Source of the DNA: Eukaryota sp. TZLM1-RC
Taxonomy: Eukaryota; Protista; Metamonada: BaSk clade
Direction: 5' to 3'
Assembly: GCA_040285825.1 (NCBI GenBank)
Contig: JAUPSS010000002.1
Location: forward strand, 1,612,001-1,676,000
DNA: 64,000 bases
The notes below the pieces were generated by a model. It was not told the origin of the DNA, searched no databases, and saw only the letters and a program-made list of their open reading frames with translations. The position numbers were made by a program, and so were the translations under genes. Positions 1 to 64,000 of this stretch are shown here, one piece after another (positions within the stretch are counted from its first letter, which is position 1; every line of letters begins with the position of its first letter).

Positions 1-2291
1 TCGGGGGAACCATTCTTGATAACATCATAATTGGTCGAAATTTTGACCCTACCATTGACTTTCAAAGACTTGATGACGTGTTGAGATTGAGTTGCTTTGA
101 CCAAGACATTAACTCTTTCCCAAACGGTATAGATACTCTTGTTGGGGACAGGGGATTAACTCTTTCAGGTGGACAAAAAGCCAGATTAGCTTTATCTCGA
201 TCTCTGTATTCCAATGCCGACATTTATTTAATTGATGATGTTTTTGCTGCTCTTGACGCTGAGGTGTCTAGACAAACTTTTGATGGTTTGGTGAGGTTCA
301 TCAGAGACAGTGGTAAGACATTGGTATTGTCCACTAATAATGTTGGGTTTTTGACTGTTGCTGACGCCATCTTGGTTCTTGATGAGGGTCGAGTTGCCGA
401 GAGAGGTTCGTTTAATGATTTACAAGCTACGTCTAGTGAATTTAACTTGCTTTTGCAAAAGTTTTCCACTTCCACATCAAATTCAATAACTACAGAAAGC
501 TCTCAGTCAGTATCAACCAATCAAATCATGGTTCAATCAAAATCACGTGATAAGGGTCAAAATGAAGAGGAACGGAGTCGAGGAGCAGTTAAATTGAGCG
601 TTTATTTTAAATATTTTAAAGAAATGGGTTCTACTGTTTGGATTTTTATCATAATTGGATTCTTTACATTGGGTCAATTATCCACAATAGTGGGAGATTT
701 CGTTCTTTCTCAATGGACTTCTACTGACTTTTCTGATTCTGATCGACAACCAAGGGATTATTTAGTAGGCTATCTCTTTTTCGCAACATTATCTACGATT
801 TTCCTGCTAGTTAGAGCACTATCATTAGCCAGAAGCACTATTGTTGCTTCTAAAAATCTTCACCAGTCGTTATTGAAACGAATTTTGAGTGTACCCTTGT
901 CATTTTTTGACACTACCCCCCAGGGTAGAATTTTGAACAGATTTTCCAAGGATACAGATACATTAGATCGATCTATTCTACTAACAATTACTTCCTTTTT
1001 AACTACTTGTTTTCAATTAATTGGGGTTTTCTTTGTAATTTCTATTCTGTTACCTTGGTTTTTAATTGTGATGCCTCCGATCATTATTTCTTATCTTTGG
1101 TTTCTGAAAACTTTCAGAAAATCAAGTAGGGAAATTAAGCGTCTTGAAGCCATCTCGAGAAGTCCAATCTACTCTTCCTTTGGTGAAACTTTGAATGGGT
1201 TATCAACTATACGGGCAGCAAAGTTGCAAGATTTCTTCATCAACCGTAATCACTCGTTCATTGATACTTTGTCACAATCAACTTTTTCTATGTTTTCCGC
1301 CAACAGATGGCTGGGTCTCAGGCTTGACTTTCTTGGGGTTTTGATTGTCACAACCGCTGCTATTTGTTCACTTTTATTTGGCCTCCATGGTTCGCTTGTT
1401 GGTCTTGTTCTCAGTTATGCCTTGAATGTGTCTGGATTTTGTACTTGGTTGGTTCGGATTTTCATCGAGGTTGAAACATCTTTTAATTCTGTTGATAGAG
1501 TTTGTGAATACACACAGCTCCCTACCGAAAGGCAAGTAGGTATTGACATTGAGGACTGGCCAAGGCAAGGCTTGATTGAGTTTAAGGATGTTAAAATGAG
1601 ATACAGACCCGAATTACCATTTGTCCTGAAGGGTATTTCCTTCACTGCAAACCCTCTTCAGTTTTTAGGAATCTGTGGGAGAACTGGTCAAGGAAAGTCA
1701 AGTTTGTTACGGGTGCTGCTCAGAACAGTGGAGCTGGAACCTGGAAATGGATCTGTTTTTATTGATGGTGTTGACATTTCGACATTGGCTCTGAAAACGT
1801 TGAGGTCGAACATTACTGTTATTAGCCAAGATACATTTGTTTTTAACGATACAATTAGGTCAAATATCGATCTTTTTGACCAGCACTCTGATGACGAGAT
1901 CTGGAAGGTTCTAAAGCAAGTCAATTTAGCTTCTTTTGTGGAGGGATTGGAGGGTAGGTTGGACCATTTTATTAACAAAGCAGATACACTTTCCCTTGGA
2001 CAGCGACAGTTGATTTCGTTTTGCAGGGCCCTCCTCTCTGACACGAAGATTTTATTCTTGGACGAAGCGAGTAGCTCAATTGATAATTCTTCAGATTCCA
2101 CCATTCAGTGTTTGCTTCGACAAGAATTTAATGACCGGACTGTATTAACTATTGCCCATAGACTGAATAGTTTAATGGACTATAATAAGGTAATTGTGGT
2201 TTCAGATGGAGTTGTAGCAGAAAGTGGAACTCCGAAAGATTTATTGGAAAGGAATTCTATTTTCAAAAATTTAGTCGAACAGTTTGTTTAG
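1..2291 (+). CDS. ABCC/MRP-type ABC transporter, 3' part (end of NBD1, TMD2, NBD2); 5' end lies outside the window
   Basis: Frame is open from the left edge (GGTILDNII...). NBD1 signature LSGGQKAR and YLIDDVFAALD; TMD2 FFDTTPQGRILNRFSKD and RSPIYSSFGETLNG; NBD2 Walker A GRTGQGKSS, LSLGQRQL, DEASSSID. Confidence 0.93.
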   Translation, partial: GGTILDNIIIGRNFDPTIDFQRLDDVLRLSCFDQDINSFPNGIDTLVGDRGLTLSGGQKARLALSRSLYSNADIYLIDDVFAALDAEVSRQTFDGLVRFIRDSGKTLVLSTNNVGFLTVADAILVLDEGRVAERGSFNDLQATSSEFNLLLQKFSTSTSNSITTESSQSVSTNQIMVQSKSRDKGQNEEERSRGAVKLSVYFKYFKEMGSTVWIFIIIGFFTLGQLSTIVGDFVLSQWTSTDFSDSDRQPRDYLVGYLFFATLSTIFLLVRALSLARSTIVASKNLHQSLLKRILSVPLSFFDTTPQGRILNRFSKDTDTLDRSILLTITSFLTTCFQLIGVFFVISILLPWFLIVMPPIIISYLWFLKTFRKSSREIKRLEAISRSPIYSSFGETLNGLSTIRAAKLQDFFINRNHSFIDTLSQSTFSMFSANRWLGLRLDFLGVLIVTTAAICSLLFGLHGSLVGLVLSYALNVSGFCTWLVRIFIEVETSFNSVDRVCEYTQLPTERQVGIDIEDWPRQGLIEFKDVKMRYRPELPFVLKGISFTANPLQFLGICGRTGQGKSSLLRVLLRTVELEPGNGSVFIDGVDISTLALKTLRSNITVISQDTFVFNDTIRSNIDLFDQHSDDEIWKVLKQVNLASFVEGLEGRLDHFINKADTLSLGQRQLISFCRALLSDTKILFLDEASSSIDNSSDSTIQCLLRQEFNDRTVLTIAHRLNSLMDYNKVIVVSDGVVAESGTPKDLLERNSIFKNLVEQFV

Positions 2292-2759
2292 TGTCTTGTT
2301 AAATTTATTAATTTTCTAAATTAAATTTTATACAAAATTGGTTGTAACTAAATAGAGCAACTATTAGATTGTCAGAATCAATGTTTTTCATTAAATGTTT
2401 AAAACCAAAAAACAATAAGTCTTACATCAAATAACAGTGTTTATGTTTGCTATGGAGTTCACCTAATATTTGGGCCAATCAATGCTATTTTCTTCAATAG
2501 AATATTCAACAAAAACCATTTTTACTAAAAACCAGGGAATTTAAGGGAATCTCTTCTTTTGACGGTAAGTTTTTGTTATTCATCAGTGGTGGAGGTAATA
2601 CCTTTGTTTTGAATTATGCACTTTCGCACAGATATTCTGATACCCTGTGCTATGTATCATTGTTTGTGTTTGTTTTGGTAAAACCAGAATTTAACTGATG
2701 TTTTTGGTTATTGATTTTATGTATGCTTTACATTATATTATGCTATCTTATTTAAATAA

Positions 2760-2935
2760 AACTTCGTATTAAAGTTCTTAATAAACTTTGTAAAACCCCG
2801 CAAAGTTCGCATTTTATACTAAATTAATTCTTAGTTTTAAATATCATTTACTCATTCACCATTGTGAAACCTTTATGTCACCTAAACTTAAATCAACTAC
2901 TTCTGATACAACCAAACGTAAAACAGATTCTAGAG
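2760..2935 (+). repeat. Unclassified dispersed repeat, copy 1 (homologous to 17853-18022)
   Basis: Shared blocks cgcaaagtt(c/g)gcattttatactaaa and ttcaccattgtgaaac..ttatgtcacctaaac.taaatcaact occur in both copies. Confidence 0.75.
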
Positions 2936-3324
2936 GTAGAGCTTCTGCAGTTACTCCAAAGACCAGGAAAACCTCGAGTGACCTTAGAGCCAACTGAGTT
3001 TATTCCACAATTGTCTATTGATGAGTCTTTTCCACTGACTGATCCGCATATGGATGAATCATTGAAAATGTTTCATTCGATAGATTAGTCAATTTGAGGT
3101 GTATTGACATTGAAACAAATCCTGAAATCCAGTACAAACACAAAGTCGAATATTTAAGATTTTTGGTCACTTTTCAGTATCAAAAAGACAATTCTCAAAC
3201 AAGATTGGTTAAAAAAGACAGTTCAATCATTGTCAATTCAATTACTAATTCTAAAAGATCAGAATTTATTTGTTTTTATTAATTATTTTGATGCGACAAT
3301 TGATTCTTTAGAACAAAAATTAAC

Positions 3325-3770
3325 AAAATTAGAGTTCTCAATCCAATCAAAGTATACATCACCTCTATCATCAGAACCAAAACTATTCAATGACAGTGTT
3401 GCCTTCAGCAGGGGCTCTTTGATACACGATATTCTTGCAGTTTGTGCCATATTGAAAACAGTGTCTCTAACAGCATCATGTAATGAAGAACGATAAGTTA
3501 TCAATTTCGAACAATTCATGGCATGAGGCAAGGTGAGTTGTAGTGAATTCGAACAAATACATTTTTCTTTTGATAATAATTGATTAATGGGGATATTCAT
3601 ATAAAATCTCATTTTTGTTACAAACGCATCATTAGTAGCACACAGTCCACATCTTTGTGGTACAATGGTTACAAACAGTGAAGAATCTGATGACTTGTTT
3701 TCACAAACACCCTTTTCCAATAACAATGCGTAAAGATCTTGATTTAAAACAGCTGAGCTGCATATATTAT
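3325..3770 (-). mobile_element. Family A RLE non-LTR retrotransposon, internal fragment (CCHC zinc motif and start of RLE)
   Basis: KCICSN...HAMNC, RSSLHDAVRD, KEP, DRGDVY; near-identical to other A copies. Confidence 0.85.
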
Positions 3771-5001
3771 TCATTTTTATTCATTGGAGATGTATGTAAT
3801 TTCAACAGTATTGATACTCTTCAGTTATGCAACAAGGTACCAATCAATGAAATCATTGTTCATCTATGATCAAAAACTTGATGAGAACATTTACACTGCA
3901 ACAAAATGCTAAATTGTAAAAGTTATGCTCCAGCAAATGAATTCTAATTTGACCACCACAAAATCCAAGTCAAAGAAAGGAAAGTCTAATTTACCTAGTA
4001 TATTTCATGATATACGGGTAAATTGGGAAAATTATCTTCAAAACTTTTTCATGCTAATGGTGGACGTCAGTCGTATTTCTCTGAAGAATTGATAAAAAAA
4101 CGCTGAAAAGGAAAAACCTAATCCTTTATTCATTTACAACGATCAGTGAGTGTGGAAAAGAAAGGTGTTTAGAATATTGGATTTAAGATTTATTTAACTT
4201 TGATAGAAGCAGGCGTATTTTGAGTTGCCAATAAACAAAACCTTTGTCTTCAAATTTCTTTTTGATTACAAAAACAGTACTGAGAACTTTGCTGTTTCAA
4301 AGCAAAGAACAGTTATTTCCTGGGAAGTAACTAGTCTGTACAAACAATATGAATAAATTTGTTCCAAGTAAGAAGCAAAGAATTGAGGAAGCTAAAGGAT
4401 TTTGTTTTCAAAATTGAATTGATTCTCAACAAATTCAAATCCAACGAAATACTTGTAATCTCATGAACTTGAATAATCTGAGTTTGCAAAAATTCTTTAA
4501 TATGGGGGAAACTCAAACCAATTATTTGATATTTTTGATGTCAAGATTTCAAAGTTGAGTTCACCGATCCCTTGAAAATTGCAAACTTAATAATCATCAT
4601 CTTATCGTTAAGAACGAACAAAAATATTCAAACCAGTGAAAAATCAAGATGACTGTTCTTAATATAACTTTTATCCATTCCTCATTTCCTCAGTAGTTTG
4701 AGAACTCAACATTTCCAAGTTGTTTATAATCAATAAATCATAATCAAGACTGACAACATTCCTCTTTGCCCTATTAACTCTGTGAAACGCGTTTGTATGT
4801 TCAATGAATAATCTGTGCTACTGTGAAACAAAATCAGAAAATTCTGCTGTAGAATTGGAAATCAAGAATAGTGATCAATGATCGTAATAAGTGAACATTT
4901 GTTCAATAAATGAGCTTTTATCATCCAAATCTCCTCATCATCTAGTAACCCTCGTTGATTACTAGATGCTTATTCCATACCTGTACATGGATTATGATAT
5001 T

Positions 5002-5094
5002 GTGTTGGCGCCTTTAGGCTTACATAGAATAGGGGTAAAATAAATCAACTTTATCTCATTCATTGTATGTTAAGTTCACGACTTAAGGCAACAC
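5002..5094. mobile_element. Short TIR-bounded (MITE-like) element, copy 1
   Basis: gtgttggcgcctttaggctta...aaatcaacttt...cttaaggcaacac; termini GTGTTG/CAACAC; two other copies at 8922 and 11983. Confidence 0.6.
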
Positions 5095-5596
5095 TTGGTG
5101 CTTTAACCATCATGTGATCGTGGTACATATTGTTCGATCTAAGATATGGCTCGCGACTTTGTCAATTGCATGAATTGGTCAGGAGCCATAAATTCCCTGT
5201 GATCCAATAAACACTTTCTAACTCATTAACGCAATCCCCATTAGTTGAAACCATTTTATTGATCTTTGCTCTGGCTCTGTGATTGGAAGTTGCTTGTGCT
5301 CTTCAATTGCATTAATTTCGGGATTGTTTTTATTAATCTATGGTACTCTGTTTGTTTCCCCTAAAAAAATGAAAGATGACCAAAGATGAGCAAAAAATTG
5401 TAAATAATCGAGATGTTTCACTGAGATATTCGATCGAACAAAGAAAATCCCTGTAAATCAAGTTGCTGAAAATATTCCGGGCCAAATTGTATAAATGTTT
5501 TGAATTGTAAATTGAATATAATTACTCCTATCAAAATTGTATAGATGTTTTGTTTCAAGTCTTTGTCAAACTTTCAACTCTAATACATTTAAGCTG

Positions 5597-6190
5597 ATGT
5601 CTTGGGAGACCAATATTCTATCCCGGTTGCGCACTTCAAAGACCAAGTCTCCCCAGAAACCTGTTCTTGAACCTTCATCCACTGAGACTCCTTCCTCTTC
5701 TTTTTCTCTTAAATCATCCTCATTTGAACCTAGCTCGGATCCATCTAATATTACTCTAACTGCTTCTAACCTTTTCAACCATCGTGACACTCTTTCAGCC
5801 AGAGATTCTTATTCCCAGTCAAGTGCACCTGAGGAAGTCAGCATCCGAGTTACCCCGTCCAAGAAAAAGAACAATAATTTAGACTACATCAAACCAAAAC
5901 CAAAACAAAAGCAACCAAGATCAAATTCAATTAAGCAACCATCCTCCACGAAGCTTGTTCACCTGGATCTCACCCAGTTCTCCACTATTTCAAGGGTGAC
6001 GCACGAAGGTTTGTCCACCCCGACGGTGAGTACCACTGTAAAGAAAAGCGGCAGGAAGTTGTACTCAGACAGAGTGTGTCTCCCATCAGATGTACCTGAT
6101 GGGCATGTTATTCATGTAGATTTGTGTGATGTACAGTGTCTGACAGGAGAACGGCAAAAATCTAGAATTGTTGATTTGAGTTGTTTATAA
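5597..6190 (+). CDS. Ser/Lys-rich low-complexity hypothetical protein (start MSWETNIL)
   Basis: ~197-codon ORF with higher GC than its flanks; no recognisable domain. Confidence 0.55.
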   Translation: MSWETNILSRLRTSKTKSPQKPVLEPSSTETPSSSFSLKSSSFEPSSDPSNITLTASNLFNHRDTLSARDSYSQSSAPEEVSIRVTPSKKKNNNLDYIKPKPKQKQPRSNSIKQPSSTKLVHLDLTQFSTISRVTHEGLSTPTVSTTVKKSGRKLYSDRVCLPSDVPDGHVIHVDLCDVQCLTGERQKSRIVDLSCL

Positions 6191-7174
6191 TGTCATTAAC
6201 TTATTTTGTTATTTATTTTGCTTTTCTTTTTCAATATCTAAAGTTTCAGGGGAATTTATATCAAGTTAATTGAATCATCAAAATCTTGGAAACATTAATT
6301 ATTGTTTCTGTAAATAAAGTTAATATTGTTTTGTATATATTCCAATAAAGTTACTATCTTCTGTTACTTTTAAGGATGTTTCTGTTGGAACTAAAGAAGC
6401 CTCAGAAACTAACCAGTTTTCAACTGTGAAATCATTTTAATTCTCAATTATAGATGAAGATTAATTCTTTGAATATATAAGGAGAAATAGGTTGTTATAC
6501 AATACCGTAAAAACTTTGGCCACCGAATAATTATTTGGCTTTATTATTGCAAAGTATTGTTACTCCGTATTTGTTCCAGATCAATTAACGAGATTAATAG
6601 GAATGACAGTTATTGATGACATCACCATTTACATTAATGTTTGAGTTTTGGCTTATGTCAACTTGACGTGGGAATAAAGATTTTGAATCAAACGATCTCA
6701 ATCAACAACAAAATATTCTTTGGTATTTGTATGATAAAAGCGATGAACGAAGCTTTAGAACACAAGTAAAGATTTTTTGACATATATTTGAATGGTGTCA
6801 TTTTCTCAACACTATTGCGTTTGGAGAAGATTACGTCCTTTAAATTTGTTGTACCCTTTTTGTGTCAATATAGAGCAGTTTTAAAGAAAGAGACACGGCT
6901 CTAATATAGTTCCGTGGGAAATATCCTCTCAGAGCAAAGGAATTATTGGTACACCTTGAACCGAAAATAATTTACCTAAAATAAATTTGAATCGCTTCAT
7001 GCGTGGTTCATAGATTGTATTCTGTACAATAATATTAATGGCCCACTTCACATTCTCTATTCTCTTTCTCTGTTTCTTAAAATTAGTCTCTGACAGAAAC
7101 TAATTACGATGAAATACTAAATGATACTAAATGCTGTAGGTAACATTTATTGAATGACACTAAAACAATGGAAA

Positions 7175-8354
7175 TTAAGCAAGACCATAGAAAGCCTTCT
7201 TTTCATCTTGGGTTTGGAAACGTCCGTGACCAAGTTTGGAAGAAGTATCGATGAACTTGAGATCGATTTCTTCTTGGAACTTACGACCAGCGGGAGCAAG
7301 AAGAGGTTGGCGAATAGTGACCATGCGTTTCTTGGGTCCTGCAACACAACCCTTGATCATGATGAAATCATTTCTGAGAATACCATAATGAGGGAAACCG
7401 CCGAGAGGAGTCATCTTCTTAGGAGTGATGTCATAAGAAGTGCTAGCCCCTTGCTCGTCATCATGAGTTCCCATTCTGTAGATGATCTTGTTAATTTCAG
7501 TACGATGATGGAAACCATGTTGACCAGCACGGGCTACTGAGTACATGACCCGAGCAGGATGCCAGGCACCGATACAAGCAACCTTGCGGAGACCTTTATT
7601 AGTCTTACGAGGTTGGATGGAGGTACCCCAACGGGTAGTTACACCTTCAAAACCTTTACCCTTGGTGATTGTGATGGCATCAAGAGTACCACCACTTTGG
7701 AAAACTTGATCAACACGGACGGGCTTTTCAAAGAGACCATAACCAAAGTCAACCTTTTGTTCAACGGAACCACCATTGATTTGAATTTCCATGATATGAG
7801 CCTTCTTTTGTTTTAAGGAAGTGAGATGGGGCTGTGTGTGAGCCAAAACACGGATAACGGTACAGTAGCGCTTCATTCTGCGAAGTTCTTCTTGAATTTC
7901 TTCAGGACGTTCAATATATTTTTTTTCATAGTGGGAGAATGCCTTTTTCTTGGAGGAAGCCCAGTTCTTGTAGAAACGCCTCTTACATTGGGCACTGAGA
8001 TGTTGAGCCCAGACAGTGGACAGTGTACGGAGACCCTTGGGGGTTTCAGTATAACCAACGACACCAACGACAACCATGGCGGGAGCTTCAAGAATGGTAA
8101 CAGCTTCAACAACTTCCTTGCGATGGAGTTTCGATCCTGGACGATTGACCTCTCTGACGATGTGAGTCATTCCAGCCTTGAAAGATGCGAATGCGGTAAG
8201 ATGGGGTGGTTTGGAAGGATCATCCTTGGGGAAGGACTTGATCCTACCACGTCCACGACGGCAACGTTTTCTGGGGAGGAAACCAAGAGAACCATAGCGG
8301 GGAGCTTCAAACTGCTGTGAGAACTAAATAGGAACGTACCTTTCTGTGACTCAT
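7175..8354 (-). CDS. RPL3: 60S ribosomal protein L3 (uL3), 383 aa; exons 8354-8340 and 8311-7175, 28-nt intron 8312-8339
   Basis: Splicing gtacgttcc...ctcacagcag restores MSHRK|[16 protein letters not shown]; contains [16 protein letters not shown] and [13 protein letters not shown]. Confidence 0.98.
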
Positions 8355-8664
8355 GTATTCAAGGAAAAGAGTGATTCTAAGTTTTTTCCCCTTTCGATAT
8401 TAAATTCACCATCTGAAATCTACCGTTAATTGATGCAGGATTATTACATTTATGAGAGTCATGAGGGGACTGTGTATGGGAACCTATCAATTGTTATTTT
8501 AGGTCTCGATTAGCACATTTGATTAACTCACACCCAACCGAAACCAAATGACTTTGTTGTGTGATTTTTGTAATCATTGGAACTGAATTTGAAAGCTGGA
8601 CTGTTTTCAATGTGAATTTTCTAGAACATTGGTCACTAACAATCTAAATTGATCAAGATTTTCT

Positions 8665-8910
8665 TTATTGAACTACAACAGTGAGTAAAATTAAATCAGA
8701 ACTAAAGGGACTCAATTCATTGAACGAAGATTTTCTCTACAAAATCCAGATCTGCTTGTTCTCTTGCCATTGCTTCTCTTATTCGATAAAAGAACCAAGA
8801 TAATCTATTAATTATAGCAAATTTAATCCTCGACCAGTACAAAAACACTCACTTCAGTGTTGTCTCTTGAACCATTTTTTGGAAATCATTCAAAAAAATT
8901 GCTGCTTGAG
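8665..8910 (-). mobile_element. Family A retrotransposon 3'-end fragment
   Basis: Matches the A 3' end (cattgaac.aagattttctctacaaaatc..gatctgcttg) and terminal tttattgaa (AATAAA on minus strand). Confidence 0.7.
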
Positions 8911-8921
8911 TACAACAACGA

Positions 8922-8999
8922 CAATGTTGGCGTCTTTAGGCTTATATAATAAGAGTAGAAAAAAAATCAACTTTATTCAAATTCTCTGACTTAAGGCAA
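8922..8999. mobile_element. Short TIR-bounded (MITE-like) element, copy 2
   Basis: caatgttggcgtctttaggctta...aaatcaacttt...gacttaaggcaa. Confidence 0.55.
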
Positions 9000-9052
9000 A
9001 AAAATAAAAAATTAATAAAGATTGTGAGATAAGCCCACAACTGAACATCAAA

Positions 9053-9753
9053 TCAAACTTCTAGTTTCTTCCTTTTATTTGGAGGAGCAATCTCCACATC
9101 ACTGTCTGTTTCCAAAGAAATTGCTTCAGAAACTTCTTTGGGTTTAGTTCCCATACCATCAGCAATCATATTCACTACATTCATGCAAAGACATTTTCGC
9201 CTTTGCCATTGTTTTAAAGCCAAATTGAAACGTTCGACAGTAGACTTTCGGACATGCGGATCGACAACGTTGTTCTCTTCTACCAGAGACTTTAATCTTG
9301 ATTGCATTTTAGTTGTTTGGGATGTGAGAAGTTCTATTTGATTATCTAAATCAAGATCTTCAGGTTCTGCGGCTAAAGTTTTAGCTTCCTTTTGTAAGAC
9401 AGAAATTTCATCAGATATTTGACTGATTTGATCACGAAGTGATTTTATTTCACAATCGAGAGCATCTAGCTCATCTTGTGAAGGTGCATCCTCGGGGTTT
9501 TGTATTGGGAGATATACTTTGTTCTTACCATAATCTTGTGAAGTGATCTTCTCTTTATCCACCAGCTCAGTAAGTACTTTCTTCATCTGGCCGATGGCCA
9601 CAGCACCTCCAAGTCCATCGACAATGTTTTGAGCTCCTGAGGTGAGAAGGGAACAGAACAAACCGTACCAAAAGGTCTGTTATTATTATTTATATAATCC
9701 ATTGCGCGTTGAGCAGCTTCGTCATTTGAAAGTTTCTTTGCTTTTGGGGCCAT
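9053..9753 (-). CDS. HOP2: Meiotic recombination factor Hop2/TBPIP (PSMC3IP), 222 aa; exons 9753-9669 and 9636-9053, 32-nt intron 9637-9668
   Basis: Spliced product NNRPF|GAQNIVDGL; winged-helix KITSQDYGKNKVY, coiled coil, C-terminal WQRRKCLC...ISLETD, all typical of Hop2. Confidence 0.88.
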
Positions 9754-9939
9754 TGTTGAAGATGGATGTACAAAGATGTGAAAGCAGGGAAATGTAAAAG
9801 GCCCAATCCAGTCTGTATTGGAAATCCAATCATTCACCAAAACTAGTTTAGCTCGGCCGACCTAAATTCTACTAAATTTCATTAATATAAACTTTATATT
9901 ATGTGTGATTTTTAATCTTTTTTTAATCACTCACTTTTC

Positions 9940-11745
9940 AACGTCCTCCTTTTTCTCAACTTGATGTCTTATTGTCGGTTCGATTGAATTCCTCCATTTT
10001 CCATGTCAGACACTCTCAGTGATACTGACTGGACTGCAAAAAGTACCGAACGTGATGTTGACAAATCAACCTCCTCAACCACCAATCGTTCTCATTCTCC
10101 CCACCTGTCACTCCATGCTGGAAAATTATTGGAAAAAAATTTAAATGAAAATTTTTCTAAACCACGCCGCAAATGTAGTAAATGTCGAAAATCCGGACAT
10201 AACATTTCAACTTGTCCGCTTATCCAAAAGGAAAAACTTAATGCTCGTGCTGCTACTGCTGATTTAAATTTTTCATTATCACACAATCCTGAAAATGAAT
10301 TTTTAATTGAGATTCCCGATAACATTTCTGACAAAGAAGATCAAAAAGAGGACAAAAAATGTGTTTTTTGTCAAAAGCTTGTTGCTGTCAACGATTCTGG
10401 TCGACCTTTATTTTTTGTGATTCATGTGTTGCCGCTGATCAGCTACGTTGTCCCATTCGTGTTCCTGCTCAGCTTAGTCCGTTGGCTTTGATACCTTTTG
10501 CTGTTGTTCTTCGTGCTTTTACTGAAAATCTCCGCAAAGGATTATGGGATGTCACACCGATTTGGAAATTTTTTTTGAAAAAGGATAAAAAACTTTTTTT
10601 TTTAAAACTGGAATATTTATTGAGATTAAAACAACCCATCTAGAATTCAATATTCTCCAAACAAGCGTCACTATTACTGAACCTACTCACAGCATTACGT
10701 TCATATTCTACACCAATAGCTAAAAGTGCCTTTGAAATCATTGTTGGAATAGACTTGAAAATGCAAAAAACAATTCTATTTAACCAGAAAGTGGAGTTCA
10801 TTGTTTTACCAGACCTATTAGTAACACTTTTTTAAAATTTTCAAAAAAGTGCAACACTGAAGGTCCAATATTGCCAAAAAGAGAAATTGCAAACGGCACA
10901 AACTGATATTTCACATGTTCCACTCTACCTAACTGTGCCAAAGGTTCTTCATATTTTTTATTTTCTTTTTTTCGGCGTTAGATAACGGCGAATCAGCGGA
11001 ATACACTAAACTTAAAACTTTATCGAAAAAATCAAATTTTAAAAAAATGTTTTTTCGAAAGAAAAATTAGTAAGAAAATTAGCTTTAAAAAAACGTATTG
11101 GATCTGCAAAGCAATGCCTATTCTCTTCTGATTTAGCTGAATGTAATGAGAGCGCATTGTTCCAATTGAATCATCTTCATCCAGAAGAAAATTTTCTTTG
11201 TCCTAAACCAGATTCAGTTGATTATTGGCTGCAAAATCCTGTTAATGCTTCAGAGGTATTGAAACTGATTCAGCAAATGCCTACTGGAAAAGCTCCCGGG
11301 CCATCTTTGTTAAATTTTGACATGATTAAATCGGCTGTTGGACAGTGTCCTGAAATTGCTGATGATCTTGTTCTGTTTTTTAACAATCTTCTTACGTTAA
11401 AAATTAAAGTCCCTTTTGAGATGACCAGTGCTCGCTTAATTGCCCTCAAAAAAAGTCAATCCAAAATCCGTCCAATTGCAATTGGAGAATCGTTTTCAAG
11501 AATTCTTGCGTCTCTTGTTTTTAATAGAATTGGGAAAATAGCCAAAGAATTTTTCAGTCCATTTCAATTTGGAATCAAGACAATTGATGGTGCTTCATCT
11601 GCTGCTCTTTCGTCTGATGTGTTTTTTAATTCTAGTGATTCTAATTACATCTTCAATTTAGATTTTAAGAATGCTTTTAATTCTGTTTCTCGTTCTTCCA
11701 TTTTGCCTTTGCTGCGAAAGCATTTTCCTGAAGTTGAGCCCTTTT
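9940..11745 (+). mobile_element. Family C RLE non-LTR retrotransposon, 5' half (zinc knuckle plus N-terminal RT), interrupted by an antisense C fragment
   Basis: CSKCRKSGHNISTC knuckle; RT motifs GKAPGPS, IRPIAIGE, QFGIKT, LDFKNAFNSV; 5' boundary approximate. Confidence 0.8.
10594..11013 (-). mobile_element. 5'-truncated family C copy (3' end with poly(A)) inserted antisense into another C copy
   Basis: T10 tract at 10594-10603; sequence matches the C 3' end at 58110-58530; aaaacttt occurs on both sides. Confidence 0.8.
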
Positions 11746-11982
11746 CAGTTATTGCTGACATTATACTAACATTGTTCTGAAAGAGTCACAGTACATCAAT
11801 TGACGATCTTCAAAATGTGAACCCAGTGTTTGTGTGAATTTCCATCACTACAAAGATAATTGTAGACAATACAAAACAGTAGAATTCAGTATTTAGTTCT
11901 TAGTATTTATAGTTATTTAGTTATTTGTTATAGTTTTGTTTCATATTAATATAAGCTGATTTATTGTGAAAAAGGGAAGAAG

Positions 11983-12084
11983 CAGTGTTGGTGCCATAAG
12001 GCTTATATGTTCTGATTAGAAAATAAATGAACTTTTTCCTCAATCTCTTTATCTCAACCACTTTTGCAACCTAAGGCAACATTG
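11983..12084. mobile_element. Short TIR-bounded (MITE-like) element, copy 3
   Basis: CAGTGTTGgtgccataaggctta...cctaaggCAACATTG; imperfect 8-bp TIR. Confidence 0.6.
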
Positions 12085-12385
12085 TGCCGTTTGCAATTTC
12101 TCTTTTTGGCAATACTGGACCTTCAGGGTTGCACTTTTTTGAAAATTTCAAAAAAGTGTTACTGAATAGGTCTGGTAAAACAATGAATTCCACTTTCTGG
12201 TTAAATAGAATTGTTTTTTGCATTTTCAAGTCTATTCCAACAATGATTTCAAAGGCACTTTTAGCTATTGGTGTAGAATATGAACGTAATGCTTTGAGTA
12301 GGTTTAGTAATAGTGACGCTTGTTTGGAGGATATTAAATTCTAGATAGATTTTTTTATCTCAATAAATATTCCAGTTAAAAAAAA
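12082..12385 (+). mobile_element. Family C retrotransposon 3'-end fragment
   Basis: VPFAISLFGN...FWLNRIVF...DACLEDIKF*, then aataaa and an A tract. Confidence 0.8.
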
Positions 12386-12424
12386 TTATGTGTGATTATG
12401 TGTCATAAACTGTTATAGTAGCTT

Positions 12425-12643
12425 ATGTCTCTATATCCAGTATATAAACCTATTGACAAAGTAACCTCTGATGTAGGATCCAAAAATGTAAATGTAGACT
12501 GTCGTTTTTGTGATGAAACACTGAAAGGTTCAGCTAGACGCTCCACTTCACATTTTGTCAAACAATTGAGAAGCAGTTATGCTCTTCATGAAAACGTCTC
12601 TTCCACACACACCATATGTAACAATCAAGTCCAGGCTTTGTAG
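12425..12643 (+). pseudogene. BED-zinc-finger-like fragment, possible hAT transposase relic
   Basis: VDCRFCDETLKG...STSHFVKQL resembles a BED finger (CxxC...TSxLxxHL), degenerate. Confidence 0.35.
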
Positions 12644-12719
12644 ATGCATCATGTGGAATCGACATGAATTTAAAGAATTGCTTTTATTCAATGCAATATA
12701 ATAAATTTAATTCCATCTT

Positions 12720-13080
12720 TATTTTAAAAACGGCAGGGTCAATGCCAGTAGTGAGAATGGAATAGCTGTCTTTGACAGCGATGTAGAGAGTGTGCCTGTG
12801 ATATGTGATATGAACTTAGAATGAACCATCCAACACATTGATAGGTCCGCCACGCGAACCATCCAAACGTACAGAACCACGAAAATAGTTATCTGTGTCT
12901 ATTCTTAGATAACAAAATGTGTGATGGAACATTATTTTTACAGAAAATCGCAGTCTATCACTGAGTGAAATATTGTTTGAAAAGAGTAATCACATTGTTG
13001 AAATCCATAATTCCTGTGGACTGTGTTTACTATCTGTACATGAGATGTTGCCAATGGTAAAACAAATCTTTCTTCCTCTT
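12720..13080 (-). pseudogene. Possible Fanzor N-terminal/WED plus RuvC-I relic
   Basis: Minus-strand translation gives NYFRGSVRLDG (12858-12884 encode FRGSVRLDG) and TGIDPA (GIDP at 12735-12746) in one frame with one stop between them; resembles Fanzor FxGxIxTDG...GIDPG. Confidence 0.3.
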
Positions 13081-13542
13081 TTCAACAATCATAAATGACT
13101 ATCAGCAATTTCTGTTCAAAAACAGTCCAATACAAAATTAATGGATTTTGAGTTCAGCCTACCCTATTTAAACTTGTTTTCTGATTAGAAGTCATAAAAT
13201 TATAATAAAGACCAGCTGCTCCTGAATCAGAATTAGTTTCACTGTTACTAAACACTTGCAGTAGTGTAAAAGATCCTTCATTTTCATACTTCAAGCACAT
13301 GCTTCCGATGCATTACTGTTATTCCCAGCAATACACTTCAGTTGTCTCATACGGTCACATAAAAATATTACAGTTAGACATTGATCACGTGATGAAGATG
13401 CAATTGTTGACGCAAAATTTGAGCTTCTCCCGTTTTCACTCACGTTCTTCGTTCCTTAAAAGTTGACAATTTCTTCACAACTTCATCTTCACAGCTTCTT
13501 TCAAGACAAACTCAAATCGGACCTCTCCTGACCTGTTTTAAT

Positions 13543-15604
13543 ATGTTTGAATTGCTCAAAGTTGAAAATCTCCATGTATGTGCTCGTGAAACTGGAACAC
13601 CTATCCTGAAAGGAGTCAACCTTACTATTCATGCTGGAGAAACTGTTCTCCTTTATGGTAAAAATGGTAGTGGTAAAGTATGTTACACGTCCTTAACTCT
13701 TATCTTAGTCAACCCTCCTGTCCACTATAATGGGAGTAGGTGATTTAAAGATTACCCAGGGCAAGATATATTTTCTTGGACAGGACATTACTCATATGAC
13801 TACCGATGAGAGAGCCCGTCTCGGAGTAGGAATGATGTTTCAGCGTCCTCCAACAGTTGATGGTCTCCAACTTGGTTTCTTACTCAACGTTCTTGCTGAA
13901 AAGGCCAAGTCAAGATTAGATCCTTTTGAAGTTTCCCACACGTCAACCCCAGAACCGGCCTCCCGTATCAACCAGTTCTCCCACATTACTCGCATGCAAA
14001 ACCACCTCACCCGTCAGCTAAACAAGGGATTTTCTGGTGGTGAGATCAAACGCTCAGAGTCCCTACAGCTCCTCCTCACTGATCCCAGTTTTGTCATGCT
14101 TGATGAACCAGAAAGTGGAGTTGATGTTGAAAACATTTCTGTCATTGGACAGATTGCCAACACCCTATTGACCAGAAGTGATGAATCTCCCAACTCCATG
14201 CGTAAGGGAGGTCTCGTAGTCACTCACACTGGCTTCATTCTTGACTTTATAACTGCTGATATTGCTTATGTTATGGTTGATGGTCGTATCTCCTGCCATG
14301 GAGAGCCTAGACGTATACTTGATACCATTTCCAAACACGGTTATGATCCATGTCAATCTTGCCAGGGTGGAGACTGTCAGATCTGTATTGCTTCTAAGTT
14401 GCCCGAAATTCGAACTGAACCAAGAGTGCGCCTTTCTGTTGAAGCTGGTCCTGTTAAGCTTACCCCTGATGTTATGGTAGATGCTGATATCCCCAAAGTC
14501 CATGTGGAAGACCTCAACCGTATCATGGTCCAAGGTCAGGAATCTGATGCCGTTCTTAGACTCCCTCATAACTCGGGCGAGTATCTTCAACGTGATTGTC
14601 AAACTGAATCAGCAATCACTGTCAACCCTGACATTGAAGTTTTGTCCTTAAAGGATGCTCTAGCTAAGTATGATTGGATGGAAAAGTACATGTGGAAGGT
14701 GGTAAAGTCTGACAATGATTATGTTACCAAACATGTATTTGATATGGAACAACAAGGTAATCCCCAAGGCTATGTCATTATTGCTCACGAAAACGCTAAG
14801 TGCGAGTTTCCAATCGAAGCCAATCTCCGTTTAGAAGGTGCTCCTATTCAGCACGTGCATAATATACTTGTAGCTAAACCCGGCTCCGAAATGCATGTTA
14901 TAAGTGGATGTACTTGTTCCTCGTATGCTGGTGGTAAACATTATGGTATATCTGAGTTTTTTGTCGAAGATTCAGCAACTATTACCTTTTCAATGATTCA
15001 TCGATGGTGCTCAACCGTAGAAGCTTTCCCAAGATCTGCGAGTCATGTAGCTCGTAATGGAACATTCATCTCCAATTACGTCTGTCTATCCCCTGTAGGA
15101 AAAGTTCAATTAAACCCCTTGGCCACTTTGGAAGAAGGAGCTTCTGCTAGGTTTTCGTCTATTATTTACGCAAGAGAAGGTACAGTTGTTGATGCCGGTT
15201 CAAGGGCTATTCTTAATGGAAAGAATGCAAGTGCTGAAGTTATTTCTAGAATTATTTCCTCAGGTGGCCATGTCATTGCCAGGGCCCTTTGTGTGGGCAA
15301 TGAAGAAGACACTCGAGGCCATGTTGAATGCCAAGGTCTCTTAATTGGTGATGACAAGAAAGGTAAGATCTGGGCTCTGCCTCAGATTGATGGAAATCAT
15401 CGTTTGTCGGAGCTCTCTCACGAAGCTTCTGTTGGAAGAATTGGTGCAGAAAAGATTCAGTATTTGCAGTCTAGAGGCTTGTCTGAAGAAGAAGCTACTT
15501 CTGCTATCGTTTCTGGCTTTTTGAATCTTGAAATTGAAGGAATTCCCCAAGATTTGAAGGATTCAATCAAGGCTGTTATCAATGCAGCAGCAGCAGGGTT
15601 TTAG
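13543..15604 (+). CDS. smsCB: SufCB/SmsCB fusion Fe-S cluster scaffold (SUF-like minimal system), 676 aa; exons 13543-13677 and 13709-15604, 31-nt intron 13678-13708
   Basis: Splicing restores Walker A GKNGSGK|STLL. SufC features FQRPP, GFSGGEIKR, LDEPESGVD, VVTHTG. Linker CQSCQGGDCQIC. SufB-type beta-helix with HYGISEFFV, GHVECQGL, LSHEASVGRI, YLQSRGLSEEEA..IVSGFL. Confidence 0.95.
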
Positions 15605-15688
15605 TTTTGTAAATATTTGTTTGTTTTGATTGTAAAGCGGGTTTTTTTAAATATTTCATAATATTATTTATTATATAAGTAATTGGGA

Positions 15689-17719
15689 TTAGGATTCAAA
15701 ATCTCTCAATACTTGGTCAATAATTTCTTGATCACTTTTGAAATAATCCTGTTCAAATTCCATTGATTCTCCATCATCATCAGAATCTGCGTCTGCTTCT
15801 TCATTGCTGACTTCCTTGGTCAAAGACTCGGTTAGACTACAAGTTTTTTCTAGTAGAGGAATAATAGACACATAATTGTTGAGAGAATCGGGATTGTGGA
15901 TGCAAGAAAGGAAATTAACATTAAAATCCGAACATAGATTGCAATAATGAAACGACACTGGTTTAAATTGCTCAAAAGGATAGGTTTTACTATACCTTTT
16001 ACCTTTCAACGGAATTTCTAACCATGAATAATCACCCACATCATCGGAATAACGTTTCCATGTTGAAGGAGGGGGGTTGTGGAGGCAAACATCAGAGGCC
16101 AGGTCCCAGAGATTAACCTTAATTGATGAATTCCATTTGGTAATAAAGTTATATGACATTTGTTTAGAAGAATCAAAATATCTATTGGAAACATATCGTT
16201 TCATGTTGATAAAAATCTCCCTCCCAAAGGAATTTTCTGAAGAAACATTCATTAACTTTGCCTTGTTCAGAGCAAATGAACCGCTGTATTGTTGACAAAG
16301 GGCATTATTGGTGATATTAGACAACCTAACAAGTTCTTTTCCAACAAAGGAGTTATGGCTGATAAACTGATTTGGAGGTAGTAGTTGTATCTCTTGGAGC
16401 ATTAAACTGACCGCTGACAACATTACAAACGTCTGGACAGCTCCTGTACGATCAGAACTGTCTATACAATTGACACGTGGCACTCCTGATTGATAACGTC
16501 TTATGCTGACGTGACCTAATTGATAGTGAGCAGAGAAAAAACCAGTCTCTTTAATGATTTTTAATGCAACCGGACAGAGGATGGCCTCTGAAAGCTCTGT
16601 ATCGTGTGAATTACTTCTTAAAAGATGTTTCAGATCAATAGATAAATAAGACAAAACATTATCCAAATGTTTTGGTTTGCAAGACTTATTGATAAACTCA
16701 ATTGCTTTTTTATATTCTCTACTGATTGCAGCTTCCTTTCCTCTATTTGATAATAGGTTAACACAAATAATTGGAGTGGAATACTTGAAAATTAAATCAC
16801 TAAGATGATATCTAGTTTGAGAATAATTGGAATCAATTTGATTGAGTTGAATTCTGGGGTTTAAGGTCAACTTATTAATTGATTGAGACCATAATAGAGG
16901 AACGGAACCTCTACACAACACAAAGCTCTGAACTTTAGAATCACAAGCCACAACTAGTTCGACTTCAACAAAGTTTGCTGCATTTCCATTGGTGGTAAGA
17001 CCCCTTTTACAATACCTCGTACCAGCATAATGTCTAGAACGACGGGAAATAAGTGTCATAGTGAAGGAGACTGAGCAAGAGGAGACGTGCAGAGTGCGTT
17101 CAATCACATGCCCGTGAATGAAAGGAAGTTTCCAGCAAGCGGGTAAAGAGCTGGTTTGGAGAAAAGAGAAATTGTAGCAAAAGTCATCACGTGATTGATT
17201 GTGATTGATTGATTGATTAGAAGATGGTTGTTGACGTGATAATGTATTTTGCAGAGTATTGGTAAGATCAAAATGTGGAGAAAAGTACAGAGATTGAACA
17301 TCAAACAATTGGAGCAGAGCTAGATACTTTGCCTGCTCCGCAGACAGCTTGGGTACAGAACAAAGGGGAAAAACTTCAATATCATCTACTTGATAGATGG
17401 GACGTTTTAAAAGGGAAGCAACGCTATGTGTTTGTGTGACCAATATAATAAAGTATTCATTAGCAAGTTGGACAAAACCAAAAAGTGCAAAAGCTTCATG
17501 AGAGCAGTGGATCTGATCAGCATGGTTAAACAACATAGTTTCAACTGCAGATGAGGTGAAGAGTGTGTCATCAGCCTCTACTAACAAAGTAGTAGGATCC
17601 TTTCTGTTTACCTTCAGTATGCGGAATAAATTATTATCTAGTCGTCCCAAAATAATATAGCAATCGGGTGTATCGTATAAAAGCACGCGAACAGAGCATT
17701 TGCAGGTGCTGGTGGTCAT
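15689..17719 (-). CDS. FIG4: SAC-domain polyphosphoinositide phosphatase, FIG4-like (start at 17719 favoured over 17848)
   Basis: LISRRSRHYAGTRYCKRG, ANFVEVE, RGSVPLLWSQ, catalytic CX5R RVNCIDSSDRT, QYSGS; N-terminal FRILKVNR typical of FIG4. The upstream motif position supports the 17719 ATG. Confidence 0.82.
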   Translation of the reverse strand: MTTSTCKCSVRVLLYDTPDCYIILGRLDNNLFRILKVNRKDPTTLLVEADDTLFTSSAVETMLFNHADQIHCSHEAFALFGFVQLANEYFIILVTQTHSVASLLKRPIYQVDDIEVFPLCSVPKLSAEQAKYLALLQLFDVQSLYFSPHFDLTNTLQNTLSRQQPSSNQSINHNQSRDDFCYNFSFLQTSSLPACWKLPFIHGHVIERTLHVSSCSVSFTMTLISRRSRHYAGTRYCKRGLTTNGNAANFVEVELVVACDSKVQSFVLCRGSVPLLWSQSINKLTLNPRIQLNQIDSNYSQTRYHLSDLIFKYSTPIICVNLLSNRGKEAAISREYKKAIEFINKSCKPKHLDNVLSYLSIDLKHLLRSNSHDTELSEAILCPVALKIIKETGFFSAHYQLGHVSIRRYQSGVPRVNCIDSSDRTGAVQTFVMLSAVSLMLQEIQLLPPNQFISHNSFVGKELVRLSNITNNALCQQYSGSFALNKAKLMNVSSENSFGREIFINMKRYVSNRYFDSSKQMSYNFITKWNSSIKVNLWDLASDVCLHNPPPSTWKRYSDDVGDYSWLEIPLKGKRYSKTYPFEQFKPVSFHYCNLCSDFNVNFLSCIHNPDSLNNYVSIIPLLEKTCSLTESLTKEVSNEEADADSDDDGESMEFEQDYFKSDQEIIDQVLRDFES

Positions 17720-17852
17720 GATGGGGATGTTGTTGATAGCAAAGGTATGGGTGATGAGAAGTGATGTGCAATTGCTCCTTTTTGTGTTTTGAAAATCCAG
17801 ATATTGGATTTCATAATACATTTTGTTAGACTTTGTTAGCATATTCATTTAA

Positions 17853-18022
17853 AGCTTCGTATTTAAATAAACAACCTTATTAAAAACCTCGCAAAGTTGG
17901 CATTTTATACTAAACTAATTATTAGTTTTTAATATCATTTTTTCCTTCACCATTGTGAAACGTTTATGTCACCTAAACGTAAATCAACTTCTGATACTAT
18001 CAAACGTAGAACAACTTCTAGA
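17853..18022 (+). repeat. Unclassified dispersed repeat, copy 2
   Basis: Aligns by eye with 2760-2935; both begin a basic ORF MSPK(L/R)KST. Confidence 0.75.
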
Positions 18023-18024
18023 GA

Positions 18025-19265
18025 AGGATCTTTTGCCATATTGTCTATGTTTTTCTTTGGCTTCAAATTCAGGAGCTTCTACAGGATTAAGTTTTCTTCT
18101 TTGAACCAAAGTGTCATTTGCACCATCGCAGGAGACAAAGTCAACAACAGCTTCTGAGTTATCAATCCAATCACAGTATACATCACCTTTGTCATCAGAG
18201 CTAAAATTATTGAATGACAGTGTTTCTTTCAGCAAAGGCTCTTTGATACACGAAATTCTTGCAGTTCATGCCCTATTAGAAACAGTGTTTCTCACAACAT
18301 CATGTAATGAAGGACGATAAGTTATCAATTTTGAACAATTCATGGCATGACGCAAAGTGAGCTGTGGTGAATTTGGACAAATACATTTTTCTTTTAATAT
18401 TAGTTGATTAATGGGGATATTCAAATATAAACTCATTTTTGTTACAAACGCTTCATTATTAGCACACAGTCCAAATCTTTGTGGTACAATGGTTACAAAT
18501 AGTGAAGAATCTGAAGACTGATTTTCACAAACACCCTTTTCCAATAACAATGAGTGAAGATCTTGATTTAAAACAGCTGAGCTGCATATATTATTATAAA
18601 GATCATTTTCATACATTCCAGTCAATCGTTTCTGTAATGTTCGAAGAGTGTACCTCAAATTTAAAACATTTTTTTTGGAATATTGCCATTGAATGATTGG
18701 GGAAAACATCGACCCCATTTTCTACAACAATTTTTGAAATTTCTTCATTTAATGCAAAAAAAGTGGAACTTTGCATTGTCATCAATAAATCTTCCCAATC
18801 TGCAAATCTTTCGGAAAACTCAAAGATTGCATTTCTGCATCCACCAACAAAAGCACACGAGATAAGAATAGAAGCCTTCGTCCACCCTAAACCGCCATAA
18901 TGTGGACTAAGGTAAGCATGATCTGGAATTTGAAACATTTTACATCCCAGTAATTGAGACAGAACTTTTGCACGTAACTTATTAAACTTCTGAGCCAAAG
19001 GTCTAGTGACGAGAGGATTTGTAGATCGAAATATAATTAAAATTGGAACTAAAACACAGTCTTATAATGGTAAATTTGATGTGTTTTTGTATATCTAAAT
19101 TCATCATTCGGTCAATTTGTTGGGAAATTGAGTTCAACTTTTCATACAATTCCTTGGTAATTTCATCATTATTTCCTGAAAACGAACCCAAATGACGAAT
19201 GTCATCAACTGATTATAATTTGGCTTGAATTTGAATACCATCAACTATTGTAGAAACTGAAGAAT
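18025..19265 (-). mobile_element. Family A retrotransposon fragment (post-RT region to RLE), frameshifted
   Basis: IQKHIKFTIIRLCF, YLSPHYGGLG, KCIC...HAMNC, DKGDVYCD. Confidence 0.85.
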
Positions 19266-19271
19266 TTTAAA

Positions 19272-20045
19272 AAATGTATTTATTGAATTTGCACACTTAA
19301 TTAAATTAACTCATAACTAATGGTACGACTATCATTGAACCAAGATTTTCTCTACAAAATCTTGATCTGCTTGCTGTCTAGCTAAAGCTTCTCTAATTCG
19401 ATTGAAAAACCGAGGTAATCTATTAATAATGGCAAATTGAATCCGTGAACGCCATAAAAAATATCAAATCTTTTCATTGTTTTTTCTTGCACCATTTTTT
19501 GGAAGTCATCCAAAAAAGTTTCTGCTTCAACTGATAATCTTCCATTTATCGAAAATGGGAAAGCAATAAAAACCAGCTGTGTATTTCTCTCGGCATTAGC
19601 CTCTTCAATATCTTTATCATATTTTCTATGTTTCTCTTTTGCTTTAAAATCATGAGCAGTCACAAGATTAAGTTTTCTTCTGTGAACCAAAGTATCATTT
19701 GCAACATTACATGAGACAAAGTCAACAATAGCTTCAGAATTATCAATCCAATCACAGTATACATCACCTCTATCGTCAGAACCAAAATTATTCAGAGAAA
19801 GTGTTTCCTTCAGCAGGGGCTCTTTGATGCACGATATCCTTGCAGTTTGTGCCATATTGAAAACAGTGTCTCTAACAGCATCATGTAATGAAGAACAATA
19901 AGTTATCAATTCAGAGCAATTCAGAGCATGGCGCAAAGTGAGATGAGGGGAATTCGAACAAATACATTTTTTTGATAATAATTGATTAATTGGAATATTC
20001 AAATATAATCTCATTTTTGTTACAAATGCTTCATTAGTAGCACAC
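19272..20045 (-). mobile_element. Family A retrotransposon 5'-truncated copy with 3' UTR
   Basis: CCHC, DRGDVYCD, VDFV, KEKHRKY, AFPFSINGRLS; 3' UTR ends in AATAAA. Confidence 0.88.
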
Positions 20046-20430
20046 TATTGATTCTAATTCATTTCCAAATTGAGTCAACAGAATCGAAAGTTGGCTTTTG
20101 ACATCATCAATATTTCTGAGATAACAACCCAAGAAACGAAAACCAGACTAATCATAATAGATAAAGGGGACATTGAAGTCATTAATGAAAAAATCAATTG
20201 GTTCATGACCAATAATCAGACCTTTGAAGATATTTGATGAGAGATCAATAACTTCATAACGCTGTTGAATAAAAGTTGCTATTTTTTTGAGAACTGAAAT
20301 AGCAGCAATGACAGAAATGTCACCCATATATGCTACAATATCTATTTCTGGGAATTTTTCTTTCAATTCGCACATTAAAGGATCAATTGCTAAGCAAAAG
20401 AAAAAAGGACGAAGAGGATCACCCTGTTTA
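20046..20430 (-). mobile_element. RT-domain fragment of a related RLE retrotransposon (B/C-like)
   Basis: KQGDPL...FCLAIDP and IVAYMGD (degenerate YxDD). Confidence 0.65.
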
Positions 20431-20499
20431 GCATGGATTGAAACATTTTTTTGTAAATGATTTATTATTGGATTGAAACATGCATTTTTTGAGATACCA

Positions 20500-21768
20500 A
20501 TGTATATATCAGCAGATCATCATGAGTGTACACCTACTCTGTTTCCCAAGCCACATACACTAACAGCATTGCTTTTGTCACTGGTTTTGTTGGTTGCTCT
20601 TTTGTTGTATCTTCCATCTTCTTTTACCCCTCCACAACAGGGACTCATTGCTGTCACTTGCTTCTTCCTTCTCTACTCAGCTTTCCAATTCCGAGACACA
20701 ATCTTCCAACGTCCTCATCCTGTTCTATGGCGTGTAGTCAAAGGAATTTCCCTTCTTTACCTACTGACCCTTATCTACCTACTCTTCCAACCAATCTCTT
20801 ACTCTAGAGAGCTCATGAAGTACACAGACCCCTCAGTCGGAGTGCCTCTTGAAGAACGTTCTTACGCAACTGACTGCCGCATTTACACCCCCAACCACCC
20901 TGATGGTCCTTTTGCCAATGTGTGGGCTACTATCAACGATGAGTTCGTCCTTGCCCACGTTATTGGATGGTGGGCAAAAATGATTATGTTTCGAGACTTT
21001 TGGCTGGCTAATCTTTTGTCTGTTTTATTCGAATTCACTGAATATTCGTTCCAACACGTATTGGAAAACTTTAAAGAGTGCTGGTTTGACCACTGGATAA
21101 TTGATGTTTTGGTATGTAATCTTATCGGGATTTGGCTGGGATCAATTACTTGTGAGTATCTCTCCTTTCCCAGGCAGAATTGGTTTAAGCAATATGCTGA
21201 AGTTTCGTCACCCAAAAAAGTTATCAATCAATTAGGCCCTTTTTCATTTAAAGTCTTTAAGTGGCCCGTGTTCACTTCACCGCTACGGTTCTTTAGTATG
21301 TCCCTTTTATTAGTAATTGCTTTATTAATTGAGATTAACTGCTTCTTCCTCAAAACAGTTCTGTGGTTACCTCCAATGTCCCCCTTCAATACTGTCAGAC
21401 TTTTATTTTGGTGGCTATGGGGAACTCCTGGGCTTGCAGAGTTTTACCAGTTCTTAATCAACCCCAATCATCGACTTGGTGATCAAGCTTGGATTAGCTT
21501 TGCACTTGCTTTTGTAGAGTGTTTGTTTTGGGTGGTGCACGGTGGTTATCTTTTCAAAAGAGTTCATACCCCTACTTACATTCCCTTACTGTGGATTGGA
21601 GGATGGCTGTTGTGTTTAGGGTTTGCTGTGTCAAAATGGGTCCAAAAAGGAGGTCAAAAAGACATAGAAGTTACTCAAGTCAAGGAGATTCCACAAGACA
21701 AGGAGAATCTCCCAGAGCCTTTTGTTAAGAAAGATAAAATTCCCAGGACACCGTTAATTCATTCATAA
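20500..21768 (+). CDS. Phosphatidylserine synthase, base-exchange type (PTDSS/PSS family)
   Basis: KPHTLT, RPHPVLWR, SYATDCRIYTP, DEFVLAHVIGWW, FEFTE..FQH.LENFKECWFDH.IIDVLVCN; multiple TM segments. Confidence 0.92.
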   Translation: MYISADHHECTPTLFPKPHTLTALLLSLVLLVALLLYLPSSFTPPQQGLIAVTCFFLLYSAFQFRDTIFQRPHPVLWRVVKGISLLYLLTLIYLLFQPISYSRELMKYTDPSVGVPLEERSYATDCRIYTPNHPDGPFANVWATINDEFVLAHVIGWWAKMIMFRDFWLANLLSVLFEFTEYSFQHVLENFKECWFDHWIIDVLVCNLIGIWLGSITCEYLSFPRQNWFKQYAEVSSPKKVINQLGPFSFKVFKWPVFTSPLRFFSMSLLLVIALLIEINCFFLKTVLWLPPMSPFNTVRLLFWWLWGTPGLAEFYQFLINPNHRLGDQAWISFALAFVECLFWVVHGGYLFKRVHTPTYIPLLWIGGWLLCLGFAVSKWVQKGGQKDIEVTQVKEIPQDKENLPEPFVKKDKIPRTPLIHS

Positions 21769-21815
21769 TAGAAATTATTTAAATAAATTATTGTTGTTTA
21801 TTTATACTAAAACTA

Positions 21816-24800
21816 ATCTCAATTTATTGAATTTGCACACTTAATTAAATTAACTCATAACTAATGGGACGACTATCATTGAACCAAGATTTCCTCTACA
21901 AAATCTTGATCTGCTTGCTGTCTAGCTAAAACTTCTCTTATTCGGTTGAAACACCGAAGCAATCTATTAATAATGGCAAATTGAATCCGTGAACGAACGC
22001 CATAAAAAAATATCAAATTTTTTCATTGTTTTTTCTTGAACCATTGATTGAAAATCATTCAAAAAAAATTTCTGCTTCAACTGATAATCTTCTATTTATC
22101 GAAAATGGGAAAGCAATAAAAACCAGCTGTGTATTTCTATCAGCATTAGCTTCTTCCATATCTTTATCATATTTTCTATGTTTTTCTTTTGCTTAAAAAT
22201 CAAGAGCACTTACAGGATTAAGTTTTCTTCTGTGAACCAAAGTATCATTAGCAACATTACATGAGACAAAGTCAACAATAACTTCAGAATTATCAATCCA
22301 ACCACTTTTTTTGTATTAATTTTAATTTTATTAAAAACCTATAAATCAACATCTAAATAATCCATCTCTCCCAAAACAAAAACTCTAGATGCAACTCTCT
22401 CATAGTGAGATCCAAGAGAAAGCAAAGCATCAGAAATCATCTTCAACATCCCCTTAAAAATAGAAAACACAATTCTATTTTGCCAAAACAATCTGTTGAA
22501 ATTTCTGCTAGTTCTTCTCTTTACAATCATTTCATCATCCAAAAAACGTAAAGCAGTTGTGCAAGTGAACCAAAAAGGGAAAATACAAATGGATACAAAT
22601 TGTGATTTGCATGCTGTAGACTGGCCAATTTGGACAAAGGTTCATTGTATTTTTTGAATTTGAAAGAGGATTATGAATTTCAGAATTAACAAGCCTTTCA
22701 TTTGAGGCATTACAAGGATCAACAGACATTACATCCAATAAAATGAAGCTTCCATCTAATCCAAGTAACATGACATCACCTCTATTATTCTTATGAAAAT
22801 CATCTTCTTCAGTATCAAACAGATTTGACAACAGAGGTTCCAAGAAGGATTTAATTCTATGAGACTTGCACATACAATATAACTGGTCTCTTACAGCATC
22901 ATGAACCTTGCTTCTAAAAGTAATAAAATGTTTACAATTTAACAAATGAGTAATTTTAATTTCTCGAGAACATTTACAAATTAAATTATGAGGTAAATTA
23001 TCAGGCCAGATAAAGGAACGAAATCTCATATTCAGAGTCCAAGTAGAATCGGTTAAGAGAGTACCATAAACTTGGGGAATTGTTGTTACTAAGGCAGAAG
23101 AAGTACTGTCACACATATCTTGTAAAAGATTTGCAAAAGCGGGATTCTTTTTCTTGGCAAAGCCAAGTCTAACATCAAAATCCAAGCTTTCAAAAATCTT
23201 TGACAATTTATGTTGAAGCTTTTTACAGCAAAACTGTAAATTAAAAAGAGATCGGTTTGGAATTTCTTGAATTGATTGAGGAAAACATTTGGTACAAATT
23301 TGTGGCGGCAATTTTTCAAGTTCACAAAATAACTCATACAAATAAGGACTGCAATTGGGAACTAACAGATGAGAATCATCAGGAAATCTACGAGAACATT
23401 CATAAATAAAATTTTTGCCACCACCCAAAAATGCTGATTGACACAAAATTGAAGATTTAGTAAATCCAATACCACCCAAAATTGCTGAAGAGAATAAGTG
23501 GCTTTTCAACATTCCTGGATCTACATCCAATAAATCAGCAAAAAATTCTGTTCTCAATGAATTAAAAGAACGACAAAAATCTAATGCTATGGAAGGAGCA
23601 CAAGATCTCAAAATATGGGTTATTCTCCCAGTGTAACAAATATTAAACATGAAAAATTTAATATGTTTTTCTATATCTAAAGAAGAAATTGAATCAATTC
23701 AATTTTCATTTTTTCCAAAATAACTTGCAATTCATTCTGAATTTGAGGCACGTTTCCTAACCAACAACCAAGGAACTTAAAAGCATCACTACTATAATGA
23801 GTAAAAGGGACAATAGAATCGTTTATCACGAGATCTTGAGCAGAAGAGCCAATCAGAAGGCATTTGCTCGCATTAAGATAAAGCCCAATATTTTCATATG
23901 AATCAGCAATTTCTTGAGCAACCAATTCTAGTAAATCAAATGAACCAATCAAGGATATATCATCCATATAAGCAACTATTTTTAAAGAAGGGTATTTTTG
24001 CTTAATGATATTTAAAGTTTTGAGAATAGCTAAACAAAACAATAATGGGCCTAAAAGATCTCCCTGCTTCACTCCAGAAGAAGATTTAAGACCAAATGAA
24101 TTATAAATTAAATCTGATTCTTTCCAATAAAAATGGTAGAAAAAACTCGATAGCTCAGGAAAATCAGATTTAATAACTTCAAAAATTGCTTCTCGCTTAA
24201 CAGAATTAAAAGCACTTTTAAAGTCAAGATTAAAATTAAAGTTATTTTCCTCTGCATTAAAAAAAGTATCAGAGGCAATAGCAGCAACAGAAGCACCATC
24301 AATTGTTTTGATTCCAAATTGATGAGGATTCAAAAAAGTAGAAGCTTTGTCTTTAACACGATCGAAGACAATTGATGCCAGCAAACGAGAAAGAGATTCA
24401 CCAACAGCAATTGGGCGTATTCCATCAGGTTTAATTCCATTACCAGGCTTTACTAAAGCAATCAGACGTGCAGCAAGTAATTCAAAAGGAGGATTAATTT
24501 TCAAAAAAATTAATTGTTGAAAATAATGGGCTACATCATCCGCAATTTCGGGAGCACTGGAACACGCTATTTTTAACAGATCAAAAGAAATTCCAGATGG
24601 GCCTGCTGCTTTCCCTTTTGGTAATTTTTGAATAGCTTTAAGAACTTCTATTGCAGTAATAGGATTTTCAATCCAAAAAGAACACACATCAGGCTTGCTG
24701 CACTTGAAATTTTCTTGAGGATGCAACTTTTGAAGTTTTTCAAGGGTATCAGAATTTGCATCAGCCAAAGAAGAGGAAAACAAGGACTGCTTTGCGGCAC

Positions 24801-27800
24801 CGTAACGACCACGTCAGCACATTTTTCGGCAAATTTTTGATTTTACAATTTTTCTATTTCCAAATTTTTTGTTAAAACAATTTTTGTTTTTCGAGCAAAA
24901 TATTTCCAGAAGGATTAAATATTCCACTTATTATTTTTCAATTCAGAAGTAAAGTTTCTCATTTCCATTGAGAAGGGAATTTAATTTATCCAATCACAGT
25001 ATACATATTATTCAATGACTGTGTTTCCTTCAGCAGAGGCTCTTTGACACACGAAATTCTTGCAGTTTGTGCCATATTGAAAACAGTGTCTCTAACAGCA
25101 TCATGTAATGAAGAACGATAAGTTATCAATTTTGAACAATTTAGAGCATGACGTAAAGTGAGCTGAAGGAATTCCAACAAATACATTTTTCTTTTGATAA
25201 TAATTGATTAATTGGATATTCAAATATAATCTCATTTTTGTTACAAATGCTTCATTAGTGGCACAGTTCAAATCTTCGTGGTACAATGGTTATAAAAAGT
25301 GAAGAATCTGATGACTTGCTTTCACAAAAACCCTTTTCCAATAACAATGAGTGAAGATCTTGATTTAAAACAGCCGAGCTGCATATATTATTATAAAGAT
25401 CATTTTCATACATGGCAGTCAATCGTTTCTGTAATGTTCGAAGAATGTATTTTAAATTTAGAAGATTGTTTTCTGGAATATTGCCATTGAATGATTGGCG
25501 AAAGCATCGACTCCATTTTTCTACATCAATTTTTGAAATTTCTTCATTTAATGCAAAAACAGTGGAACTTTGCGTTGTCATTAATAAATCTTCCCATTCA
25601 GCAAATCTTTGGGAAACCTCAAATTTTGCATTTCTGCATCCACCAATAAAAGCACCCGAAGTAAGAATAGAAGCGTTCGTCCAACCTAAACCGCCATAAT
25701 GTGGACTAAGATAAGCATGGTCTGGAATTTGGAACATTTTACATCCCAGTAATTGTGACAGAACTTTTGCTTCCGTAACTCATTAAACTTCTGAGCCAAA
25801 GGCCTAGTGACGAGAGGATTTGTAGATCGAAATATATGATCGAAATCAGAACTAAAACACAGTCTTATAATGGTAAATTTGATGTGTTTTTGTATATCTA
25901 AATTCATCATTCGATCAATTTTGTCGGAAATTGAGTACAACTTTTCAAACAATTTTTTGTTAATTTCATCATTATTTCCTAAAAACGAACCCAAATGGCG
26001 AATAGCATCAATTGAATATAATTTGACTTGAATTTCAATATCATCAACTATTGTGGAAACTGGAGAATTCGATAACAAAACACATTTAAGTAAATTAAGT
26101 CGGAGACCAATTTTGGTAAATAAATCTCTAAAACATACAGTTGCTTGTTTCACAATATTTAAATCACCAATAAGAACAACATCATCTATATATGCAATCA
26201 TTTTTAGCGAATGAAACATCTCTCGAATTTGCAATAAAATAGGATGAATGGCCAAACAAAACAAAAGAGGTCCTAACGGATCTCCTTGCTTCACACCACT
26301 TGATGAACTCAAAATGCAATTACCAAAATGTAAATTTGAATATGTGCTATATGTTGATTGAAAATACGGCATTAATTTTGGCATATATTGCAATAAAGCA
26401 CCATGAATACTCCGACGACTGAGTGAATTGAATGCATTACTAAAATCCAATGACATACAAACATTGGATTCTTTTTGGCGAAATAATACATCAGTAGCAA
26501 ATATCGTTGAAGAGACTCCATCAGTGGTATTAATTCCATATTGAAAGGGTAATAAAATCTTTTTGGCTTTCTCATTGAACCTGCTGAAGCAACACGTAGA
26601 AAAAATATTTTGTAAGCTCTCAGAGACTGCAATAGGACGAACATCCATTTTTGAATTTTTGACAAGTGCAGTCAAACGAGAGCTTCTTAATTCTTCTGGA
26701 TATCTAAGTTGACCAGTCAATATTTTGTTGAAATATTTGGTTAATAAACCAAGACAATCCTCTGAAGAACTAATTGCGGCTTTTACATGATCAATAGTAA
26801 TACCAGAAAGTCCGGCAGACTTACCGCGTGGTCTTTTTTTTATCACCGAAAACACTTCTGAAGCCATCAATGGATAATTTTCCCAGTAAGTTCCGTCAAA
26901 ATTTTGATCATTATAGGGTCTTCCAAAGGATGAACTATGCTTAGTTTATCCATAGTATTTTGATTGTTAGGCGCTTTAACTCTGGGGCTTAAAGCTGACA
27001 AAGCCTTGGACCATTTGTTGTCAAAGCATTTGTCTTCAAAAATTTTACTTAATTTCTCAGATGACTGTTTTCTCGGTGCTATATTAGTTATATCTTCGGA
27101 ATTATTTACGAAATTTTGTTCAAAAGGAGGACAAAAAGAACCGAAAAATTCCCAAAGAATATTGATAGCATATTTTCCTTTACAAAATTGATCCAAAAAT
27201 CTTTTAAAAACGAAAACAAATTCATTGCATTTTGACGGATGAATTTCTTGAGCTATTCTTATGGGAGGATGGTAATTATCAACTATGCGGCATTCCAAGC
27301 ATCGATCAGCCGTTTTTCCTTTTGCATTTTTCTAAAAGCAACACCACAATTGTTGCAAGCTTTGTGCTTGATTCGATTGTTAACTGATTTTGCAACAACT
27401 TGTGGAGAATCATTTATTGGTTCTACCTTAGACTCTTTTCTTCTAATAAATTTTCTTTTACATTTTGTTTCAGAATTTGTCACCTCATTTTTTCCAACAT
27501 TGGGGCATGTTCGAGCGTTATGTCCTTGTTGTCGACACTTTGAGCATCTGTAGGAGCGTGGCTTCGTTTTTGAACAAACTTTGTTTTCATCATGATTTTC
27601 TAAAAATTCTTGATCAGAATTTTTTTTGTCCAAAAATGAAGAGAGAAGAGGTTGAGGAGGAGGGGTGGAAAGGACGTCTTGAGCATCTTGTTGTCTATCG
27701 TTCTTTCTTGTGACTCCATTGGAATCAGAAACTGATTCAGGCATCAACAAGAAAGAATAGAAGCAATGATCACAGTTCAGCCAGGTTTTAAGATAAACGG

Positions 27801-27827
27801 ATTTATGTAGAGGAAGGAAGAAAAAAA
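21816..27827 (-). mobile_element. Full-length (frameshifted) family A RLE non-LTR retrotransposon, ~3.3 kb without the nested B element; CRE/SLACS-like architecture
   Basis: Perfect 10-bp TSD actaaaacta at 21806-21815 and 27828-27837. N-terminal CSKCRQQGHNARTC and CNNC..C..C; RT (DVRPIAVSE, LDFSNAFN, GVKQGDPLGPLLF, AYIDD); CCHC; RLE-like C-terminus; no APE domain. Confidence 0.9.
22306..24987 (-). mobile_element. 5'-truncated family B RLE retrotransposon nested in the RLE region of family A
   Basis: T7 tail at 22306; TSD atccaaccac (22296-22305) / atccaatcac (24988-24997); RT IRPIAVGE, GVKQGD, AYMDD; CKC..H..C; NRGDV...LDV. Confidence 0.9.
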
Positions 27828-27845
27828 ACTAAAACTATGAAAACA

Positions 27846-29852
27846 TTATGAAAATATCGTCTTGAAAAGTGTCAAATTGGATTCAAAATTTGAATTATGT
27901 TCAAATTTCAAATATTTTAATATTTCTTGACAATGTGGATATACAAAATTTTGCAGAAATAGTACCACACTACTGAAAAGAACTGAATTTTCCACAATTT
28001 TTGAGAAAAAGGAAGTTAATTGTTCCTGATTTAACTTTGCAACTAAACAAATGAAGAATACTTGAAAGAAAAAGGCCTGTTTCTCATTTAAATTCGAAAA
28101 CTCCAAGTTATTAAACAAAGATGATTTTACAACGCCTTCTTTAATTAATTCAACAATAAATAATACCAAATTTTTCAAATTCTTCTTTTTTACATCAGAT
28201 ATTGTTTTGATTCGGTCCCAAAAGGTTAATAACAAGCCAAATGCAAATTCTTTGTTGATCTCATTCAATTTTGTTGATAGTTTCACATAAAAAGGATTAA
28301 AGTTTGACTCTGACAAAACACAAACCAAAACTACCCTGGAAATGTCGTGAATGACGTTTTTCAACCGTTTTCCTGCATTTTGATTGGTTTTATCGGTATT
28401 TACAAGGGGGTAGACAGCCCAAAGTCGATCAATTGCATCCTGTATTCCATCTGAACCAACAATTGCTTCAAAAATAGACTTCTTAATAGTTCCTGTCAAT
28501 CTTTTTTGTTTTGCAATGCTAGAAATCTTATTCTCTTCAGAAACATCAGTAATAGTAGCTTCTGAGTTGAAAAGTAAATTAAAGTTAGTATTGGAGTGAA
28601 ACTCTTCAAATGAAAGAGAACAAAGAGTCTCCGAAAGTCCAGAATTTTGAGCTTTTATTTTGAGCTTTTCAAATGAATTTAGTTCGGAATCAATCAAATT
28701 TAACGATGGCATATCAGTTTTTCCGTTTTTTAGGTTATTGACAAGATCTAAAAGAACAGTTGCCTCAATCAAAGCATCAGAAACACGTGACATCACATCA
28801 TGAGTTGCCGTTACTATTTTTAGAAACAAGTGAGGAGATTCTGTCCTGATTAGTTTTCCAATCCTTCTAGTCAAAGTATGGCAAACTTCAAATAGTAAGC
28901 ACGTTTGAGGAAGTTTATCCATGGAAGCCTTTGATAATAAATATAGTGTAAAGTCCACAAAAAAGTCAAACGAAGTCAAGTTTAAAAACGCAAGACTACT
29001 CAAGACTTTCACGTGGATGTTCAAAACGGAAGCAAACACATCAAGATTTGATTGATTAAGATCATCAATAGAATCAATCAAAAAAAGAATCCTCTGAACT
29101 AATCTTCTTATCACAGAGGCCAAAACAAATCGCGACTTAAGCTTAATTGCTAGTTCCACAATAACTAAAAAAATCAAGCTACAAGTTCCAAATGAAGAAT
29201 TAGACTTGACCAGTGAATTGAGCAAAAAATTAGAAATATCAGCTGAAACAATCTCAATATCCACATCCTTTAACAACTCAGCCAAGTCAACGGCAATTGC
29301 TTCGTAGTTTGAAGACCCCACCTTGTTGAAAAGAGATATTAAGGCTTTGGAAGTGGTGCTAGGTAACTGGGATTTGACAGCTGTGATTAAGGACGAAGGT
29401 TCAATAATCTGATAGTAAACGTCATCATCTGAATTTTGACCTTCTGGCTCAGTAAGGTCTTCATTAGCAGATTCATCCTCCTGATCAGACTCTTCCTCAC
29501 TATCAAAACTGTCTTCTGATGAAAAATCTGGATACTGTTCGTCATCACCAATACAATCAGGGAGTTCATCATCTGAATCTAAGTCAGAAAGAGATTTGTC
29601 ACCCCTATACTCAGGTAAAATCTCTAGAAGATAAGATAAGCCATCCTGTTTAAACTCTTCATCAATGTTTCCAGATGTGGAAAATCCAGCTAGTTTCTGT
29701 AGTTGCATGATTTCTTCATCAGAATCATAATCTGGAATAGGTGCTGCTGCTTTGCTTGATTGAGATTTAGACTTACGACAAAGTGAAGTAGATGTTGAGG
29801 TAGCATTGGGTCGCTTGGACTCCTTAGTTGATTTGTTGGAACGTCGTTTCAT
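27846..29852 (-). CDS. NOM1: Nucleolar MIF4G/MA3 domain protein NOM1/Sgd1
   Basis: Basic then acidic N-terminus with DGLSYLLE; MIF4G start SLFNKVGSSN; MA3 region RLTGTIKKSIF..IVGS...DAIDRL and RVVLVCVLSESNFNPFY. Confidence 0.8.
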   Translation of the reverse strand: MKRRSNKSTKESKRPNATSTSTSLCRKSKSQSSKAAAPIPDYDSDEEIMQLQKLAGFSTSGNIDEEFKQDGLSYLLEILPEYRGDKSLSDLDSDDELPDCIGDDEQYPDFSSEDSFDSEEESDQEDESANEDLTEPEGQNSDDDVYYQIIEPSSLITAVKSQLPSTTSKALISLFNKVGSSNYEAIAVDLAELLKDVDIEIVSADISNFLLNSLVKSNSSFGTCSLIFLVIVELAIKLKSRFVLASVIRRLVQRILFLIDSIDDLNQSNLDVFASVLNIHVKVLSSLAFLNLTSFDFFVDFTLYLLSKASMDKLPQTCLLFEVCHTLTRRIGKLIRTESPHLFLKIVTATHDVMSRVSDALIEATVLLDLVNNLKNGKTDMPSLNLIDSELNSFEKLKIKAQNSGLSETLCSLSFEEFHSNTNFNLLFNSEATITDVSEENKISSIAKQKRLTGTIKKSIFEAIVGSDGIQDAIDRLWAVYPLVNTDKTNQNAGKRLKNVIHDISRVVLVCVLSESNFNPFYVKLSTKLNEINKEFAFGLLLTFWDRIKTISDVKKKNLKNLVLFIVELIKEGVVKSSLFNNLEFSNLNEKQAFFFQVFFICLVAKLNQEQLTSFFSKIVENSVLFSSVVLFLQNFVYPHCQEILKYLKFEHNSNFESNLTLFKTIFS

Positions 29853-30452
29853 GTAGGAAGTCGTTTGAGTTTGGGATCTGGAAAATCCAAACACAGTGCT
29901 GTGCAGTGAGATTCCGTAAATTTTTTTTCAAAGAAAAATCACCTGAGTTGTTAGTCATGCTGATTTTGTTGTTCAGTCATTCTGCTTCTACCTTTTTAAT
30001 AATCTTCTTTTGCAGTTTAGGAACAATTCTTAAACCGTTTGGTACATCTTTACTTTCTATTGATCAGAAGTCAACTGTTGAAGAAAATAATGATTTCCAG
30101 AAATCGTTGGAACTATTTTCCAAAAAAGTACGACTCAAGTATGACTGAATTGGTCAATTATATTAATCAGTCGTTTCAATGTAGAGATTTACCAACACAA
30201 AAACAACACAAAATTAAAACAGCAACATACTAAAACAAAATTGAAAATAATTCAATGAAAACGCAAAAAAATCAGCTATCACCCTGATGAGTCTTGAGTA
30301 GGGGTACGAATAATTGAACTGATAATTAATTGCTAGAGCCAAATTGGTACCAAACAGTTATTGCAATTAGTTCAATTAATTGCCAATTAATTGCAATTAT
30401 GTATGTATCACAGTATAACTCATCTTTATTAAAAATAAACGAAACTATGAAA

Positions 30453-32372
30453 TTTTTTTTTATTTTAATTTTATTCAAAACCTATAAATCAACATCTAAA
30501 AAATCCATCTCTCCCAAAACAAAAACACTAGATGCAACTCTCTCATAGTGAGATCCAAGAGACAGCAAAGCATCAGAAACCATCTTCAACATCCCCTTAA
30601 AAATAGAAAACACAATTCTATTTTGCCAAAACAATCTGTTGAAATTTCTGCCTGTTCTTCTCTTTACAATCAATTCAAAATCATCCAAAAAAACGTAAAG
30701 CAGTTGGTGCAAGTGAACCAAAAAGGGAAAATACAAATGGATACAAATTGTATTTTGCATGCTGTAGACTGGCCAATTTGGACAAAGGTTCATTGTATTT
30801 TTTGATTTTGAAATTTTCAGCATTTGAAAGAGGATTATGAATTTCAGAATTAACAAGCCTTTCATTTGAGGCATTAGAAGGATCAACAGACATTACATCC
30901 AATAAAATGAAGCTTCCATCTAATCCAGGTAATATAACATCACCTCTATTATTCTTATGAAAATCATCTTCAGCATCAAACAGATTTGACAACAGAGGTT
31001 TCAAGAAGGATTCAATTCTATGAGATTTACACATACAATATAACTGGTCTCTTACAGCATCATGAACCTTGCTTCTAAAAGTAATAAAATGTTTACAATT
31101 TAACAGATGAGTAATTGTAATGTCTCGAGAACATTTACAAATTAAATTAGGAGGTAAATTATCAGGCCAGATAAAGGAACGAAATCTCATGTTCAGAGTC
31201 CAAGCAGAATCGGTTAAGAGAGTACCATAAACTTGGGGAATTGTTGTTACTAAGGCAGAAGAAGTACTGTCACACATATCTTGTAAAAGATTTGCAAAAG
31301 CGGGATTCTTTTTCTTGGCCAAGCCAAGTCTAACAACATAATCCAAGCTTTCAAAAATCTTTGACAATTTTTGTTGAAGCTTTTTACAGCAAAACTGTAA
31401 ATTAAAAAGAGATCGGTTAGGAATTTCTTGAATTGATTGAGGAAAACATTTGGTCCAAATTTGTGACGGCAATTTTTCAAGTTCACAAGATAACTCATAC
31501 AAATAAGGACTGCAATTGGGAACTAACAGATGAGAATCATCAGGAAATCTACGAGAAAATTCATAAATAAAATTTTTGCCACCACCCAAGAATGCTGATT
31601 GACACAAAATTGAAGATTTAGTAAATCCAATACCACCCAAATTTGCTGAAGAAAATAAGTGACTTTTCAACATTCCTGGTTCTACATCCAATAAATCAGC
31701 AAAAAATTCTGTTCTCAATGAATTAAAAGAACGACAAAAATCTAATGCTATGGAAGGAGCACAAGATCTCAAAATGTGGGTTATTCTCCCAGTGTAGCAA
31801 ATTTTAAACATGAAAAATTTAATATGTTTTTCTATATCTAAAGAAGAAATTGAATCAAGTTCAATTTTCATTTTTTCCAAAATAACTTGCAATTCATTCT
31901 GAATTTGAGACACGTTTCCTAACCAACAACCAAGGAACTTAAAAGCATCACTACTATAATTAGTAAAAGGGACAATATAATCGTTTATCACAAGATCTTG
32001 AGCAGAAGAGCCAATCAGAAGGCATTTGCTCGCATTAAGATAAAACCCAATATTTTCATATGAATCGGCAATTTCTTGAGCAACCAATTCTAGTAAATCA
32101 AATGAACCAATCAAGGATATATCATCCATATAAGCAACTATTTTTATAGAAGGGTATTTTTGCTTAATGATATTCAAAGTTTTGTGAATAGCTAAACAAA
32201 ACAATAATGGGCCTAAAAGATCTCCCTGCTTCACTCCAGAAGAAGATTTAAGACCAAATGAATTATAAATTAAATCTGATTCTTTCCCATAAAAATGGTA
32301 GAAAAAACCCGATAGCTCAGGAAAATCAGATTTAATTACTTCAAAAATTGCTTCTCGCTTTACAGAATTAAA
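30453..32372 (-). mobile_element. 5'-truncated family B retrotransposon
   Basis: T9 tail at 30453-30461; 11-bp TSD aaactatgaaa at 30442-30452 and 32422-32432; 517-aa RT/CCHC/RLE ORF. Confidence 0.9.
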
Positions 32373-32421
32373 CTATATTAATATAATATAATATATAATA
32401 TATAATATATTAAACTATTTT
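32373..32421. repeat. AT-only simple-repeat filler at the 5' junction of the B insertion
   Basis: tatattaatataatataatatataatatataatatattaaactatttt, containing partial copies of the TSD (aaactat). Confidence 0.75.
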
Positions 32422-33185
32422 AAACTATGAAAAAGGATGATGAACAGTTGATCACTTTAGTTTTCTGATCAAACAACTCATTATCTACATTCCATTGACT
32501 TAAACATACGACACGAAATGCTGTCATATCCCATAACTCTCTGTTACATTTCAGAAACAACGAAATATTCAGATGATCATCAGACGATCTATGTCTACGT
32601 CATCAAAATTTTCCTGGTAGGTTGCAATTCTGTAGTCAAATATATAAGGAATGTGTTGTACTGATTCAAACTTACAAAACTTCGACACAAACCTTGTTAC
32701 ACCAAAGCCAGCTCTGCTGTTTAGACTATTGAGGTAGATGCGTGAACAGGTAAAGATGTAAAAAGTTCTGAAATGCAATTTCAAAAAGGCACGAACAGGA
32801 CTTTCGTGTAAGATGGGATAAAGAAGGGAACAACACAAAACCTGTAATTGACAGTAATGACGTCAAAGAACCACTGTTAAATGGAGTCCCTGAGTACATG
32901 TCTCGGAGTCACATATCTAGTATGGATGGTGAAACAGTTGTTGAAGTAACAAAAAATTACCGCCGAAGCGGATGAGGTGACAGGATGGTTGTTTGCGTTT
33001 TAGCATCAAACCAGCAGTATGTAGAACATCATTGCTAAGTTCATCACCTCCACATAGGATTGTGAAGTATTAATTTCACTGCTTGTTTTTGAATACCATC
33101 ACTAGTGAAGTGCTTTTACGCCGTTCTTTCTTGGTTATAATTGTCTACACGTTTACGCTTATTGAGGATTAGAAGTTTGTATCAA

Positions 33186-33199
33186 GTTGTCTAGATAAT
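33186..33199 (+). promoter_or_regulatory. ATG-proximal palindromic motif upstream of DCC1
   Basis: GTTGTC-TA-GATAAT ending 8 nt before the ATG at 33208. Confidence 0.45.
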
Positions 33200-33207
33200 C
33201 ATTAATC

Positions 33208-34281
33208 ATGGATTCATCCTACATCCTCTGTTTTGCAGACGATTTTCCATCAAATGGGTTATTTGTCCTCGAAACTGATAATGATTTTGTTAATCATCTT
33301 CAATCCAACAGTGCCCATGGCACCGTCTCATTTAAAGGAACTTCCGGCAATGCTGCTTATTGTGTAACACCAGACAGTACCTACAAGTTACTCATGAGTG
33401 AGTCATCCAATACTGAACTTCTGGTCACTCCGAGCACATCGAAACTTAACATACACTCATCAATGACCACTATGCAAGAGCTACAAGAGAGCATTCCAGT
33501 TTTTGACCTTGTACTTAATTACCTTAACAACAACCTATATAGAGGACCCGAGCTCTCTGAAATTGAATTTGAACACTACAAAGACTTTGCATACTTGGAG
33601 TCTGTAGCTATAAGTTCTTCTCAAGAATTAGCCAACTTCTTGCGTGAACAACAATGTATTTCTCTAAATGGAAAAGAGTTCACTAATGGTGTAGTGGTTA
33701 AGCCATGTATTACCTACATTGATTTCCTACTTGATGTTGTCATATCTGTCTGCAGTGAAAACCAAGATTTTAGCTCAAAAATCAATCTTGATGACGTGAT
33801 TTCTGACCTTCCATCACACGATCCTTCGGTTGTTCAACAAATACTGGGCTATTTCTCAGATAGTGGACACATTTGCCCCAAAGCTCTTGCCATTCACAAG
33901 GCAAAGGTAATTCTTCGTGACTATGAATCAACCTATATGCCACGGGAACTTTTTTGTTCGGAATGGAGCAATTCAATGAAAGTGATGAATTTTGTTCCTG
34001 ATTTCTCATTGTTGGCTGGGATAGCTGTCTCAGTTTGTGTAAGGGACGAAAAAGGCAACATTTTAGAGGAATTTTTAACCCGAATTGAAATTGATTCACT
34101 TTCTTTTAATCCTTTAGATCGATTCTTGTATCTATTTAAAATCAAAGATCAATGGGAAATCACCGAATTAGAACCTTATATCAAACCACTGGTCAGTAAG
34201 GAAGTTTCTATGGACTCTCTATTATCAAAATATTGCAGAAAAGTAATTGGGAAAAAAGAAATGGTTTATACAAAGAGATGA
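33208..34281 (+). CDS. DCC1: Sister chromatid cohesion protein Dcc1 (Ctf18-RFC subunit)
   Basis: FVLE...FKG....AYCVT..STY.L..SESSNT.L; C-terminal PLDRF..LF.IK.QW...EL.PYI..L...LLSKYCR. Confidence 0.85.
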   Translation: MDSSYILCFADDFPSNGLFVLETDNDFVNHLQSNSAHGTVSFKGTSGNAAYCVTPDSTYKLLMSESSNTELLVTPSTSKLNIHSSMTTMQELQESIPVFDLVLNYLNNNLYRGPELSEIEFEHYKDFAYLESVAISSSQELANFLREQQCISLNGKEFTNGVVVKPCITYIDFLLDVVISVCSENQDFSSKINLDDVISDLPSHDPSVVQQILGYFSDSGHICPKALAIHKAKVILRDYESTYMPRELFCSEWSNSMKVMNFVPDFSLLAGIAVSVCVRDEKGNILEEFLTRIEIDSLSFNPLDRFLYLFKIKDQWEITELEPYIKPLVSKEVSMDSLLSKYCRKVIGKKEMVYTKR

Positions 34282-34371
34282 ATAATTGAAATTAAATAAT
34301 ATTTTTATTGTACATAATTGTTGCACTAATCAAGACTAAATTAAAACTAAATTAAAATAAATTTTTAAAAA

Positions 34372-37251
34372 CTAAATTTTTTTCTTTTTTGACTTTTTCA
34401 TATCTGTATTTGCTGTGGAAGCTGTGCGTTTCAAACTAACAACATCCTTGACACCAGAAATTTCAGAAATGTGGTCTTCTACAAGTTTTCCTTCAGCAAT
34501 CAACTCTCCTTTCATTTCAGAAAGAGCATTGACTACTTGAGGAGTTCCTTCACCCAGGGATAAATCATTCTCCACACTATTTTGTTTCACTGTTCTCAAA
34601 TGTTCAGCAATCTTTCGTAAAGTTTTGTTTAAAAGAGTTATTGTTTGAGATACTGAAATGTTCAGTTCCTTACTGATGGTTGAGACGCTTTTCCGTTGAA
34701 GACCATGGCTGACCAGAACTGAAGCCTGAGCAGCAGACAACGGAATAGGAAGTTCAAGAGAGACCCATGAAAGGGCAAGGAAGGGGACAATATCTGCGAT
34801 AACAGACCGATCTGCAAGATTTCTCGAGTAGGTGGAGATTCTAATTCGGTCTCTGCTAGTCAAGAAGCTCAAAAAGAGGGAATTTTGATTGATTGGTTGA
34901 GGGTCAAGTTCTGGGTCTAACGCTTCTAGGGCAAGAGTAGATTCAAGTTGACTCAACTCTCCTCCAAGCAACACTTTAAGTCTATTTTTGTAATCAATTG
35001 CCAACTCATCAAGCCAACCATCTTTAGCAGTCACAACCTCTTCTTGACTGATTGATGACGTGATTGATGATGTGATTGTTTTCAGTACAATTCCAGTGTA
35101 TTCACCAGTAATATCAGATGGGGACAGTCTAGAATAAACCAAATGAAACCCATTTGACTTCCAAAATGAAAGTAGTTTTGTGGACAAGCCAAAGCTAGAT
35201 CCAATCCAATGTAAATTCCAAGGCAAAAGGTCATTAATAGGGGTCAAAAGTGGAGGAAAAGAGGAAGGATCGATTAATTCTGACCCATTCCCATCAACAG
35301 AATCAACAAAGGTCAACCCCATCACGTCATCATTTTGATCTTCCAACCAAGACTTAAACAACTCAAGTGTTTTGCTTCCATAACCCATTCCCATTAGAGA
35401 AGGATGAACGGCTAAACGAACTACCCTAGCCCCAGACAATATAGAAAAGTCTTCAACCAAACAATTTTGAGACAGAGTCCATGGAATCAAGTCTCCAGAT
35501 TTCCGCTCTCCACTCCTCAGCTGCTGCTCTACCTCTTCTTGCTGAATCTGTCCTTCAAGAGAGACATGGAGAATGGACAGAATGGGTACAGAAGAGGGCT
35601 TGGCACTGGTGAGAGGTGGCATAAGAACAAATAGTCTATGGGTGGGGCTGTCAGCTAACAGAGCAAGCTCATCAGGGGAATTTCTGTAATGTGCAGAAAC
35701 TAAAATTGAATAAACATTACGGAGAAAACCATCAGAACTTTTGTGCCCTGAAAACAAAGTATCTCTATTGACCATGTAAAGTGAACACTCACCAAGTGAA
35801 GGCAAGGCCTGCGGAGTGGGAGGGGTCTTGATGGTGGCATTGAGGACAAGCAGGTCGTAAAGCCAAGATTCTATCGGATCTCCTTCGCAGTATCTAATTG
35901 GCTCAGTAATTGTAACTTCCTTTAACTTGAAACCTCCATCATTGCTTTTCTTCTTCAATTCAGCCATTAGTTTCAGAGAGAGACTTCTTCCGGTACCTTC
36001 ATAACCAGAGACAGTAGAGGCCATGAACACATCTCTCTTTTCTGACACAAGACTTGGTTCGATAGCTTTCTTGACAAGGGGTAAAGGGATGGCAGCAGCT
36101 TCATCAATTACTAACAGATCGCACCCTGTTTCGTTTACTTTGGTAGGGTGAATGTACCGAATTGTTTGACGTTGGTTCTTGAATATTGTAACCCCAATTA
36201 CTATTTTGGCTTTCTTTTTTTCAGTATCCAAATAATTGACTATAAAATCCGAATGTTCAGTGTAATCAAGAGCCTCCAGTCCTTTTACCACAAACTCAAA
36301 GAAAGTGGACAAGTTTTCAGCAGAAGGAGAAGTAACAACAACTAATGAATATCCAAAGCTTACAGCTCCGGCCACAGACAACCCCAGCCCGGCACTCTTT
36401 CCCCTTCCCCTGGCAGCAGTGACAAGGGTAAGAGAAGAGGAAATGTGGTCTTCCGAGAGGGAATCCAAAAGAGAAAGGATCGACTTGGCTTGGTCTTCAG
36501 TGTAGCAGAGTTTAGTTAAATCATGGGGAGCCCCAGTGTCTTCGAGTTGTTCGGCCAACTCAGCAACACGTGATAGTCGTTGGGAGTCTTGGGGTCTCGA
36601 AAAGTCAAGCTCATTAATGCCAGCCTGGGCATTCGAGAGGGGGAGCACATTGAGCATATCATCAACCACCAGACAAGAGCTACATTTTTGTAAAGTAGAT
36701 ACAAACCTCCTGTTAAACCTTGGAATTGGTGCTTGCCTAAACTTCGCATGAGTGTCCATGGCAAGAGAGTGGAGTGCACGAAGAGAATTGATGGAGGAGA
36801 GCAGCAGAACGACGAGGCCACCTCCAGCAATAGTTTCGATGGTTTTGGCCAATATGTTTGGGGTTAGTGCTTCAAAGTCTTGAAGAACTAGCATAGCGAA
36901 GGTTTTTCCAAGTATTGTATGGGCTTCTGAGTAGTAAGTGTATCGAATATCAGTAGATGAGATGAACAGCTCAAAAGGATCATCTGCAGCAGTCTCCATG
37001 AGTCCTTTAGAAATCTTCTTCTTAATTTGCTTCATACGTTTCTTACGATGGCTGGAGAAGCCTAATTCTTCCTTGTAGCACCACAAAACAGAAGGACGAG
37101 CCTTTACCATGGCTTTAGCTAAAATGTAGTGAAGATTGACGACCTGATCACGTGCATGATCACCAACAATTGCAAACAAAGAACGATGACCAGATTTGAC
37201 TCCATTCTCTATAAGTGTTCTAATGCGAGGATCTACTTTCTTTCTAGACAT
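34372..37251 (-). CDS. NAT10: RNA cytidine acetyltransferase NAT10/Kre33
   Basis: MSRKKVDPRIRTLIENGV, LVLQDFEALTPN, AARGRGKSA, DEAAAIP, SAHYRNSP, GNAT RVVRLAVHP..MGYGS. Confidence 0.97.
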   Translation of the reverse strand: MSRKKVDPRIRTLIENGVKSGHRSLFAIVGDHARDQVVNLHYILAKAMVKARPSVLWCYKEELGFSSHRKKRMKQIKKKISKGLMETAADDPFELFISSTDIRYTYYSEAHTILGKTFAMLVLQDFEALTPNILAKTIETIAGGGLVVLLLSSINSLRALHSLAMDTHAKFRQAPIPRFNRRFVSTLQKCSSCLVVDDMLNVLPLSNAQAGINELDFSRPQDSQRLSRVAELAEQLEDTGAPHDLTKLCYTEDQAKSILSLLDSLSEDHISSSLTLVTAARGRGKSAGLGLSVAGAVSFGYSLVVVTSPSAENLSTFFEFVVKGLEALDYTEHSDFIVNYLDTEKKKAKIVIGVTIFKNQRQTIRYIHPTKVNETGCDLLVIDEAAAIPLPLVKKAIEPSLVSEKRDVFMASTVSGYEGTGRSLSLKLMAELKKKSNDGGFKLKEVTITEPIRYCEGDPIESWLYDLLVLNATIKTPPTPQALPSLGECSLYMVNRDTLFSGHKSSDGFLRNVYSILVSAHYRNSPDELALLADSPTHRLFVLMPPLTSAKPSSVPILSILHVSLEGQIQQEEVEQQLRSGERKSGDLIPWTLSQNCLVEDFSILSGARVVRLAVHPSLMGMGYGSKTLELFKSWLEDQNDDVMGLTFVDSVDGNGSELIDPSSFPPLLTPINDLLPWNLHWIGSSFGLSTKLLSFWKSNGFHLVYSRLSPSDITGEYTGIVLKTITSSITSSISQEEVVTAKDGWLDELAIDYKNRLKVLLGGELSQLESTLALEALDPELDPQPINQNSLFLSFLTSRDRIRISTYSRNLADRSVIADIVPFLALSWVSLELPIPLSAAQASVLVSHGLQRKSVSTISKELNISVSQTITLLNKTLRKIAEHLRTVKQNSVENDLSLGEGTPQVVNALSEMKGELIAEGKLVEDHISEISGVKDVVSLKRTASTANTDMKKSKKKKI

Positions 37252-38375
37252 GTGATACTTTAAAAAGGTATGACAACGGTGAAGAGTTCTAGTTATGGTG
37301 TCACGGAATTGTGCTCATAATTGTAAAATCTTATCTTTTATCTTTTACCCTCTTCATTTATATTATTCATACAATATTATTCATTTATTTCATTCTAAAA
37401 CCACTCAAAAATCGTGTTTCTTCAGTGATGAACACGTGACTCTTTTGCCATTTTTGGTGAAGAAGGTATTGGGTCTGTCAGCTGGTATCGAAATTATTGA
37501 TTTTTCAGCAAAGTTATTAATTTTGACGTCTTCGGCACTACTCAATGGTGAATTGTACGATAGTGAAAATATCTTTTTAAAGCACAGTTTCTGCACAGTT
37601 ACTGGAGCTTTATAACAGATCATCTACTTGTCAGTTAGAGTTACCGTTTTCACCCATCAGCATTTTCTTTATTTTCTATTCAATTTCTTAAATATTGAAA
37701 ATCTATTTGCTCAAATTCCATACACACCATTGAAAACTTACGTATAGAGTTCTCCTCATTATATCTTCCAAGTGATAACAACGGGTTAGAAGCAAACAGT
37801 TACATACATTTCTTTAAAAATTGAAAATCCTATTATATTTTGTTAGAAAGTTCAGTCACAAATTCTTCCAGTTCTATTTTTAACAAATCTACAACAAAAA
37901 AATACAATTTATTATAACTTTTTTGATGGCTAATTTACAGTGACATTTGTAGAACAAGATAAAAAACATTTGTGAAATCAACATTTTTGAGTTAGAAACA
38001 TTTTCAGCAGGAATTGAAGAAAGAGACGGACTAACCCAAAGCATAAAGCAAAGCAAGAAGACACTATCCTAATGTTTGGTGTTCAATGGAACTTTTCAAC
38101 AACATGTATTCTGGGAGTTCTTTCATTTTCATGGGATTTACAACTCTCTGAACCTTGGGCAAATTATATTGTAATTTTGAACTCCAAAAGAGTTTGGGTA
38201 AACAATTTTCTATTTAAATGTGTATACCTTTAACTTTGTCTCATGGTGAATCAACAATTGCAGTGTTTAGCGGTTATCTAATCACTTTATTATAAAATAG
38301 ATTTAAGATGGTGTTGATAAAAACAAGTATATAAACAAATTTAATACATTTTTACCAATAATAATCTAAATACAA

Positions 38376-39146
38376 CTATGTTCTTTTCAGTCCAAAACCA
38401 AGCGAATTGTAACCAATAGAAAACAACCCACCCTTGACGTGAACTTGAATACTAGTATTGGAAGCAAATGTTTCAGGATCAAACTCAACATTGTTGGCTT
38501 CGGAATAGACAACCTTAGCGGCCACCATAGAATAAGCAATTTCAAGAGTAACGTCTTCTTCCGTGTAACGAACATTGGACCCAACAATTGGGTAAAAAGT
38601 GCGCTGCATGTCATCTTCCCGAACAGCAACAGTAGGATCCTCTGGACCAGAGAGGGGAACTGATCTTGCAATCCTGACTGCATGGTGGTCAGGTTCTTTT
38701 TTCAGGAAGAATGCACTGGGGGAGAACTTTGAGGTTGTAAAGTTTAGCTTACCATGGTGAACATAGATGATTTCATCAAGAGAGGTCTTCTCAAAGCGCT
38801 CAACAACCTTTTTCTTGAAATCGTACTTGACACGAATGACATGTGATGTAGTGACAATGAGGAGACGTTCTTGGAAACATCCAGTTGAATTAATTGAAGT
38901 GACCATCCACCATTTTATGACCTCTTCGCCATCGTCGAGAATACCATCGGAACCAATGGCGGTTTCGAAAGCTTCTTGGTAGACCGCATCAGCAAGCCAG
39001 TAGAATTCCGAGTTAGAAAGTAATTCTTTAAGACGAGATGTGTCACCCTTAAAGGCAGTCTCACGTAAGAGTGCTTGATGTTTAGAGAGGGAAGTAGCAA
39101 ATTCAAGGTCTTCAGGAGTCGTAACGTTGAGTTCAGAGTCGCTCAT
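38376..39146 (-). CDS. Stand-alone hSac2-domain protein (TPRG1/INPP5F C-terminal-like)
   Basis: WWMVTSIN....QERLLIVT...IRVKYDF....V.RFE...LDEI..V.HG matches my recollection of the hSac2 PH-like domain. Confidence 0.65.
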   Translation of the reverse strand: MSDSELNVTTPEDLEFATSLSKHQALLRETAFKGDTSRLKELLSNSEFYWLADAVYQEAFETAIGSDGILDDGEEVIKWWMVTSINSTGCFQERLLIVTTSHVIRVKYDFKKKVVERFEKTSLDEIIYVHHGKLNFTTSKFSPSAFFLKKEPDHHAVRIARSVPLSGPEDPTVAVREDDMQRTFYPIVGSNVRYTEEDVTLEIAYSMVAAKVVYSEANNVEFDPETFASNTSIQVHVKGGLFSIGYNSLGFGLKRT

Positions 39147-39150
39147 ACTG

Positions 39151-39171
39151 ACAGATGTTGTCTATAACAAT
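39151..39171 (-). promoter_or_regulatory. ATG-proximal conserved motif upstream of the hSac2 gene
   Basis: Sense ATTGTTATAGACAACATCTGT, 4 nt before the ATG; 20/21 identical to 55014-55034. Confidence 0.7.
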
Positions 39172-39196
39172 GGAATGAGTCCCAAACAATATAATT

Positions 39197-41408
39197 GTAT
39201 TTATTGAATTTACACACTAAATTAAATTAACTCAATACTAATGGGACGATTATCATTGAACCAAGATTTCCTCTACAAAATCTTGATCTGCTTGCTGTCT
39301 AGCTAAAACTTCTCTTATTCGGTTGAAACACCGAAGCAATCTATTAATAATAGCAAATTGAATCCGTGAACGAACGCCATACAAAAATATCAAATTTTTT
39401 CATTGTTTTTTCTTGAACCATTTTTTGGAAATCATTCAAAAAAAATTTTCTGCTTCAACTGATAATCTTCCATTTATCGAAAATGGGAAAACAATAAAAA
39501 CCAGCTGTGTATTTCTCTCGGCATTAGCTTCTTCCATATCTTTATCATATTTTCTATGTTTTTCTTTTGCTTTAAAATCAAGAGCACTTACAGGATTAAG
39601 TTTTCTTCTGTGAACCAAAGTATCATTAGCAACATTGCATGAGACAAAGTCTACAATAACTTCAGAATTATCAATGATAATTTTCCAGATGGGCCTGCTG
39701 CTTTCCCTTTTGGTAATTTTTGAATACCTTTAAGAACTTCTATTGCAGTAATAGGATTTTCAATCCAAAAAGAACACACATCAGGCTTGCTGCACTTGAA
39801 ATTTTCTTGAGGATACAACTTTTGAAGTTTTTCAAGGGTATCAGAATTTGCATCAGCCAAAGAAGAGGAAAACAAGGACTGCCATGCGGCACCGTAACGA
39901 CAACGTAAACACAATTTTCGGCAAATTTTTGATTTTACAATTTTTCTATTTCCAAATTTGTTTTTAAAACAATTTTTGTTTTTCGAGCAAAATATTTCCA
40001 GAAGGATGAAATATTCCACTTATTATTTTTCAATTCAGAAGTAAAGTTTCTCATTTCCATTGAGAAGGGAATTCAATTTATCCAATCACAGTATACATAT
40101 TATTCAATGACTGTGTTTCCTTCTGCAGAGGCTCTTTGACACACGAAATTCTTGCAGTTTGTGCCATATTGAAAACAGTGTCTCTAACAGCATCATGTAA
40201 TGAAGAACGATAATTTATCAATTTAGAGCAATTCAGAGCATGGCACAAAGCGAGTTGAGGTGAATTCGAACAAATACATTTTTCTTTTGATAATAATTGA
40301 TTAATGGGGATGTTCAAATATAATCTCATTTTTGTTACAAATGCTTCATTAGTGGCACAATCCAAATCTTCGTGGTACAATAGTTACAAAAGGTGAAGAA
40401 TCTGACGACTTGTTTTCACAAACACCCTTTTCCAATAACAATGAGTGAAGATCTGGATTTAAAACAGCCGATCTGCATATATTATTATAGAGATCTTTTT
40501 CATACATTCCAGTCAATCGTTTCTGTAATGTTCGAAGAGTGTACTTCAAATTTAAAACATTTTTTTCTGGAATATTGCCATTGAATGATTGGGGAAAACA
40601 TCGACCCCATTTTTCTACATCAATTTTTGAAATTTCTTCATTTAATGCAAAAACAGTGGAACTTTGCGTTGTCATCAATAAATCTTCCCAATCTGCAAAT
40701 CTTTCGGAAAACTCAAAGATTGCATTTCTGCATCCACCAACAAAAGCACACGAGGTAAGAATAGAAGCCTTCGTCCACCCTAAACCGCCATAATGTGGAC
40801 TAAGGTAAGCATGATCTGGAATTTGAAACATTTTACATCCCAGTAATTGAGACAGAACTTTTGCACGTAACTCATTAAACTTCTGAGCCAAAGGTCTAGT
40901 GACGAGAGGATTTGTAGATCGAAATATATGATTAAAATTGGAACCAAAACACAGTCATATAATGGTAAATTTGATGTGTTTTTTTATATCTAAATTCATC
41001 ATTCGGTCAATTTTGTCAGAAATTGAGTTCAACTTTTCAAACAATTTTTTGGTAATTTCATCATTATTTCCTAAAAACGAACCCAAATGACGAATAGCAT
41101 CAATTGAATATAATTTGGCATGAATTTCAATACCATCAACTATTGTGGAAACTGGAGAATTCGATAACAAAACACATTTAAGTAAATTAAGTCGGAGACC
41201 AATTTTGGTAAATAATTCTTTAAAACATACAGTTGCTTGTTTCACAATATTTAAATCACCAATAAGCACAACATCATCCATATATGCAATCATTTTTAGT
41301 GAAGGAAACATCTCTTGAATTTGCAGTAAAATAGGATGAATGGCCAAACAAAACAAAAGAGGCCCTAACGGATCTCCTTGCTTTACACCACTTGATGAAC
41401 TCAAAATG
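39197..41408 (-). mobile_element. Internally deleted duplicate of the A/B nested composite (A 3' end, B fragment, A)
   Basis: Same B/A junction (agaagggaatt.aatttatccaatcacagtatacatattattc) and same small indels (gaacgaacgcc) as 21816-27827. Confidence 0.85.
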
Positions 41409-41617
41409 TTAGTCCTAAACACAATTGTTTTTTGGGTGATTTAAAAAAATGCTCACGTTTCGGGCTACCTTTGCTTATATTCCATCAGCCATTCTCCTGA
41501 CACTGCTACTTTCAGTTGAGGTTATACTAACATTAACATCACTTATACGAAGAATTTATATCACTTTAGAGCTGATAAAGACCATTTGTCATCAAAGTGT
41601 TTATTTTTAATACTAGT

Positions 41618-42040
41618 CTATGCTACATCGTCATTCAGCAAGTCGAAATGATTTTCCATGTCTGAGTCTGGATGAACATCGTCCACGTCGATGAGTTCTG
41701 AGACATTGTCTTGTTGGAACAAGGACAACCAATCATCTTGTACCAGTGCAACTCTTTCGTAGGAGTTTTTGTAATACTCTAAACTATGAATTTTAGCTAT
41801 ACCATCAAATGGCACAACATGCTTCTTTAAATAAACAGCCAAACTGCGAGTACATGGGTATCCATCATTTTGCCACCCATTAAAACTACATTTTTTGTTG
41901 ATAAAGTCTACCGTGTGTGTACTATTTTCAAACCACACAACTTTATATACACTGTCATTGTTGACCATGTTTGCAATATATTCTGCATTTGCAGCCTTGT
42001 TGGTGGTAGAGATTGTTCCAAAGCATGTATGAGAAGAAAA
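41618..42040 (-). pseudogene. MULE transposase SWIM-finger relic
   Basis: HTVDFINKKCSFNGWQNDGYPCTRSLAV, a degenerate CxCxxWQxxGxPCxH. Confidence 0.6.
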
Positions 42041-42198
42041 GGCAATTATTTTAAAGTTGGGTTGTGTAACAGTGGCGACCTTGCGAGATTCAGAGCGTCT
42101 TCCAGGTCTAGTGGATGTACTACGTAACTCAAAAAAAGTACAAAGAAAGTACAAGTGGGATCTTTACACTTCAGTTTATTATTTTATTTAATAATCAC

Positions 42199-42874
42199 AT
42201 GCCTGAGTACGGTACTGTTAATTATTGGGAAGAACGCTATAAGAAGGAACCCAACACAAACTTTGATTGGTATATCACCTACACAAGCTTCAAATCTGTT
42301 ATCAACTCTCTTCTTGATGAGAATCACAGAATTCTTGTTGTTGGATGCGGTAACTCCAGTATGTTTCTTCCTTTTCTTACCATCAGGACTTTCACAGCAA
42401 CTTCATGATGATGGTTTTAAGCATGTTACTTCCATTGATATTTCCCAGTGGGTCATTGACCAAATGCAGGAGAAGTATAGGGAGACTTGTCCTGATCTCG
42501 AGTGGCAAGTCATGGATGTTAAACGCTTGGATTTCCCATCAGAATCTTTTGATGTGGTAATCGACAAGGGCACAATTGATGCCATTCTTTGTGGAAAAGA
42601 TAGCTTTGACAATGCCCACGCTGCTCATAAGGAAATTCAGAGAGTTCTTCAACCGAACGGCACATATATCAACATTACATATGGTACTCCCGAGGCACGT
42701 CTCGACCATTTCAAACAACCTGGTCTCAATTGGAATATAGAATTCAAGACGATTCCAAAGTCTCATGTTGGGACAGATGCTGATGCCGAGGACCATTCTA
42801 ACTATTTCTATGTTTATATTTTAAGCGGAAAATCTTCTAGTAACGGAACTGAAGATTCCACCAATATTGAATAG
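42199..42874 (+). CDS. Class I SAM methyltransferase, EEF1AKMT4/METTL13 N-domain-like, 215 aa; 28-nt intron 42359-42386
   Basis: YGTVNYWEERY, FDWY, LVVGCGNS|RLS after splicing, IDIS, FDVVIDKGTIDA. Confidence 0.9.
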
Positions 42875-43052
42875 ATGGTATTAATAAACTGTATTTTTAT
42901 GTAATTCATAGGTGTACAGTAACATACAAGAAATTTTCAGAAGTTAATCAAGTCATCTGATTACGTGGCTTGAATTCTCTTGAAATCTGTTATTTCTGGC
43001 ACAAATCGTTTAAATTGCACTTTACTTTGACATACACTATTTCTCTAGAAAC

Positions 43053-44676
43053 ATGTCTTCCAAACTTACATCTACTATTGCCGAAAAAGCTCAAGAATAC
43101 CTTCCTCTAGCTGTGGAGATGCTCAAGGAAGTGATCCGTATTCCTGCTGATTACGTCGACAAACCCACCTCTGAAGGTGGCGATCCTCAGTGTGGTCTCT
43201 CCAATCACGAAGGTCCTCGTGTTGAATATCTCAAGAGTAAAATCATTGAGATCGGAGCTGTAGCTAAGCCAGAAGATGTATACTTCGATCGCTATGGTAA
43301 TCTCATCTGGGATGTTGAAAACCCAGATGATGGTATTCCACGCGAACAAAAGAAGGTTATCTGGTACGATGGTCATACCGACACTGTACAAGCACTTCGT
43401 GAACAATGGCACAGCAAAATTGGTGGAGGAATCGATGTCTATGACGGCCTCACTGATATCTCTAGGGCAGACGAAGAATTCCTTAAGTCTCAACTCGGAC
43501 ATGTTCCTCCAAAATCTGAATGGGAACATCTTATTTTTGGTAGAGGTATGGTCTGCTAATTCTCTCACATTAGGAGGCGCTGATCAACTCGGTGGAGTTA
43601 TTTCCCAAGTCATTGCGACCAAGATCATGCTTGAAACTAAGGAACTTGGATCACTTGATGGCCTTATTTTGAAGTCAATTGGTACCATTACTGAAGAAGA
43701 TAATGATGGTGGTGGACCCATGTTCATCCTTAGAGAGTATCTCGCAAACGCTCCTTCCCATATGGCCCCTGATTGTGTTATGTTCACTGAGCCCACTGGT
43801 AGTTCTGAACGCGGAGCTCTCGGTATTTATCGTGGTCAGCGTGGTCGCATGATCATTGAAGTTGAAGTTATTGGTCAATCATGTCATGGAAGTATGCCTT
43901 GGATGGGAAAGAATCCCTTCGAATGGGGTTCTAAGATCATTGCCGAAGCTGCTGATGCTTATGACAAGATGGAAGGTATGATGGATGACCCATTCCTTGG
44001 TCATGGAACTCGTACCGCCTCTTGGTGCACCATTGATACTCCATCTGATTGCGCTGTTCCAGACCGTTTTGTCTTCAGGTTCGATCGTCGTCTTACTGCT
44101 GGAGAGACTGCTGAATTCGCTGTAAAAACTATTGAAGACCTCAAGGCTGTCTCCAATGCTCGCGATGCTGGTCTCACTGTCTCTGTACGTGTTCCACGTT
44201 ATACTGAAAAGAGTTGGAGAGGAACCCCCGCTGATAATGACATGATTTATCCCGGATGGAAGACTCCTGAAGATCATGAATGTTTGAAGGCCGCATGCAA
44301 GACTTACGAAGAAGTTGTTACCCCATATGTCACCAAGGAAGACATGGGTAATGGAGAATCATGGAGAATTAAGAAGGAAGTACGCCTCGAGCGTTTTGTT
44401 TTCTCTACCGATGGTGTTGGTTTTGTGAAAACTAAGGAGCAGTACCAAAAGATTGTTCCCAAGGAAGTTACTGATGCTAAAAAATGGTGTCAAGTCGGTG
44501 ATCTTTTGTGGCCCCCCATGGTTTGTTTTTTAAATTATACCTAATTCCAGTTGGCGTTCAGTGCTGGACATGAACAAAACACTCATAAAATTGGTGAGTT
44601 CACTGATGCCCGTGAATTGAAGCACGGTATTGCTTTCTTATCTAAATTCCCATCAATGTTTGCCGCCAAGAATTAA
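43053..44676 (+). CDS. M20/ArgE-DapE metallohydrolase, YgeY-like, 521 aa; introns 43546-43573 (28 nt) and 44521-44550 (30 nt)
   Basis: DGHTDTV, GRG|GADQ, EED, TEPT, GQRGRM.IEV...G.SCHGS.P, FSTDG; last exon LAFSAGHEQNTHKIGE supplies the final metal-binding His. Confidence 0.88.
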
Positions 44677-44841
44677 TAGTTTATCGAATTTCTTGGACAA
44701 TGGGTTTGTTCAATAAATTTCTATTTGTACAGTTCTCTAATTTGCGCCAATTAGCACTCGGTTACTATTTCACTTCAGAAAAAAATTGTGTAGAAGAATT
44801 ATAACCTTACATGTGAGTTTTAAAAGATTTAAAACTTTATA

Positions 44842-45905
44842 TTTATTGAACTTCCAAAGTAAACAAAATAAACTCAAAATTAATGGGACTAGAAATTTTC
44901 TGACACCTAATTACTGCCTCATAAATCACACCAATCATTTTTGGATCTCTGATGACATTTTTTAGACTGTTCTTTAAACCACCCATAGGGTTTATGTTTA
45001 ACAGTTTCCATGAATTGGTCATTGTTAAAGAAATTATATAACTAATGAGACGAAATTCATTGAACCAAGATTTCCTCTACAAAATGTTGATCTGCTTGCT
45101 GTTTAGCTAAAGCTTCTCTTATTCGATTGAAAAACCGAGGCAATCTTTTGATAATGGCAAACTGAATTAGAGAGCGCCATAAAAAAATATCAAGTCTTTT
45201 TATTGTTTATTCTTGAATCAGTTATTGGAAATCATTCAAAAAAGTTTCCGCTTCTACTAATAGTCTTTTGTTTATAGAAAATAGGAAAGCAATGAACACA
45301 AGTGGTCCATTTTTATCAGCATTAGTTTCTGCGATATTTTTGTCATATTTTCTATGTTATTCTTTGGTCTTAAATTCAAGAGCATCTACAGAAATAAGTT
45401 CTCTTCTTTGAACCAAAGTGTCATTTGCAACATTACAGAAGACAAAGTCAACAATTTCCTCAAAGTTCTCAATCCAATCACAGTATACATCACCTCTATC
45501 ATCAGAACCAAAATTATTCAATAACAATGTTCCCTTCAGCAGAGGCTCTTTGATACACGATATTCTTACAGTTTGTGCCATATTGAAAACAGTGTCTCTA
45601 ACAGCATCATGTAATGAAGAACGATAAGTTATCAATATAGAACAATTCAGAGCATGGCGCAAAGTGGGTTGAGGTGAATTCGAACAAATACATTTTTCTT
45701 TTAATAGTAATTGATTAAAGGGAATATTCAAATATAATATCATTTTTTGTTACAAACGCTTCATTATTAGAACACAGTCCAAATCTTCGTGGCACAATGG
45801 TCACAAACATAGAAGAATCTGATGACTGATTTTCACAAACACCTTTTTCCAATAATAATGAGTGCAGATCTTGATTTAAAACAGCCGAGCTGCATATATT
45901 TTTAC
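44842..45905 (-). mobile_element. Family A 5'-truncated copy with ~150-bp insert in its 3' UTR
   Basis: CCHC/RLE ORF 45357-45743; the 3' UTR is split between ~44842-44890 and ~45040. Confidence 0.8.
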
Positions 45906-46169
45906 AAAGACCGCTTGCTGTTGGAGTATTACTTTATTGATAGTTGTACATAATTTGACAAAGCAATTTTTTATTCATTGTAAAACTTTGGGAATTTTTC
46001 CATTTTGTCCCAAAGGTTTAAATTCTTAAAGTTTCTACAAATACGGTATTGAAATTTTTCGTTAAAATTTGATTGACAATTTGTCTGGTTAGGATACGGT
46101 ACCCTTCCATCATCATAATACACCTTTCAAATCAACAGTTAACAACAATTAACTTTGGCGGAGGTCGTG

Positions 46170-46462
46170 TACTTATTGCTTTCCCATTTTCGATAAACGG
46201 AAGACTATCAGTAGGAGCAGGAACTGTTTTGAATGATTTCCAAAAAATGTTTCAAGAAAAAACAATGAAAAGATTTGATATTTTTTTATGGCGCTCTCGG
46301 ATTCAATTTGTTGTTAATAGATTACCTCGGTTTTTCAATCAAATTAGAGAAGCTTTAGCTAGACAGCAAGCATATCAAGATTTTGTAGAGGAAATCTTGG
46401 TTCATTGAATTTTGTCCCATTAGTTATGAATTAATTTTATTAAGTGTGCAAGATGAATAAAA
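46170..46462 (+). mobile_element. Family A 3'-end fragment (plus strand)
   Basis: IAFPFSINGRLS...DFVEEILVH*, 3' UTR and aataaa followed by A residues. Confidence 0.85.
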
Positions 46463-46481
46463 AAATCGATCCCCACCTTGT

Positions 46482-46830
46482 TGGAAGTGTTTCTGGATTT
46501 CTTTCAAAAATCTCGTTCTTCGAAATATGACAGATTAGGGAAAAAGGCTGTCACCATTTCAAACCCAAATAATAGCTTCTTCACCATTAACCATGTGTTT
46601 AATTGTAACGATAAATACCATTATATTTTTGTCTCCTAATAAAAAAATCAACTTTGTTCCGTCGCAGGACTCGGCGATCTTCATAAGTTAGTAACTGTTT
46701 AAGGACTGATCTGCGAACAAAATCTGAATCATTAGTTTCTTCTTCGGTCGGTACCCACTGCATGGGCTATAATATGCATCCCTTTTGAAATAGAAAATGA
46801 AATTCTATTCCGTCAAAATAGTTTATTAAT
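46482..46830 (-). pseudogene. Degenerate Fanzor fragment (paralogue of 55219-55986)
   Basis: Minus-strand DRRVLRRNKVDFFIRRQK / IMVFIVTIKHMVNGEEAIIWV*NGD...RFLKEIQKHF aligns with the 55 kb copy; shared cgcaggactcggcgatct. Confidence 0.75.
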
Positions 46831-47046
46831 AATTTTTTTAATGATCTGGGCAAAATATGTTAGAAAAGATTAAGTGAGTTTTATTTCGAGAGAAAAACCA
46901 CTCAACTGACTACAAAAATGGGCATTATAAGTATTAAGCTCCTTGTTACTTATCAAAATTAAATATTCATAGTTGGAGTCTTGGTTTAGAATACCTAGGA
47001 GTACAGTGAGTCTGAAGTATTGATTGTAGAGAAATTTCCTCTTACT

Positions 47047-47748
47047 TCACACATGTGGAGAATGAGCATAAATGGTGGGATATTCAATCACTCGTAGTGA
47101 CTCAAGCATTGAATTAAACTCAATAGTTGGATTAAGATCAATATAAACCTTGTTTTGGTTTTGTGTTTCATCTAAAATCACAAACTTAAGGAGTTCCAAC
47201 CGTGCAACATGACTAGCACCTATTCTGATTCTCAGAGAGGTGTCAACCATGGCTGCTTCCAATGCCGACAAAAGAGATTTATTGGATGGAACCATGATGG
47301 TTGTTGAGATTGATCCTACAAACACAAGTTCCACCTTCCATAGGATAACTCCTCCTTTTATGAGTTTGGATGTATTGTTTTCGGCCTTTGTCATTCCCGG
47401 ACTAAGAAGAATAAGATCAATACCATTCTCGAGTGCAACTTTTTGCATTGATTTCCTATTTGATAACAAAGTCTTTGGTTTTGAGGAACTCAGAAGCCGT
47501 CTTCCGAAAAACGAAGTTGAACATGTAGTTGACATAACATTTTCTAAGAAGACATAATCATTGTGCAAAACATCCTCATTGAAATTGACCAATGGTACAA
47601 AGTCAGAAGGAGCTCGTACCCCATTACAATTAAACGAGGTCTTATGTGCATTAACACAAGGTAAAGAACATGTATGAGACTCACAAGACGGACACTTATA
47701 CTTGGCACCTTTTCCACAGATGATGCATTTTGAGGAAGAGAGTACCAT
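47047..47748 (-). CDS. BCD1: Box C/D snoRNP assembly factor Bcd1/ZNHIT6
   Basis: zf-HIT CIIC...KYKCPSC...TCSLPCVNAHK..FNCNG, DYVFLE, PGMTKAENN, LWKVE, IEYPTI. Confidence 0.88.
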   Translation of the reverse strand: MVLSSSKCIICGKGAKYKCPSCESHTCSLPCVNAHKTSFNCNGVRAPSDFVPLVNFNEDVLHNDYVFLENVMSTTCSTSFFGRRLLSSSKPKTLLSNRKSMQKVALENGIDLILLSPGMTKAENNTSKLIKGGVILWKVELVFVGSISTTIMVPSNKSLLSALEAAMVDTSLRIRIGASHVARLELLKFVILDETQNQNKVYIDLNPTIEFNSMLESLRVIEYPTIYAHSPHV

Positions 47749-47752
47749 TGTT

Positions 47753-47772
47753 AAAGAAGCTGTCTGAACAAT
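47753..47772 (-). promoter_or_regulatory. ATG-proximal motif variant upstream of BCD1
   Basis: Sense ATTGTT-CA-GACAGC-TTCTTTAACA-ATG. Confidence 0.55.
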
Positions 47773-48028
47773 AAGCAACCGTCCGCTGTACAGTGTAGTA
47801 TAAAGCAGTTGTATAGAGAGAACTCACCAAATAAATTATGTTATTCTTCACATAAAATATAATATTCTTATAGTTAGGCTCTGTTATTGTTGCTGACAAA
47901 TACCAACGAACAATTCAATATCCAAGTAAGACATTCCTCTATTTATTTGTTTACTGATGTACTCTATATAATGTCGTTTTTTTTATATAATCTTAATGTT
48001 TTTTATTTAACAGTATAATACTGCATAA

Positions 48029-48670
48029 TTTATTGAATTTGCACACTTGATTAAATTAAATCATAACTAATGGGACGACTATCATTAAACCAAGATTTCC
48101 TCTACAAAATCTTGATTTGCTTGCTGTCTAGCTAAAGCTTCTCTAATTCGATTGAAAAACCGCGGTAATCTATTAATAATGGCAAATTGAATCCGTGAAC
48201 GCCATAAAAAAATATCAAATCTTTTCATTGTTTTTTCTTTCACCATTTTTTGGAAGTCATCCAAAAAAGTTTCTGCTTCAACTGATAATCTTCCATTTAT
48301 CGAAAATGGAAAAGCAATAAAAACCAGCTGTGTATTTCTATCGATATTTGCATCTTCAATTTCTTTATCATATTTTCTATGTTTTTCTTTTGCTTTAAAA
48401 TCCAGAGCAGCCACAGGATTAAGTTTTCTTCTGTGAACCAAAGTATCGTTTGCAACATTACATGAGACAAAGTCAACAATAGCTTCAGAATTATCAATCC
48501 AATCACAGTATACATCACCTCTATCATCAGAACCAAAATTATTCAGAGAAAGTGTTTCTTTCAGCAGGGGCTCTTTGATACACGATATCCTTGCAGTTTG
48601 TGCCATATTGAAAACAGTGTCTCTAACAGCATCATGTAATGAAGAACGATAAGTTATCAATTTAGAGCAA
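48029..48670 (-). mobile_element. Family A 5'-truncated copy with intact RLE coding region
   Basis: RSSLHDAVRD...DRGD...DFVEEILV* and 3' UTR. Confidence 0.88.
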
Positions 48671-49559
48671 TTATAATTGAGTATATTGAATTTCAAATTA
48701 TTTCTTTACCATTGTTTTAGCATTTGTAGCTTATATAGACGCCTTCTGGACTCAGTCAATCATAGTAGTTAATATTTGCATGCACTTTGGTGGTTGATTA
48801 TCATTGACGAATATTAGAAACAGTGTTTTTTTTATTGAATAAATAGAATAGATAGATCATTTCATCGGAAATATAAATGTTCAACAATAAAATAAAATAT
48901 TCTATTTATTTTTGTATTTTTGTATTATTAATTCTATTTATTTTTTATTATTATCTATTTATTCTTATTTATTCAAGTAAGGAGTATTAGAGTTGACTCT
49001 TGGCAATCACATAGTTTGTTGCTAAAATTTATCAACTGGTAAGGATGAAAATTCATGTGAAAACATATGTATATCCCATTAAAAAGTTCTTAGTACCATT
49101 ACCAACTACTCTAAGCCAACTAATAAGAGCCCCAAACCAAACTAAATATTTCTTTCTTGAATTATAATCAATTTGTAAAAAAGTAATGGTTTCTGAAGTG
49201 TTGATCATTGACGAATAATCTACATCAGCAAATTGTCTTGTTGTTATGAAAAGATTTGTTACTAATGGTACTTTCAGAATAGCTTCAAACAATGACAATT
49301 GCAAACCTAGTCACAATGACCTTAGCAAGATACGTGATAGATACGTGATAGAAATCAGCCGGCTCATTTGCCTAAGCTTGCAATTGCTGAGGTCAGAATG
49401 AGTGGTAATGAAAGGCCTCAGTATGTGTGTAGTAGATAACTTTTGTAATTATTCCGCGCGAAAATGGTTCGTACTTCTGGAGAATTTCGGATTTTACAGC
49501 TAATTCATGTATTGTAAATAATTCACATTAATTACTGGGAATCAAACCTAATACTCATT

Positions 49560-50360
49560 TCTTGAAGCTAAAACAAAAGTACTAAGATGACGAATACTAT
49601 ACTTGCCCCCTAAGAATTTCAAAACAGTTGTTGGTGTTGACCCTAAAGTCATTGTGACTGATAGAGAGAAGGCAATCATCAATGCAATTTCAACTGTATT
49701 TACTGATTCTAAAGAATGTTGTGCTAAAGGCACCTTGAATGAAATTTGGAGGGATTTAAAAGTGCAGAAAATGGCCACTTATTTGAAAAATTTTATGTGA
49801 TTTCAGGGAAGTCGTTCCGTGGAATCGATGACTCTTTTATTGAACGATTTAAATTTATGAAATGATATCCAGTGACGTTAGAGTTGAAACATGTACTGGG
49901 AGGACGAAAAAAGTACTTGGTCTTCCTTGTGTGCATGAAGTCAAAGAATTGATAGATAATGGTGGTGAGTTGAACTTCACAGATTTCCACAATTTAGGTG
50001 GTTGGCAACAGGGAACGTCACGTTCGTGATTCAGCTGCCAACCCGGTAAAAGTATTGCTGAAAATACATAAACAAGCCTCTCCAGCCCAACAGGCCAGAA
50101 TCGGACAGCAGTGTCATAGAGTTATTGAAGATTCGCAGTCTCCTTATGACAATCCTCAATCTCGATACCGAAGAAGTGGAGACGAACATCAATTTTCAGC
50201 TGGTAGAAAGAGAGGAAGAAAATGTGGAAATTGTGGCAGAGAAGGGTACTGAGTGACTAAGTTTACGCTCCCTTGCGGTGTATGTGGCGAAAGTGATTAT
50301 AAGGAAAAAGATTGTCCCAAAAACAACAAGCATAACAAGAGAAAATCAAGAGAGACAATC
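49560..50360 (+). pseudogene. MULE transposase relic (DDE segment plus C-terminal zinc knuckles)
   Basis: PKVIVTDREKAIINAISTVF (MULE second-Asp motif); RKCGNCGREG and PCGVCGESD...CPK. Confidence 0.7.
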
Positions 50361-50474
50361 TGAAGTGTTATAGTAGTTTCAGTTGTTATAAAGCATCTAA
50401 GTTGATATGGTACGAGTTCAGACGATTTCAGCACAAATTTAATGAAACACAAGTTAAGCAAGATCAATTGTTTG

Positions 50475-53345
50475 ACGTGCAAAAGTGTTGTTCCAATTAA
50501 TAGGATGTAAAATGTTCCAAATTTTTTGATCATGCTTATCTTAGTCCACATTATGGCGGTTAAGCTTGGACAAACGCTTCTATTCTTACTTCATGTGCTT
50601 TTATCGGTGTAATGCAGGAATGCAATTGTTGAGTTTTCTGAAAGATTTGCCGATTGGGAAGATTTATTGATGACAACGCAAAGTTGTACTGTTTTTGCTT
50701 TAAATGATGAAATTTCACAAACTGATGTAGAAAAATGGAGTCGATGCTTTCCCCAATCATTCAATGGTAATATTCCAGAAAAAAATTTTTAAATTTAAAT
50801 TACATTCTGCGAACATTACTGAAACGATTGACTAGAATATATGAAAATGATCTTTATAATAATAAATGCACCTCGGCCGTTTTAAATCAAGATCTTCACT
50901 CATTGTTATTGGAAAAGGATGTTTGTGAAAACCAGTCATCAGATTCATCACTGTTTGTAACCATTGTACCACGAAGGTCTGGACTGTGTGTTAATCATGA
51001 AGCGTTTGTAACAAAAATGAGATTATATCTGAATAGCCTTATTAATCAATTATTATCAAAAGAACAATGTATTTATTCAAATTCACCACAGCTCACTTTG
51101 CGTCATGGTCTGAATTGTTCTATATTGATAACTTATCGTTCTTCATTACATGATGCTGTTAGAGACACTGTTTTCAATATGGCACAAACTGTAAGAATAT
51201 CGTGTATCAAAGAGCCTCTGCTGAAGGGAACACTTTTATTGAATAATTTTGGTTCTGATGATAGAGGTGATGTATACTGTGATTAGATTGATAATTCTGA
51301 AGCTGTTGTTGACTTTGTTCCTGTAAGTGCTCTCGAATTTAAGGCCGACAAAAAACATAGATAATGCGGTAAAGTTATTGAAAAAGCTAATGCTGATAGA
51401 AATAGACCAATTTTTTATTGCTTTCCTATTTTCGATAAACGGAAGATTATCAGCAGAAGCGGAAACTTTTTTGAATGATTTCCAAAAAATGGTTCAAAAA
51501 AAACAATGAAAAAATTTGATATTTTTAATGACGCTCTCGGATTCAGTTTGCCGTTAATAATAGATTACCTCCGTTCTTCAATCGAATTGGAGAAGCTTTA
51601 GCTAGACAGCAAGCAGATCAAGATTTTGTAGAGGAAATCTTGGTTCAATGAATTTAGTCCTGATAGTTATGACTTTATTTTGTTAAGATCACAAGTTCAA
51701 TAAATTAAGAACCTTTGGTTGGTTAAGAAAAAATACCACTTTTGCAAATGAAACCCCTTCCATGACTTGATTTCGAGTCTAGAAACATTGCCACCACGAC
51801 AGAAACAACCGAAGCAACCAGACCAAAAAATGGAATAGAAAGAGGTTTTTCGCAGCGAGAGTAGTACTGACCGAATGGAAAGTTAACAATGACGAGAAAG
51901 ACAGATCCATAGATTCTGAGTGAAGAGATCCAAAGACAAACCAGTAAGAACACTATACTGTAATTGAAACTGTAATAGAGATGACATCATTCAACAGCAA
52001 GGTCAACAACATTGTTGACAGTGTTTCAAATGAAAGTGATGAAGATAGTCAAAAGTGAGGGAGATCATTACCAAGTTGAAGGTTGAAAACCTGCCAAAAT
52101 AGGCCACCAGAAGTCGAAAATGGTGGTGACAAGTGAAAAATTTGATAAAGGCTCATTATTCTCGTTGCATGTCAGACGCACTTTTTGAACCAAAGATGAT
52201 TCAGGATTCAGGATCCCTTACTGTCAATCTACTGGAAAGATTGTTACAAATTCTGTTTCTCATATTTTTACTTAAAAAAAATAAAAAAATTGTGGCAGCT
52301 CTTATCTTATTTCTTTGAAACAGGAAATTGAAACTCTTTCACCCAATATTTGGTCTAAATGTTTCCCCTCTGATATTGTGGAACTTCCTCCAAGAAACTT
52401 GCTCTCCTTACCACTGACTTTTGCAAAATGGCAGAAAAAAATCTTGAAAGTTTTAGAAAACTTGGATTATATTGTACGTTTTAGCTTGGCTAAAGAAAAA
52501 AATCCCGTTTTTGCAGATTTTTTGATTGATCTTGAAGACAGTTGCTCAAGTAGCCTAATCTCCCAAATTCCCAACATTTTGGCCTTCTACTTAATGATCA
52601 CCAATGGACCACTGCAATGAGAATGAGATGTTTTCTATGGCCTTGTTCTTTACCAAATGATTTAATTTGTCGCTGCAAGAGTGTTGTTATGCTTTCCCAT
52701 ATTTTAAACTGTAAGTATTTCATAACTTATCGCTCAATGGTTCATGACTCAGCTCGTGATCAATTATATGCCATGTGCAAAAGTTTCAATATAGAGGCAT
52801 TTATTGAACCTTTAGTTCGTAAGTTATCTCCAGATCAAACTGATGATTCCTTTGGTAAAAGAAGGGCAGATTTAGTAGCTCCAGGGATCGATGCTGTTCT
52901 CAATGTTGTGGAAGTTGTCTCAGTAGATGTCTGCAAAAATTCTGTTGCTCGTGTGGTGTATTCCGCTGATTCGCCGCTATCTAACGCCGAAAACAGGAAA
53001 TACAAAAATATGACGTACCATTGGCACAATTAGGTAGAGTCGAACATTTGAAATACCAGTTTGTGCCGTTTGCAATTTCTCTTTTGGCAATATTGGACCT
53101 TCAGGGTTGCACTTTTTTGAAAATTTCAAAAAAGTTTAACTAAATAGATCTTGTAAAAAGATGAATTCCGCTTTCTGGTTAAATAGAATTGTTTTTTCGC
53201 ATAATGAAATCTATTCCAACAATGATTTCTAAAGCTCTTTTGGCTATTGGTGTAGAATATGAACGAAATGCTGTCAGTGGGTTTAGTAATAGCGATGCTT
53301 GTTTGGAGGATATTGAATCTTGGACAGATTTTTAGTTCAATAAAA
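50475..53345 (+). repeat. Left arm of ~2.9-kb inverted duplication (A fragment, non-TE spacer 51705-52295, C fragment)
   Basis: Reverse complement of ~58125-61008; the same ORFs occur on opposite strands (MFLLVCLWISS, MKQEIETLSP, MLSNLRPTK). Confidence 0.9.
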
Positions 53346-53473
53346 ACACAGTCTACTAAAAAGAGTTTGGCAAGACCCGTTTTTTCAATATCTGTATTTT
53401 GATATCTAAAGTTGCCGTCCAATCATCTTCGGCTTAAATATTATTAACTCAACACCTTCTGCTTGAGGTATTG

Positions 53474-54262
53474 ATGAATGAATGTCTCTTTACATTAGGA
53501 CATTGTATACCGCCCTCTACCTTTACACTTGAAGACACCCATAATGTAGTACGCATTAGTCAACTTGCTAGATCTATACCGGATCTCCAGCATCAGTTGA
53601 TTACTTCTTCTAAACCCTTTGTCTATGAGAAGGAGCTTGTGGAACGCTTAATTTATAAATGCCGCAATGCCCACAAGTCTTGGCCTTTTTTCAAGAAACT
53701 TCTTCGTGTACGTCAAGTTCTTGTAAGGTTAGAGAAGCTGGATCTTGCCTTATTATTGGGAGATTTTGCACAGCTCCTCACCCTTCCAGAAACCAATGTT
53801 CCATTAACTGTTTATCCCCTGCCCTCTTCTGATCTTTTGTTCTATGTTCTGTTTAAACACTTGCACTTCGTATACCTTCTCTCTGAGCTAAATGTAGCTT
53901 GCTGTGAGTGTGCTAAATCAGTAACCATTCAACTACAGACCAAGCACTTTGTCCATTTGCTTCTGACTGTTCTTAGTTCTGTCAGTGCTTTGTACAAGTG
54001 TATTGAACCCCTTTCTACAGCTTTAGACGAGATTTATTCAAAACTTTGTAGTTTTCGAAAGTCTTTGGTTACCCCTGAATCATCAGTTTTTGATTTTATT
54101 TCGCTTAAAGTTTTGACCAAAACAAATCCTTCTGAATTGTACCATTGGTTAATTGCAGATAGGACTTCAAATTTATTTAACAGATTTCGTTTATTTTTTG
54201 ATGAATTAAAGAAAAAGCCAGTGTTTAGTGAAGTGGATATAGGTTCAATTTGTCAACAATGA
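53474..54262 (+). CDS. RNase MRP subunit Rmp1/NEPRO-like (DUF4477) protein
   Basis: EKELVERLIYKCRNAHKSWPFFKKLLRVRQVL and HFVHLLLTVLSSVSAL match my recollection of Rmp1/NEPRO N-terminal motifs. Confidence 0.65.
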   Translation: MNECLFTLGHCIPPSTFTLEDTHNVVRISQLARSIPDLQHQLITSSKPFVYEKELVERLIYKCRNAHKSWPFFKKLLRVRQVLVRLEKLDLALLLGDFAQLLTLPETNVPLTVYPLPSSDLLFYVLFKHLHFVYLLSELNVACCECAKSVTIQLQTKHFVHLLLTVLSSVSALYKCIEPLSTALDEIYSKLCSFRKSLVTPESSVFDFISLKVLTKTNPSELYHWLIADRTSNLFNRFRLFFDELKKKPVFSEVDIGSICQQ

Positions 54263-54373
54263 ATATGGTTTATTTAAAGTTATTTAAATTGTTGGCAGAA
54301 TAAACATTCTACACAAACAATTAAATACAAATAGACTTATCCAAATAAACCCGATTCTATAATACATTTCAGC

Positions 54374-55009
54374 TCATGCCACCGTTAAATCATCATTGAA
54401 ATACAAACAAATACATGGAATTGCTTCTTCCGATGGCAGAGAAGCCTCAGAGAAAACAAGCTCTATGTCCTCGATTCCATTACCATCTAAAGTCTTCTCC
54501 ATGTCCAACTCCTTACCACAGTGCTTCCATGTGTAAGAAAGACAGTGTGAGTTGTGTAGAAAGAGCCTCCTGGCAATGTCTATAAGTGTTTCCTCTGCGG
54601 CTACCTCCAGAGTCGTTCTATCGTGAGTCAACATATTAAAGAAGTTGACATGACGGGACCGACTGGTTAGCTGACCTATCATAAGATCTTGGTTCTTCCA
54701 CCAGGGGTTGGGATGGGGTTGCTCCAATAATTTCCCAGTGGAATCATGTAAATGAAGCATCCATAGCTGATCAGGGGTCAGAGGGACAGTTTTAAGTGTA
54801 TCAGGGTGTGTGTAGGTACGAAAACCGAACGATGTTTTGTTGAACCAATGTGAAATATCACTCCCTGCTGCACCGAGTAAGGATGCTGTTAATAGAGGAG
54901 GCTCCTGATGAATTAATGGTGTAATATCAAGTACACTGCCAAAGATACAAACCCAAGCACTGTCGCGGTGATTGTGCTTGGCCAACTCAGATGGTAGAAT
55001 GTAAACCAT
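54374..55009 (-). CDS. CYB5D1: Cytochrome b5 domain-containing protein 1 (flagellar radial-spoke protein)
   Basis: ELAKHN...WV.IFG.V.DIT, AG.DISHWF, PWW, NMLT, SYTWK, LDMEKTL..NGI.D, LYFNDDLT. Confidence 0.92.
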   Translation of the reverse strand: MVYILPSELAKHNHRDSAWVCIFGSVLDITPLIHQEPPLLTASLLGAAGSDISHWFNKTSFGFRTYTHPDTLKTVPLTPDQLWMLHLHDSTGKLLEQPHPNPWWKNQDLMIGQLTSRSRHVNFFNMLTHDRTTLEVAAEETLIDIARRLFLHNSHCLSYTWKHCGKELDMEKTLDGNGIEDIELVFSEASLPSEEAIPCICLYFNDDLTVA

Positions 55010-55013
55010 TGTT

Positions 55014-55034
55014 ACAGATATTGTCTATAACAAT
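55014..55034 (-). promoter_or_regulatory. ATG-proximal conserved motif upstream of CYB5D1
   Basis: Sense ATTGTTATAGACAATATCTGT-AACA-ATG. Confidence 0.7.
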
Positions 55035-55039
55035 AAATA

Positions 55040-55260
55040 AGACACAGATGTATTGTGAATTTCTATCAAAACACACTTCTGGCTTTTGACCAATTCATGT
55101 AATCTTGATAGACGTTAAGCATACTTTAGATCCATCACTATATGATGTCACAATCAAATGACAGTTAAAGCAGCAACATCACAATACGCGTACAGGTACG
55201 CAATACATGGAAAAACACTTATCTATGGGGTCTCCGGAACGCCTCAGGTCTTTCATTGTA
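55040..55260 (-). ncRNA. Candidate Fanzor omegaRNA region (boundaries unknown)
   Basis: Directly 3' of the Fanzor stop; short hairpins gcgtac-NN-gtacgc (55188-55201), tgtca..tgaca (55146-55163), catca..tgatg (55133-55147). Confidence 0.3.
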
Positions 55261-55986
55261 GTAGTGCTCACTTATGGAAATCTCCAGTTTGTTTCTGGAA
55301 GCTGAGATGTCCCTCGACCAGAGTGTCTGACATTGAGGACAAACAAACTTATCATTGTTCACCCTCCCATCATCGTGATACAACTTTTGATTGAATACCT
55401 TACAGCAATTCGTTTTGGCAGATGTGTAGAATTCATCTCCTTTAGGCTTCACATATGTAAAATGTTTCTGAATCTCCTTCAAAAAGCGCTTCCTTGGGGT
55501 TTTCACAGATTGTCTTGATGGCCCATCACCTCCACTGCCAAACCAAAGTATGGTTTCTCTTCCATTAGCCATTAGTTTAATTTTTTCAATAAATCCCATT
55601 ATTTTTTGCCTTTTTATAAAAAAATCAAACTTGATGCGGCGCAGGACTCGGCGATCTCCATTTATCAGCAGTTGGTCTAATAAAGTTCTCGGACGGAAGT
55701 CTAGAAGCCTTTGGGATAAGGATTAATCTGAGAAAGGATCATCTTCATGAACCTTCCAATACGTTGCAATATACTGAGAATCAAGGTCAATTATACTTTC
55801 CCCTAATACAATTTTCAAAACTCTTTTTAATTTGCATGGATCATAATAATTTGTGTAAATACTATAAGTATCAACAACATATCGTCCAGCGATTAAAATT
55901 TTCAAGTGTTTTTGATTCATTTCTATCAAATTTGAATTATAATATTGAATCCATTCACTAGCATCGATTTCACCCTTAAAAAGTCC
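55219..55986 (-). pseudogene. Fanzor (TnpB-like RNA-guided endonuclease), C-terminal half; one in-frame stop at 55723-55725
   Basis: RRIKFDFFIKRQK, ILWFGSGG, P.KRFLKEI, RuvC-II DEFYTS, TNCC...CPQC zinc module, RuvC-III WSRDISASRN, terminal RPEAFRR. Confidence 0.85.
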
Positions 55987-57269
55987 TTATTGTCAGAACG
56001 TTTCATAACATGTGGGATGTCAAATTCTACAATATTGAAACCACATATTAGGTGAAGATTGCAAGTTTCGAGAATGTTTTTTAAACGAACTTCAAGATAT
56101 TGATTGAACTTAAAATAAATTTAAAAATAAATTGAGTGAGTTTTTTTACGTACCACATACTACTTGATTAACGTTGAAATCTGGGCCAAATGTCGAATGT
56201 GTTGACACCATGTGTTCAAAGATGTCTTGAATAGTTGTGTAGGGATACTTGTTTGAATTGTTTCAATGATCAATTACCATTGCAAGAACACCGCATGTTG
56301 GATTTCACAATTTTCTTGCAAATTGTGCCATAATCTCAATCGTTTTGAATTGATAACTTTCGTTCTTCTTGAAATAATGCCTTTGGATCAGAATCTGAAG
56401 CACATAACATGGGTTGCTTAATAGGTCGTTGCGAGGCGGAGGTTTGCCCATTAGCTCGACGTGAAGCCATTATAGTGGAATAGAATAGGGGTGCAGGGAA
56501 AATTCGTTGTTAGAGACATTTGTCCCATGTACCTTGTACTGTTACCACTAAAATACAGTACAATTTACTTTTGGTTAAATGTCATACAATCGATCTCCCT
56601 CCACCTATTCACGTTTTTGATTATGTTTTTACCCGAGCTTCAAATTACGGTATGCTGCAGAACCATACATTAGATATTAGTCTACATTAAAAATTATCAT
56701 CAATAATCTATATATGGTATTTCAAGCAGAAGTTCTACAAACTACTAGTCTATATTAAAATCAACATTAATAAAATTCATGGACACATACAGTACACTTG
56801 TATCGACCATGGACATGATTTCCATTGGAGTTTTTACAAGGGTACCATAAAGTAGTATTAAGAAAGTGGTCTACGGAAGAAGACATACAGTGCTTTGATT
56901 GACGTTTCCAAGCTGAAGCCCAGTGTCTCATTCACTGTTGCCACGTCAAATCACGCACCGGGTTCATACTCGGGGGTCCGTTAGCAAAAACTGATGCACC
57001 CTTTGACACTTCATTTCAAATTTCGTGTTTCTTTGACACATCATTATTTTCCATTTTTGGAAATTATTCCAAACATCTCCTGTTTTTGATGATAGTCTTC
57101 CGTTTAAAGAAAATGGGACAGCAATAATAACAAAATAATAATAGCAAAATCTAGTCATTGTTAGCATAAACCAGGTTTTGTTAATGTGGATTAAGATATA
57201 TGCCTTATATATATGTTGATGTACACAAAAATTGTGTGGAATTTCAAGATTTCTCATAGAATTATATTA

Positions 57270-57975
57270 TTTATTGAACTTGCACACTTAATAAATAAAT
57301 AAATAAATAAATAATGGGACGACTATCATTGAACCAAGATTTCCTCTACAAAATCTTGATCTGTTTGCTGTCTAGCTAAAGCTTCTCTTATTCGATTGAA
57401 AAACCGAGCTAATCTATTAACAACAAATTGAATCCGAGAACGCCATAAAAAATGTCAAATCTTTTCATTGTTTTACTTGAACCATATTTTGGAAGTCATT
57501 CAAAAAAAATTCTGCTTCATCTGATAATCTTCCATTTATCGAAAATGGAAAAACAATAAAAACCAGCTGTGTATTTCTATCGGCATTAGCCTCTTCAATA
57601 TCTTTATAATATTTTCTATGTTTCTCTTTTGCTTTAAAATCAAGAGCAGTCACAGGATTAAGTTTTCTTCTGTGAACCAAAGTGTCATTTGCAACATTAC
57701 AGGAGACAAAATCAACAACAGCTTCAGAATTATCAATCAAATCACAGTATACATCACCTCTATCATCAGAACCAAAATTATTCAATGACAGTGTCTCCTT
57801 CAGCAGAGGCTCTTTGATACACGAAATTCTTGCAGTTTGTGCCATATTGAAAACAGTGTCTCTGACAGCATCATGTAGTGAAGAACGATAAGTTATCAAT
57901 TTAGAACAATTCAGAGCATGGCGCAAAGTGGGTTGAGATGAATTCGAACATATACATTTTTCTTTTGATAATAAT
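57270..57975 (-). mobile_element. Family A 5'-truncated copy
   Basis: RHALNC...DRGDVYCD...FPFSINGRLS and 3' UTR. Confidence 0.88.
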
Positions 57976-58109
57976 TAACGAACTTAGCAATTCATTATCA
58001 GAGGATTGATGATTTAAAATGTTATTTTTATCATCAACTCTACAACAATATTCCATTTTGCTTGTTAACCTTCCTACAAGATCACAAAAACAAAGATTTA
58101 ATTCAATCT

Positions 58110-59175
58110 GTTTTTTTCAACTGGAATATTTATTGAAATAAAAAAACCCATCTAGAATTCAATATCCTCCAAACAAGCGTCACTATTACAAAACCTACTC
58201 ACAGCATTTCGTTCATATTCTACACCAATAGCTAAAAGTGCCTTTGAAATCATTGTTGGAATAGACTTGAAAATGCAGAAAAAACAATTCTATTTAACCA
58301 GAAAGTGGAGTTCATTGTTTTACCAGACCTATTCAGTAACACTTTTTTGAAATTGTCAAAAAAGTGCAACCCTGAAGGTACAATATTGCCAAAAAGAGAA
58401 ATTGCAAACGGCACAAACTGATATTTCACATGTTCCACTCTACCTAACTGTGCCAAAGGTTCTTCATATTTTTTTATCTTCTTTTTTTCGGCGTTAGATA
58501 ACGGCTGCTCAGCGGAATACACTAAACGAGCAGCAGAATTTTTGCAAACATCAACTGAGACAACATCTACAACATTGAGAACACCATCGATCCCTGGAGC
58601 TACTAAATCTGCCCTTCTTTTACCAAAGGAATCATCAGTTTGATCTGAAGATAGCTTACGTACTAATGGCTCAATAAATGCCGCTATATTGAAACTTTTG
58701 CACATGGCATCACGAGCTGAGTCATGAACAATTGAGCGATAAGTTATGAAATACTTACAGTTTAAAATATGGGAAAGCATAACAACACTCTTGCAGCGAC
58801 AAATTAAATCATTTGGTAAAGAACAAGGGCATAGAAAACATCTCATTCTCATTGCAGTGGTCCATTGGTGATCATTAAGTAGAAGGCCAAAATGTTGGGA
58901 ATTTGGGAGATTAGGCTACTTGAGCAACTGTCTTCAAGATCAATCAAAAAGTTTGCAAAAACAGGATTTTTTTCTTTAGCCAAGCTAAAACGTACAACAT
59001 AATCCAAGTTTTCTAAAACTTTCAAGATTTTTTTCTGCCATTTTGCAAAAGTCAGTGGTAAGGAGAGCAAGCTTCTTGGAGGAAGTTCCACAATATCAGA
59101 GGGGAAACATTTAGACCAAATATTGGGTGAAAGGGTTTCAATTTCCTGTTTCAAAGAAATAAGATAAGAGCTGCC
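58110..59175 (-). mobile_element. Family C 3' part (CCHC and RLE) with T tract
   Basis: CRC..H..NC, RSIVHD, IEP, KRRADLV...VDV, K..KY, FVPFAISLFG. Confidence 0.88.
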
Positions 59176-59775
59176 ACAATTTTTTTATTTTTTTAAGTAA
59201 AAATATGAGAAACAGAATTTGTAACAATCTTTCCAGTAGATTGACAGTAAGGGATCCTGAATCCTGAATCATCTTTGGTTCAAAAAGTGCGTCTGACATG
59301 CAACGAGAATAATGAGCCTATTTATCAAATTTTTCACTTGTCACCACCATTTTCGACTTCTGGTGGCCTATTTTGGCAGGTTTTCAACCTTCAACTTGGT
59401 AATGATCTCCCTCACTTTTGACTATCTTCATCACTTCATTTTTCTATCTTCATTTGAAACACTGTCAACAATGTTGTTGACCTTGCTGTTGAATGATGTC
59501 ATCTCTATTACAGTTTCAATTACAGTATAGTGTTCTTACTGGTTTGTCTTTGGATCTCTTCACTCAGAATCTGTGGATCTGTCTTTCTCGTCATTGTTAA
59601 CTTTCCATTCGGTCAGTACTACTCTCGCTGCGAAAAACCTCTTTCTATTCCATTTTTTGGTCTGGTTGCTTCGGTTGTTTCTGTCGTGGTGGCAATGTTT
59701 CTAGACTCGAAATCAAGTCATGGAAGGGGTTTCATTTGCAAAAGTGGTATTTTTTCTTAACCAACCAAAGGTTCT

Positions 59776-62200
59776 TAATTTATTGAACTTGTGATCTTAA
59801 CAAAATAAAGTCATAACTATCAGGACTAAATTCATTGAACCAAGATTTCCTCTAGAAAATCTTGATCTGCTTGCTGTCTAGCTAAAGCTTCTCCAATTCG
59901 ATTGAAGAACGGAGGTAATCTATTATTAACGGCAAACTGAATCCGAGAGCGTCATTAAAAATATCAAATTTTTTCATTGTTTTTTTTGAACCATTTTTTG
60001 GAAATCATTCAAAAAAGTTTCCGCTTCTGCTAATAATCTTCCGTTTATCGAAAATAGGAAAGCAATAAAAAATTGGTCTATTTCTATCAGCATTAGCTTT
60101 TTCAATAACTTTACCGCATGATCTATGTTTTTTGTCGGCCTTAAATTCGAGAGCACTTACAGGAACAAAGTCAACAACAGCTTCAGAATTATCAATCTAA
60201 TCACAGTATACATCACCTCTATCATCAGAACCAAAATTATTCAATAAAAGTGTTCCCTTCAGCAGAGGCTCTTTGATACACGATATTCTTACAGTTTGTG
60301 CCATATTGAAAACAGTGTCTCTAACAGCATCATGTAATGAAGAACGATAAGTTATCAATATAGAACAATTCAGACCATGACGCAAAGTGAGCTGTGGTGA
60401 ATTTGAATAAATGCATTGTTCTTTTGATAATAATTGATTAATAAGGCTATTCAGATATAATCTCATTTTTGTTACAAACGCTTCATGATTAACACACAGT
60501 CCAGACCTTCGTGGTACAATGGTTACAAACAGTGATGAATCTGATGACTGGTTTTCACAAACATCCTTTTCAAATAACAATGAGTGAAGATCTTGATTTA
60601 AAACGGCCGAGGTGCATTTATTATTATAAAGATCATTTTCATATATTCTAGTCAATCGTTTCAGTAATGTTCGCAGAATGTAATTTAAATTTAAAAAATT
60701 CTTTTCTGGAATATTACCATTGAATGAATGGGGAAAGCATCGACTCCATTTTTCTACATCAGTTTGTGAAATTTCATCATTTAAAGCAAAAACAGTACAA
60801 CTTTGCGTTGTCATCAATAAATCTTCCCAATCGGCAAATCTTTCAGACAACTCAAAAATTGCATTCCTGCATTACACCGATAAAAGCACATGAAGTAAGA
60901 ATAGAAGCGTTTGTCCAAGCTTAACCGCCATAATGTGGACTAAGATAAGCATGATCAGGAATTTGGAACATTTTACATCCTATTAATTGGAACAACACTT
61001 TTGCACGTAATTCATTGAACTTCTGGGCCAAAGGCCTAGTGACAAGAGGATTTGTAGATCGAATTATAGGATTAAAGTTGGAACTAAAACACAGTCTTAT
61101 AATGGTAAATTTGATATGTTTTTGTATATCTAAAGTCATCATTCGGTCAATATTTTCGGAAATTGAGTTCAAATTTTGAAACAATTCTTTGGTAATTTCA
61201 TCATTATTTCCTAAAAACGAACCCAAATGACGAATAGCATCAATTGAATATAATTTGGCTTGAATTTCAATACCATCAACTATTGTAGAAACTGGAGAAT
61301 TCGAAAGTAAAACACATTTCAGTAAATTAAGTTGGAGGCCAATTTTGTTAAATAGTTCTTTGAAACATACAGTTGCTTCGCTGGCAATCGTTAAGTCACC
61401 TATAAGAACAACATCATCCTTATAAGCAATCATCGTTAAAGAAGGAAACATTGTTTGAATTTGTAATAAAATTGGATGAATGGCCAGACAAAACAAAAAG
61501 AGGTCCTAACGGATCTTCTTGTTTAAAGGAGCACAAAAACCAAAGAATTCCCAGAGAAAATTGATAGCATATTTTCCTTTACATAATTGATCCAAAAATC
61601 TGTTATAAACAAAAGCAAATTCATTGCATTTCGACAGATGTATTTCTTCGGGGATTTTTATGGGAGGGTGGCAATTGTCTTCTATTCTACATTTCAAGCA
61701 TCGATCTGCAGTTTTACCTTTTTGGTTTTTTCTGAAAGAAACACCACAATTGCTGCAAAATTTATGCTTGATACGATTGTTTGCTGGTTTTACAACAAGT
61801 TGTGGAGAATTATTGATTGATTTTCCTTCAGATTCAATTCTTCTAGTAAATTTTCTCCTGCACTTTTTTTCAGAATTTGGAACGTCATTGTTTTCCACAT
61901 TGGGACATGTTCGAGCATAATGTCCCTGTTCTCGGCAGTTAGAACAGTTGTGAAGGTAATCTTTACTTGCTACAACATTTTCACAAATTTCTTGATCAGA
62001 AAATTATTTGTTTAAAAATGAAGAGGGAAGAGGGCGGTGAGGAGAAGTGGAAAGGACATCATCAACAACCTGTGTTCGTTGGTTCTTTCTTTTGATTCTA
62101 TTGAAAACAGAAACAGATTCAAGCAAGACTAAGAAAGAGTAGAAACTAAGTAAAAAACTGAAGTAAGACGGATTTTTCGTAGAGGAGGGTGAAAAAAAAG
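59776..62200 (-). mobile_element. Family A copy retaining both ends, with an internal deletion of most of the RT N-terminal half
   Basis: 5' end (T tract then cctcctctac) matches 27800-27827; knuckle CSNCREQGHYARTC; junction near 61515; possible degenerate TSD aaggttct (59768) / aacgttct (62201). Confidence 0.85.
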
Positions 62201-63311
62201 AACGTTCTGTTCTTTCCTAAATGCATTCAGAAACATTTGGTGCAAATGTGGGATGGTAGTCGTTTCAGTTCAGAAGATAACTCATTCAAATATGGACTAC
62301 TATGAGGATCTCACAATTGACATCCTTCGGAATTCTTGAACATTGCAATTTTTTTCCGCTGGGGTTAATAAAAACTTACTTGCAAACCATTACCAAAATA
62401 ACCAAAACTTTTTGATTTGATTTTTTTCTTTTGATGATTGCAGTCAATTATTTTTTGACCTTTCTGAAAATATCAACTTAGTTAAACTCATTATTGTCAA
62501 TTATTTTCATCATTGCTAAATGCCCATCAGAGGACAACTGCAATAAGTGTGAGGTGTTTTCTGTGGCCATGAAAAAAGATAGAAAATAGACAAACAGTCA
62601 AGGCAAAGTATTGGAATAGGTTTGTATGAAAGTGTTTACAGAATTGTGCACATAATTGTAAAATATTATCTTTTATCAATTATTCCCAACCCTCTTTTCG
62701 CCCCTAGACAGATATCAGGTGGCTAATTCTAATGGTGGCTATCTAAAGGATTTTATGTGGATCATGGTTCTCCTCAACAACAAACGTGGTTTTAAAAAAT
62801 ATTTCGTAAATTGGGGGGGGGGGTTATTCAGATGTAAAACTTAACACCAACAGTACACAATTCAATCACACACATTTGTTGTGACTATTCATGCACTTGT
62901 TCTCTAGTTAATAGAATAAATACTGATTGTTTGTTTTATTGACCTAAAATATTCCTATTTGTTTAAAAAATCGATTTAAGAAAATTCATCACAAAATACA
63001 GAATAAAAAACAAGAAAAAAACACTGCAAAGTAGATTTAAACAATAAATTCAACTGTTTGTTTGATACCTCATTGAAACCTCGATCTGCTTCACTAATTT
63101 TGCTAAGAAGTGTTACGGACCAAAGTCGATCAATGAGTTTGGTTGTATTGTCCATGTTAGGTTAGTTTGTCTTTTGTTATTAATTTTTAAATGTTTTTAT
63201 TTGTCTGTAATTTAATCAATTTTGTGAATTCAGTTTCTAAAGAGAAACATGCTTCAAAAGTGCGATTGATAAGAGTAGAGAACGATGCATCAGAAATGCT
63301 TTACATAGCTT

Positions 63312-63340
63312 CTACCCACTACTACCCACTACTACCCACT
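63312..63340. repeat. Tandem 10-mer (ctacccacta) x~3
   Basis: ctacccacta ctacccacta ctacccact. Confidence 0.8.
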
Positions 63341-63416
63341 TGCGGTATCTGTGATAAGGGATATCAAAAGGCTTCAGTGCTTTAGTTTGAATCATTTTTG
63401 AAAATACTTTGAGTTG

Positions 63417-64000
63417 TTTTTTATTAAATTTAATTAAAAACCTAAAAATGAACATCTAAAGAATCCATCTCTCCCAAAACAAAAACACTGTCTGCAACTC
63501 TCTCATAGTGAGAACCAAGAGAAAGCAAAGCATCAGAAACAATCCTCAACATCCCCTTAAAAATAGAAAACACAATTCTATTTTGCCAAAACAATCTGTT
63601 GAAATTTCTGTTAGTTCTCTTTACATTCAATTTAAAATCTGCCAGAAAAGGTATAGCCGTTGGAGCAAGTGAACCAAAAAGAGAAAATACAAATGGATAC
63701 AAATAATATTTTGCATGCTGTTGACTGGACAATTTGGACAAAGGTTCATTGTATTTTTTGATTTTGAAACTTTCAGCATTTGAAAGGGGATTATGAATTT
63801 CAGAATTAACAAGCCTTTCATTTGAGGCATTACAAGGATCAACAGACATTACACCCAATAATATGAAGGTTCCATCTAATCCAGGTAATAAGACATCACC
63901 TCTATTATTCTTATGAAAATCATCTTCAGTATCAAACAGATTTGACAACAGAGGTTCCAAAAAGAATTCAATTGTATGAGACTTACACATACAACATAAT
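63417..64000 (-). mobile_element. Family B 3' part (RLE), runs off the window edge
   Basis: NNRGDVLLPGLDG, KIKKY, PFVFSLFG, FWQNRIVF, GEMDSLDVHF*. Confidence 0.88.

Follow-up and report, generated by a model that had tools for sequence, protein, structure and literature searches.

The minus-strand sequence at 55054-55701 of the 64,000-nt stretch of Skoliomonas litria DNA analysed here (the window) is best explained, with a high degree of probability, as a dead, front-truncated Fanzor1 copy whose right end is complete, the open frame upstream of it being a separate and older relic. The copy would derive from a 2.34-kb mobile element of this species that carries a Fanzor1 gene only. The locus itself is ordinary, one of the many dead transposon relics in the genome. 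It serves as a clean data point on a Fanzor1 clade absent from the literature searched, fixes the exact right terminus of one subfamily (subfamily A), and gives one more dated and lineage-specific example of a Fanzor right end lying just upstream of a host start codon. The features of the locus, all on the minus strand, are the following.

54374-55009, minus strand: CYB5D1-like gene, intact, 211 aa, with a Cyt-b5 domain; same-orientation downstream neighbour of the relic
55010-55053, minus strand: 44-nt flank between the right end and the ATG of the CYB5D1-like gene, with a near-palindromic motif at 55014-55026
55054-55701, minus strand: whole Fanzor1 relic (subfamily A block), 94-95% identical by blastn to L003 5423-6074, L004 4558-5208 and L005 4904-5555
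55054-55218, minus strand: complete 165-nt right end after the stop codon, with the same terminal base in four copies and a syntax common to five lineages
55219-55701, minus strand: truncated coding part, the last 160 codons plus the stop codon (55219-55221), family-profile positions 436-595 of 599
55231-55251, minus strand: RPEAFRR tail, from the translation of the minus-strand frame
55291-55317, minus strand: SRDISASRN, from the same translation
55309-55311, minus strand: RuvC-III Asp codon (D of SRDISAS), equivalent to SpuFz1 D606 in the profile alignment to 8gkh; found in 28 of 28 relatives
55330-55413, minus strand: zinc-ribbon (TNB) module, TNCC...CPQC; Pfam PF07282, with Cys columns invariant in the family
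55420-55437, minus strand: DEFYTS, from the translation
55432-55434, minus strand: RuvC-II Glu codon (E of DEFYTS), equivalent to SpuFz1 E541 in the profile alignment to 8gkh; invariant in 28 of 28 relatives
55618-55641, minus strand: RRIKFDFF, from the translation, same frame, upstream of the listed ORF
55702-55986, minus strand: extension past the TAA at 55723-55725; not Fanzor, without a match to family members, family profile or Pfam, and probably an exonuclease-like relic
55929-56120, minus strand: frame-shifted piece with a motif like ExoII of family-B DNA polymerases, weak matches only

Identity of the coding remnant

The minus-strand translation contains the 126-aa ORF (55219-55599) that an earlier note on this DNA had described, with all four of its motifs in place. 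The frame of this ORF matches the Cas12f1-like TNB family of Pfam (PF07282) with an E value of 5.4e-7 and 30.1 bits, against a cut-off of 26.3, and the minus-strand piece 55222-55722 matches the family profile, built from full-length relatives, at E 2e-69. Judged by these two sequence scores, the motif-bearing ORF is far beyond chance. The profile is an alignment of 28 full-length relatives with 599 positions, the consensus of which reads GIDPG..NL.G, DEFxTS..C.CC, CPxC...W.RDINASRN and RP..F.R. The catalytic triad is kept across the family, with the RuvC-I Asp in 26 of the 28 members and the RuvC-II Glu and RuvC-III Asp in all of them.

When compared with PDB, the family profile aligned over the full length of SpuFz1 (8gkh; E 3e-43), PpFz1 (1e-32) and GtFz1 (2e-30), while Fanzor2 (mimivirus; ApmFz2) reached 1e-10 and bacterial TnpB about 1e-4 to 4e-3. 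Searches of the PDB sequences by phmmer with the 167-aa and 64-aa pieces returned nothing useful, and only the family profile succeeded. The profile alignment places the Glu of DExxTS on SpuFz1 E541, the Asp of RD on D606 and the Asp of IDPN on D383, the active-site residues located at two magnesium ions in SpuFz1 (PMC10432273). The closest full-length relative, P0061 (609 aa), with which the window piece shares 91-92% identity across the last 155 residues, was modelled by AlphaFold2 with a mean pLDDT of 75; in a Foldseek search with this model, SpuFz, PpFz and GtFz took ranks 1-7. By profile and predicted fold, window 55054-55701 is thus assigned as a Fanzor1 remnant, Fanzor1 being ahead of both Fanzor2 and TnpB. 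The earlier note had read the order of the motifs as the C-terminal signature of Fanzor1 and the ORF as a Fanzor1 remnant, and had proposed a profile and structure comparison. Both comparisons match Fanzor1 strongly, the profile against PDB with SpuFz1 over its full length and Foldseek with the same three Fanzor1 structures in front, and the Glu and Asp of the signature fall on E541 and D606.

Extent and truncation of the copy

The listed ORF is the ATG-started subset of the truncated coding part, and the Met of IMGF at which it opens is an ordinary internal residue, common to the sister copies. The homology of the DNA to three copies from the same genome (L003, L004 and L005) spans 55701 to 55051-55054 in blastn, with nothing beyond. 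Upstream of the position equivalent to 55701, the three sister copies stay mutually alike and the window diverges exactly there; two of them, L003 and L005, run 1.7 kb further upstream to a common left end. The same boundary is obtained at the protein level with every relative, and only residues 98-254 of the X-joined read-through 55986-55222 align with the family profile, at positions 436-595. The missing Fanzor front is absent from the whole window, as searched in six frames with 11 full-length relatives and the family profile. Beyond the relic, that search gave only a second decayed copy at 46100-46790.

What is present in the relic comprises the helix before RuvC-II, the RuvC-II Glu, the zinc ribbon, the RuvC-III Asp and the RPxxFxR tail. 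The WED, REC and RuvC-I parts, corresponding to the front 73% of the gene, are missing. The RuvC triad is incomplete because the copy begins at profile position 436: the Glu and the second Asp are there and the RuvC-I segment is gone. Family members have their RuvC-I about 65 residues ahead of the point where the window homology begins, with recognisable sequence between. As read from its sequence, the window locus is a fragment of a Fanzor1 member and not a working member. In the absence of WED, REC and RuvC-I, the copy can neither bind a guide-target duplex nor cut DNA, and since it has no left end, no TAM can be read from it. The inactivity suspected in the earlier note therefore stands on stronger ground, RuvC-I having been lost with the front 73% and not mutated.

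Decay of the window copy and its sisters

Relative to the consensus of the sister copies, the window copy carries 12 private substitutions in 480 coding bases, 10 of them residue-changing, together with a private 3-nt deletion and five private substitutions in the 168-nt tail. The rate of private substitution is 2.5% in the coding part versus 3.0% in the non-coding tail, and the 160 Fanzor codons contain no stop or frameshift. The equal rates and the excess of replacements indicate that the coding part is under no protein-level constraint. In the GenBank annotation, no gene is called between the CYB5D1-like gene and 57465.

None of the four subfamily A copies seen (window, L003, L004 and L005) is intact. 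L004 is front-truncated too and L005 is frame-shifted, while in L003 a private 6-nt deletion takes out exactly the Ile-Asp of RuvC-I and a 2-nt deletion is found near the C-terminus. P0061, the only full-length gene model of subfamily A, is without the RuvC-I Asp (AIDPN changed to ATN; L003 5186-5195). AIDPN is kept in L004 and L005, so that the loss of this Asp belongs to one copy and not to subfamily A.

The upstream frame and rival readings

The earlier note had followed the Fanzor frame upstream, past one TAA, to 55986. The TAA at 55723-55725 and the open frame beyond it are as described; the Fanzor assignment of this extension does not hold, since the homology starts at 55701 and 55702-55986 is not Fanzor. 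The TAA falls outside the Fanzor homology, and an assembly error at that codon would thus have no bearing on the Fanzor part. An open run of 87 codons is unremarkable, the window containing 100 such runs. Part of the upstream sequence resembles a polymerase-associated exonuclease. The piece at 55929-56120 gave Pfam DNA_pol_B_exo1 at E 0.004, below the cut-off, three PHROG polymerase/exonuclease families at E 0.005-0.009 and T4-like phage DNA polymerases by tblastn at E 0.04, and all of these matches rest on the same 30 residues. The decayed, frame-shifted stretch at 55929-56300 on the minus strand, co-oriented with and directly upstream of the Fanzor relic, shows motifs like those of ExoI and ExoII. 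The stretch from 55702 to about 56300 is interrupted by four or more stops or frameshifts within roughly 190 codons, and the upstream pieces found no match among the Skoliomonas proteins and loci compared. On the basis of these matches, the upstream stretch seems to be what is left of a PolB-type exonuclease, older than the Fanzor and separate from it; this is a lead and not a result. If the origin were purely independent, one would not expect the exonuclease-like relic to lie, as it does, right beside the Fanzor fragment with orientation and frame in common.

Two other accounts of the junction at 55701 have been considered. One takes the whole frame to 55986 as a single longer Fanzor pseudogene, cut by the TAA (maybe an assembly error) and with a degenerate RuvC-I inside. 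The frame is indeed open on both sides of the TAA, and one tblastn alignment, with P0007, reached 55803; according to the profile search and the closer relatives, that alignment is a gapped over-extension. In the profile search, the X-joined read-through has no aligned residue ahead of 98, the 87-aa piece matches no relative, and the closest copies part from the window exactly at 55701 while remaining alike among themselves. A RuvC-I inside the extension would also have to be reconciled with the family, where about 65 residues of recognisable sequence separate RuvC-I from the point at which the homology starts. This account is very improbable. The other treats the exonuclease-like sequence (about 55726-56300) as part, together with the Fanzor fragment, of one composite relic, left by an exonuclease-Fanzor element that lost its Fanzor front by internal deletion. 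In its favour, the two parts are co-oriented and 55726-55986 lies in the Fanzor frame; the ExoII-like motif, 300 nt upstream, drew matches from three libraries, and a domain of this type beginning there would reach its end near 55700. Against it, the two parts differ in age, the roughly 190 exonuclease-like codons having four or more stops or frameshifts and the 160 Fanzor codons none, with a private divergence of only 2.5%. Moreover, the Fanzor fragment is 94-95% identical to elements that have a canonical Fanzor N-terminus and no exonuclease, and the upstream pieces lack any counterpart among the Skoliomonas proteins and loci compared. A composite origin is therefore considered unlikely, if clearly less so than the longer pseudogene.

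A further account concerns the coding part alone, in which the 126-aa ATG-started ORF would be a retained mini-protein, consisting of the zinc ribbon and the C-terminal half of RuvC, with a function of its own. The frame is intact through 160 codons, and the genome annotation includes several short models of a similar kind (118-220 aa). The pattern of substitution speaks otherwise, with 10 of the 12 private changes altering the residue at a rate equal to that of the non-coding tail. The GenBank annotation, for which RNA-seq was used, does not list the ORF as a gene, and half a RuvC fold cannot be catalytic. A retained mini-protein is hardly credible, and the least probable of the readings considered. 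The truncated, dead Fanzor1 copy beside a separate older relic remains the preferred explanation.

The element and its family in Skoliomonas

The full subfamily A element, measured from the common left to the common right end in L003 and L005, is 2.34 kb long. A single Fanzor gene of about 1.9 kb is preceded by 266 nt and followed by 168 nt, and no second gene was found inside the element, neither a transposase nor a TnpA partner. The gene of P0061 takes 1902 nt for 609 aa, and a gap of about 72 nt in its tblastn alignment is consistent with an intron.

TZLM1-RC, the source of the window, is Skoliomonas litria, and GEM-RC1 and TZLM3-RCL are two further Skoliomonas strains (PMC11316075). The locus is carried by a eukaryotic 3.95-Mb contig of S. 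litria, and dozens of annotated copies are present in the genome. The family is nuclear-encoded in a eukaryote and multi-copy, with eukaryotic gene features. In Eukaryota sp. TZLM1-RC it amounts to at least 16 clusters and more than 80 annotated gene models, in addition to short fragments, which bears out the multiple Fanzor copies postulated in the earlier note. An exhaustive search with the stop-free 167-aa piece, run against 1.84 billion cluster representatives, returned 52 matches. All 12 of those below E 1e-10 are hypothetical proteins of TZLM1-RC, GEM-RC1 and TZLM3-RCL, and the next relatives are metagenome proteins with 22-38% identity. The suggestion of a lineage proper to this protist group is borne out by the origin of these 12 matches in three Skoliomonas strains. 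By sequence similarity, the close relatives of the family are confined to Skoliomonas and are annotated as hypothetical only.

The Skoliomonas genome paper makes no mention of TnpB or Fanzor (PMC11316075). In the literature search, no paper combined Fanzor with Metamonada, the papers listed for Skoliomonas or metamonads being without Fanzor, and the sole pairing of Fanzor with Trichomonas was an unrelated review of AlphaFold 3. According to Saito et al., Fanzor1 hosts include fungi, protists, arthropods, plants and giant viruses (PMC10432273). Fanzor1 itself is a known kind, and the host lineage appears to be new.

Several other Fanzor genes of Skoliomonas deserve mention. Two subfamily B elements, 98% identical, are arranged head to head about 1.9 kb apart (L001 1-1728 and 3601-5983). 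In TZLM3-RCL, a Fanzor1 of 775 aa (P0068, RCL1_000147, from a cluster of 24) begins with the last part of a Ulp1/C48 protease domain, matched by Pfam at residues 6-34 (E 0.027) and containing a Cys motif of the QPDSYNCG type, so that Skoliomonas Fanzor genes differ in their front modules. The same strain has a long Fanzor1 gene at L009 8081-10633, with at least 851 aa in one open frame and a TNB match at E 1e-7, which lies 2.4 kb downstream of the CYB5D1 orthologue and is about 26% identical to the family of the window relic.

The right end, a candidate omegaRNA scaffold

The right end of the window copy is made up of the box AUGUAUUG, a hairpin, the 5' strand UGUGA, two hairpin modules, GAAAUUC and the 3' strand UCACA, and its last letters are GAAATTCACA in all four subfamily A copies. 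The comparison of right ends took in subfamilies A, B and C of S. litria together with a GEM-RC1 locus and a TZLM3-RCL locus, five lineages with only 40-70% identity between their proteins. The syntax of the tail is kept in each of the five. It opens with a box AYGUWWUK a few bases past the stop codon, followed by a hairpin the stem of which differs from lineage to lineage (GCGUA/UACGC, GCC/GGC, GGCC/GGCC, GGACC/GGUCU and CCAAGG/CCUUGG). Then comes a short 5' strand (UGUGA, CUGUGA, CUGAGAA, UGUGGU or UGUG), and after it variable hairpins, GAAAWWC and the matching 3' strand, which forms the very end of the element. In the closing helix, two pairs have changed on both sides between lineages in a compensatory manner.

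The syntax was read from folds of the single sequences. Cross-lineage alignment of right ends by MAFFT and RNAalifold put the 5' strands out of register and led to no consensus structure, and in subfamily A the 168-nt fold offers an alternative pairing of the 3' end near the stop codon. Rfam had no match in window 54800-56600, an nhmmer search of the window with right ends from the other lineages was negative, and two full-length elements showed no terminal inverted repeats.

All five private substitutions in the tail of the window copy leave the predicted fold intact, and two of them, at 55100 and 55073, form a compensatory change from a G-C to an A-U pair. The predicted fold of the non-coding right end is maintained, in contrast to the drifting protein part. 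By analogy with the biology of TnpB and Fanzor (PMC10432273), the right end is most likely an omegaRNA scaffold, and the guide would begin in the flank. An intact copy would have its right end transcribed as the scaffold, the 3' strand UCACA would close the helix, and the host DNA directly past UCACA would serve as guide. In the relic the scaffold appears structurally intact, and it may still yield an omegaRNA-like transcript or serve in the upstream leader of CYB5D1.

The CYB5D1-like neighbour and right ends near start codons

In other protists, the product of 54374-55009 has full-length relatives about 210 aa long; these and its Cyt-b5 domain by Pfam fit CYB5D1 and sustain the adjacency to this gene that the earlier note had pointed out. 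The near-palindromic motif at 55014-55026, in the 44-nt flank and belonging to the CYB5D1-like gene, resembles a motif at 39147-39171. By analogy with TnpB and Fanzor, the first 15-20 nt of this flank would be the guide. In GEM-RC1 and TZLM3-RCL, the CYB5D1-like orthologues have a divergent neighbour 103 and 20 nt upstream, respectively, and no Fanzor there. The lack of a Fanzor at these orthologous loci of two sister strains indicates that the insertion is specific to the S. litria line, in which it arose upstream of, and co-oriented with, the CYB5D1-like gene.

Further right ends lie close to start codons. At L003, L004 and L006, they end 12, 23 and 28 nt before annotated start codons. In TZLM3-RCL, a Fanzor right end (…AAAAACACAG; L011 3280-3392) ends 5 nt short of the ATG of a PDCD2_C gene, so that right ends docked on start codons are not confined to S. 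litria. Altogether, right ends lie 5-44 nt upstream of start codons, in the orientation of the gene, in four of seven S. litria cases and in one from TZLM3-RCL, a sample that is not an unbiased one.

The right end of the relic might not be inert, either as a 'ghost' omegaRNA used in trans by an intact Fanzor1 or as a promoter or 5' leader of CYB5D1. This is an unlikely idea, placed slightly above the composite relic in likelihood. In the ghost version, the guide may, by analogy, read into the CYB5D1 leader. Either use, if true, would fit a Skoliomonas-wide habit of right ends near start codons. What Fanzors do for or to their hosts has been left open by Saito et al. (PMC10432273). If right ends act as guide-RNA genes or leaders, a compact free-living metamonad would be a convenient system in which to study the role of Fanzors in their hosts.

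Comparison with known systems

The best-matching characterised relative of the family is SpuFz1 (8GKH; PMC10432273), to which it aligns over the full length at E 3e-43 and which is also the top fold match. Both have the same active-site layout (IDPN Asp, DExxTS Glu and RD Asp), a zinc ribbon and the RPxxFxR tail, and the Skoliomonas element resembles Spu-1 in being Fanzor-only, without a transposase inside. The two differ in that identity is only about 12% in the structural alignment and the host is a metamonad and not a fungus. Spu-1 has 30-nt inverted repeats, whereas none were seen in the Skoliomonas elements, and unlike SpuFz1 the window copy consists of the last 27% of the protein only.

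In the 'ghost' loci of Spu-1, described from S. punctatus, the omegaRNA is present and the Fanzor ORF absent (PMC10432273). RNAs from these loci supported cleavage by a Fanzor supplied in trans (PMC10432273). The window relic is similar in that a right-end, omegaRNA-like module persists at a locus without a working nuclease gene. The ghost loci are about 550 nt long, retain both inverted repeats and number 134 copies, whereas the window relic is a simple 5' truncation with 160 codons and no left end.

With TnpB of IS200/IS605 (ISDra2; 8BF8, 8H1J), the family shares the RuvC and zinc-ribbon core and elements without terminal inverted repeats. TnpB has its guide RNA encoded at the right end of the element, with the guide in the flank, and the same layout is proposed by analogy for the Skoliomonas family. 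The match to TnpB is far weaker, however (E about 4e-3 against 3e-43 for Fanzor1), and unlike TnpB the Skoliomonas family has a putative intron, resides in a 3.9-Mb eukaryotic contig and lacks a TnpA partner.

Other relics and repeats in the window

Two more Fanzor relics are found in the window. The C-terminal relic at 46100-46790 (minus strand) is more decayed and frame-shifted, and starts near the same point of the protein (about residue 437 of P0061). It is located directly behind a zf-HIT-like ORF (47046-47741) and is interrupted at 46173-46464 by a copy of the repeat present at 57264-57976. The third relic, at 5092-5214 on the plus strand and possibly from 4959, consists of a right end only, about 70% identical to that of subfamily A (nhmmer E 1.9e-13), with no detectable coding part upstream.

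An inverted duplication of about 2.8 kb (50520-53333 versus 58142-60964; 90-100% complementary in blocks) brackets a 4.8-kb segment containing a NEPRO-like gene, the CYB5D1-like gene and the Fanzor relic. The 57264-57976 repeat recurs in at least 10 other places (e.g., 19277-19983, 48025-48672 and 45026-45712) with 75-93% identity. ORFs of this type (e.g., 57465-57926 and 58250-58852) show a Cys/His cluster followed by a RADLV...D.V pattern and have no Pfam match; by eye, they resemble the restriction-like endonuclease end of site-specific non-LTR retrotransposons.
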